From Patescibacteria group bacterium (lineage in GTDB: Bacteria; Patescibacteriota; JAQUNI01): a stretch of DNA of 64,000 nt. The notes beneath the pieces were generated by a model, which saw nothing but the letters and a program-made list of their open reading frames with translations, was not told where the DNA came from and searched no databases. The DNA lies in contig JAQUNI010000001.1 in NCBI GenBank assembly GCA_028717685.1, forward strand, positions 548,062 to 612,061, in the 5' to 3' direction. The translations under genes were made by a program, and so were the position numbers. This document shows positions 1 to 64,000 of this stretch, in pieces (positions within the stretch are counted from its first letter, which is position 1; each line of letters opens with the position of its first letter).

Positions 1-506
1 TCATTGGTTTTGTCGGGCGCGAGACCAGCGCGCGTCATCGCGGCTAAAATGCCGGTGAACATATAGCCCGTGCCGCAGCGGGGCTGGATGTTTTCATTGG
101 GGATTAAAATTAAGGGCAGCTTATCTTTTTGGCATAGTTTAGCGAGCTCGCCGCCAGTGGTAATGCCGATCATCTGGATTTTTTTGCGCCGGCATTCTTT
201 GTAAACACTCAACGTTTCTTCGGTATTGCCGGAAAAAGAAGAAGCAAAAACAAGGCTTTTAGTATTTGCTTCTTTGGGCAGGGAATAATTTTGGCAAATC
301 AAAATTGGCACTTTTATTTTGTCAGCGAGATAGGTTTCAATAATTGCCGCGGGCAGAGAAGAGCCGCCCATACCGGCAATAATGATGTTGGAATACTTTT
401 TTTTAGGCACCTTTACTTTTGTTGCAATAGTTAGCGCTTTGCCAAATTGGAGGGGAAAGTCCTTCAGGACTTTATACATATTAGCTTTGTCAATTGGGGA
501 AGGCAT
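1..506 (-). CDS. SIS-domain sugar isomerase (bifunctional phosphoglucose/phosphomannose isomerase-like). N-terminal part only; the C-terminus runs off the window start.
   Basis: Reverse translation from ATG (rc of 504-506) gives MPSPIDKANMYKVLKDFPLQFGKALTIATKVKVPKKKYSNIIIAGMGGSSLPAAIIETYLADK..., with an SIS-type GMGGS phosphosugar-binding loop. The ORF is open to position 1. Confidence 0.6.
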   Translation of the reverse strand, partial: MPSPIDKANMYKVLKDFPLQFGKALTIATKVKVPKKKYSNIIIAGMGGSSLPAAIIETYLADKIKVPILICQNYSLPKEANTKSLVFASSFSGNTEETLSVYKECRRKKIQMIGITTGGELAKLCQKDKLPLILIPNENIQPRCGTGYMFTGILAAMTRAGLAPDKTN

Positions 507-520
507 AGATGTAATAAGTT

Positions 521-650
521 AAAAATGAAAAATGTAAAATGTAAAATCATAATTCAAAATTAAAAATTTTGCATTTTACATTGTCTCGCTTTGCGAGATC
601 TCGCGAAGCGATGATAATTTTTCATTTTTTACTTTAAATTTTGAATTATG
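521..650. repeat. Composite palindromic intergenic repeat element, copy 1
   Basis: 7-nt-periodic arm (aaaatgtaaaatgtaaaatcataattcaaaattaaaaatttt), core near-palindrome TGTCTCGCTTTGCGAGATCTCGCGAAGCGATG, and an inverted arm copy (ataatttttcatttttt). A closely related copy lies at 50161-50250. Confidence 0.55.
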
Positions 651-655
651 AACTA

Positions 656-1672
656 TTATAGCATTTTCTGTTTGCGGGGAACAATATTTAAGTGCTCATA
701 AGCAAGATGGGTGGCAATTCTGCCGCGCGGGGTGCGGGTCAATAAACCCGCTTGCAATAAAAATGGTTCGTGCACATCTTCAATCGCGTCTTGTTCTTCG
801 GAAGAAGAAGCGGAGAGGGCATTCAAACCCACTGGTCCCCCGTCAAATTTTTCAATAATCACTTTCAATAGTTCGCGGTCAATGTGGTCTAAGCCTAACT
901 TATCAATTTCCAGCATAGCCAGGGCGGCTTCAACCACCTCCAGATTAATAAAACCGTCTGTTTTCACTTCGGCGTAATCGCGCACTCTTTTTAAGAGCCG
1001 ATTGGCGATTCTGGGCGTGCGGCGCGAACAGCAGGCAAGTTTTTTCAGAGCCGCCTTTTCTATCTTTTGCACTTTTAAGATGCGGCTCGCGCGCGCGATG
1101 ATTTGTTCAATCTCCTCTACTTCATAATAGCGAAGGCGATAAACCGAGCCGAAACGGTCGCGCAAAGGTGAGGAGAGCATACCGATTTTGGTGGTCGCGC
1201 CGATCAGGGTGAAACAGTTCAAGGGGAGGCGGATGTTTTTAGCCGAAGGTCCTTTGCCGATAATAATATCCAAAACCTGCTCTTCCATCGCGGGATATAG
1301 AATTTCTTCAATTTGGCGATTCATGCGGTGGCACTCATCAATAAAGAGGATGTCGCCATCTTCAAGATTAGTCAAAATCGCGCCCAAATCGCCGGGACGC
1401 TCTAGCGCAGGTCCGGAAGTAGTTTTAATCGCTACCCCCATTTCCCACGCGATGATATTGGCAAGGGTAGTTTTTCCTAAGCCTGGCGGTCCGTACAAAA
1501 GGATGTGCTCCAAAGGTTCTTTCCTTTTTTTTGCCGCGGCTAAAAAGATTGCCAGACTTTCTTTGATTTGAGCTTGACCAATGTATTCTTTAATAGTTTG
1601 CGGTCTAAGTTTTAAATCAAGATTTTTGTCTTCATTTTTTTCAGTATGGGAGACGACTGGACTTAATGGCAT
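656..1672 (-). CDS. ruvB: Holliday junction branch-migration ATPase RuvB
   Basis: 338 aa with Walker [12 protein letters not shown] and Walker [11 protein letters not shown]; length and overall layout match RuvB. Confidence 0.95.
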
Positions 1673-1701
1673 TTTGGTTTGGATTTAAACCTGTTCATTA
1701 T

Positions 1702-1730
1702 ATTATACAATTGATTTTGCGCATTGACAA
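1702..1730 (-). promoter_or_regulatory. Candidate sigma70 promoter for ruvB
   Basis: Minus strand reads TTGTCA (rc of 1725-1730), a 17-nt spacer, then TATAAT (rc of 1702-1707), about 25 nt upstream of the ruvB ATG. Confidence 0.4.
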
Positions 1731-1760
1731 AGATTTGTTTTGGATTTTCTCCGTAAGGGC

Positions 1761-1789
1761 TTGACAGGAAATTTTAACTGTGCTAATGT
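1761..1789 (+). promoter_or_regulatory. Candidate sigma70 promoter (TTGACA-17-TAATGT) driving the structured region that follows
   Basis: TTGACA at 1761-1766, exact 17-nt spacer, TAATGT at 1784-1789. Confidence 0.4.
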
Positions 1790-1796
1790 ACAGTGT

Positions 1797-2190
1797 TCGT
1801 CTGTAAACCCCGTTAGAGAATGAAGTTTTTTACCCCGCTTAGAAATTTATTTCTAACGGGGCTGACGGTGGCATTAAACCACCATTGGCGTCTCCAATGG
1901 GGTAAAGATGGTGCTTCTTAATCTGTAGGCGGTTTTGAAGAAGGGCTAATCTTTCTGCGATGGATATTTATAAAGCGCGAGTTACCCCTCACCTTTTGAG
2001 GATTTACTTTACATATAAAGGAAGTAAATGGTTTTGTTTTATCTTAGATCAAATTATTTGATCCTTAAAAGGTGGGGGGGGCAGACTTGCCTTATCCTCG
2101 GGGATTAGCCTTGCTCTCAAGTAGACTTGGGGGCGCACGTCTACAGATTAAGGGGCGTTATATCAGAGGTTTATGTTGTTGTTAAAATAA
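1797..2190 (+). ncRNA. Candidate structured RNA or long structured 5' leader, ~400 nt, family unknown
   Basis: No ORF of 60 aa or more, and GC higher than flanking spacers. Many hairpins (ggtggcattaaaccacc; gatcaaattatttgatc; atttactt...aagtaaat). Long-range pairing of cttaatctgtag (1917-1928) with ctacagattaag (2140-2151). Includes a TTAGAA-N6-TTCTAA palindrome at 1839-1856. Confidence 0.25.
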
Positions 2191-2205
2191 CAAAGGAGGA
2201 TATGA

Positions 2206-2400
2206 ATGATAAGAAACGGGACGATAGTTGATTTTATATTGTTGTCATGTTGGAATGGTGGGCTTTATGCTATTTTTGCCATTATTATATGGCAGTTGTT
2301 TAAAAAACACTTGAAGCTTCCTCAAGGAAGATGGGGAATGATTATAATGGATATAATCATTTTGGCACCCGTTGCCCTGTTTGTTTATCACTTGAGATAG
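2206..2400 (+). CDS. Small hydrophobic protein, 64 aa, two predicted TM helices
   Basis: Strong RBS AAGGAGG 8 nt before the ATG; hairpin plus T-run terminator at about 2418-2452. Confidence 0.45.
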   Translation: MIRNGTIVDFILLSCWNGGLYAIFAIIIWQLFKKHLKLPQGRWGMIIMDIIILAPVALFVYHLR

Positions 2401-2443
2401 AAGCGAATTTTTATTTTATGACGGGGTCTACTCGTCATTTTTT

Positions 2444-4321
2444 TTATTCCTCCTCATTTGCTACAGGTGGATTCTTTTTTGCTTCTGTCGGTGGGGGCGG
2501 TTTTTTTTGTTGATTTTCTATTTTAGGCGGAGTATTTCCTTTTTGTTCGCCTTTAACATCAGTTCCGCCTGTGCCTACTAAGAATACGGCGTTCCAAGGC
2601 TGGTATTTAGAATAAAAACTATCACGCAGAATTTCCTGCCCATCACGGGTTACGGCGCGGTGAAAAACCGTGGAAATGCCCTTATGTTCCTTTTCTATTT
2701 GTTTTTTTTCTCCTTTTTTCAGGGTGTTGGTTTCAATGTATTCCGGCGGGCTCGGGTTAACCCACCCTGAAGTATAGTATGGACCTTCAATGTTCACCTT
2801 GCGGCCGTCGTCCGTGCCGTAAAAATCAAAATAGAGTTTATTGCCAATGATGCGTTTTTGAATCAAGATATGGCCCGGCGTGTCGTTTTTAAAACGCAGA
2901 TCTGGATGAGGAATGTAAATCGTGGCATCCATTCCGGTTGGTTTATAATAAGAGACGACATATTTATGGGCTTTGCGTTCCGTGATCGGCAGTCCAGAAT
3001 ATATAGCCGCGCGGAAGAGGGTGGTGGAGACTTGGCACAATCCCCCGCCAAATTCGGGAATCGTTCCCTCGGGTTTTATCACAAGTTCTGGCTTGTAGCC
3101 CGTAGCCGCCGATACTTCGCCTAAAGTTTGAATAATGGAGAATTCTTCGCCCGGTTCAATTAAAACACCGTTCAGTTTTTCCGAGCCGACGCCAATATTA
3201 TGTTTGCGGTTTAAAGGAGAACCGGCAAAGTCTGATTCTCCCGTACCAATCAAAGTTTTAATGCCGAGTTCATCAATATTTTGATTGCTTACATTGGGCG
3301 TGACCGTGCGCACTGTGATTTCCGTTTTTTTCTCGCTTCCTTCGGTTGGGGTTTGCAGGGCGTTTTTAATCAATTCCATGGTTTCTTCTAAATCAATCTT
3401 TTTGCCATCTTGCCCTAATTCAAAAGCAACGACGCGATTGTTGTCAATTTTAAAACGGGCATCTTCAGGTTCCTGTTCAATTTCAGCGGCAACATTTTTT
3501 AAAAAGGCATCCGCGGTTTCCCTTTTTAAACCTGCTTCCATCATTTTGTTTTGGTTTAGTTGAAAGTCAACCCAAGAAACAAGCATTTTTGGAGAAACAG
3601 TCCAATATTTTTTTTCATAAGTAAGTTTTAGAGGCTTTTGAATCATTTCCTCCGCCATATTATAAGCATCTAGGACATTGGCGCGAGTCACTTCAGGGTG
3701 GCTTTCTTTAATAACTACCTCAATTTTTTGATCCTGAAGATTATCTAAACTATTTTTAATTTTTTGCTTGAGTTCCGCGAGGTCTATCTCTTGACCGATT
3801 TTCTCTTCTTTGATTTCAAAACCAGAATTTTTCAAAATCACTTCCGCCATCTCCGGTTTTACTTCTAAGAACGTCAGATTATTTTTTAGATATTGATCCA
3901 ACTTATCCTCGTCTAGTTCATATCGCAGAGGCAGATTCACGCCCCGTATCAGAATCGCAAGTTGGCTTTTTAACCTTTGAACAATATCCTTTTCGTGGCC
4001 TAGGAGAAACGCTTCGTCTAAAGTTTGGTTCACCTTGAAGGTAAGTCCGATATCTTTTTCAGCCAGGGGCCATTCCCTTTCTTTATAGAAAATAGAGACC
4101 CCCTGATTTTGAAAATAGTTGATACGTTCTTGCAAGATGCTTTGCGCCTCATTTTTACTTTTACCTCCGAGATCCAAACCCGCCACTTTAATACGGGGGT
4201 AAATTTTTTCGGCATAAAAGAGATTCTGCGTTAAAATAAAAACGCCAAATACCAGAAGGATGATGATAGTGAAAAACAATGGGAGATTCAGTTTATTCTT
4301 ATTCCTTTTAGGTTTAGACAT
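2444..4321 (-). CDS. VanW-family protein with an N-terminal membrane anchor
   Basis: 625 aa. N-terminal TM segment; C-terminal region with GGGLCQVSTTLFRAA typical of the VanW domain; Pro/Lys-rich tail. Confidence 0.75.
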   Translation of the reverse strand: MSKPKRNKNKLNLPLFFTIIILLVFGVFILTQNLFYAEKIYPRIKVAGLDLGGKSKNEAQSILQERINYFQNQGVSIFYKEREWPLAEKDIGLTFKVNQTLDEAFLLGHEKDIVQRLKSQLAILIRGVNLPLRYELDEDKLDQYLKNNLTFLEVKPEMAEVILKNSGFEIKEEKIGQEIDLAELKQKIKNSLDNLQDQKIEVVIKESHPEVTRANVLDAYNMAEEMIQKPLKLTYEKKYWTVSPKMLVSWVDFQLNQNKMMEAGLKRETADAFLKNVAAEIEQEPEDARFKIDNNRVVAFELGQDGKKIDLEETMELIKNALQTPTEGSEKKTEITVRTVTPNVSNQNIDELGIKTLIGTGESDFAGSPLNRKHNIGVGSEKLNGVLIEPGEEFSIIQTLGEVSAATGYKPELVIKPEGTIPEFGGGLCQVSTTLFRAAIYSGLPITERKAHKYVVSYYKPTGMDATIYIPHPDLRFKNDTPGHILIQKRIIGNKLYFDFYGTDDGRKVNIEGPYYTSGWVNPSPPEYIETNTLKKGEKKQIEKEHKGISTVFHRAVTRDGQEILRDSFYSKYQPWNAVFLVGTGGTDVKGEQKGNTPPKIENQQKKPPPPTEAKKNPPVANEEE

Positions 4322-4476
4322 AAAATCAACTTTATTTTAAAACTAAAACTATGAAGCGTTTTTTCGAGCTGCGGTTTAAAATTCTACGCTTTGCGTTTTT
4401 GTTATTTACCCCGTTATAGAACTTCGTTTTCTAACTATACTATACTATAACGAAAAGATGCTTTTTTTTCAAATTT

Positions 4477-4506
4477 AAAACCCTCTTTCCAAATAAAGAG
4501 GGTTTT
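4477..4506 (-). terminator. Hairpin terminator downstream of the 894-aa membrane/TPR gene
   Basis: Perfect 11-bp stem aaaccctcttt / aaagagggttt with a 6-nt loop, immediately 3' of the stop at 4547 on the minus strand. Confidence 0.5.
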
Positions 4507-4546
4507 GTTCGTTATTCATTCGTTATAATTTTTGGAAATCCAGTTT

Positions 4547-7231
4547 CTAGAGTTTGGATTCTAAATCTTGGACTTTTTGCCTGATCTGTTCATTATCCGG
4601 ATTAAGTTCCTGAACCCTTCGAATATTTTCTAAGGCTTTACCAATTTCACCCAGACTTTCATAAGCTAAGCCTAGACTATAGAGAGCATTTGCGTGGTTG
4701 GCATTTTGACTGACCACGAGATTGAAGGCATCCAGGGCGCGTTGGAAATCCAAGTTGTTTTTTAAGTCATTATGATCTCCGACCATTGCTTTATTGTAGG
4801 AAACGCGGCCTAATTCATAAATGATATCTTGATTTTGGGGAGCAATTTGATACGCGGCGCCGATTTGTTCTAAGGCTTCGTCAAACTGTTTTTTGTTTTC
4901 ATAAATCAGGGCAAGATAATAATGGGCGGCAAGGTAGTCTGGCTTTAATTCCACCGCCTTTTTGAAAGCTTCCAGAGCCTGATTATAGTTATTTTCCTGT
5001 TCTTCGCCTTCTGCCGTGGAAGCGGAAACCATATAGGCGCGTCCGAGTTTCGCTAAAAAGGTGGGATTCGTCGGCTCCAATTCCAGCGCTTTTTCATAAG
5101 ACTTAATCACCCATTCATTGGCGTTTCGCGAGTAGAGAGTTGTGTTTTCGTAGATTTGACCCCGAGCTTCCCATAGATTGACATCGCTAGGGGAAAGATC
5201 GGTAGCGAGTTTGGATTCGTTGATGCTATTGGCAACCAGGGTTTGAATTTGGTTAATGTCCGCCGCTTCTCCCTTGGCGGCTTCTAAATTAGCTTGGGTC
5301 AAGTAGTTTTGGGCTAGGGCTAAATAGTATATCGGTCGGTATTTGTTTAGCGTGACGGCACGGTTAAAGAGGCCGGTAGCTTCACTGTATTTTTCCGCGG
5401 CAATTTTCTCTAATCCTTGTTGATGGTAGACGTCCGCCAGATAAATTCTTCCAAGGTAAGTGAATAAAACCGTAACCATACAAAGGGCTAACACAAAGAT
5501 AAAAGAGAGAAACAGCGCGTATTTGGGCGAAGTCTTAAAGGAAAGCTTTGTTTTTTTAAATTCTTGGGGGCGATAGATAGTAATGAGGGCCATAATCAAC
5601 CCCATAGAGAGCCAGAAAGAAATTTGCAGCGTGGTGTTGGCGAAATTTAAGAAGTTAGCGAGCAACAGAGCCGCCCAAGCGCCTACGATACCTAAGATAA
5701 TAAAATCAGCATGCGGTTCGGGGCGCGCTATCTCTTCCTCCTCCTCTTCCTCTTCGTCTTCTTTGATTGTTCTAGTTTTTAAATCCACGACTCCTTTAGA
5801 TGATGGGGGGGGGAAGATTTTCCTTCCTGTTTTAAGGTTAATATTAATGTTCCGCGGTTCTTCCGTGGCTGGGAGGGCAGCCTCTCTCTCAATATTTGGG
5901 AGTTCTATTGGTGTTGGAGTTGTTGTTTCAGTCCTTTGTTTATTAGTGTTGCCAGAATCTATTATTTTTTCCGGGGGAGGGTTTAGGGTCGCGGATTTGT
6001 GAAACAAAGCAAATCTTGATTTTAAGAGGGATTGATGAGGAGGCAACGTTGTTTTTTGGGGCTTATTATTTATTCCAAAAAGATACTCTCTTCTTGATTT
6101 GATTAATAGGAGGCTGGAGGATCCAATAAAAATCAGAAGAATCACAATATAGGTTAATGCTCCTAAAGCGCCGCTGGTAGCTAAAAGTTCCAGATAGGTG
6201 TTATTGGCTTTGTCAAAACGGACATTCCAGATGATATTTTGGTTAAAGCTGGCTGGTCGGAAGCTTGAAAAATCATAACCGAAAGTCTCTGGACCGGAAC
6301 CGAAAAGAAAATTAAAGAAACCATGCCAGAGGGTATGGCGAGTAGTTTCCAAGGAAAGTTTAAAGCTTAGAGAAACCTCACTAGGTATCTTCCCTTTAAT
6401 AATAGAGGGAATACCCAATGTAGTGGCGAAAATAGCAATAACGAGGATAGCCGCGGGCACGATTAACCATCCTTTGTTAATATATTCTTTTTCCTTGGCG
6501 ATGCCGAAACTCAAGATAATAAACATACTTAGGATAAGGATATGCCAGGCTATTTTGAAATTAATCGTGTTGAGCAGAATAAGCGCAGCTAAAACCAAGA
6601 TTAAGATCAAGATTCTAAAGACGATATTCATTTTGGGCTTGAGTAGAAAAGCGGCGGCGATACTTAAGACAAAGGCGAGAAAGGTTACAAGCGACGAGAA
6701 GGAGCCTACGGGGTTGAAGGAAATGTTTTTCGCAAATTCAAAAGGCAGAATGAAGATATTAAAGATTTGGAGAAAAACAAAAACAATTAAAATAGTGGTA
6801 GAGATGAGAAGGCTTATACAAAGCCGCAATACTTTTTTGCGGCTGTTCACATTACTTACTATGATGAAATACAGAAGGGCGTAAAAGATAACACTTACCA
6901 AGCCCGTGGCGCCTTGGCCGTAAGCGCCTAAAATACTCGTTACGCGGTCCACCGAAAAAATGGTCGCCAGTCCATACACAATTAAAAAGGCTAGAATGGG
7001 AATATCCAGGGGGGTCCGTTTAATAATAAGTTTTTTGTTTAAAATTCCCTTGCCAAACCAAGCGAGATATCCAATCAGAACAGTAACAAAGAAAAGGACC
7101 TGTTTGGAGAATTCGGTGAGCTGCGGCGTAAAAGGAAGAAAAAAGAGGGGAACCGAAAAGGTCAACAAAATTAATACCCAAAGAATAATGTGGTCACAAA
7201 CAGAAGAAATCTTGTTTTGGATTGTAATCAT
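4547..7231 (-). CDS. Polytopic membrane protein (O-antigen-ligase-like N-terminal region) with a poly-Glu linker and C-terminal TPR repeats
   Basis: 894 aa. About 10 predicted TM helices in the N-terminal 400 aa. Poly-Glu run EEEEEEEEE. C-terminal TPR-like repeats such as YYLALIYENKKQFDEALEQ and ALYSLGLAYESLGEIGKALEN. Confidence 0.6.
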   Translation of the reverse strand: MITIQNKISSVCDHIILWVLILLTFSVPLFFLPFTPQLTEFSKQVLFFVTVLIGYLAWFGKGILNKKLIIKRTPLDIPILAFLIVYGLATIFSVDRVTSILGAYGQGATGLVSVIFYALLYFIIVSNVNSRKKVLRLCISLLISTTILIVFVFLQIFNIFILPFEFAKNISFNPVGSFSSLVTFLAFVLSIAAAFLLKPKMNIVFRILILILVLAALILLNTINFKIAWHILILSMFIILSFGIAKEKEYINKGWLIVPAAILVIAIFATTLGIPSIIKGKIPSEVSLSFKLSLETTRHTLWHGFFNFLFGSGPETFGYDFSSFRPASFNQNIIWNVRFDKANNTYLELLATSGALGALTYIVILLIFIGSSSLLLIKSRREYLFGINNKPQKTTLPPHQSLLKSRFALFHKSATLNPPPEKIIDSGNTNKQRTETTTPTPIELPNIEREAALPATEEPRNININLKTGRKIFPPPSSKGVVDLKTRTIKEDEEEEEEEEIARPEPHADFIILGIVGAWAALLLANFLNFANTTLQISFWLSMGLIMALITIYRPQEFKKTKLSFKTSPKYALFLSFIFVLALCMVTVLFTYLGRIYLADVYHQQGLEKIAAEKYSEATGLFNRAVTLNKYRPIYYLALAQNYLTQANLEAAKGEAADINQIQTLVANSINESKLATDLSPSDVNLWEARGQIYENTTLYSRNANEWVIKSYEKALELEPTNPTFLAKLGRAYMVSASTAEGEEQENNYNQALEAFKKAVELKPDYLAAHYYLALIYENKKQFDEALEQIGAAYQIAPQNQDIIYELGRVSYNKAMVGDHNDLKNNLDFQRALDAFNLVVSQNANHANALYSLGLAYESLGEIGKALENIRRVQELNPDNEQIRQKVQDLESKL

Positions 7232-7331
7232 AGAGTGAAAATTATTGATTATTTTTTATGCGCGTGTGGTAAAAAAAGACAAACTGCGCGATTCTTTTGC
7301 CATTAAAAGCGCATTGAAAGAGGCGCGCCTT

Positions 7332-7778
7332 TTATGTAGCTTCCACGGTGATTGTTTTTGTTTTGGCTTTAGAGGCTTTAGGGAGAACGATGGTGAGAAT
7401 GCCATTTTTTAATTCTGCTTTGATATTTTCTGCTTCCACATCCACGGGCAGAATCACGGAGCGGGAGAAAGGACCCCAGTAACATTCTTGATAGTAATAA
7501 TCCTCGGGTTTATTCCGCGCGTCATTTTTGCGCACGCCTTTGATGGTGAGCATGTCGTTGTTGATTGTGACGTCTAAATCTTCCGGTTTCACGCCGGCAA
7601 TAGTAGATTTGATCACAATTTCATTGGGAGTCTGATAGACATCAATGGTGAGTTGGCCTTCATAGTCTTGCGCGGGCTCTTCACGCGGCGGGATATTGCT
7701 CTCATTCCTTTGCGGAGCATTTTCCAGCGGAACATTTTTTGCTCCCGCCAATTTTTCCAAAAAAGTTTTTTTTGCCAT
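7332..7778 (-). CDS. Hsp20 / alpha-crystallin family small heat-shock protein
   Basis: 148 aa with an alpha-crystallin domain (…DMLTIKGVRKN…AELKNGILTIVLPK); RBS GGAGG present. Confidence 0.9.
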   Translation of the reverse strand: MAKKTFLEKLAGAKNVPLENAPQRNESNIPPREEPAQDYEGQLTIDVYQTPNEIVIKSTIAGVKPEDLDVTINNDMLTIKGVRKNDARNKPEDYYYQECYWGPFSRSVILPVDVEAENIKAELKNGILTIVLPKASKAKTKTITVEAT

Positions 7779-7864
7779 TTTATTTTGCCTCCTATTTCTT
7801 AATTATTAAAATTATTTACCCTCACGCTAAAGATTTTGGTGGTGAGGCTTTACCTCGTTAGACT

Positions 7865-7890
7865 CCGTTAGAAATAAATTTCTAACGGGG
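7865..7890. promoter_or_regulatory. GC-clamped palindrome ccgTTAGAAATAAATTTCTAAcgggg, a TTAGAA-N6-TTCTAA element
   Basis: Perfect 8+2+8 inverted repeat at 7868-7885. It abuts the stop of the PrsW-like gene and lies about 90 nt upstream of the hsp20 ATG. Confidence 0.4.
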
Positions 7891-8589
7891 CTAGCGGGAT
7901 TTACTATTGAGTTGGGCTTTTTTCCCTTTCAGGCCTTTGATCAGCTGATTTAAAGTGATAAAAATACCGAGGAGCAAGATGATTAGGAAGGGGATAGTCA
8001 TATTCAGTCTCAACGTAATCATAAAATTGTAGGCTCCATGGATGATGATGGCAATTAAAAGCCCGCGCAGGATTAGCTTTTTTTCCTCTTTCGGGTTAAA
8101 GCGGGCGCGACCTAAGTAATATCCGACAATACCAGAGGTTAAGGCATGCATTAGGGTGGCGGTAAAAAAGCGGAAGAGAATAATAGAAGGACCGCTGCCT
8201 AAGGTGGCCATCAGATTTTCCAGGGAAGCGAAGCCTAGACCCGCGACCGTGCCATAAATGATCCCGTCCAATCGTTCGTCAAATTCAGGGCGGCGGTAAA
8301 CCTTTCTTTTGATGACAAGATATTTTAAATACTCTTCCACCGGCGCAATCACGAGAAAAGTCCCCCAGATAATTTGACCGATGCTATTATTATCCGAGTA
8401 AGGCATAATGTAGTCCACGATAAATTCCAAGGCGGCTGCCGGTATGGTCATCAACATACCCCAGATGAAGATTTTAAAGACGAGCTTTAAGGGTTCCGGC
8501 TCTTCACGATCCTTGCGGCGATAAAAAATAAGCCAAAAAATTCCCGGCGAGAGCGCGATCAAGATGTAGAATAAAAGTCGCATAATCAA
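7891..8589 (-). CDS. PrsW-family intramembrane metalloprotease
   Basis: 232 aa polytopic protein carrying the PrsW signature motifs EEYLK, FASLEN, HALTSG and HGAYN. Confidence 0.7.
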   Translation of the reverse strand: MIMRLLFYILIALSPGIFWLIFYRRKDREEPEPLKLVFKIFIWGMLMTIPAAALEFIVDYIMPYSDNNSIGQIIWGTFLVIAPVEEYLKYLVIKRKVYRRPEFDERLDGIIYGTVAGLGFASLENLMATLGSGPSIILFRFFTATLMHALTSGIVGYYLGRARFNPKEEKKLILRGLLIAIIIHGAYNFMITLRLNMTIPFLIILLLGIFITLNQLIKGLKGKKAQLNSKSR

Positions 8590-8710
8590 AAAACGAGAAC
8601 GGTTGATTTCGCGTTCATTATAACAGAACGAGAGTTAGGAGGCAATGCGTGATTTTGAAAGAGCAGTAAGTTTGTTCTTTAAACTATAACGGGAAAGAAT
8701 GCGAAATACT

Positions 8711-8768
8711 GCATAAATAAAAAACTACCTCCCTGTGGTAAATCTTATCAAGATTTACAAAGAGGTAG
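8711..8768 (-). terminator. Rho-independent terminator for the minus-strand unit at 8789-11333
   Basis: Nested hairpin ctacctc…gaggtag with inner gtaaatctt/aagatttac, followed on the minus strand by TTTTTATTTAT. Confidence 0.55.
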
Positions 8769-8788
8769 TAAGGACGATGTAGCTCATC

Positions 8789-8986
8789 CTACGAATAAAG
8801 GTTCTTAGTACGCTTGATCAGTCTGTCCCTGATTGCGTCTATGAATCTGAGCCGCTCGGACTCGGATAGCCAGTAGCCACAGGGGAGGCCGGATTCCGGC
8901 ATATGATACCGGAGTCCGCGTCCATAGTTGAAACCGATTTCGGCCATTAACCACCCGAACATAGCTAGAGCCACGGACAAAATCAC
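8789..8986 (-). CDS. Hypothetical small protein, 65 aa, apparent GTG start
   Basis: ORF starts 5 nt after the stop of the upstream 780-aa gene on the same strand; no recognisable motif. Confidence 0.3.
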   Translation of the reverse strand: MILSVALAMFGWLMAEIGFNYGRGLRYHMPESGLPCGYWLSESERLRFIDAIRDRLIKRTKNLYS

Positions 8987-8990
8987 TATT

Positions 8991-11333
8991 TTAATAAGTC
9001 ACTTCCAAAAACGCTTTGTCAGTATGGTTCATAGAAAAAGTCAAAATTAAAAAATAACCCGGCTTATACATCGTCAATTGATAAGTCCCTTCATCCTGCG
9101 TTTTATAGCCCTGATTTTCAAGATAATCTTTTACCGCGGTCATATCGTCTTTGGTAACAATACGGTCAAATACATAACTGAGCATTGCTCCGCCCATATT
9201 GTCCGTCAGCTTGACTTGATCATTGTAAAGCTGATTCAAAATCGGCATCAACTCGTCGTGGATAGTCTGGCTCTTCTCATTAGTCGGTTCAACGGGGGTC
9301 TTCCCTTCGTAATTAATTTGCGGCCAAGTTCTTTTCGCGGTTGAAGTGTCGGTTGAATTTTGAAGCGGGGCGTCATAAGCAGAAACCGTAGGCGACTGCG
9401 GATAGAGAGTATCTTTAGAGCTGTTAAATGGGGCATAAACGGTAGTCTTTGCTTTTTTATAAAGAGAAAATTCTGGTTCTCGTTTTGTTAAATTGATTGA
9501 ATAGGGGACTACCCGCGCGCTTAAATCATTAGAAATAGCATAGGGCGTCATTATTTCCGTGACGATTTTATCATTATAATTTATAACCCAGCCAGCATTA
9601 TTTTTAACATTGCCGCTCGCGTCTAATTTTATCAGAAAACCGTCTTTATAATAGGTTATACTGCCATATGAAGCCGATTGAACTACATTAGTTTCGTATT
9701 CCCCGGCGATGATAGCCCCGCTATCCGCAGTCGCCTTCAAGACATAGTTGGCGGTTCCACGATGCGTATTGACCACTTTTGCCCAACTGATATTTAATTC
9801 TTGATCGGTTTTCATCATAAAAATGCCTTCACGAAAAGCATCCTGAACGGCTTTAATAGCCGCCTGAACTTTTTTCCAATCTTGCCGCGATTGTGCGGTT
9901 TTTTTGCTATCGTCTTTTAGTATTTCAGCTTCTCCATATTTTTCACTATACCATTTGCGCTGGACATTAACATTTTGAACTTTTGCTTGATAATCATCAT
10001 CAGCCCAAGTAATGGGGCCAACAAACATCAATTTACGGTCAGCTGTCGAAGAAACGGAAAAATTCAGCATCGGCACGCCAAATATATTAAAACCCAAAGT
10101 AATTTTTTTGACACGCTCCAGATTGCCTTCTGAATCAAATTTAAATCCTATTAAATAAGAATGGGGCAGTCCTGATTTCAGATCCATGCTGTCTGTCATC
10201 AAAGATAGTGCCGCGGATAAATTTCCCAGGACCAGATAGCCGTTGTCTTGCGTCTTAATTAGACCGCGGATATTACTGGCTCCCTGGCGCAACTTTTGAG
10301 AGCCGATTTCAAAGCCTCCGTCCGGATTCGGAACAGCCGCGGCCATTTCATAAGGTATGCCTTCAAGGCTTTTCGCCCATTCAAAATTAAAATTTTTATC
10401 AAATTTAGCTAATCCCGGATAAGTATCATAATTATAGGGAGGGTCTTTTTCTGAATTTGTTTCGGCGAAATTGCCCGCCAAGGCGTAACCGCCGTCGGGG
10501 GCCTGGATTAAATAAGAATCATTTTTGCGAGAAATAAAATTCTTTATATTTTTTGACCATTGAATGTTGCCGTTCTGATCAAATTGAAAAATTTTAAGCG
10601 ATGAGTAAGGTTGGTCATAATAAACCTCGCTGTCCTCTCCTCTTTTGTTGGGCGCCAGGTCGGTGATATTCGCGTAAAATAAAAGACCATTATCATTGGT
10701 TTCCAATAAAGAATTTTTCGCGTCTTCAACGAATGCATTGAAAGATTTGTTCCAAATCATATTGCCGTTCTTGTCTAATTTAGTAAGCAATATTTTATTC
10801 ACTTCTATTCCAGCATCAAATTCTTTGACTGTAATAAACCCCCAGACCTTAGAAGCCATTAAATATCCGCCGTTTTTCAGTTCAATAATCGATTGGACAT
10901 CTTCATCACCTCGAGGATTCAAAAGACTTCCGGCGCCGGGAGAGTTTTTAGTTTTCAAAAATTTCACCCACTGAATATTGCCTTGTTTATCAAGTTTGGC
11001 CACAAAACCATCCGGCGGGATAAACATGACATTGGGATTTGTCGTGCCGGAAACAATATAACCGCCGTCCTTAGTCGGCCAAGCGCCATTAATTCTCGTA
11101 GATACTAAGAGGCGATATGATTTTAAAAAAGTAGTATTGGGAAGAGGCATGGTCTTTAGTCCGGCAATAGGGAGAGCACGGCTTAACTTAGCGTCATCAA
11201 CAACCGGAATCTGATCATGAAAGAAATAAACCAAACTAAAACAGCTGGCTAATAAAACGATTAGCCCTAAAATTTTCCAGTTGCTCCTAATAAAAAAACG
11301 AATTTTTGCCATAACAATATTTTTCTGATTCAT
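8991..11333 (-). CDS. Secreted or membrane-anchored beta-propeller repeat protein (SBBP-like)
   Basis: 780 aa. N-terminal TM/signal segment. Repeated DGGY / NGN(I/M)xW motifs (KDGGYIVSGTT, KNGGYLMASK, APDGGYALAGNF, DQNGNIQW). Confidence 0.55.
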   Translation of the reverse strand: MNQKNIVMAKIRFFIRSNWKILGLIVLLASCFSLVYFFHDQIPVVDDAKLSRALPIAGLKTMPLPNTTFLKSYRLLVSTRINGAWPTKDGGYIVSGTTNPNVMFIPPDGFVAKLDKQGNIQWVKFLKTKNSPGAGSLLNPRGDEDVQSIIELKNGGYLMASKVWGFITVKEFDAGIEVNKILLTKLDKNGNMIWNKSFNAFVEDAKNSLLETNDNGLLFYANITDLAPNKRGEDSEVYYDQPYSSLKIFQFDQNGNIQWSKNIKNFISRKNDSYLIQAPDGGYALAGNFAETNSEKDPPYNYDTYPGLAKFDKNFNFEWAKSLEGIPYEMAAAVPNPDGGFEIGSQKLRQGASNIRGLIKTQDNGYLVLGNLSAALSLMTDSMDLKSGLPHSYLIGFKFDSEGNLERVKKITLGFNIFGVPMLNFSVSSTADRKLMFVGPITWADDDYQAKVQNVNVQRKWYSEKYGEAEILKDDSKKTAQSRQDWKKVQAAIKAVQDAFREGIFMMKTDQELNISWAKVVNTHRGTANYVLKATADSGAIIAGEYETNVVQSASYGSITYYKDGFLIKLDASGNVKNNAGWVINYNDKIVTEIMTPYAISNDLSARVVPYSINLTKREPEFSLYKKAKTTVYAPFNSSKDTLYPQSPTVSAYDAPLQNSTDTSTAKRTWPQINYEGKTPVEPTNEKSQTIHDELMPILNQLYNDQVKLTDNMGGAMLSYVFDRIVTKDDMTAVKDYLENQGYKTQDEGTYQLTMYKPGYFLILTFSMNHTDKAFLEVTY

Positions 11334-11666
11334 GCCGCTTTACCCAATTTGGAAATAATATTGCGATATATTACTTCCACTTCCTCTTTGTAAAGATAAC
11401 CTTCTCTTGCATAATTACTTACCAACGGAACAATAGTAATACCTTTATATTGATTTTTTGAGCAGCCCCACAGGGAACTTCACGTCGCTAAAGTCCCTTA
11501 AAACCTTGCGCCCGCCCGCCATGCCATGTATTGGCGGGTATGGTTTCAATACTTCCACAGCGGGGAAACTATTGTTTCCCCGACCCCCTTGCTTGGTTCG
11601 ATTCCTTTTAGATATTGAAAAGGCTATTTTCTATAACTGATTTTTTATTTTTAGATTGTTTATTAG

Positions 11667-11738
11667 TACCGCCACGGGGAATCGAACCCCGGTTTCAAGG
11701 ATGAAAACCTTGTGTCCTAACCACTAGACGATGGCGGC
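11667..11738 (-). tRNA. tRNA-Glu (anticodon TTC)
   Basis: rc is GCCGCCATCGTCTAGTGGTTAGGACACAAGGTTTTCATCCTTGAAACCGGGGTTCGATTCCCCGTGGCGGTA. Cloverleaf with anticodon loop TTTTCAT, T-loop GGTTCGATTCC and a 7-bp acceptor stem; CCA not encoded. Confidence 0.85.
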
Positions 11739-11974
11739 ATAGCAAGTGCAAAATTTAAAAATCCAAATTTAAAATTTAGGTAAATATACAAAGTGACTTT
11801 AGCATAGAGATTGAAATTTTTCAATAATTAAGATAGCGTGTAGATAAGTAATTTTTAATTTTGATTTTTTGATTTTTAGCTAATTTTTATTGAATTATTG
11901 TATTATTGTCTTGCTTATGATGGCAATAAAAATTAAGCAAATAAAAATTAGTTAAAAATTAAGAATTAAAAATT

Positions 11975-12985
11975 ATGTTGATCTTGGGTATTGAGACTTC
12001 TTGCGATGAAACAGCCGCGGCGGTGTTTCAAGATGGATGCAGAATTTTGTCTAACGTTGTTTCCTCACAAATTAAACTCCATACGCCTTATGGCGGGGTG
12101 GTGCCGGAAATCGCCTCTCGCGCTCATATGGAAAATATCATTCCAGTAATTCAAAAGGCTTTAGAAGAGGCTAAAGTAGAGGGAAAAGATTTGGATGCGA
12201 TCGCCGTCACCACGGGGCCAGGTTTGATTACTTCTTTAATGATCGGCGTGGATACTGCTAAAACCTTGGCTTATGCATGGGAAAAACCAATACTGGGCGT
12301 AAACCATATTGAGGGGCATATCTATTCAGTAAAGCTCAAAGCTCAAAGTTCAAAGCTCAAAAGTATAAAACTTCCGGCGATGTGCCTTACGGTTTCGGGA
12401 GGACATACAATGCTAGTTTTAATTAAAGAGTGGGGAAATTATGAGGTGATTGGCGAAACCATTGATGACTCTTGCGGGGAGGCCTTTGATAAAGTGGCTA
12501 AATTATTGGGCTTGGGTTATCCGGGCGGACCGATTATTGAAAAGCTGGCGCGAGGCGGCGGGAGACAGGCCTTTTCTTTTCCGCGGCCAATTTTAAATCA
12601 GGGTAATTTTAACTTCAGTTTTTCAGGCTTAAAAACCGCCGTGCTTTACCAAGCGCGTCGAATTAAGAAAATGGACAAAAAAGTTGTTCAAGATATTTGC
12701 GCCTCTTTTCAGGAGGCTGCCTTTGAAGTTTTAGTGATTAAAACTTTGCGGGCGGCGCGAAAATTTAAGGTCTCCACGATAATATTGGCAGGCGGCGTGG
12801 CCGCGAATCAAGCTCTTCAAAATTTTTTCAAAAAATCCTTGTCAGTTAATGATTACAAGTTACTTATTACTGATTTCCCTACTGATAACGCCGCTATGAT
12901 TGCAGGGGCGGCTTATCCGCGGGTATTAAAAGAAGACTATGATGACTGGCATAGTCTTCAGGCAGATCCTAACCTTAAACTCTAG
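11975..12985 (+). CDS. tsaD: tRNA N6-adenosine threonylcarbamoyltransferase TsaD (Kae1/YgjD family)
   Basis: Starts MLILGIETSCDETAAAV and contains the HIEGH metal-binding motif. Carries an in-frame low-complexity insertion VKLKAQSSKLKSIKL encoded by 7-nt tandem repeats at 12331-12370. Confidence 0.95.
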   Translation: MLILGIETSCDETAAAVFQDGCRILSNVVSSQIKLHTPYGGVVPEIASRAHMENIIPVIQKALEEAKVEGKDLDAIAVTTGPGLITSLMIGVDTAKTLAYAWEKPILGVNHIEGHIYSVKLKAQSSKLKSIKLPAMCLTVSGGHTMLVLIKEWGNYEVIGETIDDSCGEAFDKVAKLLGLGYPGGPIIEKLARGGGRQAFSFPRPILNQGNFNFSFSGLKTAVLYQARRIKKMDKKVVQDICASFQEAAFEVLVIKTLRAARKFKVSTIILAGGVAANQALQNFFKKSLSVNDYKLLITDFPTDNAAMIAGAAYPRVLKEDYDDWHSLQADPNLKL

Positions 12986-13083
12986 CTAATATTTATTTCG
13001 GATAATGAGGGGTAATAGTGAATCCCAAAAAGCTTCGCTTTTTTGAGAACATCGCTCCTTAAAATAAAGGCGATGAATATCAT

Positions 13084-14742
13084 TTAACTTACTCTTTTTA
13101 ATTCTTCCAGGGTGGTATCGCCCCGTATCACCTTGCGCAAACCGTCTTGGATCAAGGTAAACATTCCTCCTTGAATAGCCTCGCTGTAAATTTCTTCGGG
13201 CGCGCCGCGACTGGCGATTAATTTGCGAATTGTTCTGGAAATATGCATAATTTCAAAGATGCCGACCTGTCCTTTATAGCCAATATTTTCGCAAAGTGGA
13301 CACCCTTTGGACTTAAAGAGAGTTAATTTTTCTGGCAGGGGTATTTTATTTTGGGCGACTTTTTTAATTTTTTCATAAAGTTCCGGAGAGACATCGTAAG
13401 GCTTGCGGCACTCTTTGCAAAGAAGGCGTACCAATTTTTGGTTGATTAAAAGATTTAAGACGTTGGAGAGGTTTTGAGGGTCTGTGCCCATATTGGTGAG
13501 CTGCGTAATAATCTCGGGGGTAGAACCGGCATGGAGGGTAGAGAGGACTGTATGTCCGGTGGTGGCGGCACGAATGGTGATCTCCGCAGTTTCCGGATCT
13601 CTGATTTCCCCGACCATAATCACATCAGGATCTTGTCTCAACACGCCGCGCAGCGCCCGAGCGAAAGTGAGGCCTTCTCTTTCATTAATCTGGATTTGGG
13701 AAATCCCCTCAAGACGATATTCAATAGGATCTTCTAAGGTCATAATTTTAATTTCGGATGTCTTTCTGTGGCTTAAAAAAGCGTAAAGGGTAGTGGTTTT
13801 TCCGGAGCCTGTGGCGCCGGTGAGCAAAATCATCCCGCTAGTTTTACTAAGGTCGGTTTTTACTATCTCTAATTCTTCCTCGCTGATGCCTAAGTTTTCA
13901 ATCTTGAGCAGGTAATCACGATCAAGACCAAGCAGGCGCAGGGTAATTGCCTCCCCGTAATTAGTGGGCAGGGTAGAAATCCGAATGTCAATTTCCGCAT
14001 GATTGTGGTAAACAGTGAATCGGCCATCTTGAGGCATTTTTCTGACATTTAATTTCAGCCCCCCGATTAATTTTATTCGCGAAAGAAGACGGGGGTAAAT
14101 TTGAGGGGAGAAAGCAATAATGTCGCGCATAATTCCATCAATACGGAGGCGCAGAACCACTTCATTCTCTTTAGGCTCTAGATGGATGTCGCTCGCTCTT
14201 GCCCCAATGCCCCGCGCAATAAGGAGACTAATAATTTCTTCAGTATTTTTATTGATGAGAGCCGGCCCTAAGGCTTGCCAGGATTCCAGTTCCGAGGAGG
14301 CTCCCGCGATTAAATCCGAGGTGATTCTAATTTTTTCTTCTTCCGAAAGCGGAATTTTGATTTCACCAACCATGAGCGGATAAAGGGAAATGGCGTGTTC
14401 AAAACTGGCTTCCGAAACAAGGTAAATAATGCATTGATATTGTTTTTTCAATGTGTCAATAATACTTAAAGCGGCTTGGTTGTGAGGGTCAGTAATGCCC
14501 AATCTTAAAACATCCTTACTTTTATAGAAACAGATGATTTGGCCTTTTACGCTTTCAGCTTTGGAAATCAAAGTTAAAGCTTCAGATTCAATCGCCAGCT
14601 TTTGCAGATTAATGTAGGGTATTTTATTTTTTAACGCCAGGGCTTTAATCCTTTTTTCTTCAAAGCTAATGCTTTTTTCTTCCACGGTGCTGAAAAGTTC
14701 GGTAACATCTTGGGATTGTTGATTTTGAATATCTTTAGGCAT
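13084..14742 (-). CDS. Type II secretion / type IV pilus assembly ATPase (GspE/PilB family)
   Basis: 552 aa with a GspE N-terminal domain, Walker A GATGSGKTTTL, Asp/His boxes and a C-terminal CxxC…CxxC cluster. Confidence 0.9.
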   Translation of the reverse strand: MPKDIQNQQSQDVTELFSTVEEKSISFEEKRIKALALKNKIPYINLQKLAIESEALTLISKAESVKGQIICFYKSKDVLRLGITDPHNQAALSIIDTLKKQYQCIIYLVSEASFEHAISLYPLMVGEIKIPLSEEEKIRITSDLIAGASSELESWQALGPALINKNTEEIISLLIARGIGARASDIHLEPKENEVVLRLRIDGIMRDIIAFSPQIYPRLLSRIKLIGGLKLNVRKMPQDGRFTVYHNHAEIDIRISTLPTNYGEAITLRLLGLDRDYLLKIENLGISEEELEIVKTDLSKTSGMILLTGATGSGKTTTLYAFLSHRKTSEIKIMTLEDPIEYRLEGISQIQINEREGLTFARALRGVLRQDPDVIMVGEIRDPETAEITIRAATTGHTVLSTLHAGSTPEIITQLTNMGTDPQNLSNVLNLLINQKLVRLLCKECRKPYDVSPELYEKIKKVAQNKIPLPEKLTLFKSKGCPLCENIGYKGQVGIFEIMHISRTIRKLIASRGAPEEIYSEAIQGGMFTLIQDGLRKVIRGDTTLEELKRVS

Positions 14743-14863
14743 AATGTAGAAAGGTAAAATGTAAAGCGAAAAGTTTAAAGCAAAAATTCAAAATGCAAAA
14801 TATAAATATAGAAACACTAATTTATTTTACGCTTTTATTATACTCTTTTTATGGAAAACAAAA

Positions 14864-14908
14864 AGACCTTCCTTTTTCCACGCCTCTAGTCGTTATGTGG
14901 AAGGTCTG
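14864..14908 (-). terminator. Rho-independent terminator after the DHH-family gene
   Basis: Stem agaccttcc / ggaaggtct with an inner tccac/gtgga stem, followed on the minus strand by CTTTTTGTTTT. Confidence 0.5.
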
Positions 14909-14914
14909 TATATT

Positions 14915-16102
14915 TTAAGCGGGCAAGATTCCTTTAATTACATTCAGAATATCTTGTTCCATGTTGGCCAGAATACCTTCACTTTTCGTGAAAGAAATCA
15001 AATCATCGGGATTTTCTTTTACTTGGAAACCTTGTTCTTTAAATATCCTCTCAAGATTTTTCAAATCAATATTTTTATTCACCTTTTTGATTTTTAGATG
15101 GAAGGAGTTTGGCTTATCTTCCGCGAGGAGGAAGACGATTTCTGACTTCGCGGTATTATTTTTAAGATCAGATAAAATTTGATCCAGATGGGAAGCTTCA
15201 CTTTTTGATTTTTCAAAATCCACGGGAGAAAGGAGCGACCAGATTACTCTTTGTTCCGCCGCGGTTTTAAGACGCGCCAAGGTTCTTCCCCAAAGGCGGA
15301 GGTGAGATAAGGGACGCGTTTTATAAAAATGATGAATAATTATTTCCCTGTTCGCTCCCATCTCCACTAATTTGGCGGCGGTGGTAAAAGCCGCTGGCGT
15401 GGTGTTTTGGGCTTGGAAGCTCTCTGTTATGCCGATAATACCCGCTAATAGGCAGGTAGCGATTTCCGGGGTAATATTTTTAGGATCAAAAATTTGGAAG
15501 AGGGAAAATAGAATTTCCGAGGTAGAGGAGACAGCGGGCTCTGCGAGATTGATTTCGCCGAAATTTTCATTATTCGGGTGGCAGTCAATATTAACAAGAG
15601 GGGACTCATAGAAGATTTCCGCGTTTTCTTCATAAAGGCTGCCTAATTTTTCTAAGGTAGAAGTATTAAGAGTAATAATTAAATCGTATTTTGACTTCCC
15701 TTTTTTTGTTTCTATGTCGCGGGGTTCAAAGTAACCATTGCTGGGCGTAATATAGATATTCAGTTTATTATCCTTAATGCTATATTTAAACTGCTCTACC
15801 TTTGTTCGGCTGATATCCAGAGAAATAATAAAATCCTTGGCGCCTTTTAAATTAGATTTAAGGTCGGAGAAAGCAGGCAAAAAATCTAGGTCTTTCATTT
15901 TTTCCACTTGCGCTATCGGGTCGTTTTTTTTACCTATTTTATTCAGGAAGAGATGGAAGGCGAGGAGGCTAGACAGCGAATCAATGCTATTTTGAGCTTC
16001 GGCAATTAATAAGATTTCTTTGCTTGGCTCAATGATTTTTTTGATTTGTTCTTGGGAGGTGATTTCCATGGTGCTTTTGATTTTTTTGAAAATGTTTATC
16101 AC
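14915..16102 (-). CDS. DHH-superfamily phosphoesterase (NrnA-like), apparently degenerate
   Basis: 395 aa with DHH/DHHA1-like layout. Motif III reads CHP instead of DHH (VNIDCHPNN) and motif I lacks DxD, so catalytic competence is uncertain. Confidence 0.45.
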   Translation of the reverse strand: MINIFKKIKSTMEITSQEQIKKIIEPSKEILLIAEAQNSIDSLSSLLAFHLFLNKIGKKNDPIAQVEKMKDLDFLPAFSDLKSNLKGAKDFIISLDISRTKVEQFKYSIKDNKLNIYITPSNGYFEPRDIETKKGKSKYDLIITLNTSTLEKLGSLYEENAEIFYESPLVNIDCHPNNENFGEINLAEPAVSSTSEILFSLFQIFDPKNITPEIATCLLAGIIGITESFQAQNTTPAAFTTAAKLVEMGANREIIIHHFYKTRPLSHLRLWGRTLARLKTAAEQRVIWSLLSPVDFEKSKSEASHLDQILSDLKNNTAKSEIVFLLAEDKPNSFHLKIKKVNKNIDLKNLERIFKEQGFQVKENPDDLISFTKSEGILANMEQDILNVIKGILPA

Positions 16103-16269
16103 TTTAATTTATCGCATCTTATTAAAGGTGTCAAATAGGGTAAAATAAATTAAAATGCAAAATGTAAAATTATAATTAGAATTTTGTCATCTTCTTAATT
16201 TTTAGGTAAGATAAACAATGAAGCTTCGCGCTACATAGAGGCACAGAGAAGTAATTAAATAATAAAACA

Positions 16270-17061
16270 ATGAATCTTTGGCAAGTGATTATTTTAGGCG
16301 CTGTCCAGGGTGCTACGGAATTTATTCCGGTTTCCAGCTCGGGGCATTTAATTTTAGCGCTCCGATTTTTCGGTTGGGCGGACAGCGGCTTGAGTTTTGA
16401 TATAATTCTTCATTTTGGAACATTGGTGGCGATCCTTTTTTATTTTCGGGAAACTTGGCAAAAGCTGATAGTCGGATTTTTCAAATGGGAAGCAACTTCT
16501 CGGAAGCTTACTTTTGGAATTATAATCGGCACTATCCCTGCTGTAGTCGTAGGTTATTTTAGTGAAAAAATAATTGCTCAATATTTTCGTTCCGCTTTTG
16601 CCGTGGGGATTTTGATGATTTTGGTGGGTATAGGATTTATTACCATTGAATGGTGGAGAAGCAAGAAACAGGAAGCGCACGCGAAAGAAGTATTATCATT
16701 GAAAGATTATTTTGTTATCGGTTTGATCCAAAGTATTGCGTTGCTTCCTGGCGTATCGCGTTCTGGAACGACAATCGCGGCTGGGATGAGCCGCAAGCTC
16801 GCCCGCCGCGAAGCGGCCGAAGTCTCGTTCCTTTTGGCCGTTCCCGCGATTTTGGGAGCGACTGTTTATGATTTGGTAAAAAATTATAATATGTTGGTGG
16901 GAATTAAATTATCAATGTTGGCTATTGGTTTTTTGACTGCTTGTATTGTTGGCTATTTAAGTATTCGGTTTTTGATGTCCTATTTAAATCAGCATAAGCT
17001 CAATATATTCGCGTATTATTTATTCGTGGTTGGTTTTTTAGCAATTATTTTTAGCCTATGA
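16270..17061 (+). CDS. uppP: Undecaprenyl-diphosphatase UppP/BacA
   Basis: 263 aa polytopic protein with the EFIPVSSSGHL and PGVSRSG motifs. Confidence 0.9.
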   Translation: MNLWQVIILGAVQGATEFIPVSSSGHLILALRFFGWADSGLSFDIILHFGTLVAILFYFRETWQKLIVGFFKWEATSRKLTFGIIIGTIPAVVVGYFSEKIIAQYFRSAFAVGILMILVGIGFITIEWWRSKKQEAHAKEVLSLKDYFVIGLIQSIALLPGVSRSGTTIAAGMSRKLARREAAEVSFLLAVPAILGATVYDLVKNYNMLVGIKLSMLAIGFLTACIVGYLSIRFLMSYLNQHKLNIFAYYLFVVGFLAIIFSL

Positions 17062-17498
17062 GTTTAAAGCAAGCATTCCTGACTGACTCACCTGAAAAGA
17101 CAAAAAAGCTTGGCGAGATTCTCGCGCAAAGTTTGATGAGTAGCGTTCTGATTTGCCTTTATGGAGATTTGGGTAGCGGAAAAACTACATTTGCCCAAGG
17201 CTTCGCGGCTGGATTAGGTATCAGGGAAAAAATCACAAGCCCGAGTTTTGTCTTGATGAAAAGGTATTTATTAAAAAAGAAAGGTTTAAAATATTTTTAC
17301 CATTTTGATTGCTATCGTTTGCGCGAACCAGAAGAGATTTTGGCTTTGGGGTGGGAAGAAATTTTGGGGGATAATAATATTGTTTTAGTAGAATGGGCGG
17401 AGAAGATTCAAAAATATTTGCCGCAAGGGAGAATTGGAATAAGATTTGAGGTTTTAGGGGAGAGGAAGAGGGGAATTATAATAACGAATAACGCGTAA
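17058..17498 (+). CDS. tsaE: tRNA threonylcarbamoyladenosine biosynthesis ATPase TsaE
   Basis: 146 aa with P-loop GDLGSGKTTF and SPSF motif; start overlaps the uppP stop by 4 nt. Confidence 0.9.
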   Translation: MSLKQAFLTDSPEKTKKLGEILAQSLMSSVLICLYGDLGSGKTTFAQGFAAGLGIREKITSPSFVLMKRYLLKKKGLKYFYHFDCYRLREPEEILALGWEEILGDNNIVLVEWAEKIQKYLPQGRIGIRFEVLGERKRGIIITNNA

Positions 17499-17545
17499 TG
17501 AGTGAAGAGTTTTATTTGACATAAGAATTGATTTATGTTAAGATA

Positions 17546-17578
17546 AAAGAGCCTTATTGGGAGGCTCTTTTGATTAAT
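17546..17578 (+). terminator. Rho-independent terminator after tsaE
   Basis: Stem aaagagcc / ggctcttt, loop ttattgg, then TTTTGATT. Confidence 0.5.
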
Positions 17579-17615
17579 TCAGTTATTTTTGTTTTCAGAA
17601 TTGGAGGAAGGAAAG

Positions 17616-18404
17616 ATGGGGAAAATAGAGTATTTGTCCGTGTTGGATTTTGACGGGTGTTGCAACAGTCGGACCGGTGGACCTGGCGTGCCTTGGGATC
17701 TTAGTGGGATGGAGGGACTAGCCAAAACCATAGCCAAGGTTCCAGATAATTTTGGTGTTTGTCTACTCACCGGGCGCGGCGCGCAATACAGCTTGGCAGT
17801 TGCCGAAGCCTTGGGGCTTATCAAATATCATCCGGGGCTTTGGTCTGGATTTGAAGGCGGACTTATAATGGCGCAACATCTGCCTGATTGGCCGTGCGGA
17901 TACTCAAAGTGCGTAACAAAAGAGTATTTGGAAGCACGAGAGACTTTGGATATAACCCTTGCTTCGGCAATAAAAAAACGGGGCGGAAAACAAGAAAAAA
18001 AAGAGGTTTGTTTAACTTATAACCCGTCTCCAGACATGTCATTGGATGAATTGTTAGAATTAGCTAAGGAATTTGTCCGAGATCTAAGTTTGACTGAAAC
18101 AGTAAACTGCACCCGCACAAATTCCGCGGTGGACATCTGGCCCCTTGGAGGCTCCAAAGAAAATAATATCCTGGATCTATGCGATAAAAACGGCGTGGAT
18201 CCGAAAAATGTGCTTTATGTTGACGACGCCAAGGGGGGACTTCCTGTATTTGAGGTCGTTGGTTATTCCGGCGCGCCATATAATGCGCCAAAAGAAGTGC
18301 GTGAGGCGGCGAAGTTTCCGGCACCTAGTTATTCAGGGAGCGCGCCGTATGAAACGGCGTGGATTATTGAAACTTTTGTTGGATATATAGCAGTAAGGAG
18401 CTAA
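17616..18404 (+). CDS. HAD-superfamily phosphatase (subfamily IIB-like sugar-phosphate phosphatase)
   Basis: HAD motif I LDFDGC, Lys motif (WPLGGSKEN) and motif IV YVDDAKGG. ATG at 17616 has an RBS GGAGGAAGG; the track's upstream TTG start is unlikely. Appears noticeably GC-richer than its surroundings. Confidence 0.6.
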   Translation: MGKIEYLSVLDFDGCCNSRTGGPGVPWDLSGMEGLAKTIAKVPDNFGVCLLTGRGAQYSLAVAEALGLIKYHPGLWSGFEGGLIMAQHLPDWPCGYSKCVTKEYLEARETLDITLASAIKKRGGKQEKKEVCLTYNPSPDMSLDELLELAKEFVRDLSLTETVNCTRTNSAVDIWPLGGSKENNILDLCDKNGVDPKNVLYVDDAKGGLPVFEVVGYSGAPYNAPKEVREAAKFPAPSYSGSAPYETAWIIETFVGYIAVRS

Positions 18405-18429
18405 ATGAAAGAGCTCCTTTTTTATTTCT
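18397..18429 (+). terminator. Rho-independent terminator after the HAD gene
   Basis: Stem aggagct / agctcct, loop aaatgaaag, then TTTTTTATTT. Confidence 0.5.
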
Positions 18430-18557
18430 CAAATTTTAGCTAAAATGGTATGATAGGAATTAGAATTACGAAGTAGGAATCACGAATTATGAATTAAGAG
18501 CATCCAGAAGTTAGTTAAAGTTTATTGAAATTAAGAGTTTTATTGTTAAGTGAATTT

Positions 18558-21350
18558 ATGTCTTCTCAAAAAAGAAAGAAAAAATTTGTTCTCATTGATG
18601 CCAATGCGCTCGTGCATCGTGGTTTTCACGCTCTCCCCGCAACAATGACGACGAAGTCGGGCGAGATTGTGAACGCGGTTTATGGCTTTACTTTGGTTTT
18701 TTTAAATGTTTTGGCAAAATTAAAACCAGATTATATCGCCGCTTGTTTTGATTTGGCTGCGCCTACCTTTCGCCATAAAGCCTCGGATTTGTATAAGGCG
18801 CATAGAGTGAAGGGCGCGGATGAGCTTTATGCCCAGATTCCGCGGGTGAAAGAGCTATTGCGCGCTTTTAATATCCCTATTTTTACCAAGAAAGGTTTTG
18901 AAGCTGATGATTTAGTTGGCACTCTGGCGCGGCGGATTGGGCAAAAAAACAAAGATATTCAAACCATTATCGTGACTGGGGATTTGGACACCTTGCAGCT
19001 TGTCACTGATCACACACAGATTTTTACTTTACGCAAAGGCGTTAAAGATACAGTGCTTTATGATGAGAAAATGGTGCGGGAACGCTATAGTCTTAGCCCA
19101 GAACAATTGCCCGATTTCAAGGGTTTAGCCGGGGACGCTTCAGACAATATCCCTGGAGTTTACAAAGTAGGCGAGAAAAGCGCCATCCAAATTTTAAAAG
19201 CCTTTCACTCTATAGAAAATCTTTATGCCTTTTTAGATCAACATCCCGAAGAAGAGAAATTAAAATACAAGGGTTTAGAATTAAAGGGCAAGCTTTTGGA
19301 GAATTTAAGGAAATACAAAAAAGATTCTTTCTTAAGCAAAAAACTGGGTACTATTATCCAGGATGTGCCTTTAAAATTAGATTTACAGAAGTGCGTTCTT
19401 GTTGATTTTGACCGGCAAAAGGTTTTGAATCTTTTCCGCGAATTAGAGTTTCAGAGTTTAATTTCTAAGGTGCCCCAAAGTGAGCGACTTTCAGAATCCG
19501 CGCGTGGTCTCCAAATAAAGGATAAAAAGAAAAGTTGCGATTACAGGGTTATCAAGAGCTATGCCGAGCTGAACAATTTAGTTGTTCAGCTTCAAAACTC
19601 AAAAAATGGTTTTTGTATTGATACCGAGACCACGAGCGAGAAGCCAATGTTGGCAGAGTTAGTGGGCGTTAGTATTTGTTCTCAAGCGGGGCAAGCTTTT
19701 TATATTCCCGCGCGCTACCTGGATCAGGAAGTGTTATATGACGGCAAAAGCGCTTTGGAGGTTTTAAAACCCGTTTTAATAGATAAAAATTTGCCTAAAA
19801 TTGGTCATAATTTAAAATATGACTATATTGTTTTAGCGCGCGCTGGCGTTAAGATGCGGGGCATCCCCTTTGACACGATGCTCGCCTCTTATCTTTTGTC
19901 TCCCGGCTCGCGCGCGCATTCTTTAGACGCCCTTTCTTTTAATTTATTAGGACACGAGAAGATTAAGACCGAGACATTGATTGGCAAGGGCAAGCAACAA
20001 ATTACAATGAATTTAGTAAGCCTTCCTGAAATAGCGGAATACGCTTGCGAGGATGCGGATATGACTTTAAGGCTGATGCCGATTTTAAAGAAGAAGTTGC
20101 GGGGAGAAGGATTGGAAAAACTGTTTTGCGGCGTAGAAATGCCTTTGGTAAAAATTTTGGCGGAAATGGAAATGAACGGGATCCGCGTGGACCAGCATTA
20201 TCTTAAGGATTTGGATTGGGAAATTAATGTGAAGATCCGCCTTTTTGAAAAGCGGATTTACAACCAAGCCGGGCAAGAATTTAATATCAATTCCACGCGC
20301 GAACTGGAACAAATTTTATTCCATAAATTAGGTTTATCAACCCTAGGGATTAAAAGAACCAAAACTGGTTATTCTACTGCGGCGGAAGAATTGGGGAAAT
20401 TGCGCGCCAAGCATCCGATTATTGATTTAATCTCCCAATATCGGGAACTCTATAAATTAAAATCTACTTATGTGGCGGCGTTGCCTCGTTTAATCAACCC
20501 TAAAACCCGGAGAGTGCACACGAGTTTTAATCAGACCATTACGGCTACGGGCAGGCTTTCTTCTTCTGATCCGAATTTGCAGAATATTCCTATTCGGACG
20601 AAACTCGGGAACAGCATTCGCAAAGCCTTTGTGCCGGAAGAGGGATATAGCCTCGTGGCATTGGATTATTCCCAGATTGATTTGCGCGTCGTCGCCCATT
20701 TATCCGGCGACTTGCAGCTTATTGCCGCTTTTCAGGATGATCAAGACATTCACGCCGCCACCGCGGCAAAAATCCACAATGTTAACATTGAAGACGTGAC
20801 GCCGCGGATGCGCCGCGCTGCCAAAGCGATCAACTTCGGCTTAATCTATGGGATGAGCGCCTACGGCTTGGCGCAAAGTTTAAAGATTAGCCGCGAGCAG
20901 GCGGAGGAGTTTATTGAAAGTTATTTGGAAAGCTATCCTTCTTTGGAAGAATATGTGCAGAAAGTGATCAAATTTGCGAAAAAACACGGTTATGTGCGAA
21001 CGCTTTTGGGCCGTAAGCGTCTTCTCCCTGAAATCAATTCTTCCCAAGCGCAGATTGTGCGAGCCGCCGAGCGGATGGCGATTAATATGCCCTCCCAAGG
21101 AATGACCGCGGATATCATTAAAATGGCGATGATTGCGGTGCGCAAGATAATACAAAAGGATGCTCAAGAATGCCGCCTTTTGCTCCAGGTTCATGATGAC
21201 TTGTTGTTTGAAATTAAAACCGCAAAGGCTAAATTATGGGCGCGGAAATTCAAGAAGATTATGGAAGCTGTGTATAAGCTTAAAGTGCCTTTGAAAGTGG
21301 AGGTATCCGTGGGGAAAAATTGGGGGGTGATGAAGAAGATAGAAGTTTAA
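18558..21350 (+). CDS. polA: DNA polymerase I
   Basis: Has 5'-3' exonuclease, 3'-5' exonuclease and family-A polymerase motifs (DYSQIDLRV, QVHDDLLFE). ATG at 18558 (MSSQKRKK) is preferred over the upstream TTG. Confidence 0.95.
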   Translation: MSSQKRKKKFVLIDANALVHRGFHALPATMTTKSGEIVNAVYGFTLVFLNVLAKLKPDYIAACFDLAAPTFRHKASDLYKAHRVKGADELYAQIPRVKELLRAFNIPIFTKKGFEADDLVGTLARRIGQKNKDIQTIIVTGDLDTLQLVTDHTQIFTLRKGVKDTVLYDEKMVRERYSLSPEQLPDFKGLAGDASDNIPGVYKVGEKSAIQILKAFHSIENLYAFLDQHPEEEKLKYKGLELKGKLLENLRKYKKDSFLSKKLGTIIQDVPLKLDLQKCVLVDFDRQKVLNLFRELEFQSLISKVPQSERLSESARGLQIKDKKKSCDYRVIKSYAELNNLVVQLQNSKNGFCIDTETTSEKPMLAELVGVSICSQAGQAFYIPARYLDQEVLYDGKSALEVLKPVLIDKNLPKIGHNLKYDYIVLARAGVKMRGIPFDTMLASYLLSPGSRAHSLDALSFNLLGHEKIKTETLIGKGKQQITMNLVSLPEIAEYACEDADMTLRLMPILKKKLRGEGLEKLFCGVEMPLVKILAEMEMNGIRVDQHYLKDLDWEINVKIRLFEKRIYNQAGQEFNINSTRELEQILFHKLGLSTLGIKRTKTGYSTAAEELGKLRAKHPIIDLISQYRELYKLKSTYVAALPRLINPKTRRVHTSFNQTITATGRLSSSDPNLQNIPIRTKLGNSIRKAFVPEEGYSLVALDYSQIDLRVVAHLSGDLQLIAAFQDDQDIHAATAAKIHNVNIEDVTPRMRRAAKAINFGLIYGMSAYGLAQSLKISREQAEEFIESYLESYPSLEEYVQKVIKFAKKHGYVRTLLGRKRLLPEINSSQAQIVRAAERMAINMPSQGMTADIIKMAMIAVRKIIQKDAQECRLLLQVHDDLLFEIKTAKAKLWARKFKKIMEAVYKLKVPLKVEVSVGKNWGVMKKIEV

Positions 21351-21365
21351 TTTTGATTTAGTATT

Positions 21366-22310
21366 ATGATTCTTTTTTTATACGGCGAAGACACTTTTCG
21401 CTCGCGGGAAAAATTAAAACAGATTAGAGAGAAATTTTTAGAAAAAGACAGGCAGGGTTTAAATCTCACTGTTTTAAAAGAGGATATTACTTTTAGCCAT
21501 TTCCGCGATGTGGTGCGGCAGATGCCTTTTTTGGGGAAGACGCGATTAGTGATCTTGGAAAATCTCTCCCAAGCGAAAAAAGAGGAGCAGGAAAAAATTA
21601 TGAGTTTTCTAGGGCAGGAGCATATCCCCGCTTCCACGGTTTTAGTATTTTGGGAGGAGGGAGTCCCTGACGCGCGCCGTCATCTTTTTAAAACATTGGT
21701 CAAAATAGGCAAAAAAGAGGAGTTTGATTTATTGTCAGATTATAAGAGAGAGGAGTGGATTAAGGAGCAGGCGCACAGAGCGGGAGGGGCAATTGGAAAA
21801 GAAGCGATAGCGGAACTTAGTTTTCGTCTCGGCAGTAATCTTGACGCAATCAACAATGAACTGGAAAAATTATTAGCTTATAGAGCCAAAAAAGAAGTGA
21901 GGTTAGAGGATATAGAACTGCTTATTAAACCTAAATTAGAAACAGATATTTTTAAATTCGTGGATGCCTTGTCACAAAAAGAACGTGAACCAGCTTTAAA
22001 ATTCATCTACGATCAATTTAACCTCGGCACAGACAAACTTTACCTCGCGTCAATGATCGCATACGCCTTTCGCAACTTGCTCGTAATCAAGGACCTAGCA
22101 GAACAAGGTTCGCAGAGAGAGGGCATTATTCGGGAAACGCATTTACATCCTTTCGTGGTTCAAAAAAATCTGGCGGCGGCTGCCAAATTCAGCCTTTCGG
22201 AGTTGAAAAGAATTTATGAAAAATTATTAGACTTGGACATAAAAATAAAAACAGGGAAAGTAAATCCTGTTTTCGGTTTAGAGATGTTTATTTTTGGCGC
22301 GACCGCTTAA
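21366..22310 (+). CDS. holA: DNA polymerase III delta subunit
   Basis: 314 aa beginning MILFLYGEDTFRSREKL, the typical HolA N-terminus, with a delta-subunit helical C-terminal domain. Confidence 0.7.
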   Translation: MILFLYGEDTFRSREKLKQIREKFLEKDRQGLNLTVLKEDITFSHFRDVVRQMPFLGKTRLVILENLSQAKKEEQEKIMSFLGQEHIPASTVLVFWEEGVPDARRHLFKTLVKIGKKEEFDLLSDYKREEWIKEQAHRAGGAIGKEAIAELSFRLGSNLDAINNELEKLLAYRAKKEVRLEDIELLIKPKLETDIFKFVDALSQKEREPALKFIYDQFNLGTDKLYLASMIAYAFRNLLVIKDLAEQGSQREGIIRETHLHPFVVQKNLAAAAKFSLSELKRIYEKLLDLDIKIKTGKVNPVFGLEMFIFGATA

Positions 22311-22313
22311 AGA

Positions 22314-22586
22314 TTATTTTTGCGCTGCGATTTTGTTCCAAGCCAAAGTTAACCGCGATTTTTTGCGACTGGCGGTATTTTTTTTAATGACGCCATTTTG
22401 CGCAGCCTGACCCAAGGCTTTAATGGTCTTTTGGAGACTCACTTTTGCTTCTTCTTTTTTTCCGTCGGCAATGAGCTTGCGCATCGTTTTAACTAGTCGT
22501 TTTAGATTATTTTTAATTGGCTGATTTTTTGCGGTTCTTTTTTTCGTTTTTCTTAAATATTTTTTAGCCGCTTGTTTGTTGGGCAT
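22314..22586 (-). CDS. rpsT: 30S ribosomal protein S20
   Basis: Basic helical protein starting MPNKQAAKKYLRK and ending …KSRLTLAWNKIAAQK. Start trimmed to the ATG at 22584-22586 relative to the longer track ORF. Confidence 0.85.
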   Translation of the reverse strand: MPNKQAAKKYLRKTKKRTAKNQPIKNNLKRLVKTMRKLIADGKKEEAKVSLQKTIKALGQAAQNGVIKKNTASRKKSRLTLAWNKIAAQK

Positions 22587-22789
22587 AAATATTAGATTCA
22601 ATGAATTTATTATTGGTTTCAATATAGCATAGGCAAGTGAAATGATCAAATTTTTGCTTATGAATAATTTTTAATTTTTATTTCTTAATTTTTATTAAAT
22701 TTTCAATGTTTTAATTTTTAAACATAATTTTACGGCAATATTTCCATATGGCTTTCATTGTTTAAAAATGGAATTTGATTGGAAAGGAA

Positions 22790-24757
22790 TTATTTTTTAT
22801 GTTTCAACTGTTTAATCTGATCTCTTAATTTTGCGGCTTTTTCAAACTCAAGATTTTTGGCGGCTAATTCCATTTCGTCTTCTAATTCGTGAATGAGGTA
22901 TGCCAGTTCTTCTGGGGGTATGTTTTGAAGATCCAATGCCTCTTTTTTAGTTTTTTGGATTTCTTGGGTTGGCAGAAAATCCTTGATTTTTTTCTGGATG
23001 CCCCGCGGAGTAATTTTATGTTTTTGATTATAAGCTACTTGAACTTTACGCCGCCGAGACACTTCACTGATAGCGCGGCGCATTGAGCCTGTCATTTTAT
23101 CAGCATACATCAGCACTTTGCCGTCAATATGACGGGCGGCGCGGCCCATAGTTTGAATGAGGGCGGTTTCGCTGCGCAAGTATCCTTCTTTGTCCGCGTC
23201 TAGAATAGCGACTAAGGATACCTCCGGCAGATCTAATCCTTCGCGCAAAAGATTAATACCGACGATAACATCATATATTCCTTGGCGCAGTTTTTTCAAA
23301 ATATCCAATCTTTCCATGGTATCAATCTCGGAATGGAGATGATGCACTCTAAGATTGACTCCTTCTAAATATTGCGCCAGTTCTTCAGCCATTCTCTTGG
23401 TTAAAGTAGTTACCAGAATGCGCTGTTTTTTAGCGATTCTCTTTTTGATTTCATTTATTAAATCATCAATCTGGTTCTCTATGGGTCGCACCTCTATTGC
23501 TGGATCTAAAAGCCCGGTAGGGCGAACGAGTTGTTCCACAATTTGTTTTGAATTCTGGATTTCGTATGGTCCCGGCGTGGCGGAAACAAGGATTGACTGT
23601 CGCACTTTTTTCTCAAATTCAGCGAATTTTAAGGGCCGGTTATCTAGAGCGGAAGGCAATCTAAATCCATATTCAATCAACATTTTTTTGCGCGATTTAT
23701 CTCCAAAATACATACCGCCGATTTGCGGTATGGTCATATGCGATTCATCAATGAAAAGAAGAAAGTTTCGCGGGAAAAAATCAATTAGGGTGGAGGGCGG
23801 CTCTCCCGGAGCGCGATTATCCAAGTAGCGGGAATAGTTTTCAATGCCGTTGCAATAGCCGACTTCGCGCATCATTTCCAGGTCATAGCGCGTCCTTTGT
23901 TCGATCCTTTCCGCTTCCAGAGGTTTGTTTTCTTTTTGGAAAAATTTGATTTGTTCTTTAAGTTCTTTTTTTACCTGAACCAAAAAATTATTTATACCTT
24001 GAAGAGGGGTAATCCAGTGCCGCGCGGGAAAGATTTCGATTTCCGAGATGCTCTGGATTTTTTTTCCGGTTAAGCGGTTTACTGAAGAGATGTTCTCAAT
24101 CAAATCCCCGAAGAATTCAACGCGCATTATTTTTTTATCTTCCGAAGCGGGAAAGATTTCCAGGGTGTCGCCGCGGACCCTGAAGGTGCCGCGCGTAAAA
24201 CCAAGATCGTTGCGGGAATATTGGATGCGGGTGAGTTCGCGCAAGACTTCCTGGCGGTTCATGCGAGTTTTGATTTTTAAGGCGACGGCTTGGTCCTTGT
24301 ATTCTTGAGGCGAACCCAAGCCATAGATGCAGGATACTGAAGCCACAATAATCACATCTTGGCGGGTGAGGAGGGCGGAGGTCGCGGCATGGCGCAATTT
24401 ATCTATTTCTTCGTTAATATTGCTTTCCTTGGCAATATAGGTATCGGATTGAGGGATATAGGCTTCAGGTTGGTAGTAGTCATAGTAGGAAACAAAATAA
24501 TGTACGGCCGCCTCGGGAAAAAATTCTTGAAATTCGCTCGCGAGTTGCGCGGCGAGGGTTTTGTTGTGCGAGATCACTAAAGTCGGACGATCAATGTTTT
24601 GGATTACATTAGCCATCGTAAACGTTTTGCCGCTGCCGGTTACGCCAAGTAAAGTTTGATATTTATAGCCCTTTTTGACGCCTCGCGTCAATTTTTCAAT
24701 CGCCTGCGGCTGATCGCCAGCGGGCTTGAAAGGGGATTTAAGTTTGAATATTGACAT
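22790..24757 (-). CDS. uvrB: Excinuclease ABC subunit B
   Basis: 655 aa with [10 protein letters not shown], helicase motifs, the UvrB interaction domain and the C-terminal UVR motif [16 protein letters not shown]. Confidence 0.97.
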
Positions 24758-24834
24758 AAAAAGGTTATTTTTGTAAAATTTAGAGTTGTATTATTTATTG
24801 TAGCATAGATAGAAAAAGAAAGGAGTGATAATTG

Positions 24835-25065
24835 ATGCAGTTATGGAGAAATAAAGCAGACAATTCTTTGGCTGTGAGTAAGGACGTTTCAACTGGCTCG
24901 GGTGATCTAATTGTCATCGGTGAAGATGGAGAAGATGGTACCGTGGATATAGAAGATTGGGAACCGATTCCCTTAGAAGAATTTATGAAGGAGATAGGTA
25001 AATTAAGGAAGGGATTTGAGGCTGCAAAGAATGTGCCTTCAACGCAATTTTCGTTTCGACTCTGA
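24835..25065 (+). CDS. Hypothetical small acidic protein, 76 aa
   Basis: RBS AAAGGAG 9 nt upstream of the ATG; no recognisable domain. Confidence 0.3.
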   Translation: MQLWRNKADNSLAVSKDVSTGSGDLIVIGEDGEDGTVDIEDWEPIPLEEFMKEIGKLRKGFEAAKNVPSTQFSFRL

Positions 25066-25114
25066 AAAGAATTCTTTTTGATTTGGCATTTTTGTTTTTT
25101 AGGAGGAATAAGCT

Positions 25115-25276
25115 GTGGAAAGGGAACTTAAGTCTGGTGACTTGCTGAAGGATCCCGAGACAGGAGCATTATACATATTCCTAGGTGTTTTTATAGAAGA
25201 AGGGGGAAAGACAGTCCTTAAAATAAAATCACTGATGGTTGGTACTCTTGGAGTATGGGAAAATATAATTTTGTAA
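25115..25276 (+). CDS. Hypothetical small protein, 53 aa, GTG start; not in the ORF track
   Basis: Perfect RBS AGGAGG 8 nt before the GTG; 54 codons counted by hand. Reads VERELKSGDLLKDPETGALYIFLGVF… The opposite-strand track ORF 25099-25284 has no RBS. Confidence 0.25.
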   Translation: MERELKSGDLLKDPETGALYIFLGVFIEEGGKTVLKIKSLMVGTLGVWENIIL

Positions 25277-25426
25277 AAGTGCATGATAAAGAAAATGCCG
25301 CAATATCTTTATTAAAAGACATTAATGAAGAGAAAGCCTGCGCGGCAGGGTATCGCGACCAAACTATAAAGAAGTTTTCTGATGAGTAGCTGGTTCTTTA
25401 ATCAGATATTTGGAAGGGGACAAGTT

Positions 25427-25465
25427 AACTGAACTTTATAAGAAGGAGTTCAGTTTTTTATTTGC
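25427..25465 (+). terminator. Rho-independent terminator closing the small-ORF unit before ruvA
   Basis: Stem aactgaact / agttcagtt, loop ttataagaagg, then TTTTTTATTT. Confidence 0.55.
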
Positions 25466-25538
25466 TTTTGCTTCTTCTTTAGGCTAAAATAAAGATAATT
25501 CCTTTGATTCGTGATTCTTAATTCCTGATTCAACTTTT

Positions 25539-26105
25539 ATGATTTCTTATTTACACGGCAAAATTAAAATCAAAACGGATAAGTTTGTGATTTTAGAAGT
25601 GAATAATATTGGCTACAAGATTTTTGCGCCGCAGAATGTGCTGGAATCTTTGAATGCCGAAGGCGAGGAGCAAGAATTATTTATTCACCATCATGTTTCC
25701 GAGGATCGAGAGGAATTGTATGGCTTTTTGAACTTTCAGGACTTGGATTTTTTTGAGCTTTTGATGTCAGTTTCGGGCATTGGGCCGAAATCCGCACTTG
25801 GCGTGATGGCGCAAGCGGATACGCAAACTTTAAAGACAGCGATTATCACGGAAGATAAAAGTATTTTCACTAAAGTCTCTGGAGTGGGTCAAAAAACCGC
25901 GGAAAGGATTATTTTGGAACTGAAGACTAAAATACCGGCAGATATCACTTTGGGGGGTGGCAATCAGGATTTAGAGGCTTTAGACGCTTTAATTCATCTT
26001 GGCTATTCCCAAAAAGAAGCCCGCGAGGCTTTGCGGCAAGCGCCAAGAGGTTTAATCCTTGCCTCGGAAAGAATCAAATGGGCTTTGCAGAATTTAGGAA
26101 AATAA
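25539..26105 (+). CDS. ruvA: Holliday junction DNA helicase RuvA
   Basis: 188 aa with an OB-fold N-terminus (MISYLHGKI), an HhH pair (VSGIGPKSAL, VSGVGQKTAERI) and a C-terminal domain. Confidence 0.9.
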   Translation: MISYLHGKIKIKTDKFVILEVNNIGYKIFAPQNVLESLNAEGEEQELFIHHHVSEDREELYGFLNFQDLDFFELLMSVSGIGPKSALGVMAQADTQTLKTAIITEDKSIFTKVSGVGQKTAERIILELKTKIPADITLGGGNQDLEALDALIHLGYSQKEAREALRQAPRGLILASERIKWALQNLGK

Positions 26106-27143
26106 ATGAGAATTGTTGAAATAAATCAAAAAGAAGAGTTGAACAATTTTATTGTTCAGTATGGAGGCAGTAATTTTTTGCAATCTTGGGAATGGGGAGA
26201 GTTGCAAAAGAATTTAGGTAGAGACATCTGGCGCGTGGGGATAGAAGAAGCGGGAAAATTAGTTTTTTCCGCTTTGATTATCAAAAATAGACTGCCTTTG
26301 GGCAGGAGTTATTTGTATTGCCCGAGGGGACCGGTTTTTGAAAATTCAAAATTTAAAATTCAAAATTTAAAATTAGTTGGTTGGAAGCTGTTGTCAGAGA
26401 AGATAAGAGAAGTAGCTCAAAAAGAAAGAGCAGTTTTTTTCCGTTTTGATTATCCTGATTTACACTTGCCAGAGTTTCTGAAAGGCAAGGTTGTTCAATC
26501 TCCCAAGGATATTCAACCCAGAAGCACTTTAATTTGGGATATTACAGGGTCAGAAGAAGAAATTTTAGCCCAGATGAAGCCTAAAACGCGCTATAATATT
26601 CGTCTAGCGCAAAGAAAGGGGGTACGCGTCAGGCAAGGCGTAGAACAGACAGATTTAAATATTTTTTTAAGCTTAATTAAAGAAACCTCGCAAAGAGATG
26701 GATTTAAGATTCATCCGGAGTTTTATTATCAAAAAATGGTGGATTTTTTGGGTAAAGAAGGGATTTTAAAGATTTTTTTGGCTGAATTACAAGAAAAGGT
26801 TTTAGCCGCAAATTTAGTTTTGTTCTGGGGCGAGCGAGCGACCTACTTGCACGGCGCCTCGGGTAATGCGAATCGCAATGTGATGGCGCCGCACCTTTTG
26901 CAATGGGAACAGATTAGAGAGGCAAAACGGTTTGGTTGCAGGGAATATGATTTTTGGGGAATCATGTCGGAATTAGGAATCAGGAATCAGGAATTAGGAA
27001 TAAAGACCAATGATGAGCAGAGTTCTTGGGTAGGTATTACCAGATTTAAGAAGGGTTTTGGGGGCAGGGAAGTCAATTATGCCGGCACTTATGATTTCGC
27101 GCTTAATCATTCTTGGTATAAAATATATCGCCTATTTAAATGA
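26106..27143 (+). CDS. FemAB-family peptidoglycan interpeptide-bridge peptidyltransferase
   Basis: 345 aa with the FemX-like motif KPKTRYNIRLAQRKGV. Two in-frame low-complexity insertions are encoded by 7-nt tandem repeats at 26340-26376 and 26969-27004. Confidence 0.65.
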   Translation: MRIVEINQKEELNNFIVQYGGSNFLQSWEWGELQKNLGRDIWRVGIEEAGKLVFSALIIKNRLPLGRSYLYCPRGPVFENSKFKIQNLKLVGWKLLSEKIREVAQKERAVFFRFDYPDLHLPEFLKGKVVQSPKDIQPRSTLIWDITGSEEEILAQMKPKTRYNIRLAQRKGVRVRQGVEQTDLNIFLSLIKETSQRDGFKIHPEFYYQKMVDFLGKEGILKIFLAELQEKVLAANLVLFWGERATYLHGASGNANRNVMAPHLLQWEQIREAKRFGCREYDFWGIMSELGIRNQELGIKTNDEQSSWVGITRFKKGFGGREVNYAGTYDFALNHSWYKIYRLFK

Positions 27144-28480
27144 TTAAAAAACTAATTAAAAAATCTTTTCCTGAATCCTGGCTTCTTTTTTATCATAAAA
27201 TGTTAGCAGTTTTAGCGGATTGGATTTATCACTTTCCTTCTTCCCGAATGATTGTAATCGGGGTGACGGGCACGAATGGCAAAACTACGGTTTGCCATAT
27301 GATTCGGGATATTTTAGAGCAAGGGGGATTTCGCGTGGGGATGACTACTTCCATTGACTTTCAAGATGGGAAAAGGACTTGGGAGAATAATACCAAACAG
27401 GGAATGCCCGGTCGTTTTCGTTTGCGAAAGTTGCTCTCTCAAATGGTGGAAAACAAATGCGATTACGCGATTATTGAAACTACCTCCGAAGGTATCAAAC
27501 AGTTTCGCCATTACAGGATTGATTATAATATTGCCGTTTTTACTAATTTAACCCGCGACCATATTGAGTCTCATGGCTCTTTTGGGGCTTACCGCCAGGC
27601 AAAAGAGGAATTATTTAAAATTGTGAGCATCAAGAAGGATGGCGCGAGTATTATTAATTTAGATGATTCTAATGCCGAATATTTTTTGCGATATCAAGCG
27701 AAAAAAATTTATGGCTACGGGGCGCATTCGGAAAGAGCACGGGATGATCGAGTGACGGATCAGATTACCGCTGAAAATATCAAACTGTATCCTGAAGGTT
27801 CTGTTTTTACGGTTGGGGACAGGCTCTATAGTTTAGCTCTTGCCGGTAAACATAATATCTATAATGCCTTAGCTGGCATTTGCGTGGGTCTAGCCCAGAA
27901 TGTGCCTCCCGAGATGATTCAAAAAGCCTTGACGCGTTTCAATGGCCTTCCTGGTCGGCTTGAGGAAATTTCAAATCATCAAGGTTTTCGCATTTTTGTG
28001 GATTACGCGCATACAGAAGACGCTTTAGAGAATATTTATGAAACCTTGAAAGCGATGCCGCACCAAAGAATGATTGCGGTTTTAGGGGCGACCGGCGGTG
28101 GCCGCGATAAAAAAAAGAGACCAGAACTTGGTCGTTTAGCAGCGCGGTATTGCGATTTAGTTTTTGTGACGAATGAAGACCCTTATGACGAAGACCCGCA
28201 AGAAATTGTGAATCAGGTTTTTACTGGCGTGACCGCGGGCGGTGGAAAAACAGAAAAAGGGAACTGTTGGCACATTCTAGATCGCAGAGAGGCAATAAAG
28301 GAGGCAATCCGGAAGGCAAAAAAAGGAGACATTGTGATTATCACGGGCAAGGGTTGCGAGAGGGTAATGGCAGTCAAGTATGGATTTATCCCTTGGGACG
28401 ATCGGGAAGAGGTTAGAAAAATACTTGATCGGTTCACTCCGTTAGAGAAAGCCGCCGCCAAAGTGGCGGAAAAAATGTAG
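27140..28480 (+). CDS. Mur ligase family enzyme (MurE-like)
   Basis: Mur ligase P-loop IGVTGTNGKTT with central and C-terminal Mur ligase domains; translationally coupled (ATGA overlap) to the FemAB gene. Confidence 0.75.
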   Translation: MIKKLIKKSFPESWLLFYHKMLAVLADWIYHFPSSRMIVIGVTGTNGKTTVCHMIRDILEQGGFRVGMTTSIDFQDGKRTWENNTKQGMPGRFRLRKLLSQMVENKCDYAIIETTSEGIKQFRHYRIDYNIAVFTNLTRDHIESHGSFGAYRQAKEELFKIVSIKKDGASIINLDDSNAEYFLRYQAKKIYGYGAHSERARDDRVTDQITAENIKLYPEGSVFTVGDRLYSLALAGKHNIYNALAGICVGLAQNVPPEMIQKALTRFNGLPGRLEEISNHQGFRIFVDYAHTEDALENIYETLKAMPHQRMIAVLGATGGGRDKKKRPELGRLAARYCDLVFVTNEDPYDEDPQEIVNQVFTGVTAGGGKTEKGNCWHILDRREAIKEAIRKAKKGDIVIITGKGCERVMAVKYGFIPWDDREEVRKILDRFTPLEKAAAKVAEKM

Positions 28481-28527
28481 ATGTCGACCCTACTAGAAAG
28501 AAATTTCTAGACGGGGTTTAACGGGGT

Positions 28528-28959
28528 TCACGGTAAAAACCAGTATAACAAAAGGGTAAGAATGATTCCTAAAATTGCCCCTCCTAGCACTTCTGATAGA
28601 GTGTGCCCAATTTTCTCTCTTTGGATTACAAAGCCATTTTTTTTGTCGTCAGACAGTTCATATACTAGCTTATTAATTGCCTTACTGTGTTCGTCTAGAT
28701 AACGTCTTAAACCCAAAGCGTCGCGGACAATCAATATTGTAAAAACCATAGCCACAGCAAAAATACTGGAAAAGATACCCTCATAAAGGCCAATCAAGAT
28801 TAAGACGGAAAGGGAGAACGCTGTGTGGGTGCTGGGCATACCGCCGTAACCGATTAGAATACCGCGATTAAAGCTTTGCCCTTTGGCGAGTTTAATCGCG
28901 ATTTTAAGCACTTGGGCGACGAAGCCGACAATTAAAGGAATGAGAATAATTTGATACAT
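28528..28959 (-). CDS. Divergent PAP2 (DUF212-type) acid phosphatase-like membrane protein
   Basis: 143 aa polytopic protein with the GGMPSTHTA motif characteristic of the divergent PAP2 family. Confidence 0.6.
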   Translation of the reverse strand: MYQIILIPLIVGFVAQVLKIAIKLAKGQSFNRGILIGYGGMPSTHTAFSLSVLILIGLYEGIFSSIFAVAMVFTILIVRDALGLRRYLDEHSKAINKLVYELSDDKKNGFVIQREKIGHTLSEVLGGAILGIILTLLLYWFLP

Positions 28960-29117
28960 AAATTTGTGCCTCCGCTATTATTATACTATATAAAGAAGAT
29001 AAATTTCAAATTCAAAGCACTAAATCCTAAATAAATTACAATAGCCAAAATTCAAAATTAAAAACATAGATGAAAAGTTGAATTTTTGAGAATTGGAATT
29101 TTGAATTTATTTAGGAT

Positions 29118-29534
29118 TTGGGATTTGGTGCTTGGGATTTATATATTATGTTTCTATTTATCAATACTGCCCTAAATAATAAACTCACGATTGCCCTTGT
29201 GTCGTATACTCTCGGGATTTTGGATAGAACTGATTCAGATATTTACCAAAATCATTCGGAAAAGCTGTTGCCTGCGGTGGAAAAGTTGTTGTCCCAAAAT
29301 AAATTAATCTTGAAAGATTTAAAGGGTATTGGCGTGGTGCGCGGACCGGGCTCTTTTACGGGCGTGCGCGTTGGCGTCGCCTGCACTAATGCCTTGGGCT
29401 TTGCTTTAAACATCCCAGTAAAAGGAATAAGATATCAAGAAGGCAAAGATTTAGTGAAGCAAATTTTCCAGAGATTTCCTGGGGGTGGATTTGACAAACC
29501 TGTCGTTCCCTTTTATCAATATAAACCGGTATAG
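29118..29534 (+). CDS. tsaB: Short TsaB-like protein, N-terminal domain only
   Basis: Contains the TsaB hallmark GPGSFTGVRVGVA and LLPAVEKLL, but is 128-138 aa against about 230 for typical TsaB, so the C-terminal half is absent. The real start may be the ATG at 29148. Confidence 0.5.
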   Translation: MGFGAWDLYIMFLFINTALNNKLTIALVSYTLGILDRTDSDIYQNHSEKLLPAVEKLLSQNKLILKDLKGIGVVRGPGSFTGVRVGVACTNALGFALNIPVKGIRYQEGKDLVKQIFQRFPGGGFDKPVVPFYQYKPV

Positions 29535-29555
29535 TGATAAAGATGAGTAATACCC

Positions 29556-29583
29556 TTGACAGCCTTTTTACTTATGTTACACT
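29556..29583 (+). promoter_or_regulatory. Candidate sigma70 promoter for rpoB
   Basis: TTGACA at 29556-29561, 16-nt spacer, TACACT at 29578-29583; followed by a structured ~350-nt leader (hairpin agtcttt…aagact). Confidence 0.35.
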
Positions 29584-29933
29584 TAATCTATGGAAAATAA
29601 TATATTAGTTTCGGACTGTTAGTCTTTCCGAAAAGACTCGTTTTTGGTTGATCCAAAAGGAGATTTGTTTTATTTGCATTTTATTATAGCTATTATTGGC
29701 GGAATAATGCGGGTTTTAAGGAGCTGCCACAGAAGCGCCATACAGGGCGTTTACTAAAGCGAGAGATGGGGTATTCCATCTGTAGCTCCCACAATTTATT
29801 TTTTATTTGCGGCATTAATTTTATGCGCTCTATTAAAAAGATAAAAAATAAGAAAACTATAACTTCAAGTAAATTCTCCAATGAAGTAAATAAATTTCCG
29901 CCGCGGAAATATTTTACTACGAATCATGAGGTG

Positions 29934-32900
29934 ATGGAATTGCCTAATCTCATTGAAATCCAAACAAAATCTTATGATTGGTTTGTAAGCGAAGGTTTAA
30001 GGGAGCTTTTTGATGAAATTTCGCCGATTAAAGATTATTCCGGCAAAGAGCTGGAATTATATTTGAAAGACTATTATCTGGATGAACCTAAATATGATGA
30101 ACTGACGGCAAAGTCCCGTAATACTACTTTTGAATCTCCTTTGCGTTGCCAAGTGGAGTTAGTGAATAAGAAAACAGGCGAGATTAAGGAGCAAGAAATT
30201 TACCTTGGGGATTTTCCTTTAATGACACCCCGAGGTACTTTTATTATTAATGGCGTGGAAAGAGTAGTGGTTTCACAACTAATCCGTTCTCCGGGCGTAT
30301 TTTTTACCGCGGAGTTCAACGGGGAGCGCAGACTCTTCGGGGCGAAAGTAATTCCTAACCGCGGAGCTTGGTTGGAATTTGAAACTGACTCCCAAGGCGT
30401 CATTGCAGTGAAAATTGATCGCAAAAGAAAGGTGCCGGTGACGAGCCTTCTGCGTGCTTTTGGTTACACCACCAATGAAGAAATCAAAAGCCTTTTTAAA
30501 GAAGTGGATGCGCACCCGGATTTATCCTATATTCAAGTGACGATTAGTAAGGATCACGCTACAAATCAGGAAGAGGGATTGAAGGAAGTTTACAAAAGAA
30601 TTCGTCCAGGAGATCTCGCTACCGCGGACAACGCCCGCTCTTTAATTTATGCGATGTTTTTCAATTTTGACCGCTATGATTTTGGCAGGGTGGGCCGTTA
30701 TAAAATGAATAAGAGGCTCGGTCTCAATGCGCCGATAAGCAAAGAGGGGAGGGTTTTGCAGAAGGAGGATTTAGTCGCGATTATTCGTGAGATTATCCGT
30801 TTGAATAATACCCAGGGCGAGCTGGATGAAATTGACCATCTTGGGAATCGTCGGGTGCGGGCTGTGGGGGAGCTTATTCAAAATCGGTTCCGTGTCGGTT
30901 TGGCGCGCATGGAGAGAATTGTCCATGATCGGATGAGCACGATGGATTTATCCGTCATCACACCTTCTCAACTGATTAACGCTCGGCCAGTAATTGCGGC
31001 GGTGCGGGAATTTTTTATGTCTTCGCAATTATCTCAGTTTATGGACCAAACAAATCCTTTAGCGGAACTGGAACACAAGCGAAGATTGTCCGCAATGGGA
31101 CCGGGCGGGTTGCATAGGAAAAGAGCAGGATTTGATGTGCGCGATGTTCATCGTTCGCATTACGGCCGGATCTGCCCTATTGCCACGCCTGAAGGGCCGA
31201 ACATTGGTCTTGTCGGACATTTAGCGAGTTACGCTCGCCTCAATGAGTATGGCTTTATCGAAACGCCCTATCGCAAGGTAGTGCGGGAGGTGGAAAATAA
31301 ATCCGGAGAAACCAGCGGCGAGATTGCGCGGGGGACTTTTCAAGATAAAAAGGGGAGAATTATTGTGCGAGACGGCGAGGAGATTACTTTAAAGGCAGCG
31401 CGGGAAATAGCAAAGATGCCGTTAGAAAAAATCACAGTTAAACCTCACCTCACCAACGAGATAGTTTACCTCGATGCTTTTACCGAGGAGGCAACGGTGA
31501 CTGTGCCGGCGACCGTGAATCTAGACGCAAAAGGTTATTTTTTGGAACATAATGTGCGTTGTCGCGTTCAGGGCGAGCCTACGATCCGTTCCTCGGAAAA
31601 GATAGATTATGTAGATGTTTCGCCGCGTCAAATTGTGAGCATTACCACTTCTCTAATTCCTTTTTTGGAGCACGACGATGCCAGCAGAGCCTTAATGGGA
31701 ACGAATATGCAACGTCAGTCCGTATCTTGTATTATACCTGAAGCCCCTATAGTCGGCACAGGGACAGAATCCGCGGCCGCGCTTTATTCCGGACAGGTAG
31801 TGGTGGCGCAAAGCGAGGGCAAGGTTATTGAGGTTTCCTCGGATCAGATAAAATTATTAACAGAGGGTGGCGAAATTGAGAATTATCCTTTATTGAAGTT
31901 TGACCGCTCTAATGCCTCCACGTGCATGAATCAGCGTCCCTTGGCAAATAAGGGTCAGAGGGTAAAGAAAGGGGATGTTTTAGCAGATGGCGCGGCCACG
32001 GATCATGGTGAATTAGCTTTGGGTCAAAATCTTCTTGTCGCCTTTATGGCTTGGGAAGGGGGAAATTTTGAAGATGCAATTTTAATCTCCGATCGAGTCG
32101 TGCAAACCGATCGCTATAGTTCTATTCATATTGAAGATTTTTCTATTGATGTGCGGGATACCAAGTTGGGACCCGAGATGGTCACGCGTGATATTCCTAA
32201 TGTTAGCGAAGAACGTTTAAAAGATCTGGACGAAGAAGGAATTGTTCGCATCGGCGCTGAAGTATCCTCGGGAGATATCCTAGTAGGTAAAGTGACTTTA
32301 AAGGGGGAAAGTGACCTTTCTGCCGAGGAAAAACTCTTGAGAGCTATCTTTGGTGAAGAGGCGCGAGATGTCAAGGATACCTCTTTATATTTGCAGCACG
32401 GGGAACACGGCAAGGTTGTGGACATTAAGATATTTTCCCGTGATCAAGGAGATAAGTTGCCGACAGGGGTAATTAAAACTATTCAAGTAAGCGTAGCAAA
32501 TTTAAGAAAGATTCAAGTCGGTGATAAAATGGCGGGTCGTCACGGCAATAAAGGGGTTATTTCGCGCGTCGTGCCCCAAGAAGATATGCCCTTCTTAGAA
32601 GACGGGACGGGAGTGGATATTATTTTGTCTCCCTTGGGAGTGCCTTCACGGATGAATGTCGGACAGATTTTGGAGACCCATCTTGGGTGGGCGGCGAGAG
32701 ATTTGGGTTATCGGGTGGCGAGCCCAGTTTTAGATGGAGTGCCTGAAGAGATTGTGCGCCGCGAGCTCCTAAAGGCGGGTATACCTCCTGACGGAAAGGT
32801 GACCCTTTATGATGGTCGCTCTGGTCAACCCTTTATGGAAAAGGTGACAGTGGGGGTGATTTATATGATGAAATTAAATCACTTAGTGGAAGACAAAATG

Positions 32901-33227
32901 CACCAACGTTCCATAGGACCTTATTCTTTAGTTACTCAACAGCCCCTAGGCGGGAAAGCCCAGTTTGGCGGTCAGCGCTTTGGGGAAATGGAAGTTTGGG
33001 CGCTTGAGGCTTATGGCGCCGCCTATACCCTTCAGGAGATGCTAACGATTAAGTCTGATGATGTTTTGGGGCGCTCTAAAACTTATGAATCTATTATTAA
33101 AGGCGAGGAGATCCAACAACCGAATATACCCGAGTCTTTTAACGTATTAGTGAAAGAATTGAAAGGTTTGTGTTTAAATGTAGAGTTGGTCGGGGCAGAA
33201 GATAGAGAATCCAAAGGATCAAATTAA
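29934..33227 (+). CDS. rpoB: DNA-directed RNA polymerase subunit beta
   Basis: The conserved N-terminus MELPNLIEIQTKSYDWF begins at an in-frame ATG (29934) with RBS GAGGTGA; rpoB motifs run throughout. The track ORF extends upstream through non-homologous sequence. Confidence 0.97.
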   Translation: MELPNLIEIQTKSYDWFVSEGLRELFDEISPIKDYSGKELELYLKDYYLDEPKYDELTAKSRNTTFESPLRCQVELVNKKTGEIKEQEIYLGDFPLMTPRGTFIINGVERVVVSQLIRSPGVFFTAEFNGERRLFGAKVIPNRGAWLEFETDSQGVIAVKIDRKRKVPVTSLLRAFGYTTNEEIKSLFKEVDAHPDLSYIQVTISKDHATNQEEGLKEVYKRIRPGDLATADNARSLIYAMFFNFDRYDFGRVGRYKMNKRLGLNAPISKEGRVLQKEDLVAIIREIIRLNNTQGELDEIDHLGNRRVRAVGELIQNRFRVGLARMERIVHDRMSTMDLSVITPSQLINARPVIAAVREFFMSSQLSQFMDQTNPLAELEHKRRLSAMGPGGLHRKRAGFDVRDVHRSHYGRICPIATPEGPNIGLVGHLASYARLNEYGFIETPYRKVVREVENKSGETSGEIARGTFQDKKGRIIVRDGEEITLKAAREIAKMPLEKITVKPHLTNEIVYLDAFTEEATVTVPATVNLDAKGYFLEHNVRCRVQGEPTIRSSEKIDYVDVSPRQIVSITTSLIPFLEHDDASRALMGTNMQRQSVSCIIPEAPIVGTGTESAAALYSGQVVVAQSEGKVIEVSSDQIKLLTEGGEIENYPLLKFDRSNASTCMNQRPLANKGQRVKKGDVLADGAATDHGELALGQNLLVAFMAWEGGNFEDAILISDRVVQTDRYSSIHIEDFSIDVRDTKLGPEMVTRDIPNVSEERLKDLDEEGIVRIGAEVSSGDILVGKVTLKGESDLSAEEKLLRAIFGEEARDVKDTSLYLQHGEHGKVVDIKIFSRDQGDKLPTGVIKTIQVSVANLRKIQVGDKMAGRHGNKGVISRVVPQEDMPFLEDGTGVDIILSPLGVPSRMNVGQILETHLGWAARDLGYRVASPVLDGVPEEIVRRELLKAGIPPDGKVTLYDGRSGQPFMEKVTVGVIYMMKLNHLVEDKMHQRSIGPYSLVTQQPLGGKAQFGGQRFGEMEVWALEAYGAAYTLQEMLTIKSDDVLGRSKTYESIIKGEEIQQPNIPESFNVLVKELKGLCLNVELVGAEDRESKGSN

Positions 33228-33308
33228 CGAAGTCATCCCTTTCCGGGTAAAGGTCTTTTTCAAAATTTTAACAAAGTCATCATCACAAAGCGATTACTTT
33301 GTGGCTTC

Positions 33309-33872
33309 GTGATTATGTATCTTCCCACAACCCATATAGCTTTCGGTGTCCTAGGTTCTATATTGAGCAGTTTTATTTTGAAAGTTCCCTTGACGCGTGA
33401 AATGGTGGTTTTTGGAATGATTACTTCTGTTTTTCCTGACATTGATTATGTATATTATTTGGCGCGTTTTGGCATCAGACCCGCAAAATATAGCCATGAG
33501 CACCGCCAGGTCCTAACCCATAGCTTATCTCCTTATGTCGTCATCGCAGTTTTAATTTTTTTCTTTGGGAGTAAAGTTTGGGGCGCAACTTTTTTCCTTG
33601 CCTCTTTGTCACATTTAATCTTGGACAGCGTTCGTTCGCCTTGGGGCATTCGTTGGTTTTGGCCGTTTTCCAATCAATACTACAGCTTGAGCTTTAAGAG
33701 TGGTTTTCATGGCTTTACCAAAAAACAGTTAGACGAATTTACAAGTCAACGCAGTAATAAAGCCTGGGTAGACCGTTTCTTAAAGTGGGATAATCCTTAT
33801 TTCCTTTTTGAATTTTCAGTTATTATATTTTTAAGCGCATTCTTATTCTTTTTCTTCTTTAAATATTTTTAA
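33309..33872 (+). CDS. Membrane-bound metal-dependent hydrolase (YdjM/DUF457-like)
   Basis: 187 aa polytopic protein with His-rich motifs (HIAFG…, HSLSPY, LSHLILDS) characteristic of the YdjM/DUF457 family. Sits between rpoB and rpoC. Confidence 0.55.
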   Translation: MIMYLPTTHIAFGVLGSILSSFILKVPLTREMVVFGMITSVFPDIDYVYYLARFGIRPAKYSHEHRQVLTHSLSPYVVIAVLIFFFGSKVWGATFFLASLSHLILDSVRSPWGIRWFWPFSNQYYSLSFKSGFHGFTKKQLDEFTSQRSNKAWVDRFLKWDNPYFLFEFSVIIFLSAFLFFFFFKYF

Positions 33873-33996
33873 TTGAGATACAATTATCTCCCCGCCAGTC
33901 CGCCTGAGGCGGGTGGTAGCGGGGCCGCTCCACGAGATTTAATTTTTTTTGTAAGATGCCACAGGCTCAAGACCGTGGAGCTTTATCTATACCAAA

Positions 33997-36900
33997 ATGT
34001 CTAATATTACCCCTTTTAGAGCAATCAAATTAAAACTCGCCTCTCCTGAAGAAATTCTTGCTTGGTCATATGGAGAGATCACTCGTCCTGAAACCATTAA
34101 TTATCGCACCGGTAAACCGGAAAAGGATGGGCTGTTTTGTGAAAAGATTTTTGGTCCCACGAAAGATTGGGAGTGTTATTGCGGTAAATACAAAAGGATT
34201 CGTTATAAAGGAATTGTCTGCGACAAGTGCGGCGTGGAGGTAACCCGTTCCATTGTTCGTCGTGAGAGAATGGGGCATATTTCTCTAGCCGTTCCCGTAT
34301 CCCACATTTGGTTTTTGCGCGGCGTGCCTTCCAAGGTTGGCTTGGTGCTGAATCTCGGAGTACAGAGTTTGGAAAAAGTAGTCTATTTTGCAAGTTATAT
34401 TATTACTAAAGTGTATAAAGAAGCGAGAGAAAAAGCGAGGGTGCAGATTAATAAAGAGTTAAAAGTGAAACGAGAAGATATCATTCGCAGATATAAGGAA
34501 GTCGTCAGTTTATTAAAACAAGAGAAAGGCAAGGCGCTCTCGCGCCTCGAAACAAAAAGCAAGAGGGCAAAGATTGAGGCAGGATTTGATCAAAAGATTA
34601 TTGCAAAGCATAAAGAACGGGAAAAAGCGCTTGAAGAATTGTCGGGCGCTGTGTTACTTGCCCAGCGAGAGCTTGCTAGCATTAAACGTCTAGCCGTCAT
34701 CTCCGAATTGCAATACCGTAATTTTTCCTTAAAGTATGGCGAGGTATTTGAGGCGGGAATTGGCGCGGGCGCAATCCGAGATATTTTAGCTAAAATTAAT
34801 TTGGAGAAGTTGGCGCAAAAATTGAACATAGAGTTTAAAAAAGCATCTTCTACAGAGCAGAAGCGGCTTAAAAAAAGGATTTCTTTAGTAGAGGGTATGA
34901 TTCGAGCTAAGATTCGTCCCGAGTGGATGATTCTAACCGAGCTTCCGGTCATTCCCCCCGATCTTCGACCTATGGTTCAACTTGATGGAGGACGTTTCGC
35001 CGCTTCCGATCTTAATGATTTGTATCGGCGCATTATCAACCGCAATAATCGCTTAAAAAGATTGCAGGAATTAAATGCCCCGGAAGTAATCAAACGTAAT
35101 GAGAAAAGAATGTTGCAAGAAGCAGTGGATGCTTTAATTGACAATGAAGCGCGGCACGGCAAGGTGGCCTCTTCTACTACAGGACAAAAAAGAGTTTTGC
35201 GATCGGTGGCGGATATGCTCAAAGGCAAGCAGGGCCGTTTCCGACAAAATCTTTTAGGGAAGCGCGTAGATTACTCTGGTCGCAGCGTAATCGTTGTGGG
35301 ACCGAAACTGAAGTTGCATCAATGTGGCATTCCTAAAAAAATGGCATTGGAGCTTTTTAAGCCTTTCGTTATTTCTAAACTTATTCAAAAAGAATATACC
35401 CATAATGTCCGCTCGGCGGGTAAACTTTTAGAGGCTGGTACTCCGGAGGTTTGGGATATTTTGGAAGAGGTAATTCGCGATCAGTATGTCCTTTTGAATC
35501 GCGCCCCAACCCTGCACCGTTTGAGTATTCAGGCTTTTAAACCTATTCTTATCGAAGGTAAGGCAATTCAAATTCACCCTATGGTGTGTAGCGCTTTTAA
35601 TGCTGATTTTGATGGCGATCAGATGGCAGTCCATGTTCCTTTGACGCGGATGGCGCGGGAGGAAGCAAGGAAGATTATGCTTTCCTCGCGCAATTTACTC
35701 AAGCCGGCAACCGGCGAACCAATCACTACTGCTTCTAAAGATATTGTGTTGGGTTGTTATTATATGACAAGAATTAGAGAAAAAGCGAAAGGGGAAGGCA
35801 AGATCTTTGCTACGCCCGAGGAAGCTTTATTGGCGCATGAGGAAGGGATTGTTGATATTCAAGCCCTGATTTTTGCAAGAATGAATTCGGGGGAGAAAGT
35901 TCAGACCTCCGTGGGCAGAATTATTTTTAATCAAATTTTACCTCCCGCTTTAAGGTTTCAAAATCAAGTCATGGATAAAAAGGCATTGAAAAATTTGATT
36001 GATTCCTGCCTGAAGAGATATGGTCGGAAACGAGCAGTTAAACTGATTGATGACATTAAGGACATGGGTTTTGAATATTTGACTCGTTCAGGGCTTTCTT
36101 GGGGGATGAATGACCTTCAGATTCCTGCCAGGAAAGAAGAGATTTTGAAAAAGGCGGATATAGAGGTAGATCAGATTTACAGGCAATTTAAGGAAGGACT
36201 TTTAACCGACGAGGAACGTTATACCAAGGTTTTAGAGATTTGGGCTCGCACTAAAGATTTAATTACCAAGGAAGCCGAGAAAGCAATAGATAAATATGGG
36301 CCATTATACTCAATGTTGGATTCTGGAGCGCGAGGGAGCTGGAGCCAGGCTTCCCAAATGATTGGGATGAAGGGACTCGTTGCTAATCCTGCCGGCAAGA
36401 CCATTGAATTGCCGGTGAAAGATAGCTTTAAAGAAGGCTTTTCGGTATTGGAGTATTTCATTTCCACTCATGGCACGCGGAAGGGAATGTCGGATACTGC
36501 CCTGCGCACCGCCACCGCGGGTTATTTAACCAGAAGGCTCGTGGACGTGGCGCAGGATATGGTGGTTCGGGATGGGGATTGCGGCGATACCAAGGGACTT
36601 TTAATTACAAGAGAGGAAACCGAAGAAATGGGCGAGACCATCGCTGAAAGGGTAACCGGTCGGGTCTCTTTAACTAATTTGCGCGATTTGAAAACAGGCG
36701 AGATTATTGTGAAAAAGGGCGATCTTATTGATGAGGAGCAAGCGAAGAAAATCGCCAAGATTGATCCTGGCGAGTTCTATATCCGTTCGTCCCTTACTTG
36801 TAAGACAGTAAAGGGTATCTGCCAAAAATGTTATGGTTGGGATCTCGGGCACAAACAGTTGGTTAGGCTAGGGGAAGCGGTAGGGATTATTGCCGCTCAA

Positions 36901-37839
36901 TCCATCGGGGAGCCAGGGACCCAGCTTACGATGCGCACCTTCCACACCGGAGGTGTGGCGGAAGGAGATATTATTCAAGGGTTACCTCGGGTGGAAGGAC
37001 TTTTTGAATGCCGACCCGTCAAAAATCCAGCAGTCATGGCGGAAGTGGATGGCATCATGGATATTGAAAACCGCGGTGATCAAAAAATCGTCAGGATATT
37101 TACTAAAGACATCATCACTGACCGTTATTCACTGCAAGGCAAAAAAGCAAGAGTAGAGAATGGTAGTTATGTGGAGGCTGGTGAAGAATTGGCTATTTCG
37201 GATAAAGGTCAGAAGATTAAAGCTAAAGCTGCTGGTATTGTGAAGATCCAAGGGGAAGAATTATCCGTGGTAAGAGAACAAAATGCGGCTCAAGAACATC
37301 TTTTACCTTTGGAAACACCTTTATGGGTAGAAAAGGGGCAGGAGGTTATAAGGGGTGATCAATTTACCGAAGGTTATTTAGACTTACGCAAGTTATTTAA
37401 GGTTTCGGGCGCGGAAGCAGTGCAGAAATATATTATTTGTGAAGTACAGCGTATTTATTCTACCCAAGGTCAGGATATTAATGATAAACATATTGAAATT
37501 ATCACGCGTCAGATGTTTTCCAAGGTAAGCGTGGAAAATCCCGGAGACTCCGATTTCATCCCTGGCGCTATCATAGATAAATTGCGTTTTGAACGCGCGA
37601 ATCAGGCATTAAAAAAACAAGGTCGCGAAGAGATTACAGGCGAACATCTTCTCTTGGGGATCACGAAGGCTTCCTTAAATACCGAAAGCTTTTTATCCGC
37701 TGCCTCCTTTCAAGAAACTGCTCGGGTGCTCATAGAGGCCGCGGTGATGAATAAAGAAGATAAACTGGAAGGATTAAAGGAAAACGTGATCATTGGTCGT
37801 TTAATCCCGGCGGGCACAGGTTTTAGAAGAGATGTCTAA
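33997..37839 (+). CDS. rpoC: DNA-directed RNA polymerase subunit beta'
   Basis: 1280 aa with the zinc-binding CxxC…CxxC N-terminus, the NADFDGD catalytic loop and the large in-protein insertion typical of some lineages. Confidence 0.97.
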   Translation: MSNITPFRAIKLKLASPEEILAWSYGEITRPETINYRTGKPEKDGLFCEKIFGPTKDWECYCGKYKRIRYKGIVCDKCGVEVTRSIVRRERMGHISLAVPVSHIWFLRGVPSKVGLVLNLGVQSLEKVVYFASYIITKVYKEAREKARVQINKELKVKREDIIRRYKEVVSLLKQEKGKALSRLETKSKRAKIEAGFDQKIIAKHKEREKALEELSGAVLLAQRELASIKRLAVISELQYRNFSLKYGEVFEAGIGAGAIRDILAKINLEKLAQKLNIEFKKASSTEQKRLKKRISLVEGMIRAKIRPEWMILTELPVIPPDLRPMVQLDGGRFAASDLNDLYRRIINRNNRLKRLQELNAPEVIKRNEKRMLQEAVDALIDNEARHGKVASSTTGQKRVLRSVADMLKGKQGRFRQNLLGKRVDYSGRSVIVVGPKLKLHQCGIPKKMALELFKPFVISKLIQKEYTHNVRSAGKLLEAGTPEVWDILEEVIRDQYVLLNRAPTLHRLSIQAFKPILIEGKAIQIHPMVCSAFNADFDGDQMAVHVPLTRMAREEARKIMLSSRNLLKPATGEPITTASKDIVLGCYYMTRIREKAKGEGKIFATPEEALLAHEEGIVDIQALIFARMNSGEKVQTSVGRIIFNQILPPALRFQNQVMDKKALKNLIDSCLKRYGRKRAVKLIDDIKDMGFEYLTRSGLSWGMNDLQIPARKEEILKKADIEVDQIYRQFKEGLLTDEERYTKVLEIWARTKDLITKEAEKAIDKYGPLYSMLDSGARGSWSQASQMIGMKGLVANPAGKTIELPVKDSFKEGFSVLEYFISTHGTRKGMSDTALRTATAGYLTRRLVDVAQDMVVRDGDCGDTKGLLITREETEEMGETIAERVTGRVSLTNLRDLKTGEIIVKKGDLIDEEQAKKIAKIDPGEFYIRSSLTCKTVKGICQKCYGWDLGHKQLVRLGEAVGIIAAQSIGEPGTQLTMRTFHTGGVAEGDIIQGLPRVEGLFECRPVKNPAVMAEVDGIMDIENRGDQKIVRIFTKDIITDRYSLQGKKARVENGSYVEAGEELAISDKGQKIKAKAAGIVKIQGEELSVVREQNAAQEHLLPLETPLWVEKGQEVIRGDQFTEGYLDLRKLFKVSGAEAVQKYIICEVQRIYSTQGQDINDKHIEIITRQMFSKVSVENPGDSDFIPGAIIDKLRFERANQALKKQGREEITGEHLLLGITKASLNTESFLSAASFQETARVLIEAAVMNKEDKLEGLKENVIIGRLIPAGTGFRRDV

Positions 37840-37847
37840 AAGTATTG

Positions 37848-37876
37848 CCTAAAAAGTTTTTTAGGTTGTCTTTTTA
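37848..37876 (+). terminator. Rho-independent terminator after rpoC
   Basis: Stem cctaaaaa / tttttagg, then TTGTCTTTTTA. Confidence 0.5.
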
Positions 37877-38117
37877 TGTCAAGCCTTTTGATATTGTTGG
37901 GGTAATATTTTTAAGGGTTTATATACATTATCAAATTGTAAAGCCTCTCATTTTGAATTTAGAATAATTTAAGGTGTGCAACCTTTTTGTTGAAAAGAGG
38001 TTGTTTTTGTTTTTTAAAACAAAAAATGTTATAATTTATTTAATTCCCTTACCTCGTTAGAGGAAGCCGCCGATTTTAATCGGTGGTCAATACTGGTCTG
38101 GTTTATTTATTAAAAAA

Positions 38118-40457
38118 ATGGATCTTATGTTTCATTCTCCGAACGCGCGGCGCCGGGGCAGACCCAAAGGAGCAAAAAGCAGAAGAAGGGGTCGGCCTCC
38201 GAAAAAACAAAGCATTATGGGAGAGAGCCATGAGGAATTAATTTCCCGCCTTAATCCCCGTATGACACGGGCAGTGGTTTTAATCTTGTTTTTCATAAGC
38301 GGCGCTCTAGGGGTTTTAAGTGTCTTTGGTCGTGCCGGCATTTTAGGACAATATTGTAAACTTCTTCTCATTAATCTTTTTGGCTGGTCTTATTTTTTTA
38401 TCCCATTTTTTATTTTGATCTTGGCTTATTTTGTTTTGAGAGCTCAACATTATCATTTGCGTAAATGGAATTATCTCGGTGCGGCTTTGTTTTTAGTAAA
38501 TTTAGTCGCTTTATTCCAGCTGATTTTAGCCCGCAATTTGGGTTTTCAGGAGATGAAAGGAATCGCCGGCGGCGGTTATTTAGGTTTTGCGGCCACCTTT
38601 TTTCCCCAGAAATTTTTAGGCCTCGGGGGTAGTTTGGTTTTGGTAGTTGGACTTTTTGTTCTAGGCGTCTTCTTAATGTTTAATATTTCTTTAAGGGGTG
38701 TGGCCCAAACTACAAAAGAGGGACTAAATAAAGCTCATTTATTGGGCGCGAAATTGAAATTCGGGCAAGGGGATGATGTTGCGATTAGGGATTTGGATGG
38801 CGAGCCGAATTTAATGAGCACCGCAGAGATTGAAAAAGCAATGCGGCGGGAACAAAAGAAAGATCGGCCCCAGATTCATTTACCTGTGGATGTGGATTTA
38901 AATATAGCAAGCAGTAAGAGAGCAGAATCTTTCATTGATACTAGTTGGATTCTACCCCCTCTTACTCTCCTTAAAGAAGCGCGAGGCAAGCCAGTATCGG
39001 GTAATATCCGATTGCGCTCGCAGATTATTCAAAAGACTCTAGCGGATTTTGGCATTGCGGTGGAAATGGATCAGGTGAATATAGGGCCCACTGTGACCCA
39101 ATACACCCTCAAGCCAGCGACGGGCGTGAAGCTTAGACAAATCACTACTCTCCAGAACGATCTCTCTCTCGCCCTTGCCGCTCATCCGATCCGTATTGAA
39201 GCGCCGATTCCGGGAAAGTCATTGGTGGGGATTGAGGTTCCTAATCAAGAGGTGGCTTTAGTGCGCCTTAAAGATATTCTTGTTTCTGATCAATTTTACG
39301 GTTTAAATTCTGATCTTAAGATTGCTTTAGGCAAAGATGTGGCGGGGCATCCGGTAGTTACGGATTTGGAGAGGATGCCTCATCTTTTAATTGGAGGAGC
39401 GACCGGCAGCGGCAAATCCGTATGCTTGAATGGCATTATTTTAAGTCTTTTATATCAGCGTTCGCCAAGGGAATTAAAATTTATTCTTGTGGATCCTAAA
39501 AGAGTAGAGATGACTAGTTATAATGATCTCCCTCATCTTTTAACGCCCGTGGTTACGGAACCCAAAAAGACCGTTAATGCTTTAAAATGGGCTGTTAAAG
39601 AGATGGACCGCCGTTTTCAAGTTTTGTCGGAAGCAGGGAAGAGAAATATAGGAGGCTTTAATGCGGCTTGTGTTCCGGAAGAACGTTTACCTTATATTGT
39701 AGTTGTTATTGATGAACTAGCCGATTTAATGGCCGTGGCCGCTAATGAGGTTGAAGCCGCTATTGTGCGGCTGGCGCAAATGGCGCGGGCGACTGGGATT
39801 CATCTTGTAGTTGCCACTCAAAGACCATCGGTTGATGTCATCACAGGCTTAATTAAAGCTAATATTACGAGTAGAATTGCTTTTAATGTCGCGAGCCACA
39901 TTGATTCGCGGACAATTATCGATACCGCGGGCGCAGATAAACTCCTTGGTAACGGTGATATGCTTTTTATTTCCTCCACAGAAAGTAAACCTAAACGGAT
40001 TCAGGGTGCTTTAGTATCGGATTCAGAGATTGAGGGAGTGGTGAAATTTTTAGGCAAACGAGAAGAACCCGAGTTCAATCCTGAAGTAACGGAAAAACAA
40101 GGCCGCTTGGGTTTCGGGGGTGTCCCTTTGCCCGAGGGGGAGGAAGAAATTGACGATGAGTTGTTTGAAGAGGCAAAAAATTTAGTAATTCAATCCGGCA
40201 AGGCTTCAGCTTCTCTTTTACAACGTCGCTTAAAGGTGGGTTATGCCCGCGCCGCCAGGCTTTTAGATTATTTAGAGGAGCAGGGGATTGTGGGGCCGTC
40301 AGACGGCGCGAAGCCGAGAGAGATTTTAACTAAAGGGAATGTGCAGATTATTAATGCCAATGGCGAATCCCAGAATACAGGGAATCAGGTCTTACGAGAG
40401 GATCTGGAACGGATTAAAACTTTTGAAGATGAAGAAAGGAATAATGGGAATTATTAA
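38118..40457 (+). CDS. ftsK: DNA translocase FtsK/SpoIIIE
   Basis: Basic AT-hook-like N-terminus (RRRGRPKG, RRRGRPPKK), four TM segments, motor domain with GGATGSGKS, and a C-terminal winged-helix gamma domain. Confidence 0.9.
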   Translation: MDLMFHSPNARRRGRPKGAKSRRRGRPPKKQSIMGESHEELISRLNPRMTRAVVLILFFISGALGVLSVFGRAGILGQYCKLLLINLFGWSYFFIPFFILILAYFVLRAQHYHLRKWNYLGAALFLVNLVALFQLILARNLGFQEMKGIAGGGYLGFAATFFPQKFLGLGGSLVLVVGLFVLGVFLMFNISLRGVAQTTKEGLNKAHLLGAKLKFGQGDDVAIRDLDGEPNLMSTAEIEKAMRREQKKDRPQIHLPVDVDLNIASSKRAESFIDTSWILPPLTLLKEARGKPVSGNIRLRSQIIQKTLADFGIAVEMDQVNIGPTVTQYTLKPATGVKLRQITTLQNDLSLALAAHPIRIEAPIPGKSLVGIEVPNQEVALVRLKDILVSDQFYGLNSDLKIALGKDVAGHPVVTDLERMPHLLIGGATGSGKSVCLNGIILSLLYQRSPRELKFILVDPKRVEMTSYNDLPHLLTPVVTEPKKTVNALKWAVKEMDRRFQVLSEAGKRNIGGFNAACVPEERLPYIVVVIDELADLMAVAANEVEAAIVRLAQMARATGIHLVVATQRPSVDVITGLIKANITSRIAFNVASHIDSRTIIDTAGADKLLGNGDMLFISSTESKPKRIQGALVSDSEIEGVVKFLGKREEPEFNPEVTEKQGRLGFGGVPLPEGEEEIDDELFEEAKNLVIQSGKASASLLQRRLKVGYARAARLLDYLEEQGIVGPSDGAKPREILTKGNVQIINANGESQNTGNQVLREDLERIKTFEDEERNNGNY

Positions 40458-40550
40458 TACGCGAATCAGGAATCAGGAAGTTAAAAAAATCGGGCAAAAG
40501 CCCGATTTTGTAATTGAAATAAGAAGAATCGTTTTTTTTATTTAATCTCC

Positions 40551-42179
40551 TTACTTGATTCTTTTCGCGCTCGCGCGAATAAATTCCAGAAACAACGGAT
40601 GTGGATGCAGGGGTCGGGAAGTGAATTCGGGGTGAAATTGGGTGGCTAAGAAGAAAGGATGCGAGGCGAGTTCAATAATTTCTACGAGATTTCTTGCCGG
40701 GTTAATTCCGCTGACCGCTAATCCCTTCTTCTCTAATATTTTACGATACTGGTTATTAAATTCATAGCGGTGGCGGTGGCGTTCCGCAATGTGGGTTTTA
40801 TTGTAAGCGCGGCGCGCGATTGTGTTTGGCAGAATCTCGCACGCATAATTGCCCAGACGTTGCGTGTCCCCGTATTTTTTGTTTTTTAAAAATTCTTTTT
40901 GTTCGCTCATTAAGCTAATCACAGGATAAGAGGTTTTAGGATTGATTTCTGTGGTGTGGGCGTTTTTCATCCCCGCCACATTGCGGGCAAATTCTATAGT
41001 GGCGAGTTGCATGCCGTAGCACAAGCCCAAGAAAGGAATCTTATTTTCCCGCAGATATTGGATGGCTAAAATTTTTCCATCCACACCTCGTGAACCATAC
41101 CCGCCGGGCACGATGACGCCATCGTAATTTTTTAGCTCGGTTAAATCTTTGGGGTTTTTTTCATATTTTTCACTGGCAAGCCATTGAATAATTGGCTTTA
41201 AATGATTAGCCCAAGCGGCGTGTTTTATTGCTTCTATGACCGAGATGTATGAATCTTCCAGCGTAAAATCGCCGGTTTGAAAATATTTTCCCACAATACC
41301 GATTTTTACCTCTCTTTTGACGTTTTTAATTGTCTGCACTAATTTTCTCCAAGCCGCAAGGTCGTTTTTTCTTGGTTTAAGATGAAAGTGGGCGAGAATT
41401 TTTTCGCCTAATTTTTGTTCATCCAGAATGAGGGGCACCTCATAAATTGATTCTACATCCGGGTTAGAAATTACGTGTTCTTTGAGCACGCTGCAAAAGA
41501 CGGAAATTTTGTCTTTCCTTTTCTCGTCTAAAGGCCGGGCAGCGCGGCCGATTACAAAATCAGGCTGGATACCCGCGGCATTTAAAGTGCGGACAGAATA
41601 TTGGACAGGTTTGGTTTTCATCTCTCCTACAGTAGAGGGAATAGGGAGGTAAGAAACATGGACATGGGAGACGTGTTTGGGGTCTTCCCATTTCATCATC
41701 CGATTTGCCTCCAAAAAAAGTACCCCCTGATATTCGCCGACCGTGCCTCCGAGTTCAACAATCACAAATTCAGCTTTAGCTTTTTTCCCCGCTTCCTTGA
41801 CGCGGCAAATAATTTCTTCGGGAACGTGAGGCACCACTTCCACATCCTCCCCATCATATTCCAGGTTCCTTTCGCGGCGAATCACCGCCTCATAAATCTG
41901 ACCGGTGGTTAAAAAATTGGAAGCGTTAAGGTCTGTTTCTGTAAATCTTTCATAAGAGCCAATATCCTGATCAGTTTCAATGCCATCGTCTGTGACAAAG
42001 ACTTCGCCATGTTCAGTCGGTCGAATCGTGCCCGCGTCAATATTAACATACATTTCGCATTTGACATTGGTGACGCGATAGCCTTTCGCTTGTAAAAGTT
42101 TAGCAATGGAAGCGGCGGTAATCCCTTTGCCTAGGCTAGAGATTACGCCGCCGGAGATGAAAATGTATTTAGTGGTCAT
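40551..42179 (-). CDS. pyrG: CTP synthase
   Basis: 542 aa with an N-terminal synthetase domain (ISGGVISSLGKG) and a C-terminal glutamine amidotransferase domain (GLCYGMQ, catalytic His-Glu pair). Confidence 0.97.
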   Translation of the reverse strand: MTTKYIFISGGVISSLGKGITAASIAKLLQAKGYRVTNVKCEMYVNIDAGTIRPTEHGEVFVTDDGIETDQDIGSYERFTETDLNASNFLTTGQIYEAVIRRERNLEYDGEDVEVVPHVPEEIICRVKEAGKKAKAEFVIVELGGTVGEYQGVLFLEANRMMKWEDPKHVSHVHVSYLPIPSTVGEMKTKPVQYSVRTLNAAGIQPDFVIGRAARPLDEKRKDKISVFCSVLKEHVISNPDVESIYEVPLILDEQKLGEKILAHFHLKPRKNDLAAWRKLVQTIKNVKREVKIGIVGKYFQTGDFTLEDSYISVIEAIKHAAWANHLKPIIQWLASEKYEKNPKDLTELKNYDGVIVPGGYGSRGVDGKILAIQYLRENKIPFLGLCYGMQLATIEFARNVAGMKNAHTTEINPKTSYPVISLMSEQKEFLKNKKYGDTQRLGNYACEILPNTIARRAYNKTHIAERHRHRYEFNNQYRKILEKKGLAVSGINPARNLVEIIELASHPFFLATQFHPEFTSRPLHPHPLFLEFIRASAKRIK

Positions 42180-42529
42180 AATATTGAATGCAAAAATTAA
42201 AAATCAATCTTTCGACTGCGCTCAAGATTGATGGTGAATAAAGTCGAACCATCAAAACGATAGTGTAAAATGTTAAAATTTCTATTTATTTTAATTTTAC
42301 AAAATATAAAAACCCTTAATTATAGTTAAAATTATTTACAGGGTTTTTTTTAATTCTTATATTTAGTTCTAACTTTATTTTATTTGTGTTAAGATAAAAA
42401 GTCAAGGGGAGGTTATCCGCCTCCACAAGTTAAAAAGACCGCTTTTATCTCAAATAGGCGGAGCTACACTTTTGCCAATGATTCCATAAAAAGTTAAAAT
42501 GATAATAGGGATTTAGAATATTTAAAACA

Positions 42530-43528
42530 ATGACCAGTTTTAGTTCTAAAAAAATTCAAGGGGAAACCTTTGGCGAGATTTTAAAGAAGAAAAGAAAGAG
42601 CATGGGCTACAGTCTTAAGCAGGTTTCGCATCGCCTCAAGATTAACTTCGGTTATCTTAAAGCTCTAGAGGCGGAAAGTTTGCAGGGGTTGCCTCCTCCT
42701 GTTTATGTGCGGGGGTTTTTAAAGCATTATGCTCGTTTTTTAGGGCTTCCAGAGGAGACAATTTTACGATATTATAGGACAGAGCGGAATATTTTAGATA
42801 ATCTTCATCCGGAGGAAAATCTGGTTTATCAAAGTAAAATCAAGAGAGTTTCTCTTTTGAATATCAGCCCAAAGGCAGTCAAATTCGGTTTTATCGCCTT
42901 AGGGATAGTGATGTTTTTTATCTATTTGGGATGGGAACTCTCGGGGTTTTCTGCCCCGCCGTCACTGAAGATTATTTCTCCGCAGGAGAATGAAAAGGTG
43001 ACTACCGACTCCATGGTGGTTGCAGGGGAGAGCGAGAAAGAGGCAGAAGTTTTTATTAATGGTCAGCCGGTTTTTGTGGACGAGGAGGGCAATTTTCGGG
43101 AGCAGATTATTCTCAACGCAGGCGTGAACCCCATTGAGATTTTAGCGCGGAATAAAATAGGGCGGGAACGCAGAGTAGCAAGGAATGTTTTAGTTTATTT
43201 GCCGGCGAATGCGGGCGCCGTAATGGACGCGGCGAAAGAAAATAATAAGGAGGAAAAACTCCAAGAGTTATCATTGCTCGTTAAGATTAAGGAGGGCGCG
43301 ACTTGGATTTCAGTAGATACGGACGGGACTAATGTTTTTCAGGGGACAATGTTGCCGGAAACTTCGCGGGAGTTTAAGGCGCGCGATAAAATCACGATTA
43401 CCTCCGGGAGCGCGGGCAATACTTATATTGTCTTTAATGGTCAGGATTTAGGAAATTTAGGTGAAAACGGGGATGTGGTTCGAAATGTAGAATTCACAAA
43501 GGATCTTAAAATACCAGATAAAAATTAA
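42530..43528 (+). CDS. RodZ-like cytoskeleton protein (XRE helix-turn-helix, TM segment, DUF4115-type C-terminus)
   Basis: N-terminal HTH (GEILKKKRKSMGYSLKQVSHRLKI), a single TM segment and a beta-rich C-terminal domain. Confidence 0.55.
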   Translation: MTSFSSKKIQGETFGEILKKKRKSMGYSLKQVSHRLKINFGYLKALEAESLQGLPPPVYVRGFLKHYARFLGLPEETILRYYRTERNILDNLHPEENLVYQSKIKRVSLLNISPKAVKFGFIALGIVMFFIYLGWELSGFSAPPSLKIISPQENEKVTTDSMVVAGESEKEAEVFINGQPVFVDEEGNFREQIILNAGVNPIEILARNKIGRERRVARNVLVYLPANAGAVMDAAKENNKEEKLQELSLLVKIKEGATWISVDTDGTNVFQGTMLPETSREFKARDKITITSGSAGNTYIVFNGQDLGNLGENGDVVRNVEFTKDLKIPDKN

Positions 43529-43531
43529 TTT

Positions 43532-44164
43532 ATGTCTTACAAAATCAAAGCAAAAAATTTGGAGAAAATGTTTAATTTTTTACATCAGGTGGAACACTTA
43601 AAATCCACCTTGAGGTATACCTCGCTCGCGAGCGGACGCAAGGAATCCAGCGCAGAACATTCTTGGCGACTAGCTTTGATGACTTTTCTCGTCGCTGAAG
43701 CATTAAAATTGGATTTAGACAGCAATCGCGCTGTCAGAGTCGCCCTTGTCCATGACATTGCTGAATCCGTCACAGGAGATATTGATGCCGTTAAGATTGG
43801 CAGAAAGGAATTTTCCAAAGAAGAGAAACATCGCCTTGAAATTAAAGCGATTAAAAAGATCAAAAATAAATTACCCTTAGGACTTAGCCGCGAAATTCAT
43901 GATTTATGGTTTGAGTATGAGAAAAGTTTAACCCCGGAAGCAAAATTCGTAAAGGCGCTGGATAAGTTAGAGACCTTAACCCAACTTGCAGAGGCAGGTT
44001 ACAAAACTTATGACGCGCCAGAGTTTATCGCGAATTATGCTGATTTGAGTGTGCAGAATTTTCCTGCTTTAAAGGGAATGTTGAAAATCGTGAAACGCAA
44101 ACTCAAAACAGAATTTAGGAAGGGGGATATTCCTTGGAAAAAGGAATATAGCACTTATCCTTAA
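43532..44164 (+). CDS. HD-domain phosphohydrolase (YfbR-like 5'-deoxynucleotidase family)
   Basis: H…HD…D motif (HSWRLALM…LVHDIAESVTGD…) typical of HD-domain hydrolases. Confidence 0.7.
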   Translation: MSYKIKAKNLEKMFNFLHQVEHLKSTLRYTSLASGRKESSAEHSWRLALMTFLVAEALKLDLDSNRAVRVALVHDIAESVTGDIDAVKIGRKEFSKEEKHRLEIKAIKKIKNKLPLGLSREIHDLWFEYEKSLTPEAKFVKALDKLETLTQLAEAGYKTYDAPEFIANYADLSVQNFPALKGMLKIVKRKLKTEFRKGDIPWKKEYSTYP

Positions 44165-44166
44165 TT

Positions 44167-44202
44167 TTAGAAGTTGCTTTCTAATATTTCGTGGGTTATA
44201 AT
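44167..44202 (+). promoter_or_regulatory. recA promoter (TTGCTT-17-TATAAT) overlapped by the palindrome TTAGAAGTTGCTTTCTAA
   Basis: -35 TTGCTT at 44174-44179, -10 TATAAT at 44197-44202. The TTAGAA-N6-TTCTAA palindrome at 44167-44184 spans the -35, the classical position for a repressor operator. Confidence 0.45.
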
Positions 44203-44252
44203 AAATTAATCTTTTTTATCCTCTTTTCTTTCAGGAGGGGAGAAGAAATAAA

Positions 44253-45275
44253 ATGACTAAAATTAATACTATGGAGGAGGGAAAATCCCAAGCCGTGGAA
44301 ATGGCGGTGAGCCAGATTAAAGAGAGGTTCGGCGAGGGTTCAATTATGAGATTGGGTGAAGCAAAGATTATGCAGGTAGAAGCGATTCCGACTGGTTCAG
44401 TTTCGCTGGACATTGCTCTTGGTATTGGCGGCGTGCCGCGAGGCCGGGTGATTGAAATTTTCGGCCCTGAATCTTCCGGCAAAACGACGTTAGCTCAACA
44501 TATTGTCGCTACGGTGCAAAAGCGCGGAGGAGTAGCGGCTTTTGTGGATGCGGAACACGCTTTGGATCCTGATTATGCTAAAGTGATTGGCGTGAATATC
44601 AATGATCTTTTTATCTCCCAGCCGGATACGGGTGAACAGGCTTTAGAGATTGTAGAAACTTTAGTCCGTTCCAACGCGATTGACGTGGTGGTAGTGGACT
44701 CGGTAGCAGCTCTTACTCCTCGGGCTGAGATTGAAGGCGAGATGGGGGACAGCCACATGGGCTTGCAAGCGCGTTTAATGAGCCAAGCCCTAAGGAAACT
44801 CACTGCGGCTATTTCTAAATCCAAAACCACGGTGATATTTTTAAATCAAACACGGATGAAGATCGGCGTTTTTTTCGGTAATCCCGAGGATACCACGGGA
44901 GGAAAGGCATTAAAATTTTATTCCTCGGTGCGCATTGAATTGAGGCGGGCGGCGCAAATTAAACAAGGCGATAAGATTATCGGCAATCGCGTGAAAGCGA
45001 AAGTAGTGAAGAATAAAGTGGCGCCGCCATTCCAAACCTGCGAATTTGACATTATGTATAATGAAGGAATTTCTTACGCAGGGGATTTGGTTGATATGGG
45101 AGTATTTTATAAAATTTTAACTAAAAGCGGTTCTTGGTATCAGTTAGACGAGGAGAAACTGGGACAGGGCAGAGAGACGAGCAAGCAATATTTAAGAAAT
45201 AATCCCAAGGTCGCGGAGATGATTCAGAAGAAGATTTGGGAGAGAGTGAATGAGCAAAGAAAGGCAGAGGTTTAG
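44253..45275 (+). CDS. recA: Recombinase RecA
   Basis: 340 aa with Walker [10 protein letters not shown] plus the L1 and L2 loops; RBS GGAGGGG. Confidence 0.97.
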
Positions 45276-45475
45276 GTTGTGGATAACTTTTGAATCCATT
45301 GTTCGATTGTTCCATTGCTCAACTGTTACAGGTTCATTTTATTTTCCAAAAGATAAGGTCAACAATCGAACAATAGAACAATTGAGCAATCAAAATTCAA
45401 GACAGGATTAAATCCAATAAAAAAATAACCTTTAAGCGATGTTAGGTTATTTTTTATTTTCGTTATTAAAAAATT

Positions 45476-46033
45476 TTATGCTCGCTCTACGTACTCCCCT
45501 GTTTCCGTATTTACTTTTACTTTATCTCCTTTCTTAATGAACAGGGGAACGGTTAGTTTGGCATCTGTTTCTAAGGTGACCTGTTTGGTTCCTCCTTGAG
45601 CTGTGTCGCCGCGCACATCCGGAGGCGCGTCAACAACTTCAAGCACTACTTTCAGGGGGAGGTCAATGGTTATTGGTTGACCCTTAAAGATTAAGACATC
45701 AGTGCTTGTTCCTTCTTTAAGAAATTGCGCCTTCAGACCAATTTCTTTTTGCGGGAGACCAAACTGTTCATAAGTCTTTTCATCCATAAAATAGAAAATT
45801 TTGCTGTCTTTATATAAAAATTGAACCTTATTTTTAGTAATATCCGGCTCTTGAAATTTATCGTTGCCCTTAAAGTTTTTACTAAGGACATTTCCCTTGA
45901 TGAGATTTTTCAATCTTGTTTGCTGCACTGCGCCGCCGCGGCCCAATTTAACATGTTGGGAAGCAATCACTGTGTAGGGTTCGCCATTATATTCAATATT
46001 GGTGCCAATTTTTAAATCATTGATATCCAGCAT
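45476..46033 (-). CDS. efp: Elongation factor P
   Basis: 185 aa with the three-domain EF-P layout and the KPGKG-equivalent loop (VKLGRGGA). Confidence 0.95.
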   Translation of the reverse strand: MLDINDLKIGTNIEYNGEPYTVIASQHVKLGRGGAVQQTRLKNLIKGNVLSKNFKGNDKFQEPDITKNKVQFLYKDSKIFYFMDEKTYEQFGLPQKEIGLKAQFLKEGTSTDVLIFKGQPITIDLPLKVVLEVVDAPPDVRGDTAQGGTKQVTLETDAKLTVPLFIKKGDKVKVNTETGEYVERA

Positions 46034-46042
46034 AGTGGAGTT

Positions 46043-46252
46043 TTATTTAATTGTGTAAGGAAGAAGGGCCATCAAGCGGGCATTTTTAATCGCGCGCGCT
46101 AATTTGCGTTGATGGAATGAACAAGTGCCTGTTCTCTTTTTGGGTCTGATTTTACCATAATTAGACAAGCACCGTTTGATTAATTCTACATTCTTGTAGT
46201 TAATATTTTTCTTGGGGTCAACGCAAAAACGACAATATTTTTTAGGTTGCAT
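46043..46252 (-). CDS. rpsR: 30S ribosomal protein S18
   Basis: 69 aa (…RFCVDPKKNINYKNVELIKRCLSNYGKIRPKKRTG…) in an rpsF-ssb-rpsR arrangement. Confidence 0.9.
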   Translation of the reverse strand: MQPKKYCRFCVDPKKNINYKNVELIKRCLSNYGKIRPKKRTGTCSFHQRKLARAIKNARLMALLPYTIK

Positions 46253-46342
46253 AAATGAGTTAGTAACTAGTAATCAGTAATCCGTAATTGGTAAAATATT
46301 AAAAATTGTCACTGATTACTAGTACAATTTATCAGTTATTTT

Positions 46343-46897
46343 TTAAAACGGTATATCTTCAATGCTAATGCCTTCATCTTCTTCCTTTTTTTCTGGAGCG
46401 CGCGGTTTCGCCTCCTGTTCAGATGTTATTGTTTCATTCTCCGTTTCTCTGGTTAACTCCTCTTCTACATTAATGGTGGGGATTTCGGAGGCGGGGGCGG
46501 GGGGAGTTACCGTGGCGGTAGGAGCGGGTGCGGCTTGCTGATTAGGATAAGGAGACCTTCCTTGGGTGCGCGGCGGGGATAACATAATCATATCCCGGGC
46601 TATAATCTCGGTGCGATAGCGCTTGATGCCATCTTGGCCTTCCCAGTCATGAGTCTGGAGCGAGCCTTCAATATAAACTCGGTCCCCTTTTTTTAAGTAT
46701 TGACCGCAAATATCGGCTAGCTTGCGCCAGGCGACAATATTATGATATTCAACATTTTCTTGTTTCTGACCCTGGGCATTTGTCCAGACGCGGTTGGTAG
46801 CAATACCAAAATTAGCCACCGCATCTCCCGAAGGGATATTGCGGGTTTCCGGATCGCGGGTTAAGCGCCCGATAATCATTACTTTATTGAGGTCCAT
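46343..46897 (-). CDS. ssb: Single-stranded DNA-binding protein
   Basis: OB-fold N-terminus, a Pro/Gln/Ala-rich linker and an acidic tail ending DIPF. Confidence 0.9.
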   Translation of the reverse strand: MDLNKVMIIGRLTRDPETRNIPSGDAVANFGIATNRVWTNAQGQKQENVEYHNIVAWRKLADICGQYLKKGDRVYIEGSLQTHDWEGQDGIKRYRTEIIARDMIMLSPPRTQGRSPYPNQQAAPAPTATVTPPAPASEIPTINVEEELTRETENETITSEQEAKPRAPEKKEEDEGISIEDIPF

Positions 46898-46945
46898 TTT
46901 ATTTGTACTACCTCCTTGTTGTTTTGAATTAAAAAATTAGATATT

Positions 46946-47449
46946 TCAAAGCACTTCTTCTTTTAGGATCTCTTCCAATTTTTTATCCAAGTCTTCCATT
47001 TCAGCTTTAGGCTCTTTAGAGGTTTTAGAGATTTTTTTCTTCTCGGAGGGCGCTTCTTCTTGGGGAAGAGAGATTGATTTTTCAGCCTCTGGCTTAGGAA
47101 GAGCGGGTTCAGCTTGTTCTATAATATTTTCTTTTTCTTCGCTCTGAATGGCAGTTTCTTTTTCCTCTGTGACCGCTGTTAACAAAAATCTTAAGAGATG
47201 GACTACAGATTTCAGTTTTTTATCTAAAGAATCTACTTGATCTTTATTTAATTTAAACCAGGTGATATGATAATAACCTTGTTTAAAGTGTTTAATCTTG
47301 TAAGCCAAATCTTTCAGTCCCCAATATTCTTCTTTCTTAATCTCGCCACCCGATTCTTTAATAATGTTATTCGCTTGGGCAATTTTTTCCGCCGCTTCCT
47401 TTTCAGAGATTTGTGGCGAAAAAAGATACATTATTTCGTATTTGGGCAT
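46946..47449 (-). CDS. rpsF: 30S ribosomal protein S6, with an acidic/Lys-rich C-terminal extension
   Basis: N-terminal MPKYEIMYLFSPQISEK… matches S6; first gene of the rpsF-ssb-rpsR unit. Confidence 0.9.
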   Translation of the reverse strand: MPKYEIMYLFSPQISEKEAAEKIAQANNIIKESGGEIKKEEYWGLKDLAYKIKHFKQGYYHITWFKLNKDQVDSLDKKLKSVVHLLRFLLTAVTEEKETAIQSEEKENIIEQAEPALPKPEAEKSISLPQEEAPSEKKKISKTSKEPKAEMEDLDKKLEEILKEEVL

Positions 47450-47693
47450 TATTTTTCTTCTATTTTTAACAATATTTATATGGTAAATAATAGCAGAGAA
47501 ATTTTAAAAAAGCAAGGATAATGTCTGAATCTGGATTTTGGAATTTGAAATCCAGATTAAAGTTCTTTCTATGAAAAATCCATATTTTGGATTCAAGGTT
47601 TAAGATTCTGTCCTTTATTCTCTTGCTAAAGTCATTAAAAGAGAGTATAGTGTTTTTATTAAAATTTAATTTTGAGATTTTTAAAGTAAAAAT

Positions 47694-49127
47694 ATGAGAA
47701 TCAATCCTTTCGTTTTCAGAAACTATGATATCAGGGGCATTGTGGGCAAAGAGCTAGATAGCGAGAAAGTATACGCAATTGCCAAGGCGTATGGAACTTT
47801 TTTACAAAGAAGAAAAATACGCCAGGCAGTAATTGGCAGAGATTGTCGGGTGAGCGGAGAAGAATTTAAAAAAGTATTTATTAAAGGTCTTAGAGAGATG
47901 GGCATTGATCTTATTGATATTGGTATGGTGATGACGCAAATGATGTATTACGCGCAATACCGTTTCCAGACCAATGGCGGGGTAATGATTACAGCCTCTC
48001 ATAATCCGTATAATTTTAATGGATTTAAGCTGGGAATTGGTTTTTCCCTGACAACTGGGCCGGAGGAAGTGCAGGAGATAAGAAAAAATACTCAAACCGA
48101 GCGGTATTACGTTTCAAAAAAGAAAGGTTCTATCACAAAAGCTGACATCAGAGAAGATTATTTTAATGATGTTTTAAAGCGTCTTCGTTTAAAGAGAAAG
48201 TTTAAGGTTGTCGTTGATTTTAGGCATGGAACACCCGCTATGTATGTTCCTGAACTTTTCAAAAGAGCGGGTTGCAAACTGATTTTACGCAGAGAGAATG
48301 TGGATGGCAATTTTCCGGCGGGGACCCCGGATCCTACTGATGAAAAATTCATCAGGGAACTTGGCAAGGTTGTTCTTGCCGAGAAAGCCGATTTAGGACT
48401 CGCATTTGACGGCGATGGCGATAGGATAGGAATGGTTGACGAAAAGGGAAATATTTTATGGAATGATGTTGTGGTGGCAATTTTCGCGCAAGAAATATTA
48501 GAGAGATTTCCTAATTCAAAAATTATTTATAATACGCTTTGTTCACAGGTGGTTCAGAAAGTTATTAGTCGGAATGGCGGGATTCCGATGATGTGGAGAA
48601 CCGGACACTCATTTATTAAGAAAAAAATCGCTGAAGAGCAAGCCGCATTCGGAGGAGAACTTTCCGGACATTTTTTCTTTAATGATAATGCCTATGGTCA
48701 TGACGATGGAACATACGCCGCATTGAGAATTTTAGAGTATTTATCTGATAAAAAGCTTTCATTGAGTAAATTGTATCAAAGTTTTCCGCGATATATTTCC
48801 TCGCCCGAGATTAAGATTGGATGCGCGGATGAGAGAAAAGTCGCTGCTGTTGCGGATATTGCTAAAAGGTTTAGAAAGGATTTTCCGAACGCAAAAATTA
48901 CTGACGCGACAGTTATTCCAGGAGATGATGGAACACGCGCTGATTTTGATGATGGTATGATGATTTTTAGATATTCTCAAAATGGCCCATATATTACGGT
49001 CAAATTTGAAGCGCGGAGCAAGAAAGTTTATGATAAGCGGAAGAAATATGTCCGGGAAATGCTGGAAAGATATCCTGAAATGATTTGGGAAGACCAGCTG
49101 TGTGTTAATCTTGAATCACTTCAGTAA
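47694..49127 (+). CDS. Phosphohexomutase (phosphomannomutase/phosphoglucomutase family)
   Basis: Active-site TASHNP, metal-binding DGDGDR, sugar-binding GELSGH and phosphate-binding motifs. Confidence 0.9.
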   Translation: MRINPFVFRNYDIRGIVGKELDSEKVYAIAKAYGTFLQRRKIRQAVIGRDCRVSGEEFKKVFIKGLREMGIDLIDIGMVMTQMMYYAQYRFQTNGGVMITASHNPYNFNGFKLGIGFSLTTGPEEVQEIRKNTQTERYYVSKKKGSITKADIREDYFNDVLKRLRLKRKFKVVVDFRHGTPAMYVPELFKRAGCKLILRRENVDGNFPAGTPDPTDEKFIRELGKVVLAEKADLGLAFDGDGDRIGMVDEKGNILWNDVVVAIFAQEILERFPNSKIIYNTLCSQVVQKVISRNGGIPMMWRTGHSFIKKKIAEEQAAFGGELSGHFFFNDNAYGHDDGTYAALRILEYLSDKKLSLSKLYQSFPRYISSPEIKIGCADERKVAAVADIAKRFRKDFPNAKITDATVIPGDDGTRADFDDGMMIFRYSQNGPYITVKFEARSKKVYDKRKKYVREMLERYPEMIWEDQLCVNLESLQ

Positions 49128-49208
49128 ATAAATACCGCAAGAATGATTAGTGTTGTTTATACCTCTTGTGGATAATTTTTTTGACTCTCTATTGCAGAGT
49201 ATGATAAA

Positions 49209-49243
49209 GTATGATAGTATCATATTGAATCATACTTTTTTTA
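49209..49243 (+). terminator. Rho-independent terminator after the phosphohexomutase gene
   Basis: Stem agtatgat / atcatact followed by TTTTTTTATT. Confidence 0.5.
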
Positions 49244-49317
49244 TTAACAAATTTTTTAAAAGTGGTTAACAGACCCCCTCCAACCTCCCCCTTGGTAAGG
49301 GGGAGAAAATTATAGCG

Positions 49318-50160
49318 ATGTCCAGAGAAAGATTAACAATTACCATTAACAAACGACTCATCGGCTTATTAGACGATTTTATTGACGGTGAGAAGATCCG
49401 CAACCGTTCGCACGCGATTGAGTATCTTTTGAGTAAAACGCTGGCGCCCAAGGTTTCGCGCGCGATTATTTTAGCGGGTGGCCAAGGCTTAAAAATGCGG
49501 CCTTTTACCTATGAAATGCCGAAGTGTTTGATTCCAGTGCGCGGCAAACCTCTTCTCGAGCACACTTTGGATTTATTAAAGAAATATGAAATCCGCGACA
49601 TTGTGATTACGATCGGACACCTGGGAGAGAAGGTGCGGAATCATTTTGGCGACGGCTCGCGGTTCGGGGTAAAAATTACCTATGCGGATCAAGGAGAGGG
49701 TTTTCGGGGGACGGGCGGCGCTTTGAAGGTGGCAAGGAATCTAGCGGGACATCCTTTTTTGCTTTTCTATGGAGACGTCTTAGCAAATATTGATTTAAAT
49801 GATTTGATTGACTTTCATAAAAGCCATGGCAAAACAATGACGATGGCTTTAACGAGCGTGGAGGATTCATCGGTTTGGGGAGTGGTGCAGCTTCACGGCT
49901 CCCAAATCCGGGATTTTGTGGAAAAGCCTAAACAGAGCCAGAGATTATCGCGGCTTATCAACGCAGGGATTTATGTCGTGGAGCCTAAGATTTTTGATTA
50001 TTTCCCCGGAAAAAATATTTTTCGCCTGGAAGAAGATGTTTTCCCAAAGCTCGCGCAAAGCGATGAACTATATGGCTATCCTTTTGAGGGGCAATGGTTT
50101 GACATTGGCACGCCTGAAATTTACGCGCGGGTGATTAAGGAGTGGAACGGGATCAAATAA
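49318..50160 (+). CDS. Sugar-1-phosphate nucleotidylyltransferase with an N-terminal ribbon-helix-helix (CopG-like) domain
   Basis: Residues 1-45 (ERLTITINKRLIGLLDDFIDGEKIRNRSHAIEYLL) match the RHH beta-alpha-alpha pattern. The remainder is an NTP-transferase fold (ILAGGQGLKMRP…, GTGGAL, YGDVL). Just upstream, a hairpin ctccccc/gggggag includes the RBS. Confidence 0.7.
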   Translation: MSRERLTITINKRLIGLLDDFIDGEKIRNRSHAIEYLLSKTLAPKVSRAIILAGGQGLKMRPFTYEMPKCLIPVRGKPLLEHTLDLLKKYEIRDIVITIGHLGEKVRNHFGDGSRFGVKITYADQGEGFRGTGGALKVARNLAGHPFLLFYGDVLANIDLNDLIDFHKSHGKTMTMALTSVEDSSVWGVVQLHGSQIRDFVEKPKQSQRLSRLINAGIYVVEPKIFDYFPGKNIFRLEEDVFPKLAQSDELYGYPFEGQWFDIGTPEIYARVIKEWNGIK

Positions 50161-50250
50161 ATGAAAAATTGTCTCGCTATGCGAGATCTGGCGGAGCCAG
50201 AAAAATGAAAAATGCAAAATTGCAATGCAAAATTAAAAATTGAATAAGAG
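50161..50250. repeat. Composite palindromic intergenic repeat element, copy 2 (reverse orientation relative to copy 1)
   Basis: AATGAAAAATTGTCTCGCTATGCGAGATCTGGCGGAGCCAGAAAAATGAAAAATGCAAAATTGCAATGCAAAATTAAAAATTGAATAAG. The core differs from copy 1 at about 4 positions. Confidence 0.55.
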
Positions 50251-50390
50251 ATTTTTTAGATTGCAGGGTTGCGTTTTTTATTTTTTTGATCAGTTCTTTT
50301 TTAAGTTGGTTTAAATCTTTGATTTGAACCAAAATGGTTCTTTATGATTTATGATTTGGTGGTATTGGATTTTTGGATAAGGGAGGAGCA

Positions 50391-50657
50391 ATGAGATCTT
50401 TTGATGAGGTTAAACAGGATATCTTGAGTCAGATTGAGCACGTGGCGTCAGTAAGATGCGATAGTACAGTAGCGGCTTGCTCTTTGAGGCGGAGAGAGAA
50501 TATAAAATTCAGAATAAGTGGAGGGAGTTGCCCTGGAGCAAAGAGTGTTTGTGACGATGTGGAAGGCGCTTCTTCTATCCAAGGGCTGAAAGATAGCTTA
50601 GGCAGTCTAATGTGCGTTCAAACAATGTTTGGAGATATTTTGAAGGAGGGTGAGTAG
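50391..50657 (+). CDS. Hypothetical small protein, 88 aa, Cys-rich; first of a three-gene cassette
   Basis: RBS GGGAGGAG 6 nt before the ATG. Five Cys residues (…VRCDSTVAACSLRR…GGSCPGAKSVCDD…LMCVQ…). Confidence 0.4.
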   Translation: MRSFDEVKQDILSQIEHVASVRCDSTVAACSLRRRENIKFRISGGSCPGAKSVCDDVEGASSIQGLKDSLGSLMCVQTMFGDILKEGE

Positions 50658-50869
50658 TGGAGGAGGAAGAAATTTTTGACATTTTGCCTAGGCCCACAAA
50701 GAATATTAGTGCCGAGGAGATTCAGATGGCACTAATTGAGCTGCAAAATGCAGGAATAAAAACTTTTATGGGGGGTTATGATGTAGAAGCTTTGTTGATG
50801 TCAGTTTCAGAAGAAGGGGGGCAAGATGAACTTGGGGAAGTATATAGAGAATCTCAAGAACGATCTTGA
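50657..50869 (+). CDS. Hypothetical small, highly acidic protein, 70 aa, GTG start overlapping the upstream stop
   Basis: RBS GAAGGAGGG; start coupled to the stop of the previous ORF (TAGTGG). Begins MEEEEIFDIL. Confidence 0.35.
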   Translation: MEEEEIFDILPRPTKNISAEEIQMALIELQNAGIKTFMGGYDVEALLMSVSEEGGQDELGEVYRESQERS

Positions 50870-51041
50870 GAATGGGGGCGTGGCAGATGATTCGGTCGCT
50901 GTACTTTGTTATATTACAGCAGCGAATCGTGCTAAAGAAGTTATCCAAGCAGGCGGACCAGAAAAAGAGACTGCTCAAAGTTTTCTAGATCTTTGTATGC
51001 AGTCAGGCTGTGAAGGTTTAAGAACTGTTGTAGCTCTATAA
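50826..51041 (+). CDS. Hypothetical small protein, 71 aa, four Cys; overlaps the previous ORF by 44 nt in another frame
   Basis: RBS GAAGGGGGG before the ATG; C-terminus …LDLCMQSGCEGLRTVVAL. Confidence 0.35.
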   Translation: MNLGKYIENLKNDLENGGVADDSVAVLCYITAANRAKEVIQAGGPEKETAQSFLDLCMQSGCEGLRTVVAL

Positions 51042-51064
51042 TTAGTTCTTTGTTTGAAATCAAA

Positions 51065-51116
51065 AGACCGTGTGTAATTAAGACCCTTCTTAATTATTAC
51101 ACGGTCTATTTTTTTA
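51065..51116. terminator. Long bidirectional terminator between the small-ORF cassette (+) and trpS (-)
   Basis: A 17-bp stem gaccgtgtgtaattaag / cttaattattacacggtc flanked by A-run/T-run on both sides. Confidence 0.6.
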
Positions 51117-51148
51117 GAGATTTTAGATTTTCAATTTTAGATTTTAGA

Positions 51149-52126
51149 CTATCTCACCCCAATTTTCTCTCGTATTTCTTGCAAATTTTTCCCCGCGATT
51201 TCGCGCGCCCTTTTTGCGCCCTCAATTAAAATATTTTTTACTTCTTCGGGCTTTTGTTTCAACTCCGCATATTTTACACGCATATCGCCAAAGTGCAAGG
51301 CAATGTTTTGAGCCAAGATTTTCTTGCATTCCACGCAGCCCAAATTTCCCGAACGGCAATCTCTTTCAATGGTTTTTACTAAATCGGGGAGGGAGAATAA
51401 TTTGTGCAAGGCAAAGATATTGCATTTTTCTGGATGCCCCTTATCGCCCTTTTTTATTTTTTTAGGGTCTGTAAAAGCATTGCGCAATTTAGCGTCAATT
51501 TCTTCTTGGGATTCAAAGAGCCCAATGTAATTATTCAAAGTTTTGCTCATCTTGTTTTTACCGTCCAAGCCCATAATCCGCGGCGCTTCGGTTTTTAAGG
51601 TTTGGGGCAGAGGAAAGGTTTCGCCGAAACGTTTATTAAAGCGCTCGGCGATAAAGCGAGTAAATTCCAGATGAGGATCTTGGTCTTCGCCAACAGGAAC
51701 AGCATCGGTTTTGTAAACTAAAATGTCGGCCGCCATTAAAACAGGGTAAGAAAGCAGGGCTAAATTCAGATTATCTGGAAATTGTGTTTTTTTTTCTTTA
51801 TAAGTGGGCATGCGCTCTAACATCCCCAAGGGAGTGAGCGCTCCCAGAATCCAAGCAAGTTCAGTTTGTTCCGGGACATAAGATTGGACAGTCAAAATGG
51901 ATTTTTGAGGGTCAATACCGCAAGCGAGAAGACCAGTAGCCATCTCTATAATTTCTGAGCACAAGGTTTCTGGCTCAAAAGGCGTGGTTAAGCCATGGTA
52001 GTCCACGATTTCAAAGACACATTGGTATTGATCTTGCAGTTCCACCCAATTTTTAATTGCACCAAAATAATTGCCTAAATGTAGAGTACCCGATGGTCTG
52101 ATTCCTGAAAATAATTTTTTCTCCAT
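51149..52126 (-). CDS. trpS: Tryptophan--tRNA ligase
   Basis: 325 aa with a HIGH-type N-terminus (GIRPSGTLHLGNYFG), KMSKT, and a Cys cluster CxxGNLGCVEC. Confidence 0.95.
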   Translation of the reverse strand: MEKKLFSGIRPSGTLHLGNYFGAIKNWVELQDQYQCVFEIVDYHGLTTPFEPETLCSEIIEMATGLLACGIDPQKSILTVQSYVPEQTELAWILGALTPLGMLERMPTYKEKKTQFPDNLNLALLSYPVLMAADILVYKTDAVPVGEDQDPHLEFTRFIAERFNKRFGETFPLPQTLKTEAPRIMGLDGKNKMSKTLNNYIGLFESQEEIDAKLRNAFTDPKKIKKGDKGHPEKCNIFALHKLFSLPDLVKTIERDCRSGNLGCVECKKILAQNIALHFGDMRVKYAELKQKPEEVKNILIEGAKRAREIAGKNLQEIREKIGVR

Positions 52127-52213
52127 ATTTTTGGAATTAGTCGCGCATTAGTCAAGCGGCTATTTTTTTCAGATAATATCACGCAGAATGACTATTTTAA
52201 AATTTTTGGTTTA

Positions 52214-54001
52214 CTATGCTCCAATAATCACAGGTAAAATCATTGGCCGGCGCTCTGTGCGCTTAAACAGATATTCACCGATTTCTTCCCTGATTCGCGA
52301 TTTAATGTAAGCCTCATTCACGCTTAATTCTTTTTTACCTTTTGTATCTACAATCTTTTTGATTTGATTTTTGACTTCTTTCAGTAGTTTATCAGATTCT
52401 TTCATATAAATAAAGCCGCGAGAGACAATATCTGGTTCGCCAATTAAAGCGCCGTTATCCTTGTTGACAGTGATAATCACCACGAACATTCCATCTTTGG
52501 CCATTTGCTGACGGTCGCGCAAGACTACATGGCCAACATCGCCGATACCGAGGCCATCAACTAGGACATAGCCAGAGGGTACTTTATCTTTTAAGATAAG
52601 CCCTTTCTGTTCTTGGTCAATATTCAGGATTTGACCGTTCTCCATAATAAAAATATTTCCGCTCGGTATGCCCAGTTCCCGGGCAATCCAAGCATTATTC
52701 ACGAGCATATGATGTTCTCCGTGGATCGGGACAAAATATTTTGGTTTCAGGAGGGAGAGCATTAGTTTCATATCCTCTTTATGGGCGTGTCCTCCAGTAT
52801 GAATATCCATAATTTTTTCATAAAATACGCGCGCGCCTAGGCGGAAGAGGTTATCCATCATATTATAGATGGAGCGTTCATTTCCTGGGATGGGAGATGA
52901 GGAGAGAATAATGGTATCCCCTTTATGAATTTTAACTTCTCTATGTTCTTGGCGGCTCATTCGGGCGAGGGCGGATGACTCTTGACCTTGACTTCCCGTA
53001 GCCACAATTACCACTTTATTATCGGGTAAGTTTTTGGCTTGTTTCAGGCTAATGACTGTATCAGGAGGAATTTTTAAGTAGTTAAGGCGCACAGTAATTT
53101 CCACTGCTTTTTCCAGCGACATTCCCGAGAAGGCGAGTTTACGGCCGGTTTGATAAGCAGAGTTTACAGCCTGCTGGATTCGGCTGATCAAAGTAGAAAA
53201 AGTGGCCATAATAATGCGTCCTTTAGCGGTTTCAAAGATGCGGTGCAATGTTCTACCAATCTTTTTTTCAGAGATAGAGTGGCCTTCTTTTTCGGCGCTT
53301 GTGGAGTCGCACATCGCGACAAGGACACCTCTGCCTCCGAGGAGTGCGATGCGCGAGAAGTCGCTCGGTTTTTCGTCAACAGGCGTGTAGTCAAATTTAA
53401 AATCACCAGTCGTCACGCACAGCCCGACGGGGGTGTAGATGGCGATGCCCACACCATCCGGAATATTATGATTGACGCGAAAGAATTCTAATTCAAAATT
53501 GCCGATCCGGATATTGTCATTGACCGTGAAGGTATTGAGACGCGCTCTTTTGTCCATTCCAAATTCTGCCAAGCGATCACGGATGAGTTCAATGGTGAGG
53601 GGCGTACCATAAAGGTAGGGGTTGCCTAGTTTTTCCAAAAGATAAGGGATTGCCCCAATATGATCTAGATGACCATGCGTAAAAATTATGCCGCGAATTT
53701 TATGCTTATTTTTAACAAGGTAAGAGATATCCGGGATCACATAGTCAATGCCGAGCATTTCTTCGTTGGGAAACATTAGCCCCATATCAATCACGATAAT
53801 ATCATTTCCATATTCAAAAACCGTCATATTTTTACCCACCTCTTCCAAGCCGCCTAAAGGAACGATTTTTAGGTTTGAGTCGCGAGGCTCGGAAAGAGGG
53901 GGAGACGGGATAGACTTGATAGCGGGTGGAAGTGTGGGTAGGGGTTTGGTAGTAAACTTTGGTTTTTTGTGATGAAGCATGATATAAAGGTCAAAAGTCA
54001 A
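52214..54001 (-). CDS. rnj: Ribonuclease J (beta-CASP metallo-beta-lactamase RNase)
   Basis: HxHxDH motif FTHGHLDHIG with beta-CASP motifs. The N-terminal 45 aa are Pro-rich; the functional start may be the ATG at 53980. Confidence 0.9.
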   Translation of the reverse strand: MTFDLYIMLHHKKPKFTTKPLPTLPPAIKSIPSPPLSEPRDSNLKIVPLGGLEEVGKNMTVFEYGNDIIVIDMGLMFPNEEMLGIDYVIPDISYLVKNKHKIRGIIFTHGHLDHIGAIPYLLEKLGNPYLYGTPLTIELIRDRLAEFGMDKRARLNTFTVNDNIRIGNFELEFFRVNHNIPDGVGIAIYTPVGLCVTTGDFKFDYTPVDEKPSDFSRIALLGGRGVLVAMCDSTSAEKEGHSISEKKIGRTLHRIFETAKGRIIMATFSTLISRIQQAVNSAYQTGRKLAFSGMSLEKAVEITVRLNYLKIPPDTVISLKQAKNLPDNKVVIVATGSQGQESSALARMSRQEHREVKIHKGDTIILSSSPIPGNERSIYNMMDNLFRLGARVFYEKIMDIHTGGHAHKEDMKLMLSLLKPKYFVPIHGEHHMLVNNAWIARELGIPSGNIFIMENGQILNIDQEQKGLILKDKVPSGYVLVDGLGIGDVGHVVLRDRQQMAKDGMFVVIITVNKDNGALIGEPDIVSRGFIYMKESDKLLKEVKNQIKKIVDTKGKKELSVNEAYIKSRIREEIGEYLFKRTERRPMILPVIIGA

Positions 54002-54086
54002 ATCTCAAAAGTTAAAAGTATCATTCTGAATTTTTTATTGTAGTTAAGATTTGAGTTTTGATTTTTGAGTTTTGAGTTTATGTTAG

Positions 54087-54171
54087 TGCTGGGAGGGAGA
54101 TTTGAACTCCCATGGTATTGCTACCGCTAGCCCCTGAAGCTAGTGCGTCTGCCAAATTTCGCCATCCCAGC
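54087..54171 (-). tRNA. tRNA-Leu (anticodon CAG)
   Basis: rc is GCTGGGATGGCGAAATTTGGCAGACGCACTAGCTTCAGGGGCTAGCGGTAGCAATACCATGGGAGTTCAAATCTCCCTCCCAGCA. 85 nt with a long variable arm and anticodon loop TTCAGGG. Confidence 0.85.
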
Positions 54172-54339
54172 ATTTTTTGAAAAGGCGCATCACGGCAGCG
54201 ATTTTCAGACAAGAATCGTGATTTTCTGAAGATCTCGCGCAGTGATAGCAAGAAGAGAGGTTAGAATAAACCCTTGCAATTTGGTTAATCAATAAATTAT
54301 TATTTTGTTTTTTATTTAAAAGGGGAGGAAAAAACAGTT

Positions 54340-56202
54340 TTATTCGTCTTGGCGTAAGAGTTGCCTTTTTTGTTCTGTATACCAGTAGGATAGTCCCGCA
54401 AAACGTTCGTAAGGGAAGACGACCTTTTCACTTTCAATACCTTTGATTTTTTTATTGACGCCGCAGAGATAGATGGATCTGTAGAGAGGAATAACTGGTA
54501 TTTCTTGATTTAATATTTGTTCTAATTTTTTGTAATCTTCTTGCTGTAAGATCGGGTCATCGATAGTTTTTAGTTCTTCTAGAATTTTATCCGCTTCTGT
54601 GTTTTCAAAAGAAGCTAAGTTTAATCCGGGGTCGCGGATTTGCGAAGAATGCCAAAAGATATAAAGATCAGGATCGTGGACTAACACTTCTCCGTAGATG
54701 AGGGCGTCAAAATTACGCGGTCGGATATATTCTTGTTGAATTTTTGCCGTATTATAGGATTCCGTGATCAGTTCAATTCCCACTTGTCTGTAGGCGGTTT
54801 TTAGAATTTCCGCGGTTTGGACATATTCCGTCCAATCCGTAGTCACAAGAGTAAAACTTAAACGGTCTTTACCTTTAGCATATATTCCATCCGTCCCTTT
54901 TGTCCAGCCCTCTTTTTCTAAAATTTGCTCTGTTTCTTGGGGGTTAAACTCCCGTTTGGTAAGATTTTCTACATCCCTCGGGGCTGAAGCCCTTTCGGGA
55001 CTGAAGTCTGCCAAGAGAAGGGGGGAGTAGGTTATTTGTCCGGCGTCTGCGATAGCTTCCTCAATAATTTGTTTCTTTGGGGTCGCATATTCTAAGGCTT
55101 CGCGAATATACTTCTCTTTAAATAATTTATTGCGGTTTGGATTTAGAAATATAGAATATATATGAGGCAATTCTAGAGAGTAGAGATTTAGAAAGTCGTT
55201 ATTAGCAAGTTTATTTTTATATCCTTTAGGAATATAGCCCGTTCCATCAATCTGGCGGCTTTGCAGATCTGAAAGTAGAGTATCAAAATCGGGATAGAAT
55301 TGGAAATTTAGTTTTTCTAGATAGGGCTTCAGACCATAATAATTAGGGTTCGGCTTTAAGGAGTAGGATTCAATGCCGCCTTCTTTGTTTTTTTTAAGTT
55401 TGTAAAATTGCCATGGTCCAGAGCCGATTGGTTTTAGATTATATTCAGATAAAGGGGCGTTCGCCGAGGGGATTGTTTCCCAGATATGCATGGGCAGGAT
55501 GCCAAAGGTGAGCATGGAAAGAAAGGGAGCATAGGGTTCTTTGAGGGTAAACTTAAGTTTTAATGCGTCGATTTTTTCCATTTCTACGCTCAAAAAACTT
55601 GAGCGCAGGGGGCTTTTAAAGTCCGGGTCTTGAATTCTGTGAATGGTGAAAATAATATCGTCAGTAGTCAAAGGCTCGCCATCCTGCCAGATGAGGTTAG
55701 GCTTTAACGTGAATGTATAGGTCTTTTTATCCTCTGAAATTTCATAATCTCGGGCTAAGTCTGGAACCAATTCCTGTTTGTCATTATAAATCATTAAGCC
55801 GGAAAAGATGAGGTAGGCGAGATCCATATCAATGTCGTTGGTTTGGGCCAGAATAGGATTCACGTATTTAGGCTGACCTACTAGCCCCTCGGTATATTGC
55901 CCCCCTTGGGCTGGCACTAATTTGGAGTGCTTCAGATAATAGATATCTATCCAAAAGACAACACTGGCAAGAATGATGCCGCTTAAGATAAAGATCACGA
56001 TCCGCTCCCAAGGTTTCAAGGTGCGGGGGATATTAGCAATCTGTTTTAATTTAGGAATGCGGATTTTCTTTGATTCTTCTTTAGAAAAAAAGGAAGTCCG
56101 CAGGGGGCGGATTTGTTTTAGGCCATCCAGGGATTTTTTGAAGAGAGAGGAGGAAGAAAGATTAGAGGATACTTCTTTCTCTTTTTCCCCGATTTTGGAC
56201 AT
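54340..56202 (-). CDS. ABC transporter substrate-binding protein, family 5 (oligopeptide/nickel type), membrane anchored
   Basis: 620 aa with an N-terminal TM anchor after a Ser/Lys-rich segment; length and composition typical of SBP_bac_5. Confidence 0.7.
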   Translation of the reverse strand: MSKIGEKEKEVSSNLSSSSLFKKSLDGLKQIRPLRTSFFSKEESKKIRIPKLKQIANIPRTLKPWERIVIFILSGIILASVVFWIDIYYLKHSKLVPAQGGQYTEGLVGQPKYVNPILAQTNDIDMDLAYLIFSGLMIYNDKQELVPDLARDYEISEDKKTYTFTLKPNLIWQDGEPLTTDDIIFTIHRIQDPDFKSPLRSSFLSVEMEKIDALKLKFTLKEPYAPFLSMLTFGILPMHIWETIPSANAPLSEYNLKPIGSGPWQFYKLKKNKEGGIESYSLKPNPNYYGLKPYLEKLNFQFYPDFDTLLSDLQSRQIDGTGYIPKGYKNKLANNDFLNLYSLELPHIYSIFLNPNRNKLFKEKYIREALEYATPKKQIIEEAIADAGQITYSPLLLADFSPERASAPRDVENLTKREFNPQETEQILEKEGWTKGTDGIYAKGKDRLSFTLVTTDWTEYVQTAEILKTAYRQVGIELITESYNTAKIQQEYIRPRNFDALIYGEVLVHDPDLYIFWHSSQIRDPGLNLASFENTEADKILEELKTIDDPILQQEDYKKLEQILNQEIPVIPLYRSIYLCGVNKKIKGIESEKVVFPYERFAGLSYWYTEQKRQLLRQDE

Positions 56203-56206
56203 ATTG

Positions 56207-56422
56207 TTAAATTAATACGTTCACTAACGCTATCGCGCCAAAGGCAATAGCTAAAAATATAGTCGCGCGAAAGACAATTTTTTCCACGCCTCTTTTAGTG
56301 CGGTAAAATCCTCCTTCGCCGCCAAAAGCACTGCCTAAACCTGTGCCGCGGGCTTGGACTAAAATCGCCGCCGTGAGCAATATTGCGAGGATAATCTGGA
56401 CAATTTTTAATATTTGTGACAT
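56207..56422 (-). CDS. secG: Preprotein translocase subunit SecG
   Basis: 71 aa with two TM helices and a Gly-rich loop (GTGLGSAFGGEGG). Confidence 0.8.
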   Translation of the reverse strand: MSQILKIVQIILAILLTAAILVQARGTGLGSAFGGEGGFYRTKRGVEKIVFRATIFLAIAFGAIALVNVLI

Positions 56423-56727
56423 ATTAAAACAAGGTCTTGCTTAAAACAAAAGGTGATTATAGAATACCATTTTAGAGTGGAGGAGTCAATAAGAAGGGAA
56501 GCAGGAATAGGGAATAGGGAATTATAAATAATAAATAATTCTTTTATCTCTTTATTTCTAATTCATTTTATTGTTCTTTTTATCCAGTGTTCTTTTAATC
56601 ACAAAGACACTCTTGCCGGAGATTTTCATTTTCGGCAAGATTTTTCTGTTTCGGTTTTTGATTTTTTGCTGGGCTCTTTTAATTGGGTGGGTCATAGGTA
56701 TTTGATATTTAGAAGGAGGTATTTTTT

Positions 56728-56961
56728 ATGGGTGGAGCAGGAAGAGTTGATTGTGGTCTGTCTAATAAGGGAGATTCTTATCCGAATTCTCCAATGAACT
56801 ATTCAGATCCGGTAGAATTTATAGCCACACCATCAAGATTACAAGAGAGGGTTGATGCCTTAGAAGCACAAGTTGCAGAACTTACCGAGTTAGTTAAGAA
56901 GCTCCAAAAAGGAGAAAAAGACGAGGAGGCTGACTTATTTGCTCGGACAGAGTTAAGTTGA
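56728..56961 (+). CDS. Hypothetical small protein, 77 aa, with a C-terminal coiled-coil
   Basis: Strong RBS GAAGGAGG; hairpin terminator gctgat/atcagc plus T-run at 57023-57046. Confidence 0.4.
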   Translation: MGGAGRVDCGLSNKGDSYPNSPMNYSDPVEFIATPSRLQERVDALEAQVAELTELVKKLQKGEKDEEADLFARTELS

Positions 56962-57082
56962 AAGGAGGATTTTCGCGATATTGCGGCAGATTTAGTTATC
57001 TAGAGCCCTTATAACGATTAAGGCTGATGAGAAAATCAGCTTTTTGCCAACATTCAGTTGGCTTTTTTTATTTTTTCCCTTT

Positions 57083-57212
57083 GTTGGCTCCATAGTGGCG
57101 TTAGCCCTATGGAGCCATAATGCAAGCCGTGAAGAGAAAATATGATCAGACTTTATGTGCATTGCGGCTCCATAAGCTCCTCGCTTCGCTCGGGGACTAT
57201 GGAGCCAACAGA
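57083..57212. repeat. Cluster of GGCTCCATAG / CTATGGAGCC(AAC) motifs forming two hairpins; a further copy at 59548-59565
   Basis: gttGGCTCCATAG (57083-57095) pairs with CTATGGAGCC (57106-57115). GGCTCCATA (57167) pairs with TATGGAGCCaac (57197-57212). The same 18-mer GGGGACTATGGAGCCAAC recurs upstream of uvrA. Confidence 0.5.
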
Positions 57213-57309
57213 GTCATTAAAGAGCAAGGCAGACAAAGAGACGATGATATCTTCCAAATTATACTTTAACTTTTCAAGACTTAGGTCTGCTCTTCTAATC
57301 TCTGGACTT

Positions 57310-58929
57310 TCAGTCCAGAGTGGTTGGGTTTAACAAATTTTTACTTCTTAATTTATGGTGATAGGCGATCGCAAAGCGGTGAGCTTCGTCGCGAATGCGT
57401 TTTAAGAGCATCAGACCCGCGGAAGCCAGAGGAATGCTAATGGGTTCTTTTTGATGGGGAATATAGATTTGTTCTAATTTTTTCGCCAGCGCGCAGAGGG
57501 GAATTGTGATTTGGTATTTTTTGAAGACCTGAAGAGCGGCATTGAGTTGAGGTTTGCCGCCATCCACTAAAATTAAATCTGGCAGAGGCCAGCTATCCTT
57601 TTGATTAATTCTTTTCAGGCGGCGAGCGAGGATTTCCCGCATCATAGCGACATCATTGGGGGAGTGGATGGTTTTAATTTTAAAGCGGCGGTAGGAATTT
57701 TTTTGAGGTTTGCCGTTTTCGAAAACAATAAGAGAACCGCTCGCCTCTTGACCCTGAATATTGGAGATATCATAAGCCTCAATCCTTTGAGGAGGTTTTT
57801 TAAGCCTTAAATAGCTCGCAAGTTCAATAAGCGCCTTTTCTATTTTTCTTTTTTGCGTTTTTTCTGTTCTGATGCGCGTTTTTAAATACTCACGGGCGTT
57901 TTTTTCTCCCATTTTGATCAGTTTTCTCTTTGGGCCTTTCTGGGGGACAGTGAGTTTTGCTCTAAGGAGAGGCGTTTTTTTCACTGTGGCGGGGAGGATA
58001 ATCTCTTGAGGTTGATTCTCTTTGTAAAAATAGTATTCACCTATAAATCTTTGCAAAATTTCGTTGTCTGTTTTTTTCATTGTATGCAGAAGGATAAAGT
58101 TTTCTTTACCTATGAGATGCCCTTCGCGAATACGGAAAAGATTCACCACGGCCATCTTTTTGCCGCGGGTGACGCTAATCACATCTTGGCTTTTTAAATC
58201 GCGGCTTACTACTTTTTGTTTTTCCTGAATTTTTTCTAAGGCTAAAATCCGATCGCGCAGGATAGCCGCGGTTTCAAAATTTTGTTTAGCGCTTTCCTTC
58301 CCCATTTTCTTTTTTATTTCTCGGATAATAGGGAGATTATGACCGCGCAAAAAAGAAGTAATCTCGCTAATAATTTTTTGGTATGCTTCTCTCTCTATTT
58401 TATTCTCGCAAGGGGCAGGGCAGAGTTTGAGGTGCGAGAAAAGGCAGATGCGATGGGGTAAAATTCGGCAGGAGCGGTAGGGAAAAATTTTGCGCAAGAC
58501 TTTAAGGGTGGTGCGCGCTTCGTCGCTCGCAGGATAGGGTCCGAAAAGAATACCCTCTTCCTTTTTGGTTTTGCGGTTTTCCCTTTCTATAAAAACGCGA
58601 GGGAATTTTTCAGCCGTGATTTTAATGTAAACATAGGATTTGTCGTCCTTGAAGACAATATTATAGCGGGGCCTATATTTTTTGATTAGATTATTTTCCA
58701 AAAGCAGGGCTTCCTGCTCGTTGTCCACGACAATATGTTCTAGGCTTTTAGCGCGAGCGAGCATAAGCTTTTTATCAGGCGCAAGGTTCTCTTGATTTCT
58801 GAAATAAGAAGCAATCCTTTTTTTAAGGTTTTTGGCTTTACCCACATAGATTACCTTTTGATTCTGATCGCGGAAGATATAGATGCCGGGAGCAGGAGGG
58901 AAGTTTTCTTGACTTATTTTGAGGTTCAT
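57310..58929 (-). CDS. uvrC: Excinuclease ABC subunit C
   Basis: GIY-YIG N-terminus (GIYIFRDQNQKVIYVGKAKNLKKR), UvrBC-interaction region and an RNase H-like endonuclease domain. 539 aa, so the C-terminal HhH region appears short or absent. Confidence 0.93.
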   Translation of the reverse strand: MNLKISQENFPPAPGIYIFRDQNQKVIYVGKAKNLKKRIASYFRNQENLAPDKKLMLARAKSLEHIVVDNEQEALLLENNLIKKYRPRYNIVFKDDKSYVYIKITAEKFPRVFIERENRKTKKEEGILFGPYPASDEARTTLKVLRKIFPYRSCRILPHRICLFSHLKLCPAPCENKIEREAYQKIISEITSFLRGHNLPIIREIKKKMGKESAKQNFETAAILRDRILALEKIQEKQKVVSRDLKSQDVISVTRGKKMAVVNLFRIREGHLIGKENFILLHTMKKTDNEILQRFIGEYYFYKENQPQEIILPATVKKTPLLRAKLTVPQKGPKRKLIKMGEKNAREYLKTRIRTEKTQKRKIEKALIELASYLRLKKPPQRIEAYDISNIQGQEASGSLIVFENGKPQKNSYRRFKIKTIHSPNDVAMMREILARRLKRINQKDSWPLPDLILVDGGKPQLNAALQVFKKYQITIPLCALAKKLEQIYIPHQKEPISIPLASAGLMLLKRIRDEAHRFAIAYHHKLRSKNLLNPTTLD

Positions 58930-59142
58930 AGGATAATTGTGAATTGAAATTTGGGCAGTTTGGTTCTTTATTATATTATAGATTTTGATTATTTTTTTGG
59001 AAAGGATGGAAAATCTAAAATCTTTTAGAAAGAGAGGGAGAAATGAAAGTGATTAATGAGGATGAATTAGAGAATTGCATAGAGAATATAATTTCGGAAA
59101 TAGTGGATTTTGAGGATGGGATCGTCTAGAAGCTGTTTGATG

Positions 59143-59465
59143 TTTTGGGAGTTGGTTCTTTGGAAAGTTTAGGGGGTGAACCAACATTTTTAGACGACTT
59201 GGCGAGTGAGGTAGGTGGAATTTTAAGGAAGGGAAAAGCAAGTCTTAGCCAAGATAGAGGTTTAGAAGATATTTTAAAACAAATTGAGGAAAGAATATTG
59301 GTAGTTATTGTAGAATTTGTTAACAGTGTTTTAGATGCCGTTGATTTTGACAAAGGCAGAATAAATATTACTTTAAGGTGCCGCAAACCTTCCTCGGTTC
59401 TGCATGGAAAGATTAAAGGAATAATTGAAGATTATTTAACAGAAGAAACCAGCAATACTGCGTGA
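59143..59465 (+). CDS. Hypothetical protein, about 106 aa, TTG start
   Basis: ORF with no ATG start and no clear RBS; preceded by a 28-aa mini-ORF with RBS GAGGGAG. Confidence 0.25.
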
Positions 59466-59659
59466 TTAGATTCTCGCAGTTTTTTTTATTGGAAGGGAAT
59501 GGAGTCGCACGGATATTTTCATCTTGCAATATGACTCCACAGCCCCTTTGGGGACTATGGAGCCAACACCCTATTATCAAGTTTTGACCCAAGGGCTTTT
59601 TTGGTATATAATTATAAAGTTTAAAAATTTTTAAGTAAGATAATTCAAAACAAAAAATA

Positions 59660-62500
59660 ATGCCGAAGAAAATTATTATCCGCGGGGCGCGGGTGCATAA
59701 TCTAAAAAATATCAATCTAGAGATTCCACGAGATAAATTAGTGGTTTTTACTGGTTTGTCCGGCTCGGGAAAGTCCTCGCTTGCCTTTGATACGATTTAT
59801 GCCGAAGGTCAGCGCCGTTATGTGGAGAGTCTATCCGCTTACGCGCGGCAGTTTTTAGGTTTAATGGATAAGCCGGATGTGGATCAAATCGAAGGATTAT
59901 CACCAGCGATTTCCATTGATCAGAAATCCGCTTCCTCTAATCCGCGGTCTACAGTGGGCACGATTACTGAAATTTACGATTACTTACGTTTGCTATTCAG
60001 CCGCGTCGGCAAACCTCATTGCCTTTCCTGTGGCAAGCCGATTACCGCCCAGACAGCGAGCCAGATTACAGACAAGATTCTTGCCCTTCCTCGCGATTCT
60101 CGGGTAATTATTTTAGCCCCCTTGGTGCGCGATCGCAAAGGCGAACATAAACGGGAAATGGCAGAGATTCAAAGAGCAGGGTTTGTGCGGGTGCGTTTAG
60201 ATGGAGTGATATTAGAATTGGAAGAGGCGCTTCAGGGCAATATTAATCCTAAAAAGAAACACACTTTAGAGATTGTGGTGGATCGGCTAGAGATCAGTGG
60301 AAACAAAGAAAACAGAGAGCGGGTTGCCGATTCCATAGAGACAGCATTAAATTTAGGCAATAGTTTAATTATTGTGCATAATCTGAACACCAGTGAGGAC
60401 TTGATGTTTTCAGAAAATTTTGCCTGCCCGGAATGCGGCTTAAGTCTGCCTAGCTTAGAACCGCGCGATTTTTCTTTTAATTCGCCGCACGGCGCCTGCC
60501 CGGAATGTACTGGTCTTGGCACTAAGTTAGAGGTTGACCCTCTCTTAGTGATTCCGAATAAAAGGCTTTCTATTTATGAGGGCGCGATTCGGCCCTGGGC
60601 AAGGAGCGCTTCGCGCAATGGTTGGTATATTCAGATGTTGGAAGCAGTGGCTTCTTATTACGGTTTTTCCTTGAGCACCCCTGTGGCAGGGCTTAAAAAA
60701 AAGGATCTGGAGATTATCCTTTATGGGACTGCCGATACCCGCATTCCTACCGCGTTTAAAAGAGATTATCGTTATTTGCAAGCCGAAATTCCTTTTGAAG
60801 GGGTGATCCCTAATTTGGCTCGGAGATATCAGGAGACAGAATCTGATTATGTGCGCCGTGAGATTGAAAAATATATGCGCATTTATCCTTGCCCCACTTG
60901 CAATGGTATGCGTCTCAAAAAAGAAATTTTAGGGGTAAAGATTATGGGGCGTTCCATTGTGGATATTGCGCAAAAGGACATTGCTGAAGCCATAACTTTC
61001 TTCCAAAATTTAGAAAAGGATTTAAACGCTCGGGATAAAATTATCGCTAAGCAGATTTTAAAAGAGATCCGCGCCCGTCTTTCTTTTTTGCAAAATGTGG
61101 GTCTTTCTTATTTAACTTTGGATCGGCCGGCAGCCTCCTTGGCGGGCGGCGAATCCCAAAGAATCAGGCTCGCAACCCAGATCGGTTCTGCTTTAGTCGG
61201 CGTGCTTTATATTCTGGATGAACCCTCTATTGGTTTGCATCAAAAAGACAATGTGCGCTTAATTGAAACCTTAAAAAAATTGAGAGATCAGGGTAACACG
61301 GTAATTGTAGTGGAACATGATGAAGAAATGATTTTAAACGCCGACTTTATCGTGGATATCGGACCAGGGGCGGGGAGAGAAGGCGGGGCAATCGTCGCTT
61401 GTGGAACACCGGCAGAGATTAAAAGGAACAAACGTTCTCTTACGGGTCAATATTTAAGCCGTCATCTGGAGATTCCCTTGCCTCAAAAATATCGTCCTGG
61501 AAGCCACAAAAAAATCACCATTTATGGCGCTTCGGCGCATAATTTAAAAGAGATTACCGCGGAGATTCCTTTGGGCAAGCTAGTTTGCGTTACCGGCGTT
61601 TCGGGTTCGGGTAAATCCACTTTAATCTGCGATATCTTGGCGCGGTCCTTGGCTCAATATTTTTATCGCGCCCGCACCCTACCGGCTAAACATAAGAAGA
61701 TCACGGGTTTTTCATATCTGGACAAAGTGATCAGTATTGATCAATCACCGATTGGCCGCACTCCGCGTTCCAACCCGGCGACTTATACTGGCGCATTCAC
61801 CCACATCCGTGATCTTTATGCGGCAACTCAGGAGGCCAAAATTCGAGGTTATCGCGCGGGTCGTTTTAGTTTTAATGTGAAAGGAGGTCGGTGCGAGGCC
61901 TGCCGGGGTGAGGGTTTAGTCAGGATTGAAATGCAGTTTCTGCCGGATGTGTATGTGGAATGCGAAGAATGTAATGGCACCCGTTACAACAAAGAAGCCC
62001 TGGAGATTTATTACAAAGATAAAAATATCGCTGATGTTTTAAAAATGACCGTGGCAGAAGCTTTGCAGTTTTTCCGCAATGTGCCAGCGATATATCAAAA
62101 ATTAATAGTTTTATGCGATGTGGGTTTGGATTATATTCAGTTAGGTCAACCTGCACCTACTCTTTCTGGCGGCGAAGCGCAAAGAGTGAAACTCGCTAGC
62201 GAACTCGCGCGGCGCGCTACAGGGAAGACCCTGTATATTTTAGATGAACCGACCACGGGTTTGCATTTTCACGATGTGGGAAGGCTGTTGGCGGTTTTAA
62301 ACCAACTGGTGGATAAAGGCAATACGGTTTTGGTGATTGAGCATAACTTAGATGTCATCAAATCCGCGGATTGGATTATTGATTTGGGACCGGATGGCGG
62401 GGAGGCGGGCGGCTATCTTGTAGCGGCAGGCACGCCGCGCCAAGTCGCCAAAGTGAAAGCAAGTTATACGGGACAGTTCTTGAAGAAATACTTTCAATAA
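59660..62500 (+). CDS. uvrA: Excinuclease ABC subunit A
   Basis: 946 aa with duplicated ABC ATPase modules (two Walker [19 protein letters not shown], signature LSGGE) and zinc-finger CxxC pairs. Confidence 0.97.
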
Positions 62501-62649
62501 TTTTTAATTTTTAATTCTGAATTTTAAATCAAATCCAAATTTTAAATTCTTAATTTTAAAACTTTTTTTTCTTCGTTTTAAACTTTAAAATTCAAGCATT
62601 TAAAATTGATTTAAAATTAAAAATTTATAATTTAAAATTTTATTTAAGG

Positions 62650-63609
62650 ATGAAAGCTGGTATTCAAAAAAATATCTTATACACTCTCACCTTTTTTGAT
62701 TTGATTGGCAAACCTTTGACCATTTTTGAGTGTTGGCAATATCTTTTTAATGTCTTTCCCTTGAAATCCGGAGCAAGCATTATAGAGATAGAGAGTATTC
62801 TTCGGAAACATCCGAAGGTAGCAAATTTTCGTGGTTTTTATTTTTTGAAAGGCCATAGAGGGTTAGTGGACAGAAGGCGGAGAGAACATAATTTTTCTCA
62901 AGTTAAATGGAAGAGAGCGCGCCGCGCCGCCCGTCTTTTGTCTTATGTGCCCTTTGTGAGGATGGTCGCGGTCTGTAATACCGTGGCTTTTGATACAGCC
63001 GGAAAAGGAAGTGATATTGATTTTTTAATTTTAGTCCAGAACGGAAAAATGTGGACTACCCGCTTTGCGGTTACTTTTCTCGTCTCCTTTCTGGGCCTTA
63101 GAAGACATCATCGCAAAATCGCTGACCGCATTTGCCTGTCTTTTTATTTAGCGGACAATTGTTTGGATTTAAGAAGAGTGGCTTTAAGGAAAGAAAATGG
63201 CGCGATTAATGATCCTTATTTAGTTTATTGGACGAGTAAGGTGAGTCCTGTTTACGATGAAGGGAGGGGAAAATCTTTTTTATTACAAAACAATTGGATG
63301 CGTAAATATCTTCCAAACTATATTCCTTATTCGGGAGTAGGGAGGCGCGTTATTCAAAATAATCTTCCAAAAAAGATTTGGAAAAAAAGCATAGAATGGT
63401 TATTGTGTTCAATTTTTGGCAATTTAGGCGAAGATATTTTAAAGAAATTACAACTCGCTAAAATGTCACACAATACCAAAAGCGTGGCGCGCGAACAAAA
63501 TACGAAAGTGATTATTTCGGATCAAATCCTGAAATTTCACGAACGGGATTTAAGGGGGTTTTATCAAGAGGGGCTTGACAAGAAATTTAATTTTGCTAAA
63601 ATAATTTAG
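62650..63609 (+). CDS. Nucleotidyltransferase-fold (Pol-beta superfamily) protein of unknown function
   Basis: Minimal NTase signature GKGSDIDFLIL (GS…DxD) at about residue 115, a possible third acidic site near LADNCLD, and a basic Arg-rich segment. Confidence 0.4.
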   Translation: MKAGIQKNILYTLTFFDLIGKPLTIFECWQYLFNVFPLKSGASIIEIESILRKHPKVANFRGFYFLKGHRGLVDRRRREHNFSQVKWKRARRAARLLSYVPFVRMVAVCNTVAFDTAGKGSDIDFLILVQNGKMWTTRFAVTFLVSFLGLRRHHRKIADRICLSFYLADNCLDLRRVALRKENGAINDPYLVYWTSKVSPVYDEGRGKSFLLQNNWMRKYLPNYIPYSGVGRRVIQNNLPKKIWKKSIEWLLCSIFGNLGEDILKKLQLAKMSHNTKSVAREQNTKVIISDQILKFHERDLRGFYQEGLDKKFNFAKII

Positions 63610-63614
63610 CACTC

Positions 63615-63643
63615 TTGACAGGAGTCTGCTAATTCTCTATAAT
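63615..63643 (+). promoter_or_regulatory. Consensus sigma70 promoter for groES
   Basis: TTGACA at 63615-63620, 17-nt spacer, TATAAT at 63638-63643. Confidence 0.55.
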
Positions 63644-63683
63644 TAATTATTATTAGAAATTAAATCCAATAAATCAAAAAATT

Positions 63684-63974
63684 ATGATCATCCAACCTTT
63701 AGACGACAAAGTGGTGATTAAACCATTAGATGAAGAAGAAAAAACCAAAGGCGGCATTGTTTTACCTGATACCGCGGAGAAAGAAAAACCCGAAAAAGGA
63801 AAAGTGGTAGCTGTTGGTCCGGGCAAAATTTCGGATAATGGCGCGAGATCTCCGATGATGGTTAAGAAAGGGGATGTGGTTTTATTTACTAAATACAGCC
63901 CGAATGAAATCAAGATTGACGGCAAAGAGGTTTTAATTGTTTCTGAATCTGACATTTTAGCAATCCTTAAATAA
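63684..63974 (+). CDS. groES: Co-chaperonin GroES
   Basis: 96 aa (…[11 protein letters not shown]…[25 protein letters not shown]…) with the mobile-loop region. Confidence 0.95.
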
Positions 63975-64000
63975 TTTTAAAACTTGTAACTAATAAACTT

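What the first reader, a model, noticed from the sequence alone, without database searches (positions are those of the whole stretch)
521..650. Composite palindromic repeat element with a GCGAGATCTCGC core at two loci, plus arm-only fragments
The spacer between ruvB and the SIS gene (521-650) and the spacer upstream of the small-ORF cassette (50161-50250) share an organised element. It consists of AATGAAAAAT, a 30-bp core TGTCTCGCT(T/A)TGCGAGATCT(C/G)GCG(A/G)AGC(G/C) that is itself a near-palindrome, and an AAAATG(C/T)AAAAT heptamer arm. The two copies are in opposite orientation. Arm-like fragments flank the degenerate DHH gene at 14750-14815 and 16140-16195. A GAAGATCTCGCGCAG fragment follows tRNA-Leu at 54226-54240. 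Possible roles are a MITE-like mobile repeat, a bidirectional terminator or promoter module, or a binding site. The AGATCT core would also be a restriction or methylation target candidate.
Basis: seen in the sequence. Interest (0 to 1): 0.55.

Follow-up and report, generated by a model that had tools for sequence, protein, structure and literature searches.

The report
Tiny double-hairpin mobile DNA element
The two repeats are copies of a 30-base, GC-rich "double hairpin" that is scattered through the genomes of ultra-small Patescibacteria (CPR), is present or absent between close relatives, and even sits in frame inside essential genes, so it behaves like a very small selfish mobile element that I could not find described.

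Summary
Window 584-614 and 50172-50201 carry two tandem 15-nt hairpin units (TCTSGC-N3-GCSAGA x2), flanked by AAAATG-type heptamer runs. These are the only two significant copies in the window.

Most hits are Patescibacteria MAGs, often with several copies per genome.

- The variable stem pair flips C-G/G-C in step (99.6% of cells paired).
- About a third of copies lie in frame inside real genes (IleRS, TopA, LigA, MurE, ABC ATPase) as a clean 10-residue insert.
- TopA gives a filled/empty pair at DNA level with no target-site duplication.
- At each window locus at least one close relative (96-97% protein identity) lacks the element.
- The only recurrent neighbouring gene is an ~80-aa GIY-YIG nuclease next to tRNA genes. 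There the element interrupts a duplicated tRNA fragment.

Best reading: a non-autonomous miniature mobile element recognised as a folded hairpin. The GIY-YIG nuclease is a candidate mobiliser, which is inferred, not shown. The terminator, operator and restriction-site readings are not supported. No description was found in the searched literature.

The parts
584..614 (+). Copy 1 of the 30/31-nt double-hairpin element. Unit 1 is TCTCGC-TTT-GCGAGA (584-598). Unit 2 is TCTCGC-GAA-GCGA(T)GA (599-614). TTG lies at 581-583.
   Evidence: (46.6 bits, E 5e-14). The copy lies between the ruvB stop (656, - strand) and the SIS/PGI gene start (506, - strand).
50172..50201 (+). Copy 2 of the element. Unit 1 is TCTCGC-TAT-GCGAGA (50172-50186). 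Unit 2 is TCTGGC-GGA-GCCAGA (50187-50201), which carries a compensated C-G to G-C stem pair relative to copy 1.
   Evidence: (57.6 bits, E 9e-18). The copy lies directly after the stop of the NTP-transferase gene (50160, +) and upstream of three small ORFs (50373-51041).
521..580 (+). AT-rich heptamer array on the left of copy 1 (AAAAATG AAAAATG TAAAATG TAAAATC ... TTTTGCATTTTACA).
615..650 (+). AT-rich flank on the right of copy 1. It contains ATTTTTCATT, the reverse complement of AATGAAAAAT.
50157..50171 (+). Left flank of copy 2 (AAATAAATGAAAAATTG). It overlaps the stop codon of the NTP-transferase gene.
50202..50245 (+). Heptamer array on the right of copy 2 (AAAATGA AAAATGC AAAATTG CAATGCA AAATTAA AAATTGA).
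14741..14821 (+). Heptamer array without a hairpin core (an 'arm-only' site), just upstream of a - strand gene start at 14742.
16137..16190 (+). Heptamer array without a hairpin core, in a divergent intergenic region (16103-16269).
54222..54256 (-). Possible decayed copy (TTG-CTATCAC-TGC-GCGAGA-TCTTCA-GAA-...) about 55 nt upstream of tRNA-Leu(cag). It is not statistically significant.
   Evidence: 15 of 17 match to unit 2; 7.6 bits, E = 1.1; the tRNA.

Best explanation
The two loci hold copies of a 30-nt GC-rich element made of two tandem mini-hairpins (TCTSGC-N3-GCSAGA, twice). It belongs to a family spread through Patescibacteria/CPR genomes. The element behaves as a non-autonomous, selfish mobile insert.

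**Shown**
- It appears as a precise 30-nt block without target-site duplication.
- It usually lies between (T)TG and CA(A), within AT-rich heptamer arrays of intergenic spacers.
- It also lies in frame in coding sequence, where it adds 10 residues. Four of its six reading frames never contain a stop codon.
- Each unit keeps perfect stem complementarity through compensatory changes.
- The two loops always have opposite polarity, so both DNA strands fold the same way.

**Inferred**
- The folded form is what a trans-acting factor recognises. This could be single-stranded DNA hairpins or a cruciform.
- The best candidate for that factor is the ~80-aa GIY-YIG nuclease. It is the only gene recurrently linked to the element. 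It sits next to tRNA genes, with the element interrupting a duplicated tRNA fragment, typically between anticodon positions 34 and 35 after U33-G34.

**In this window**
- Both copies are solitary intergenic passengers, and no GIY-YIG gene is present.
- The heptamer 'arms' are this lineage's generic intergenic arrays, and the element prefers to land in them.
For: **Abundance**
My own estimate of the chance expectation is about one match (about 40 bits of pattern against 1.2e12 positions).
- 53 of the first 80 loci are named CPR lineages.
- Only one hit, GC-rich and with mismatched stems, was found in 2.9 M viral contigs.

**Structure**
- The free S positions pair in 234 of 248 cases.
- On the model alignment 99.6% of cells are paired, with CG:67/GC:66 in helix 1 and GC:67/CG:65 in helix 2.
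- Divergent copies keep both hairpins with other stems: TCCCGC/GCGGGA, TGCCGC/GCGGCA and TCCCCC/GGGGGA.
- Loop polarity is always inverted between the two units.

**Mobility**
- The TopA protein P0089 (751 aa) carries SRCARSGEAR. More than 40 relatives at 80-84% identity are 741 aa and lack it.
- At DNA level the filled site is gtgtta|E|gagaac and the empty site is atgctt|aaaaac, with no duplication. A second filled allele with a different element sequence occupies the same site.
- The ABC ATPase insert is exactly 10 residues relative to LolD.
- About 30 copies lie inside ORFs such as IleRS, LigA, LeuRS, ArgRS and MurE.
- Window locus 1 is absent from the relatives with 96% and 90% RuvB identity.
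- Window locus 2 is identical in one relative at 96% identity. It is absent in relatives at 97% and 81%.

**Target context**
- Flank consensus has T at -2 in 88% and G at -1 in 58% of flanks.
- Lag-7 autocorrelation of AT-rich flanks is 0.452, against 0.334 in control AT-rich windows from the same loci.

**GIY-YIG link**
- 13 of 15 GIY-YIG ORFs in the loci lie within about 120 nt of an element.
- It is the only recurrent neighbouring protein family and matches PF01541.
- GIY-YIG homologues were then chosen by protein search alone. At four of the five distinct loci recovered (L154, L155, L157, L159), double hairpins sit in a pseudo-tRNA just upstream.
Against: - No transposition event was observed. 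Everything rests on comparative inference.
- The window has no GIY-YIG gene, and most element copies (about 90%) have none nearby.
- The GIY-YIG adjacency could arise simply because pseudo-tRNA anticodon loops (YTG|) are good neutral targets.
- At the two window loci the spacers of relatives differ wholesale. They are not clean filled/empty pairs.
- In some genomes copies share 20-25 nt of flank on each side: L056 and the two window copies. The moving unit may therefore sometimes be larger than 30 nt, or copies may spread by another route.
- Stems outside the S position were fixed by my search pattern. Their 'conservation' in that set is ascertainment.
- Eleven low-GC hits carry non-CPR labels (Gammaproteobacteria MAGs and others), which I could not check.
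Confidence: 0.75

Rival explanations
1. The hairpins are intrinsic (possibly bidirectional) transcription terminators that separate ruvB from the SIS gene and the NTP-transferase gene from the small ORFs. Their similarity reflects convergent terminator design.
For: - Both copies sit just after a stop codon, between co-directional genes.
- The consensus scan calls terminator-like sites at 586-611 (+) and 50186-50172 (-).
- Folding z-scores range from -2.9 to -5.
Against: - Both predicted terminators lie on the strand antisense to the flanking genes. In the sense direction the hairpins are followed by A-rich sequence.
- Terminator-like counts in these regions are no higher than in shuffles.
- The same sequence, not merely a similar structure, recurs across CPR phyla.
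- It sits inside essential ORFs, where termination would be lethal.
- Orientation relative to neighbouring genes is only 14:7.
Confidence: 0.1
2. The element is an operator: a double palindromic binding site for a dimeric DNA-binding regulator or recombinase. This would be either two 15-bp palindromes, or 12-bp arms around an AGATCT spacer.
For: - The layout is symmetric, with a perfect 12-bp palindrome GCGAGATCTCGC in copy 1.
- Stem bases (TCT...AGA, GC...GC) are conserved across lineages.
Against: - The S positions change in step within a unit, so that intrastrand pairing is kept. Half-site recognition would not require this.
- Divergent copies change several stem positions in a compensated way.
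- Copies occur in coding sequence, with unrelated neighbouring genes.
- A 10-residue in-frame insert in TopA or an ABC ATPase makes no sense as an operator.
Confidence: 0.05
3. The copies are generated and kept by host replication or repair alone, with no dedicated enzyme. For example, hairpin-primed template switching or gene conversion between GC-rich palindromes in an AT-rich genome, as proposed for mitochondrial GC clusters.
For: - No transposase family recurs next to the element.
- About 90% of copies have no GIY-YIG gene nearby.
- Flanks are enriched in tandem 7-nt repeats, a slippage-prone context.
- The analogy with yeast mitochondrial GC clusters, whose amplification mechanism is also unresolved (PMC4478555).
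Against: - Stem sequence is the same across distant CPR lineages, and the unit length is fixed at 15+15 nt. This points to sequence-specific recognition.
- Insertion is precise at the same TopA codon boundary in two lineages.
- Linkage with GIY-YIG genes is far beyond chance.
Confidence: 0.1

Closest known systems
Mitochondrial GC clusters / double-hairpin elements (yeast GC42-type clusters; Allomyces DHEs)
   Same: - Short GC-rich palindromic units in an AT-rich genome that fold into one or two hairpins.
- A sporadic, polymorphic distribution in spacers and occasionally in coding sequence.
- No encoded protein, and the mechanism of spread is unresolved (PMC4478555 and the papers it cites, including Paquin et al. 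2000). That DHEs fold as two hairpins and that the yeast var1 gene carries an in-frame cluster are from my own knowledge.
   Different: - These are organelle elements with unrelated sequences.
- Putative target-site duplications are reported for yeast clusters, whereas none is seen here.
- The element here has a fixed 15+15 nt design, is shared across a whole bacterial superphylum, and is linked to a GIY-YIG gene.
Rickettsia palindromic elements (RPE)
   Same: Palindromic repeats of a reduced-genome bacterium that are tolerated in frame inside protein-coding genes as well as in spacers (from my own knowledge; RPEs are mentioned in PMC3767692).
   Different: RPEs are about 100-150 bp and are confined to Rickettsia. 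No sequence relation was tested. The insert here is 30 nt, or 10 residues.
REP / REPIN elements with RAYT transposases
   Same: - Short extragenic palindromes that occur as inverted doublets.
- They are maintained as hairpins.
- They are non-autonomous and are thought to be moved by a single-copy enzyme acting on folded single-stranded DNA.
   Different: - There is no GTAG-type 5' motif.
- About a third of the copies lie inside ORFs.
- No Y1/RAYT gene was found among the neighbours. The linked gene is a GIY-YIG nuclease.
Free-standing GIY-YIG homing endonuclease genes in tRNA clusters (phage T4 SegB)
   Same: A GIY-YIG gene is lodged beside tRNA genes, with signs of copying of the adjacent tRNA sequence (PMC2330249 for SegB; here).
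   Different: - The CPR protein is only about 80 aa: the catalytic domain with no DNA-binding domain.
- It is chromosomal.
- It comes with a hairpin element that also exists in many solitary copies.
IS200/IS605-derived palindrome-associated elements
   Same: Hairpin-defined ends, no target-site duplication, and a short conserved flanking motif.
   Different: - No TnpA or TnpB gene was found.
- The flanking motif is roughly symmetric (TTG|...|CAA) rather than one-sided.
- The whole element is only two hairpins long.

Membership tests
REP/REPIN-RAYT | Short imperfect palindrome that is repeated many times and is essentially extragenic | tested here: not met
   The sequence is palindromic and repeated. 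However, 22 of 67 oriented copies, and about 30 overall, lie inside ORFs.
REP/REPIN-RAYT | Conserved 5' tetranucleotide (GTAG/GTGG) next to the palindrome | tested here: not met
   The flank consensus is (T)TG|...|CA(A). No GTAG is present.
REP/REPIN-RAYT | A Y1 (RAYT) transposase gene flanked by the repeats | tested here: inconclusive
   No such family appears among 253 neighbouring ORFs. Whole genomes could not be scanned.
Classical MITE | Target-site duplication at the insertion | tested here: not met
   The TopA filled and empty sites show a clean 30-nt insert with no duplication.
Classical MITE | Terminal inverted repeats shared with a parent IS that encodes a transposase | tested here: inconclusive
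   The element is itself a palindrome. No related IS was seen in about 1 Mb of loci.
Mitochondrial GC cluster / double-hairpin element (functional class) | GC-rich unit in an AT-rich background that folds as hairpin(s) | tested here: met
   The element is 49-58% GC, against a window GC of 40-43% and AT-rich flanks. The two-hairpin fold has z-scores of -3.6 to -4.9.
Mitochondrial GC cluster / double-hairpin element (functional class) | Presence/absence polymorphism between close relatives, including sites in coding sequence | tested here: met
Mitochondrial GC cluster / double-hairpin element (functional class) | Common descent or sequence relation with the organelle elements | not tested
   No organelle sequences were compared, and a relation is not expected.
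Intrinsic terminator | GC-rich hairpin followed by a U-run on the transcribed strand of the upstream gene | tested here: not met
   The T-runs follow the hairpins only on the antisense strand at both loci (with gene strands).
Any Rfam RNA family | Match at the family's gathering score | tested here: not met
   Only one tRNA was found in the window.
GIY-YIG homing-endonuclease cassette | GIY-YIG ORF adjacent to the element | tested here: not met
   The HMM search found no GIY-YIG ORF in the window. The feature is met in 13 other loci and in L154, L155, L157 and L159.
IS200/IS605-type element | Y1 TnpA gene, or a one-sided target motif 5' of the left end | tested here: not met
   No TnpA gene appears among the neighbours. 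G(-1) and C(+1) occur almost independently on the two sides (p = 0.03).

The most novel reading that the evidence does not exclude
An ~80-aa, catalytic-domain-only GIY-YIG nuclease and the 30-nt double hairpin would together form a new minimal mobile system in Patescibacteria.

- A structure-specific nuclease would recognise the extruded hairpins or cruciform. It would then drive copying of the hairpin, alone or with its own gene, into YTG sites of loops and AT-rich arrays.
- The system would be shared by horizontal transfer across the whole superphylum.
- It would remodel essential proteins by adding 10-residue loops.
Probability: 0.3. Interest if true: 0.85.

Novelty: new variant of a known kind. 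Interest (0 to 1): 0.7.

Why it matters
Patescibacteria have some of the smallest and most streamlined bacterial genomes. Even so, they appear to carry a selfish element small enough (30 nt, almost free of stop codons) to survive inside IleRS, topoisomerase I, DNA ligase and cell-wall ligase genes.

If the element is confirmed:
- It is a ready marker of recent genome change and of gene flow between CPR lineages.
- It explains some lineage-specific 10-residue inserts in conserved proteins.
- It will confound annotation of tRNA genes and spacers.
- It offers a simple test system (one 80-aa nuclease and one 30-nt hairpin) for how palindromic mini-elements move. That question is still open for REPs, RPEs and mitochondrial GC clusters.

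Tried and rejected
- **Rfam at gathering threshold.** It found nothing at the loci.
- **Polarity of the element.** I first thought TTG occurs on one side only. A count of G(-1)/C(+1) gave 25 copies with both, 52 with one and 10 with neither, barely different from independence (p = 0.03). I dropped the claim.
- **A 7-nt target-site duplication as the source of the heptamer arrays.** I rejected this. Coding insertions have no duplication, and heptamer arrays exist at element-free orthologous spacers (L164, L124) and at arm-only sites in the window.
- **Whether the heptamers are co-inserted in MurE genes (L061, L063).** Alignments to solved MurE structures fall in a variable region and did not fix the insert boundaries.
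- **tRNA intron reading.** I rejected it. The interrupted copies are partial or degenerate, and an intact tRNA lies next to them. The paper on CPR tRNA group I introns has no occurrence of 'GIY', 'hairpin', 'palindrom' or 'tRNACys'.
- **Phage vehicle.** The viral-contig scan gave only one GC-rich coding chance hit.
- **Assembly artefact.** I rejected it. Identical sequence appears in independent assemblies (L121, L122, L163), and hits come from many projects.
- **Literature.** Searches by sequence strings, CPR plus palindrome/MITE/REP, and CPR plus GIY-YIG found no description.
- **The 54.2-kb fragment.** It is not significant.

Full report
**1. What is in the window**

The two cores are present as described. 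TGTCTCGCTTTGCGAGATCTCGCGAAGCG lies at 582-610 and TGTCTCGCTATGCGAGATCTGGCGGAGCC at 50170-50198. Both are on the + strand, and no shuffle produced a match.

Each core is two tandem 15-nt palindromic units of the form TCTSGC-N3-GCSAGA.
- In copy 2 the second unit is TCTGGC-GGA-GCCAGA.
- In copy 1 it is TCTCGC-GAA-GCGA(T)GA. The difference is a C-G to G-C swap that keeps the stem.
- Copy 2 folds as two hairpins on either strand. Copy 1 has identical stems in both units, so it can also fold as one long hairpin.

A covariance model built from family members was run with filters off. It finds only these two significant copies in the 64 kb, at 57.6 and 46.6 bits. The fragment near tRNA-Leu (54222-54256, - strand) scores E = 1.1. 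It matches 15 of 17 bases of unit 2 and is at best a decayed relic.

**2. Gene context**

- Copy 1 lies between the stop of ruvB (656, - strand) and the start of a SIS/PGI-type gene (506, - strand).
- Copy 2 follows the stop of an NTP-transferase gene (50160, +). It precedes three small ORFs with no Pfam match.
- Terminator-like matches exist (586-611 +, 50186-50172 -), but both are on the strand antisense to the flanking genes. Their number is no higher than in shuffles.
- Rfam finds nothing there.

**3. The arms**

- All four exact AATGAAAAAT sites in the window are at the two loci.
- AAAATGYAAAAT occurs seven times against 0.26 expected.
- With flanks included, the two copies align in inverted orientation: 54 of 67 columns match. 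The flank-only scores are reached by 0 of 300 and 6 of 300 shuffles. In direct orientation only the quasi-palindromic core aligns.
- Relative to the neighbouring genes, both composites therefore point the same way.

**4. The family outside the window**

I scanned one genome per species (185,579 species) with TCTSGCNNNGCSAGATCTSGCNNNGCSA. My estimate of the chance expectation is about one match.

Of the first 80 loci:
- 53 carry CPR names. These include Saccharibacteria, Moran-, Doudna-, Lipton-, Roizman-, Falkow-, Yanofsky-, Azam-, Adler- and Staskawiczbacteria, Parcubacteria and Paceibacterota.
- 8 are labelled only 'bacterium'. Two of these genomes have TopA proteins whose nearest named relatives are Patescibacteria.
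- 11 are low-GC MAGs labelled Gammaproteobacteria, Pseudomonadales, Bdellovibrionales or Desulfobacterales. I could not check these labels.
- 8 are GC-rich genomes. Seven of them have mismatched stems. All eight lie inside GC-rich ORFs and I read them as chance matches.

Many genomes contribute several contigs. One 8-kb locus (L056) has three copies. A scan of 2.9 million viral contigs gave one GC-rich coding chance hit.

**5. Structure is conserved**

- My pattern left the S positions free, yet they pair in 234 of 248 cases.
- On the model alignment 99.6% of cells are paired. The swapped pair splits CG:67/GC:66 in helix 1 and GC:67/CG:65 in helix 2. No shuffle reached the observed covariation score.
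- The other stem positions were fixed by the pattern, so they say nothing in that set.
- Copies found by the model, or next to GIY-YIG genes, show further compensated stems: TCCCGC/GCGGGA, TGCCGC/GCGGCA, TCCCCC/GGGGGA and TCTGCC/GGCA(T)GA.
- The two loops always have opposite polarity. 62 of 87 copies are TNY then RNA, 19 are RNA then TNY, and none has two loops of the same polarity. Both DNA strands therefore fold into the same shape.
- Many loops are C(GNA)G. From my own knowledge this is the unusually stable DNA mini-hairpin motif d(GCGAAGC).
- Orientation relative to neighbouring genes is only 14:7.

Together these points favour recognition of folded DNA over an RNA function. That step is inference.

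**6. Mobility**

About 30 CPR copies lie inside long ORFs. These are real genes: IleRS, LeuRS, ArgRS, TopA, LigA, MurE-type ligases, an ABC ATPase and others. The element is read as S[RG]xARS[RG]xAR, LAKPDLAPRD or SLREIWQSQ, depending on phase.
- Frames 0 and 2 are open on both strands in essentially every copy (86-87 of 87). Frame 1 is open in about 70%.
- Against LolD structures, the ABC ATPase has exactly 10 extra residues.

The cleanest case is TopA.
- P0089 (751 aa) carries SRCARSGEAR. More than 40 relatives at 80-84% identity are 741 aa and lack it.
- At DNA level the filled site reads gtgtta|30 nt|gagaac. The empty site reads atgctt|aaaaac, with no target-site duplication.
- A third lineage has a different element sequence, TCTCCCTACGAGAGATCTGGCGTAGCCAGA, at the same codon boundary.

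At the window loci:
- The ruvB-SIS spacer is identical in two independent assemblies of the same strain. It has no element in the relatives with 96% and 90% RuvB identity.
- The second locus is identical in a relative at 96% identity (Parcubacteria LiPW_72). It is absent from relatives at 97% and 81%.
- These spacers differ wholesale, so they show turnover rather than clean excision.

**7. Where it lands**

- Flanks show T at -2 in 88% and G at -1 in 58% of cases, roughly symmetrically: TTG|element|CAA.
- AT-rich flanks have a marked 7-nt periodicity. Lag-7 autocorrelation is 0.452, against 0.334 for other AT-rich stretches of the same loci.
- Visible arrays include AAAATTG x3-4, GATATTG x3 and GAATTTG/TGATTTG on both sides in direct orientation.
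- Such arrays also exist without the element, both in the window and in element-free orthologous spacers.

I therefore read the arrays as a preferred context, not as part of the moving unit. One caveat remains. In L056 and in this window, copies share 20-25 nt of flank, so a larger unit or a second mode of spread is not excluded.

**8. The linked gene**

The only protein family that recurs next to the element is an ~80-aa GIY-YIG nuclease. It matches Pfam PF01541.
- Of 15 such ORFs in the 120 loci, 13 lie within about 120 nt of an element. About 3% would be expected for random placement in 8-kb loci, by my estimate.
- The usual layout is a duplicated 5' part of a tRNA interrupted by the element, then the GIY-YIG ORF, then the intact tRNA.
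- For tRNA-Cys(GCA) the element sits between G34 and C35, at CTG|CAAAAC (L029; also L008, L114, L115).
- In L028 and L075 it sits after position 8-11 of the duplicated fragment.
- In other loci the order is ORF, tRNA-Cys, element, then a degenerate 3' half (L071).

As an independent test I picked GIY-YIG homologues by protein search alone and fetched their contigs.
- L157 has a canonical element.
- L154 has the same site with different, compensated stems.
- L155 has hairpins in the D-, anticodon- and T-loops of pseudo-tRNA-Cys pieces.
- L159 has other GNA/TTCG mini-hairpins in a pseudo-tRNA-Ser(GCT), again after TTG of the anticodon loop.
- The most distant homologue (L158, 44% identity) has none.

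The window itself has no GIY-YIG ORF.

The linkage is solid, but its meaning is not. The nuclease may mobilise the hairpins. Alternatively, neutral pseudo-tRNA loops may simply be ideal targets.

**9. Comparison with known elements**

By behaviour, the closest known things are these:
- mitochondrial GC clusters and double-hairpin elements (PMC4478555 and the references in it);
- Rickettsia palindromic elements;
- REP/REPIN elements;
- for the gene, free-standing GIY-YIG endonucleases in tRNA clusters, such as T4 SegB (PMC2330249).

The element fails the defining tests for REP-RAYT: no GTAG motif, not extragenic, and no RAYT gene seen. It fails the test for a classical MITE because there is no target-site duplication. 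It is not an intrinsic terminator at these loci.

Full-text searches found no description. They used sequence strings, CPR with palindrome/MITE/REP terms, and CPR with GIY-YIG. The recent paper on tRNA group I introns in Patescibacteria has no occurrence of 'GIY', 'hairpin', 'palindrom' or 'tRNACys'. The library is open-access only, so an earlier description cannot be ruled out.

**10. Verdict**

- The 'mobile repeat' reading is supported. The terminator, binding-site and restriction-site readings are not.
- The element is best filed as a new variant of the short palindromic mobile-repeat kind. Its unusual features are its size, its spread across a superphylum, its tolerance inside essential genes, and its link to a minimal GIY-YIG nuclease.
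- That it is a mobile family is well supported by comparison. How it moves is inferred.

Noticed in passing
window 1831-1859 and 7865-7893; L123 about 3590-3620: A second palindromic repeat family, CCCCGYTTAGAAAT..ATTTCTAACGGGG, occurs at two intergenic sites in the window in opposite orientation (90% complementary). It also occupies the ruvB-SIS spacer of the relative with 96% RuvB identity, which lacks the double hairpin.
   Followed up: partly
L165 about 960-1130 (orthologue of window 50161-50370): In a relative at 97% protein identity, the spacer after the NTP-transferase gene holds a different element of about 170 nt. Its terminal inverted repeats are CGTCATTGCGAGGAGCGA...TCGCTCGCAATGACG. 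The motif CTCGCAATGAC also follows the GCCATGAC-type double hairpins in L034, L040, L068 and L088.
   Followed up: no
window 11744-11776, 26338-26375, 62499-62639: There are further AT-rich arrays with 7-nt periodicity (AAAATTY/AAATTTA types). One forms a 63-nt imperfect inverted repeat at 62.5 kb, and one lies inside a predicted ORF (26106-27143). Their function is unknown. They may be promoter-proximal DNA typical of this lineage.
   Followed up: partly
window 50373-51041: Three short consecutive ORFs (94, 70 and 71 aa) have no Pfam match. They are conserved in number and size in relatives (L163: 88/64/72 aa; L165: 87/61/74 aa).
   Followed up: partly
window 54086-54171: ARAGORN calls tRNA-Leu(cag), but the Rfam tRNA model does not report it at gathering threshold.
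   Followed up: no
L155 1430-1500 and about 1880-1930; L159 1380-1470; L071 650-672: Pseudo-tRNA copies next to GIY-YIG genes carry single or double GC mini-hairpins in the D-loop, anticodon loop and T-loop. This suggests that the hairpins insert into the loops of existing stem-loops.
   Followed up: partly
L054 7751 and L086 7776: Two different CPR genomes carry the same element sequence at the same position of an orthologous ABC-transporter ATPase (…VVLPLLM[SGSARSGEAR]…). Either the insert is inherited or the site is a hot spot.
   Followed up: partly
L015, L017, L036, L039, L058, L059, L062, L063, L075 (and L050, L052): Low-GC MAGs labelled Gammaproteobacteria, Pseudomonadales, Bdellovibrionales or Desulfobacterales carry well-formed copies, mostly of the loop class GNA then TNC that is also seen in Roizmanbacteria. 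Either the labels are wrong or the family extends beyond the CPR.
   Followed up: no

What the first reader, a model, noticed from the sequence alone, without database searches (positions are those of the whole stretch)
1761..2400. About 400-nt structured transcribed region with a canonical promoter, ahead of a 64-aa hydrophobic ORF
A near-consensus TTGACA-17-TAATGT promoter at 1761-1789 faces a roughly 400-bp stretch with no ORF. This stretch has visibly higher GC than neighbouring spacers and contains many stable hairpins. A 12-bp long-range complementarity (1917-1928 with 2140-2151) encloses about 235 nt. G8 runs and the TTAGAA-N6-TTCTAA palindrome are also present. It ends at a strong RBS and a 64-aa two-TM peptide followed by a terminator. 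I found none of the conserved boxes of RNase P RNA, tmRNA, SRP RNA or T-box leaders. Candidates are an unclassified structured ncRNA, a riboswitch-like leader, or a type-I toxin-like small membrane protein with a regulatory RNA.
Basis: seen in the sequence. Interest (0 to 1): 0.55.

Follow-up and report, generated by a model that had tools for sequence, protein, structure and literature searches.

The report
New structured RNA gene beside ruvB
A tightly folded non-coding RNA of about 250 nt (165 nt in its shortest relative), with its own strong promoter, is conserved between ruvB and a VanW-like gene in a small clade of candidate-phyla-radiation (Doudnabacteria-like) bacteria; it matches no catalogued RNA family, and only in this genome's lineage does it run into a tiny membrane-protein gene.

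Summary
Window 1910-2159 (+) folds into a three-way junction.

I found homologues in eight further lineages by following the neighbouring VanW-like gene. The structure covaries: 21 of 69 pairs show compensatory changes on a sequence-only alignment, against 6.8±2.0 in shuffles. A covariance model recovered a sequence that was not in its seed (71 bits). All but one lineage keep a TTGAC(A/T)-17-TAnnnT promoter with an extended -10 TG.

The distant homologues have no downstream ORF. They end in their own terminator or U-run, so the RNA is a stand-alone gene and not a leader. The 64-aa two-TM ORF looks coding but exists only in the window, L003 and L004 lineage, where the terminator is missing.

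Rfam 15 and ARAGORN give no match, and 6S does not appear among sub-threshold hits. The function is not shown. My best guess, at about 0.3, is a 6S-like protein-binding RNA: a rod with invariant G-C pairs at the junction and co-transcription with an ORF, as in ssrS-ygfA. It is a candidate new RNA family of moderate interest.

The parts
1761..1789 (+). Promoter of the RNA gene: -35 TTGACA (1761-1766), 17-nt spacer with extended -10 TG (1781-1782), and -10 TAATGT (1784-1789). The inferred start is near 1796.
   Evidence: Sequence. The promoter is invariant in window, L003 and L004, spacer included. The same TTGAC(A/T)-17-TG-n-TAnnnT architecture lies upstream of the RNA in L039, L041, L044, L045 and L046 and of the L047 hairpin, although the surrounding sequence differs. 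L036 has a weaker version.
1796..1909 (+). Lineage-specific 5' leader domain with hairpins. It is present in window and L003 and absent from L004. Other lineages have unrelated leaders of about 10-75 nt.
   Evidence: Alignment A1; sequences.
1833..1861 (+). Palindromic element CCCCGCTTAGAAATTTATTTCTAACGGGG. It is a dispersed repeat, not a conserved part of the RNA.
   Evidence: Second copy at 7865-7893 (I10). Further copies at L003:7079-7113 and L021:11408-11446. The palindrome core (TTAGAA-N6-TTCTAA) has no exact match in any fetched locus outside the window/L003 lineage, so it does not lie upstream of hsp20 in the other lineages.
1910..1931 (+). P1 closing helix, 5' strand. It pairs with 2138-2159. 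The inner 9 bp (UCUGUAGGCG / CGUCUACAGA) are nearly sequence-invariant, and the outer part covaries.
   Evidence: 22 pairs, 96% of cells paired, 9-10 pairs with compensatory changes.
1932..1941 (+). Single-stranded joining strand J1/2 (GUUUUGAAGA here; UUUUAC, CUUAC or CAAAC in other lineages). It is the 5' strand of the junction or 'bubble'.
   Evidence: Alignment A6 printed.
1942..1993 (+). 5' strand of the long arm: P2 1942-1953, P3 1958-1966, P4 1974-1983, P5 1985-1993. It carries almost all of the internal loops (4 nt, 1 nt, 7 nt, 1 nt, 1 nt).
   Evidence: Helices 2-5 are 78-99% paired and each has compensatory changes.
1994..2070 (+). Variable apex of the long arm. It is 77 nt here, about 110 nt in L003 and L004, and reduced to a 3-nt loop in L036 and L045.
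   Evidence: Alignments A1 and A3. The base of the apex changes from TTTT/AAAA to CAGA/TCTG between window and L003.
2071..2112 (+). 3' strand of the long arm: P5 2071-2079, internal loop GGCA 2080-2083, P4 2084-2092, P3 2093-2100, P2 2101-2112. It is almost uninterrupted and highly conserved.
2113..2134 (+). P6 hairpin on the 3' side of the junction: GCUCUCAAG-UAGA-CUUGGGGGC. L045 and L046 have a different stem sequence and a larger loop.
   Evidence: Helix 6: 9 pairs, 4-5 with compensatory changes, 92-95% paired.
2138..2159 (+). P1 closing helix, 3' strand.
   Evidence: In L036 this strand is followed directly by U7.
2160..2205 (+). Poorly conserved linker with a small A/U-rich hairpin and the Shine-Dalgarno AGGAGG (2194-2199). 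There is no terminator between the RNA and the ORF in this lineage.
2206..2400 (+). 64-aa small ORF, hydrophobic with two predicted TM segments. It is found only in the window, L003 and L004 lineage, at 64, 61 and 59 aa.
   Evidence: Indels are multiples of 3. Substitutions rank 3rd > 1st > 2nd codon position and are mostly I/V/L/F exchanges. There is no Pfam family. The only hit in the 5.8-billion-protein search is its own near-identical copy.
2418..2446 (+). Intrinsic terminator: an 8-bp stem, a 5-nt loop and a T8 run. It ends the RNA-ORF transcript and abuts the stop codon of the convergent VanW-like gene.
   Evidence: conserved in L003 and L004.
1702..1730 (-). Divergent promoter-like site for ruvB (TTGTCA-17-TATAAT, 11 of 12). 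It is context only and not part of the RNA.

Best explanation
Window 1910-2159 (+) is a gene for a stable, structured non-coding RNA of a family that has not been catalogued.

It is transcribed from its own strong sigma-70-type promoter (perfect -35, extended -10), divergently from ruvB. It folds into a three-way junction. The junction joins a 22-bp closing helix, a long irregular arm whose tip can grow or shrink freely, and a short hairpin on the 3' side.

In most lineages it is a separate transcription unit of roughly 190-330 nt that ends in a U-run or a terminator. In this genome's lineage the terminator is missing and a 59-64-aa two-TM ORF has been added. Here the RNA is therefore the 5' part of a bicistron-like transcript, and I presume it is either processed out or acts as part of that transcript.

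What is shown:
- the structure, its covariation and the coding strand;
- conservation of the promoter;
- single-copy synteny;
- independence from the ORF.

What is inferred:
- It acts in trans as a protein-binding RNA (about 0.6). The reason is that helices which could covary are instead sequence-invariant, namely inner P1, P5 and the 3' strand of P4.
- The most likely single mechanism (about 0.3) is a 6S-like decoy that binds RNA polymerase holoenzyme through the junction region.
For: - Folding energy: z = -10.65 on the + strand against -6.8 on the - strand.
- Homologues in eight other lineages. VanW-neighbour identity falls to 40%. They lie between the VanW-like gene (or genes inserted beside it) and ruvB; L046 has no ruvB at that position, and in L036 the contig ends before the next gene can be identified.
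- Covariation on a sequence-only MAFFT alignment: 92.2% of cells paired and 21 of 69 pairs compensatory. Shuffles give 6.8±2.0 (0 of 500 reach the observed value) and slid registers give 4-7.
- Covariation on the model-fitted alignment: 28 of 67 pairs compensatory, against 9.7±2.5. RNAalifold gives 25 of 71.
- The covariance model found the non-seed sequence L046 at 71 bits, E about 1e-16.
- Reverse-strand scores are far lower, for example 27.8 against 90.7 bits in L045.
- Promoter architecture is conserved in all but one lineage.
- Own terminators or U-runs, and no called gene downstream on the RNA strand, in L036, L039, L041, L045 and L046.
- 6S-like features:
  - The core is 165-175 nt.
  - There is a closing stem plus a terminal arm with a variable tip.
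  - Invariant G-C pairs flank the junction on both sides: pairs 21-272, 22-271 and 36-237 of A6, each in 9 of 9 sequences. This matches the 6S consensus described in PMC4064990.
  - Co-transcription with a downstream ORF resembles ssrS lying in the 5' UTR of ygfA (PMC4064990).
  - Functional relatives of 6S such as Ms1 escape sequence and model searches and were found through synteny (PMC9130861).
Against: - No experiment or transcript data shows that the RNA is made or is stable.
- The family was seen in only about 9 distinct sequences from one clade. Some compensatory changes are therefore inherited together, and the shuffle control overstates significance.
- Against the 6S reading:
  - Rfam RF00013 does not appear even among sub-threshold matches for the window, for the minimal L036 form or for L047.
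  - The 3' side of the 'bubble' is a stable, covarying 9-bp hairpin and not single-stranded.
  - The 5' single strand is only 5-6 nt in several lineages, which is short for an open-promoter mimic.
- I could not check whether these genomes also carry a canonical 6S RNA.
- In the window lineage a cis role for the downstream ORF cannot be excluded.
Confidence: 0.6

Rival explanations
1. The rod is a precursor. RNase III or another nuclease cuts the long, near-perfect helices and releases one strand, which acts as a base-pairing (antisense) regulator. The candidate is the uninterrupted, conserved 3' strand 2071-2112.
For: - The perfect 22-bp closing helix and the long duplex arm are classical RNase III substrates (established knowledge of rRNA processing stalks).
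- The loops sit almost only on the 5' strand, leaving the 3' strand continuous and highly conserved.
- Sequence invariance of paired regions would fit a strand that must also pair with a target.
Against: - No convincing target was found in the window. The best outside match is a 15-nt identity of the P1 5' strand at 54787-54801, inside an SBP_bac_5 gene. Matches of that length occur in 68 of 1000 dinucleotide shuffles.
- The apex and outer P1 covary as expected for a functional folded RNA.
- No RNase III site can be predicted from sequence alone.
Confidence: 0.15
2. The RNA is a cis-acting 5' leader (riboswitch, thermosensor or translational control element) for the small membrane-protein ORF.
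For: - In window, L003 and L004 there is no terminator or promoter between the RNA and the ORF.
- RNAalifold proposes pairing between the conserved extreme 5' end (GUUCGUCU) and the Shine-Dalgarno region. L004 has an even better CCUCU anti-SD at the same place.
- L044 also has an unrelated 78-aa two-TM ORF downstream.
Against: - The L036, L039, L041, L045 and L046 lineages keep the RNA with no ORF behind it, and it has its own terminator or U-run. In L044 a terminator-like hairpin separates the RNA from the ORF.
- The RNA is much better conserved than the ORF.
- The 5'-end/SD pairing rests on three close relatives and has mismatches.
Confidence: 0.1
3. The locus is a type I toxin-antitoxin-like module. 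A small hydrophobic toxin is kept silent by a highly structured mRNA, in the manner of hok or AapA1, and by an antisense RNA.
For: - The ORF is small (59-64 aa), hydrophobic and fast-evolving, and has no homologues outside the lineage.
- It has a long structured 5' UTR.
- A promoter-like site lies antisense inside the ORF (2368 to 2341, 10 of 12).
Against: - The RNA pre-dates the ORF and exists without it in most lineages.
- The -35 of the antisense promoter is not conserved in L003 or L004 (alignment).
- The protein has two TM segments and is longer than most type I toxins.
- The locus is single-copy in a conserved housekeeping neighbourhood.
Confidence: 0.05
4. It is a highly diverged copy of a known housekeeping RNA (SRP RNA, RNase P RNA or tmRNA) that the models miss.
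For: - Small CPR genomes keep few ncRNAs, and none of these RNAs lies in the 64-kb window.
Against: - No Rfam match even at E up to 10, on three different homologues. ARAGORN finds no tmRNA.
- The apex is freely variable. In SRP RNA that is where the conserved domain IV would sit.
- At 165 nt the minimal form is too small for RNase P RNA, and it lacks the P4 sequences (read from the sequence, set against my own knowledge of these families).
Confidence: 0.03
5. It is a non-functional palindromic repeat, a MITE, or a chance hairpin.
For: - It is a long, hairpin-like inverted repeat.
- These genomes do carry dispersed palindromes.
Against: - There is one copy in the window, at the same syntenic position in all lineages.
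- It has compensatory substitutions, a strong strand asymmetry from G-U pairs, and a conserved promoter.
Confidence: 0.02

Closest known systems
6S RNA (ssrS; Rfam RF00013)
   Same: - A stand-alone RNA of about 170-200 nt made from a strong housekeeping promoter.
- A rod built from a closing stem and a terminal arm with a variable tip.
- A junction or bubble flanked by invariant G-C pairs.
- It can be co-transcribed with a downstream ORF, as ssrS lies in the 5' UTR of ygfA (PMC4064990).
   Different: - No score against the Rfam 6S model.
- The 3' side of the bubble is a stable covarying hairpin, which makes a three-way junction.
- The 5' single strand is as short as 5-6 nt.
- The closing helix is a perfect 22-bp duplex and not an irregular one.
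- Polymerase binding and product-RNA synthesis are untested.
Ms1 RNA of Actinobacteria (a 6S-like RNA that binds the RNA polymerase core)
   Same: - A clade-restricted, rod-like RNA that standard 6S searches do not recognise.
- It is traceable mainly through conserved gene neighbourhood (PMC9130861). That is how the homologues were found here.
   Different: - No sequence relationship was tested or expected.
- Ms1 is about 300 nt.
- Its neighbourhood (a HAD hydrolase) differs from the VanW/ruvB neighbourhood here.
Structured mRNAs of type I toxins (hok, AapA1, TisB)
   Same: - In this lineage a long, very stable 5' region precedes a small hydrophobic ORF.
- A 5'-end/Shine-Dalgarno fold-back can be drawn.
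   Different: - The RNA exists without any ORF in most lineages.
- No conserved antisense RNA was found.
- The locus is single-copy and syntenic.
Orphan structured ncRNAs found by comparative genomics (for example the raiA, OLE, HEARO and ROOL classes in Rfam)
   Same: - It is recognised only by covariation, and by GC content higher than the surrounding AT-rich spacers.
- Its function is unknown.
   Different: - None of these families matches.
- This RNA is confined to a narrow CPR clade and is simpler, with six helices and one junction.

Membership tests
6S RNA (RF00013) | Scores at or near the family covariance model threshold | tested here: not met
   There is no 6S match at the gathering score over the whole window. 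There is none at E up to 10 in window 1650-2480, L036 4930-5170 or L047 9815-10020.
6S RNA (RF00013) | Rod of about 150-200 nt made of a closing stem and a terminal stem-loop | tested here: met
   The core is 165-175 nt (L036, L045; model R1 has 175 positions). P1 closes the structure, the P2-P5 arm ends in a variable tip, and insertions at the tip give 250-290 nt.
6S RNA (RF00013) | Large central bubble that is single-stranded on both strands | tested here: not met
   The 5' strand has 5-12 unpaired nt. The 3' strand forms the covarying 9-bp hairpin P6 with only 0-3 flanking nt. It would count as a bubble only if P6 opens.
6S RNA (RF00013) | Conserved G-C pairs flanking the bubble on both sides (PMC4064990) | tested here: met
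   A6 pairs 21-272 (C-G), 22-271 (G-C) and 36-237 (G-C) are present in 9 of 9 sequences.
6S RNA (RF00013) | Binds sigma-70 RNA polymerase holoenzyme and templates product RNA | not testable with these tools
   This needs biochemistry or co-immunoprecipitation.
Riboswitch / cis-regulatory leader | Constant position upstream of the regulated gene or genes on the same strand | tested here: not met
   No gene is called downstream on the RNA strand in L036, L039, L041, L045 or L046. An ORF follows only in window, L003 and L004, and in L044 it lies after a terminator-like hairpin.
Type I toxin-antitoxin | Small hydrophobic toxin ORF | tested here: inconclusive
   A coding-like 59-64-aa two-TM ORF is present in this lineage only. 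Its toxicity is unknown.
Type I toxin-antitoxin | Conserved antisense or overlapping small RNA with its own promoter | tested here: not met
   The only antisense promoter-like site (2368 to 2341) loses its -35 in L003 and L004.
tmRNA / RNase P RNA / SRP RNA / T-box | Match to the family model or its conserved boxes | tested here: not met
   Rfam gives no match at the gathering or E-value thresholds. ARAGORN finds no tmRNA.
MITE / REP-type palindromic repeat | Multiple dispersed copies | tested here: not met
   The model finds one copy in the 64-kb window and one per locus, always at the syntenic site. Only the short palindrome at 1833-1861 is dispersed.

The most novel reading that the evidence does not exclude
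This is a previously unknown class of housekeeping RNA in a clade of ultra-small CPR bacteria. It would be either their long-missing functional counterpart of 6S RNA, with a three-way-junction design, or the RNA subunit of an undescribed ribonucleoprotein whose partner reads the sequence-invariant helices.
Probability: 0.3. Interest if true: 0.75.

Novelty: new variant of a known kind. Interest (0 to 1): 0.55.

Why it matters
CPR/Patescibacteria genomes are about 1 Mb and have lost most regulators. A conserved, strongly promoted non-coding RNA kept in such a genome is therefore likely to do something basic. My literature searches found no 6S RNA or other trans-acting regulatory RNA described for these organisms.

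If this RNA proves to be a polymerase-binding or other ribonucleoprotein RNA, it would give a first handle on global regulation in an uncultivated phylum. It would also add a new architecture to a known functional class.

The locus also shows an RNA gene acquiring a small membrane-protein ORF after losing its terminator. That is a small but clear example of how dual-function transcripts can arise.

If it is only a lineage-specific sRNA, it remains a well-supported new entry for RNA family databases.

Tried and rejected
1. Known RNA families. I ran Rfam at the gathering score on the whole window and at E up to 10 on three homologues. Only generic long-hairpin (miRNA-precursor) or chance hits appeared. 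ARAGORN found no tmRNA.

2. Homologues of the small ORF. The 5.8-billion-protein search found only its own copy. Pfam found nothing.

3. Collection scans.
- The viral-contig scan with a 20-mer of the core gave nothing.
- The metagenome scan with a mixed plain and R/Y pattern returned only the L003 and L004 lineages again.
- The RuvB-based genome scan gave only two close relatives plus unrelated phyla.

4. Heat-shock operator idea. The palindrome recurs just upstream of hsp20 at 7865-7893. I rejected the idea because no other lineage has it upstream of hsp20, and other copies lie downstream of genes (L003:7079-7113).

5. Antisense-target idea. The P1 5' strand has a 15-nt identity inside an SBP_bac_5 gene (54787-54801). 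Matches of at least that length occur in 68 of 1000 shuffles, so I treat it as chance.

I built a model with the apex trimmed instead.

7. The model found nothing in L047/L048, L049/L050, L042, L005 or L021. With filters off, only the closing helix of the L047 hairpin aligns, at 29 bits and about equally on both strands. Homology of L047 is therefore undecided.

8. The literature searches for 6S or other structured RNAs in CPR, Patescibacteria, Saccharibacteria or Doudnabacteria found nothing relevant.
Full report
**Observation.**
- The promoter is TTGACA (1761-1766), a 17-nt spacer and TAATGT (1784-1789).
- The G8 run is at 2074-2081 and the TTAGAA-N6-TTCTAA palindrome is at 1839-1856.
- The complementarity of 1917-1928 with 2140-2151 is real.
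- The RBS is at 2194-2199, the 64-aa ORF at 2206-2400, and the terminator at 2418-2438 plus T8.
- The consensus promoter scan did not list the promoter, because its -10 matches TATAAT at only 3 of 6 positions. It does carry an extended -10 TG.
- GC is 0.39-0.44 in the region, against 0.26-0.34 in nearby spacers.
- The + strand of 1795-2205 folds at -164.5 kcal/mol (z = -10.65). The - strand folds at -118.5 kcal/mol (z = -6.8). That asymmetry is what G-U pairs in an RNA read from the + strand would produce.

**Where the window comes from.**
- The neighbouring RuvB is 96% identical to that of a MAG labelled Candidatus Doudnabacteria (L003). It is 90% identical to a second MAG, L004.
- The other genes I checked in the window are housekeeping genes. 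They include TsaD, TsaE, PolA, UvrB, UvrC, RuvA, a Mur ligase, FtsK, PyrG, RpoB, RpoC and RNase J.

**Homologues.**
- Blastn and nhmmer found the region in L003 (79% identity over the whole unit) and in L004 (72%).
- A metagenome scan with a transition-tolerant pattern returned only these same two lineages.
- The convergent VanW-like gene adjoins the unit in all three, so I searched for its homologues and fetched their contigs.
- Nhmmer and then a covariance model found the RNA core in these further loci:
  - L039/L040 and L041 (VanW identity 56% and 54%)
  - L044 (55%)
  - L036-L038 (65%)
  - L045 (42%)
  - L046 (40%)
- L046 was not in the model's seed and still scores 71 bits, E about 1e-16.
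- Nothing was found in L047-L050, L042, L005 or L021.
- That makes nine distinct sequences from about eight lineages. Each is single-copy and lies between the VanW-like gene (or genes inserted beside it) and ruvB. L046 has no ruvB there, and the L036 contig ends before the next gene can be identified.

**Structure.** The conserved core is window 1910-2159. It folds into six helices around one three-way junction.

| Element | 5' strand | 3' strand | Note |
|---|---|---|---|
| P1 | 1910-1931 | 2138-2159 | 22-bp closing helix |
| J1/2 | 1932-1941 | none | single-stranded |
| P2 | 1942-1953 | 2101-2112 | base of the long arm |
| P3 | 1958-1966 | 2093-2100 | |
| P4 | 1974-1983 | 2084-2092 | |
| P5 | 1985-1993 | 2071-2079 | |
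| Apex | 1994-2070 | (same stretch) | freely variable |
| P6 | 2113-2121 | 2126-2134 | 3' hairpin, loop UAGA (2122-2125) |

- Almost all internal loops are on the 5' strand. The 3' strand is interrupted only by a 4-nt loop, G(G/C)CA.
- The apex shrinks to a 3-nt loop in L036 and L045, giving a 165-170-nt RNA. It grows to about 110 nt in L003 and L004.

**Covariation.**

| Alignment | Cells paired | Pairs with compensatory change | Shuffle control | Slid registers |
|---|---|---|---|---|
| MAFFT only | 92.2% | 21 of 69 | 6.8±2.0 (0 of 500 reach the observed value) | 4-7 |
| Model-fitted, with L046 | 93.8% | 28 of 67 | 9.7±2.5 | 6-12 |
| RNAalifold on untrimmed alignment | not given | 25 of 71 | not run | not run |

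- Every helix has compensatory changes.
- Reverse-strand model scores are far lower than forward scores.
- Two caveats apply. Nine related sequences share ancestry, and one of the alignments was fitted to the structure.

**What is conserved beyond pairing**:
- inner P1 (UCUGUAG-CG / CG-CU-CAG)
- the CCCC/GGGG core of P5
- ACU in the 3' strand of P4
- a UA-AC motif in the P6 loop
- G-C pairs on both sides of the junction

Outer P1, P2, P6 and the apex covary freely. Helices that keep their sequence although they could covary suggest a partner that reads sequence, most simply a protein.

**Gene anatomy.**
- All but one lineage have TTGAC(A/T), a 17-nt spacer ending in TG-n, and TAnnnT upstream of the RNA. 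L036 has a weaker version. The sequences between and around these elements differ.
- The leader between the inferred start and P1 varies from about 10 to 115 nt and is not conserved.
- The window and L003 leader (1796-1909) is absent from L004. It contains a palindrome that recurs elsewhere (7865-7893, L003:7079-7113, L021), so it is a dispersed element.
- The 3' ends differ by lineage:
  - In L036, P1 is followed directly by U7.
  - L041, L044, L045 and L046 have a separate terminator hairpin 20-40 nt downstream.
  - L039 has a U-rich run.
- In L036, L039, L041, L045 and L046 no gene is called downstream on the RNA strand.
- The RNA is therefore an independent gene, not a leader.

**The ORF.**
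- Only window, L003 and L004 (with its near-identical copies L031 and L033) have the small ORF. In these there is no terminator or promoter between the RNA and the ORF.
- The ORF behaves as coding sequence. Lengths are 64, 61 and 59 aa and indels are multiples of three. Substitutions rank 3rd > 1st > 2nd codon position and are mostly conservative hydrophobic exchanges.
- It has no Pfam family and no homologue outside the lineage.
- L044 has an unrelated 78-aa two-TM ORF after a terminator-like hairpin.
- The simplest history is that the terminator was lost and a small ORF was captured downstream of a strong RNA promoter.

**What it is not.**
- Rfam 15 gives no family at the gathering score.
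- It gives nothing relevant at E up to 10 for the window, the minimal L036 form or L047.
- ARAGORN finds no tmRNA.
- It is not a MITE, because it is single-copy, syntenic and covarying.
- It is not a riboswitch-type leader, because it has no constant downstream gene.

**Mechanism.** Nothing here measures function.
- I put the claim that this is a stand-alone structured ncRNA gene at about 0.9.
- I put a trans-acting, protein-binding role at about 0.6.
- The best single mechanism is a 6S-like decoy of RNA polymerase, at about 0.3.
- Features in favour of the 6S reading:
  - the size and rod shape;
  - the variable tip;
  - invariant G-C pairs at the junction (the 6S consensus as described in PMC4064990);
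  - a strong constitutive-type promoter;
  - the precedent of ssrS lying in the 5' UTR of ygfA (PMC4064990);
  - the precedent of 6S-like RNAs that models miss but synteny finds (Ms1, PMC9130861).
- Features against the 6S reading:
  - there is no RF00013 signal;
  - the 3' side of the 'bubble' is a stable covarying hairpin;
  - the 5' single strand can be as short as 5-6 nt.
- Rival explanations:
  - an RNase III-processed precursor of a base-pairing RNA (0.15; no target found, and the one 15-nt match is at chance level);
  - a cis leader for the ORF (0.1);
  - a type I toxin module (0.05);
  - a diverged known housekeeping RNA (0.03);
  - a repeat or chance hairpin (0.02).

**Novelty and limits.**
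- My searches found no paper that describes this RNA, or any 6S-type RNA in CPR bacteria.
- It is best filed as a candidate new ncRNA family with a 6S-like outline, so I call it a new variant of a known kind.
- The family is narrow so far.
- I could not scan complete genomes, transcript data or more distant CPR classes.

Noticed in passing
window 1833-1861, 7865-7893, 44167-44184; L003:7079-7113; L021:11408-11446: A dispersed palindrome, CCCCG(C)TTAGAAATTTATTTCTAACGGGG. One copy lies inside the RNA's 5' leader. One lies between a PrsW-like gene and hsp20. A weaker one follows an HD-domain gene. One lies just downstream of ruvB in L003. One is in a Paceibacterota MAG. It looks like a REP-like or terminator-like mobile hairpin and not like a heat-shock operator.
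   Followed up: partly
window 580-618 and 50168-50206: A twin-hairpin module, ATTGTCTCGC-TTT-GCGAGA-TCTCGC-GAA-GCGA, occurs twice, each time just after a gene end (ruvB; ORF 49318-50160). The second hairpin carries compensatory changes (TCTCGC/GCGA to TCTGGC/GCCAGA). It is probably a shared terminator module.
   Followed up: no
window, many spacers (e.g. 515-580, 11743-11776, 14747-14823, 26333-26386, 62497-62660): AT-rich intergenic spacers are built from about 7-nt periodic A-tract units (AAAATTC, AAAATGT). One repeat family has 17 copies (D1-D4). This may be curved DNA or UP-element-like promoter context typical of this genome.
   Followed up: no
L047:9849-9960 (-), also L048: In a more distant relative (VanW 41%) the same VanW-ruvB spacer holds a 112-nt long hairpin. 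It has its own TTGACA-17-TATCAT promoter and a U-run, a 23-bp closing helix whose sequence resembles P1 (CCUUAAUUCUGUAC / GUACAGAGUUAAGG), a 10-nt bulge on the 5' side and no P6. It may be a reduced relative of the RNA. The model aligns only the closing helix (29 bits, about equal on both strands).
   Followed up: partly
L004:2603-4635: In the L004 lineage two genes, of 562 aa and 108 aa, are inserted between the RNA gene and ruvB. In L041, L042 and L044 a 647-654-aa transaldolase-like (TAL_FSA) gene lies next to the VanW-like gene. The RNA stays with the spacer while its neighbours change.
   Followed up: no
L044:5078-5314 (-): An unrelated 78-aa two-TM ORF follows the RNA, after a terminator-like hairpin. 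This is a second, independent case of a small membrane protein placed downstream of this RNA.
   Followed up: partly
window 54787-54801 and 55446-55461: Two stretches inside an SBP_bac_5 (OppA-like) gene on the opposite strand match the two strands of P1: 15 of 15 identical to the 5' strand and 15 of 16 to the 3' strand. Single matches of this length occur in 68 of 1000 shuffles, so this is probably chance. I could not test whether it is conserved in relatives.
   Followed up: partly
window 54086-54171 (-): ARAGORN calls a tRNA-Leu(CAG) here, but the Rfam scan at the gathering score reported only the tRNA-Glu at 11667-11738.
   Followed up: no

What the first reader, a model, noticed from the sequence alone, without database searches (positions are those of the whole stretch)
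26340..27004. Pervasive 7-8 nt tandem repeats fill intergenic DNA and are inserted in frame into tsaD and the FemAB gene
Most spacers in the window are built from short-period tandem repeats:
- AAAATGT-type heptamers at 521-570, 14750-14815 and 16140-16195;
- GGAATYA / GAATCAG heptamers at 18463-18500, 25508-25540 (reverse complement), 40461-40482 and 56503-56523;
- GTAATNN x5 at 46263-46297;
- octamers CAATCGAA-like at 45296-45330 and 45359-45400, inverted to each other;
- gatttga/gttttga at 54040-54075.
The same kind of repeat occurs inside coding sequence without breaking the frame. In the FemAB gene, AAAATTC x5 at 26340-26376 gives ENSKFKIQNLKL, and GGAATTA/GGAATCA x5 at 26969-27004 gives ELGIRNQELGIK. 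In tsaD, AAAGCTC x5 at 12331-12370 gives VKLKAQSSKLKSIKL. This resembles the heptanucleotide STRR repeats of heterocystous cyanobacteria. It suggests an active repeat-expansion process that also tolerates in-frame insertions into essential genes, and may supply length-variable loops.
Basis: seen in the sequence. Interest (0 to 1): 0.6.

Follow-up and report, generated by a model that had tools for sequence, protein, structure and literature searches.

The report
Seven-base repeats written into Patescibacteria genes
This ultra-small (Patescibacteria) bacterium and its relatives carry short runs of 7-base tandem repeats between genes and, in frame, inside surface loops of conserved enzymes, where the runs are usually four units long and turn over faster than neutral sites.

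Summary
Period 7 is the only strongly enriched tandem period in the window: 8 strict arrays against 0 in shuffles. The three in-frame arrays in FemAB (two) and TsaD (one) sit where stated. "Most spacers" is overstated: 16 of 38 spacers hold an array, covering about 8% of non-coding bases.

The window is a Patescibacteria (CPR) genome near Candidatus Doudnabacteria, not a cyanobacterium. The coding arrays lie in variable, low-confidence loops. They are not private insertions. Relatives carry arrays at the same codons with different units (TsaD: AAGCTCA, GGAATCA, AAATTCA), and one close relative has lost one.

The pattern runs across the phylum:
- Seven-residue periodicity appears in 40 of 120 FemAB homologues and 33 of 120 TsaD homologues.
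- Perfect arrays cluster at four units (30-33 nt).
- In LeuRS they replace a native hairpin with no change in length, seeded by the native codons for Phe-Pro-Ile.

Best explanation: heptanucleotide microsatellites of a known bacterial kind, made by replication slippage from local seeds. Reading frame, stop codons and loop length then filter what survives. Some A/T-only intergenic arrays form hairpins that are conserved far above neutral sites, so they are probably functional. No copy-number variation was seen between near-clonal strains. I rate this a new variant of a known kind, of moderate to high interest.

The parts
26338..26376 (+). In-frame array (AAAATTC/AAAATTT) x5, equal to a 14-mer x2.4, in FemAB site 1 (residues about 79-90, ENSKFKIQNLKL)
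   Evidence: The loop follows the conserved CPRGP motif. pLDDT for residues 81-90 is 63 in a model whose mean is 88.6. It is +7 aa relative to S. aureus FemX.
26967..27004 (+). In-frame array GGAATYA x5 in FemAB site 2 (residues about 288-300, ELGIRNQELGIK). It starts a few bases after the conserved Trp-Gly-Ile codons TGG GGA ATC A, which contain the unit.
   Evidence: pLDDT is 51-67 for residues 291-310. The array is absent from relatives L087 and L088, decayed in L083, and reads AGAATCA x4 in L085.
12330..12362 (+). In-frame array AAAGCTC x4.4 in the TsaD loop between the HxxGH metal-binding motif and VSGGHT (VKLKAQSSKLK)
   Evidence: Orthologous arrays at the same place use other units: GGAATCA (L089), AAGCTYA (L090), AAATTCA (L091).
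509..570 (+). AAAATGN/AAAATTN arrays directly upstream of a minus-strand gene that starts near 507. With 615-655 they form the outer stem of a hairpin.
   Evidence: z = -5.65.
580..618 (+). GC-rich double hairpin (GTCTCGCTTTGCGAGATCTCGCGAAGCGATG) flanked by heptamer arrays. A second copy lies at 50168-50206.
   Evidence: (family D17).
11750..11778 (+). AAAATTT-type array next to tRNA-Glu
11845..11978 (+). Inverted pair of A/T-only arrays (TAATTTT... and ...AAAAATTA). It folds into a long hairpin that includes the tsaD start codon and is conserved in a relative.
   Evidence: I4; z = -6.65; the 3' arm is 100% identical in L090, where four-fold sites of tsaD are only 44% identical.
14750..14815 (+). 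Degenerate AAAATGY/AAAGNNN array upstream of the type II secretion ATPase-like gene (minus strand). Absent in L090 and L091.
16140..16195 (+). AAAATGY array in the divergent spacer. Relatives have arrays here with other units.
18457..18496 (+). GGAATTA/GAATTAC/GGAATCA array 28 nt upstream of polA
22665..22721 (+). TAATTTT x8 array upstream of the S20 gene (minus strand), conserved in relatives
   Evidence: About 98-100% identical in L083 and L087, and partly retained in L088.
25505..25531 (-). GGAATYA-type array (reads TGATTCC on the + strand) 7 nt upstream of ruvA
29046..29140 (+). CAAAATT, TTGAATT and ATTTGGG arrays upstream of the tsaB-like gene. The spacer is entirely different in L083.
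40461..40482 (+). GAATCAG x2.4 just after the ftsK stop codon
45295..45391 (+). Two octamer arrays (TCCATTGT-like and AACAATCG-like), inverted to each other, between convergent genes
   Evidence: (z = -4.57).
46263..46297 (+). AGTAATC-type array with a nearby inverted partner
   Evidence: (z = -3.79).
50200..50242 (+). GAAAAAT/AAAATGC array beside the second copy of the GC-rich hairpin
51118..51148 (+). AGATTTT x4.4 abutting the stop codon of the class I (Trp/Tyr-type) tRNA synthetase gene
53986..54079 (+). AAAAGTC x4.9 at the annotated start of the RNase J gene, and TTTGAGT x4.3 next to tRNA-Leu
56504..56539 (+). GGAATAG x2.7 followed by AATAATA x2.9
62498..62643 (+). Inverted pair of TAATTTT-type and TTTAAAA-type arrays filling the uvrA-to-next-gene spacer
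   Evidence: (I1: 63-nt arms; z = -3.39).

Best explanation
These are heptanucleotide microsatellites, the bacterial "long simple sequence repeat" or STRR-like class, in a Patescibacteria genome.

Inferred mechanism: during replication the growing strand slips back by 7 nt between two short A/T-rich microhomologies, usually A-runs, and copies a local heptamer again. Arrays therefore begin and end in the A-run and have spans of 7k+3 nt. Repeated contraction and re-expansion keeps each array homogeneous while its unit drifts (concerted evolution).

Selection then filters the products:
- Between genes, arrays of any copy number and orientation survive. Some were recruited as hairpin-forming elements that are now conserved.
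- Inside genes, only units without a stop codon in any frame survive.
- Only net changes of 21 nt keep the frame, which is why four units (one seed plus three) is the typical state.
- Only loops that tolerate the peptide, or that need their length restored, keep an array.

The result is 10-11-residue peptides with 7-residue periodicity in loops of FemAB, TsaD, LeuRS and other proteins across the phylum.

Shown here: the period-7 excess, the positions, persistence at orthologous sites with changing units, the clustering at four units, gapless replacement of a native hairpin, and local seeds.

Inferred: slippage as the enzymatic cause, and the -21/+21 cycle.
For: 1. Period 7 is uniquely enriched. 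Strict arrays for periods 4-12:
- window: 0,0,1,8,1,0,0,0,0
- six close relatives: 0,0,0,10,0,1,0,0,0
- 67 other Patescibacteria loci (1.06 Mb): 1,0,1,59,11,3,0,1,6
- shuffles: about 0.

2. Units come from adjacent native codons.
- In LeuRS, the native Phe-Pro-Ile codons TTTCCAATT seed AATTTCC arrays.
- In FemAB site 2, the conserved Trp-Gly-Ile codons TGG GGA ATC A contain GGAATCA.

3. Orthologous arrays keep position and length while the unit changes in every copy.
- TsaD: AAGCTCA, GGAATCA, AAGCTYA, AAATTCA.
- FemAB site 2: GGAATYA against AGAATCA.
- This divergence exceeds that of neutral sites. FemAB four-fold sites are 86-90% identical, but the site 1 array matches at 24 of 42 positions. 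TsaD four-fold sites are 74% identical, but the units match at 3 of 7.
- Decay (L083) and loss (L087) are also seen.

4. Array sizes cluster.
- Perfect lag-7 runs are bimodal, with a second peak at 24 matches (31 nt) and none longer.
- Of 78 AATTTCC arrays with measurable flanks from metagenomes, 53 have 4 complete units, 24 have 3, one has 10, and none has 5-9.
- The ratio of 4-unit to 3-unit spans is 23:11 in coding sequence and 14:19 between genes.
- Spans of 35 nt or more: 2 of 68 in ORFs of at least 120 codons, 3 of 13 outside them.

5. Boundaries fall in A-runs. 52 of 81 AATTTCC arrays start exactly at AA. Among other units, 19 of 47 start with AA on the A-rich strand.

6. Stop-codon filter. 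My own reading of the unit sequences: AATTTCC has no stop codon in any of the six frames. It occurs in ORFs in both orientations (43 sense, 25 antisense). A-runs in coding arrays are preceded by C or G.

7. Length filter. The modal LeuRS loop is 15 aa both with and without arrays. One homologue has a 9-aa loop, a possible contracted state.

8. Published precedent. Heptanucleotide repeats are the most abundant long simple sequence repeats in most prokaryotic genomes, and polymerase slippage was proposed as the cause (Mrazek et al. 2007, as summarised in PMC4679880 and PMC4692102).
Against: 1. No length polymorphism at any array between near-identical strains. Window against L001 and L002 is 100% identical. 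L083 against L084 has 10 substitutions and 0 indels in 17.6 kb.

2. Nearly perfect arrays are capped at about 4-5 units even between genes. Frame selection cannot explain that.

3. The left boundary of AATTTCC arrays is fixed far more than random seeds would predict, and the exact 30-nt form (AATTTCC)4AA recurs 21 times.

4. In essential genes the single-step (+7, +14) intermediates would shift the frame, so +21 must happen in one event or through a short-loop state. Only one candidate short loop was seen.

5. The window's FemAB site 1 array matches the relatives' arrays better as a reverse complement (31 of 42) than directly (24 of 42), which simple slippage does not produce.

6. Why 7 nt is favoured remains unexplained.
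Confidence: 0.62

Rival explanations
1. The intergenic arrays are functional cis-elements. They could be hairpins at the DNA or RNA level, leaders for translation without a Shine-Dalgarno sequence, RNase or terminator sites, or binding sites for an S1-, Csp- or CsrA-type protein. Under this reading the coding copies are by-products of the same sequence preference.
For: - Inverted array pairs fold far better than shuffles, with z from -3.4 to -6.7.
- The pair upstream of tsaD is 73% identical to L090 over 240 nt, and its last 38 nt or so are 100% identical. Four-fold sites of tsaD are 44% identical.
- The array upstream of S20 is about 98-100% conserved in L083 and L087 and partly in L088.
- About half of the intergenic arrays lie within 50 nt upstream of a start codon, and none of the 7 genes with an array directly upstream has a Shine-Dalgarno-like motif.
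- This parallels the TAACTGA repeats of Beggiatoaceae (PMC4679880).
Against: - Most genes here lack a Shine-Dalgarno-like motif anyway (34 of 43), so that association is not significant.
- Other spacers are replaced wholesale or lack the array in relatives.
- Arrays also lie at 3' ends of genes and in both orientations.
- The sigma-70-type scan is no better than shuffles, and no Rfam family matches.
- This reading does not explain the clustering at four units or the turnover inside coding sequence.
Confidence: 0.2
2. A dedicated process installs blocks of about 30-33 nt (four heptamers) at many sites, or overwrites existing sequence with them. It could be a very small mobile element, templated repair, or a conversion system. 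This is distinct from ordinary slippage.
For: - The identical block (AATTTCC)4AA(T) was found at more than 80 sites. The sites lie in many different ORFs, in both orientations and all three frames.
- It has a fixed start phase and a sharp limit at four units.
- Arrays remain perfect in orthologues whose flanks have diverged (LeuRS in L100, L105, L137).
- Replacement of a native LeuRS hairpin is gapless.
- The loop-length modes of FemAB site 1 (21-22, 26-27 and 32-33 aa) fit +10-11 aa better than +7 aa.
- The window's FemAB site 1 array may be inverted in place.
- In one relative, GC-rich palindromes (CCCGCCCGC...GCGGGCGGG) are nested inside arrays both between genes and in FemAB.
Against: - Units are very diverse and often match adjacent native codons.
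- There are no target-site duplications or conserved flanks, only frayed partial units.
- No candidate enzyme is linked to the arrays.
- Differences between coding and non-coding sizes go the way selection predicts.
- A-run boundaries are general across units, as expected for microhomology.
- The recurrence of AATTTCC is partly a result of searching for it, and my own reading of the unit is that it has no stop codon in any of the six frames.
Confidence: 0.13
3. The coding arrays are contingency loci. Gain or loss of one 7-nt unit would switch FemAB or TsaD on and off (phase variation).
For: A 7-nt unit shifts the frame with each single-unit change, as in known phase-variable genes (background in PMC4679880).
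Against: - No copy-number difference between near-clonal assemblies.
- The arrays are imperfect in the window.
- The hosts are housekeeping enzymes: TsaD, LeuRS and a cell-wall transferase.
- Every orthologue inspected is in frame.
Confidence: 0.03
4. The pattern is chance low-complexity sequence in AT-rich DNA, or an assembly artefact.
For: Intergenic DNA is AT-rich, and many Tandem Repeats Finder rows score low.
Against: - Shuffles that preserve dinucleotide or local composition give about 0 arrays.
- Only period 7, and weakly period 8, is enriched.
- The sequence is identical in independent assemblies.
- The same loops carry arrays in dozens of other genomes.
Confidence: 0.01

Closest known systems
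Heptanucleotide long simple sequence repeats of prokaryotes (Mrazek, Guo and Shah 2007, as summarised in PMC4679880 and PMC4692102)
   Same: Tandem 7-nt units are the dominant long repeat class. They are mostly intergenic and scattered across the tree of bacteria, and polymerase slippage with a footprint of about 7 nt was proposed as the cause. The window and 1.2 Mb of Patescibacteria loci show the same dominance of period 7.
   Different: The summary of that survey read here says repeat units whose length is a multiple of three are the ones most likely to lie in coding regions. Here heptamer arrays are common inside conserved genes. They cluster at four units, persist at orthologous loops, and change unit in concert. 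The papers I read do not cover Patescibacteria.
STRR (short tandemly repeated repetitive) heptamers of heterocystous cyanobacteria (Calothrix, Nostoc, Anabaena)
   Same: Heptanucleotide tandem arrays, abundant, mostly intergenic, in several unit families per genome, with function unknown. PMC4692102 cites the Calothrix report.
   Different: The lineage differs: rpoC is unsplit, the gene set is CPR-like, and the proteins are named Patescibacteria or Doudnabacteria. The units differ: STRR1-3 are CCCCAGT, TTGGTCA and CAACAGT from my own knowledge, whereas the units here are A/T-rich. Arrays here are much shorter, typically 3-5 units.
TAACTGA direct repeats of marine Beggiatoaceae, cyanobacteria and Bacteroidetes (MacGregor 2015, PMC4679880)
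   Same: Short heptamer arrays of 2-6 copies, mostly just upstream of start codons that lack Shine-Dalgarno sites, with occasional copies inside ORFs translated as 7-residue repeats. Several arrays in the window sit 0-15 nt upstream of start codons without a Shine-Dalgarno motif.
   Different: That system has one dominant unit with stop codons in the forward orientation, and its coding copies lie at protein termini. Here there are many unit families, internal loops of essential enzymes are hit, and orthologous arrays show unit turnover.
GGGAATC and GGGGAYT heptamer repeats of Xanthomonas and Nostoc (Rehm et al. 2015, PMC4692102)
   Same: A very similar unit (GGGAATC against GGAATCA and GGGAATA here). 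The repeats are intergenic, sometimes arranged as inverted pairs, keep their positions between related species, and vary extensively in length and sequence.
   Different: Those repeats are G-rich, can form quadruplexes, and reach tens of copies. The arrays here are A/T-rich, short, and also lie in coding sequence.
Rickettsia palindromic elements (RPE): selfish DNA inserted in frame into protein-coding genes (Ogata et al. 2000; from my own knowledge, not read here)
   Same: Repeated DNA tolerated in frame within housekeeping genes of a reduced genome, at surface-exposed positions.
   Different: RPEs are 100-150-bp palindromic dispersed elements with one consensus. The arrays here are about 30 nt, tandem, not palindromic, have many different units, and are often seeded from local codons. 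Only the GC-rich palindromes nested in arrays of one relative resemble RPE- or REP-type elements.

Membership tests
Prokaryotic heptanucleotide long simple sequence repeats | Head-to-tail tandem copies of a 7-nt unit, longer or more frequent than composition predicts | tested here: met
   6-8 strict arrays against 0-0.03 in shuffles. Other periods give 0 or 1.
Prokaryotic heptanucleotide long simple sequence repeats | Period 7 over-represented relative to neighbouring unit lengths across the genome or lineage | tested here: met
   59 period-7 arrays against 11 or fewer for any other period in 1.06 Mb of other Patescibacteria loci. For this genome only the 64-kb window was available.
Prokaryotic heptanucleotide long simple sequence repeats | Copy-number variation by slippage between strains | tested here: not met
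   no indels between near-identical assemblies. Between species there are gains, losses and unit turnover. The timescale sampled may be too short.
Cyanobacterial STRR | Occurrence in (heterocystous) cyanobacteria | tested here: not met
   single rpoC of 1,280 aa. The best protein matches are named Patescibacteria or Candidatus Doudnabacteria.
Cyanobacterial STRR | Unit consensus STRR1 CCCCAGT, STRR2 TTGGTCA or STRR3 CAACAGT (from my own knowledge) | tested here: not met
   the units are AAAATTC, AAAATGY, GGAATYA, AAAGCTC, TAATTTT and similar.
Cyanobacterial STRR | Heptamer tandem arrays, mostly intergenic, in several families per genome | tested here: met
   density is 29-fold higher in non-coding DNA, with at least five unit families.
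Phase-variable contingency loci | Repeat number differs among clonal relatives and switches the reading frame or promoter spacing | tested here: not met
   (no variation); every orthologue inspected is in frame.
Phase-variable contingency loci | Located in surface, virulence or restriction-modification genes | tested here: not met
   the hosts are TsaD, a FemAB-type transferase and LeuRS.
In-frame palindromic mobile elements (RPE or MITE type) | Dispersed copies sharing one full-length consensus with defined ends | tested here: inconclusive
   Units are diverse. However, (AATTTCC)4AA recurs with a fixed start phase at more than 80 sites. Flanks show only frayed partial units.
In-frame palindromic mobile elements (RPE or MITE type) | Terminal inverted repeats or hairpin-forming sequence, with target-site duplication | tested here: not met
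   no conserved flank or duplication. Single coding arrays are direct repeats, not palindromes. Only intergenic pairs form hairpins.
TAACTGA-type upstream heptamer repeats | Arrays lie within a few nucleotides upstream of start codons that lack Shine-Dalgarno sites | tested here: inconclusive
   7 genes have an array directly upstream and none has a Shine-Dalgarno-like motif, but 34 of 43 genes lack one anyway.
TAACTGA-type upstream heptamer repeats | Unit TAACTGA | tested here: not met

The most novel reading that the evidence does not exclude
Patescibacteria may possess an active, directional process that is more than ordinary replication slippage. It would write four-unit heptamer blocks of about 30 nt into their genomes and keep re-homogenising them, overwriting loops of essential proteins such as TsaD, LeuRS and FemAB without changing their length. 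That would be a phylum-wide "loop-rewriting" mutational system, or a new class of very small mobile or conversion element.
Probability: 0.13. Interest if true: 0.85.

Novelty: new variant of a known kind. Interest (0 to 1): 0.58.

Why it matters
If the picture holds, a large and poorly understood bacterial radiation carries a distinctive mutational signature that reshapes surface loops of otherwise highly conserved enzymes. Seven-residue periodicity appears in 40 of 120 FemAB homologues, 33 of 120 TsaD homologues, and at least 11 of 92 LeuRS loops.

- **Mutation mechanisms.** It provides a natural experiment on why 7-nt slippage is favoured in bacteria. Frame and length selection make the products cluster at discrete sizes, so they are easy to count.
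- **Annotation and structure prediction.** These 10-11-residue segments are DNA-level artefacts rather than conserved protein features, and they align poorly.
- **Phylogenetics.** Concerted evolution within the arrays can mislead alignments.
- **Gene expression in CPR bacteria.** Some A/T-only inverted arrays are conserved far above neutral sites and may be unrecognised regulatory hairpins.

I found no paper in the searchable library that links heptamer repeats to Patescibacteria.

Tried and rejected
- **Strain polymorphism.** Window against L001 and L002, L083 against L084, and L085 against L086 showed no indels. Activity could not be shown at that timescale.
- **Other genes.** Alignments of polA, holA, uvrB, ruvA, the Mur ligase, rpoB, the secretion ATPase and the DHH gene against relatives found no further internal heptamer indels. 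The window has only three coding arrays.
- **GC-rich inserts.** BLAST of the inserts in L085 and L088 against all held loci found no other copies. A later motif search found two related palindromes in the same relative, but the family was not characterised.
- **Promoters and terminators.** The sigma-70-type and terminator scan around the conserved arrays was no better than shuffles.
- **Rfam.** Only a tRNA matched at gathering threshold.
- **Shine-Dalgarno analysis.** Not informative, because most genes lack the motif.
- **Loop-length census.** The counts for TsaD and FemAB did not cleanly separate +7 aa from +10-11 aa.
- **In-place inversion of FemAB site 1.** Suggested by 31 of 42 matches inverted against 24 of 42 direct, but the unit is nearly self-complementary, so I left it as a possibility.
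- **Literature.** Searches for heptamer or simple sequence repeats in CPR, and for loss of mismatch repair in CPR, gave nothing usable.
- **Rejected ideas.** Cyanobacterial origin is ruled out by the unsplit rpoC and by the protein names. Coiled-coil heptads as the reason for the 7-residue periodicity is ruled out because the arrays are perfect at the DNA level and only 10-11 residues long.
Full report
**1. What is in the window**

The 64-kb window is a dense housekeeping region. It holds polA, uvrA, uvrB, uvrC, ruvA, rpoB, a single unsplit rpoC, ftsK, CTP synthase, RNase J, tsaD, a FemAB-type transferase and a Mur ligase. GC content is about 41%.

The FemAB and TsaD proteins are identical to database entries from a 722-kb contig that NCBI names Patescibacteria. 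The closest named relative is Candidatus Doudnabacteria. The organism is therefore a CPR bacterium, not a cyanobacterium.

**2. Checking the observation**

Tandem Repeats Finder returns 59 rows, 27 of them period 7. After removing overlaps, 19 of 43 arrays are period 7.

A lag-match scan finds 6 to 8 strict period-7 segments. Shuffles that preserve dinucleotide or local composition give 0 to 0.03. Every other period from 4 to 16 gives 0 or 1, except period 14, the double unit.

The three coding arrays are in frame and encode the quoted peptides.

Two statements are too strong:
- Arrays cover 8% of non-coding bases, against 0.3% of coding bases, and occur in 16 of 38 spacers. That is not "most".
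- The TsaD array has 4.4 copies, not 5.

Two independent assemblies are 100% identical across the FemAB region.

**3. The coding arrays are in variable loops but are not private insertions**

In an alignment of 22 FemAB homologues, both sites are length-variable loops flanked by invariant motifs: CPRGP before site 1, and YDFWGI and GITRFKKGFGG around site 2.

An AlphaFold model (mean pLDDT 88.6) has its lowest confidence exactly there. Residues 81-90 score 63, and residues 291-310 score 67 and 51. The fold matches FemX structures 6snr and 1ne9. Relative to S. aureus FemX, site 1 is +7 aa and site 2 is +12 aa.

The TsaD array lies between the HxxGH metal-binding motif and VSGGHT. It is only 5 aa longer than the same loop in Thermotoga TsaD.

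Relatives carry heptamer arrays at the same codons with other units:

| Site | Source | Array |
|---|---|---|
| TsaD loop | window | AAGCTCA x4 |
| TsaD loop | L089 (89% aa identity) | GGAATCA x4 |
| TsaD loop | L090 (80%) | AAGCTYA x4 |
| TsaD loop | L091 (70%) | AAATTCA x4, perfect |
| FemAB site 1 | window | AAAATTY |
| FemAB site 1 | L083, L085 | AATTTTC |
| FemAB site 1 | L087 | AATYTTN |
| FemAB site 2 | window | GGAATYA |
| FemAB site 2 | L083 | decayed |
| FemAB site 2 | L085 | AGAATCA x4 |
| FemAB site 2 | L087, L088 | absent |

The arrays change faster than neutral sites. FemAB four-fold degenerate sites are 86-90% identical between the window and L083 or L087, yet the site 1 arrays match at only 24 of 42 positions directly, or 31 of 42 as a reverse complement. 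TsaD four-fold sites are 74% identical to L089, yet the units match at 3 of 7 positions.

**4. The phenomenon runs across the phylum**

In 67 other Patescibacteria loci (1.06 Mb) taken around FemAB genes, strict arrays for periods 4-12 number 1, 0, 1, 59, 11, 3, 0, 1, 6. Thirteen non-CPR loci (0.18 Mb, higher GC) have 3 period-7 arrays.

At the protein level I counted homologues with three or more consecutive residues identical at lag 7:
- FemAB: 40 of 120, against a shuffle expectation of 7.5 and 6-12 at other lags.
- TsaD: 33 of 120, against an expectation of 10.

The signals cluster at the same few loops. The same peptides recur in both families: NFQFPISNFQ, NFQFSIFNFQ, NSKFKIQNSK and KLKAQSSKLK.

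Across 763 other ORFs of those loci the excess at lag 7 is modest: 117 segments against 50-97 at other lags. FemAB and TsaD are therefore hotspots rather than typical proteins. The non-CPR ORFs show no excess.

**5. Size, phase and orientation**

Perfect lag-7 runs in 1.2 Mb of Patescibacteria sequence are bimodal. Many have 9-13 matches and few have 14-22. A second peak lies at 23-25 matches, with 8 at exactly 24 (a 31-nt span, or four units plus 3 nt). None is longer.

In the 80 loci returned:
- Spans peak at 30-33 nt (52 of 81 arrays).
- Of 78 arrays with measurable flanks, 53 have four complete units, 24 have three, one has ten, and none has 5-9.
- 68 of 81 lie in ORFs of at least 120 codons, in both orientations (43 sense, 25 antisense) and in all three frames.
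- 52 of 81 start exactly at AATTTCC, and the arrays end at AA, AAT, AATT or AATTT.

Among 47 perfect arrays of other units, spans fall into 24-28 nt (22 arrays) and 30-34 nt (23 arrays), with two long outliers. On the A-rich strand, 19 of the 47 start with AA.

Nearly perfect arrays in coding sequence favour the four-unit state over the three-unit state (23:11). Intergenic arrays do not (14:19). Spans of 35 nt or more are 2 of 68 in ORFs of at least 120 codons and 3 of 13 outside them.

**6. Local seeds and length-neutral replacement**

LeuRS genes among the metagenome hits carry the array between GxSEG and VFTTRPDT. The peptide KLKFPISNFQFPIE aligns without a gap to Thermus EILFPVEGKEVRIP and E. 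coli EITFNVNDYDNTLT.

In 92 Patescibacteria-like LeuRS homologues the modal loop length is 15 residues (38 cases):
- Native examples: AYLEFPISGHDEKIK, AKLTFPIAGREESIE.
- Array-bearing examples: ARLKFPISNFQFPIE, ALFQFPISNFQFPID, TLIKFQIPNSKFQID, AEIKFSIFNFQFSID.

One homologue has a 9-residue loop, and none has 22-23 residues.

The native Phe-Pro-Ile codons TTTCCAATT contain the AATTTCC unit. Likewise, the conserved Trp-Gly-Ile codons TGG GGA ATC A in FemAB contain the GGAATCA unit of site 2. The units are therefore drawn from adjacent native sequence.

**7. Mechanism I consider most likely (confidence about 0.6)**

I propose replication slippage by 7 nt between A/T-rich microhomologies. This would explain the A-run boundaries and the 7k+3 spans. 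It would create and repeatedly contract and re-expand arrays from a local seed, which keeps each array homogeneous while its unit drifts.

In coding sequence, three filters act:
- No stop codon in any cyclic frame. This explains why A-runs are preceded by C or G. By my own reading of the unit, AATTTCC has no stop codon in any of the six frames, which would explain why it appears in both orientations.
- Net change in multiples of 21 nt, which gives one seed plus three units.
- Tolerance or restoration of loop length, as in LeuRS.

This matches the published view that heptanucleotide repeats are the most common long simple sequence repeats in prokaryotes, possibly because of the polymerase footprint (PMC4679880, PMC4692102).

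Slippage itself and the -21/+21 cycle are inferred, not shown.

**8. What does not fit neatly**

- No length polymorphism appears between near-clonal assemblies.
- Nearly perfect arrays are capped at about 4-5 units even between genes.
- The start phase of AATTTCC arrays is sharper than random seeds predict, and the exact 30-nt form recurs 21 times.
- The window's FemAB site 1 array looks inverted relative to its relatives.
- FemAB site 1 loop-length modes fit +10-11 aa at least as well as +7 aa.

These points keep alive a rival in which a dedicated insertion or conversion process installs four-unit blocks (probability about 0.13).

**9. Intergenic arrays are not all debris**

Several spacers consist of an array followed by its inverted copy, and these fold far better than shuffles (z from -3.4 to -6.7).

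The pair upstream of tsaD is 73% identical to L090 over 240 nt, and its last 38 nt or so are 100% identical. Four-fold sites of tsaD are only 44% identical. The TAATTTT array upstream of the S20 gene is nearly invariant in L083 and L087 and is partly kept in L088.

Other spacers are replaced wholesale or lack the array in relatives. Some A/T-only arrays are therefore probably functional elements of unknown role. The promoter scan and the Shine-Dalgarno analysis did not help decide what that role is.

**10. Comparison with known systems, and verdict**

In form, this belongs with prokaryotic heptanucleotide simple sequence repeats. It resembles cyanobacterial STRRs, the TAACTGA repeats of Beggiatoaceae, and the GGGAATC repeats of Xanthomonas. 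It is not an STRR in the strict sense, because both the lineage and the units differ. It is not a contingency locus. It is not an RPE-type element.

The papers I could find do not describe the following:
- occurrence across Patescibacteria;
- the high incidence inside conserved enzymes;
- the clustering at four units;
- persistence at orthologous sites with concerted unit change;
- gapless replacement of a native hairpin.

Literature searches linking these repeats to CPR returned nothing. I rate it a new variant of a known kind, with interest 0.58.

Noticed in passing
L083:3732-5142 and L085:16014-17422 (relatives). The syntenic window position 21351-21365 is only 15 nt.: Close relatives carry a diversity-generating retroelement cassette (bAvd accessory gene plus a split RVT_1 reverse transcriptase) near this locus. 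In L083 it lies between the polA-adjacent gene and holA. The window has no such insertion at that position.
   Followed up: no
window 1834-1861 and 7863-7890; similar sequences near 28495-28527 and about 4400-4440: A dispersed palindromic hairpin, CCCCGTTAGAAATAAATTTCTAACGGGG, lies close to gene ends (3 matches against 0 expected). It is possibly a shared terminator or a REP-like element.
   Followed up: partly
window 57082-57100 (-), 57192-57210 (+), 59550-59568 (+): The 19-mer GGGGACTATGGAGCCAACA, with inverted partial copies, flanks the uvrC gene on both sides (0 expected by chance). It may mark the ends of an element or a recombination site.
   Followed up: no
window 580-618 and 50168-50206: A 39-nt GC-rich double hairpin (ATTGTCTCGCTWTGCGAGATCT...) occurs twice, each time embedded between AAAATGN heptamer arrays (family D17).
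   Followed up: partly
L085:8075-8149 (inside FemAB), L090:8990-9040, and L085:441 (same sequence as L090:10696): One relative has GC-rich palindromes (CCCGCCCGC...GCGGGCGGG, some containing GCGAAGCGATGG) nested inside heptamer arrays. One of 75 nt is translated in frame within FemAB. L088 has a homologous insert of about 40 nt duplicated in tandem at the same site.
   Followed up: partly
whole window (43 gene starts): Only about 9 of 43 genes have a Shine-Dalgarno-like motif within 20 nt of the start codon. Most leaders are A/T-rich, which suggests that translation initiation in this organism is largely independent of Shine-Dalgarno pairing.
   Followed up: no
L135 (metagenome contig Ga0137414_1224466): Two unusually long perfect heptamer arrays, (ATGACGA)n of 73 and 84 nt, contrast with the limit of about 31 nt seen elsewhere.
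   Followed up: no
L100, L120, L137 (LeuRS genes in metagenome contigs); homologues P0241, P0253 and others: Many Patescibacteria-like LeuRS proteins carry a NUDIX domain (PF00293) inserted after the editing domain. The LeuRS of L120 contains at least three separate heptamer-derived peptides.
   Followed up: no
window 24758-25538 and 56203-57309: These long "spacers" contain small ORFs with good Shine-Dalgarno sites (for example, starts near 24836 and 56727). Relatives have small genes called at the first location (76, 53 and 81-82 aa), so these stretches are not truly non-coding.
   Followed up: no
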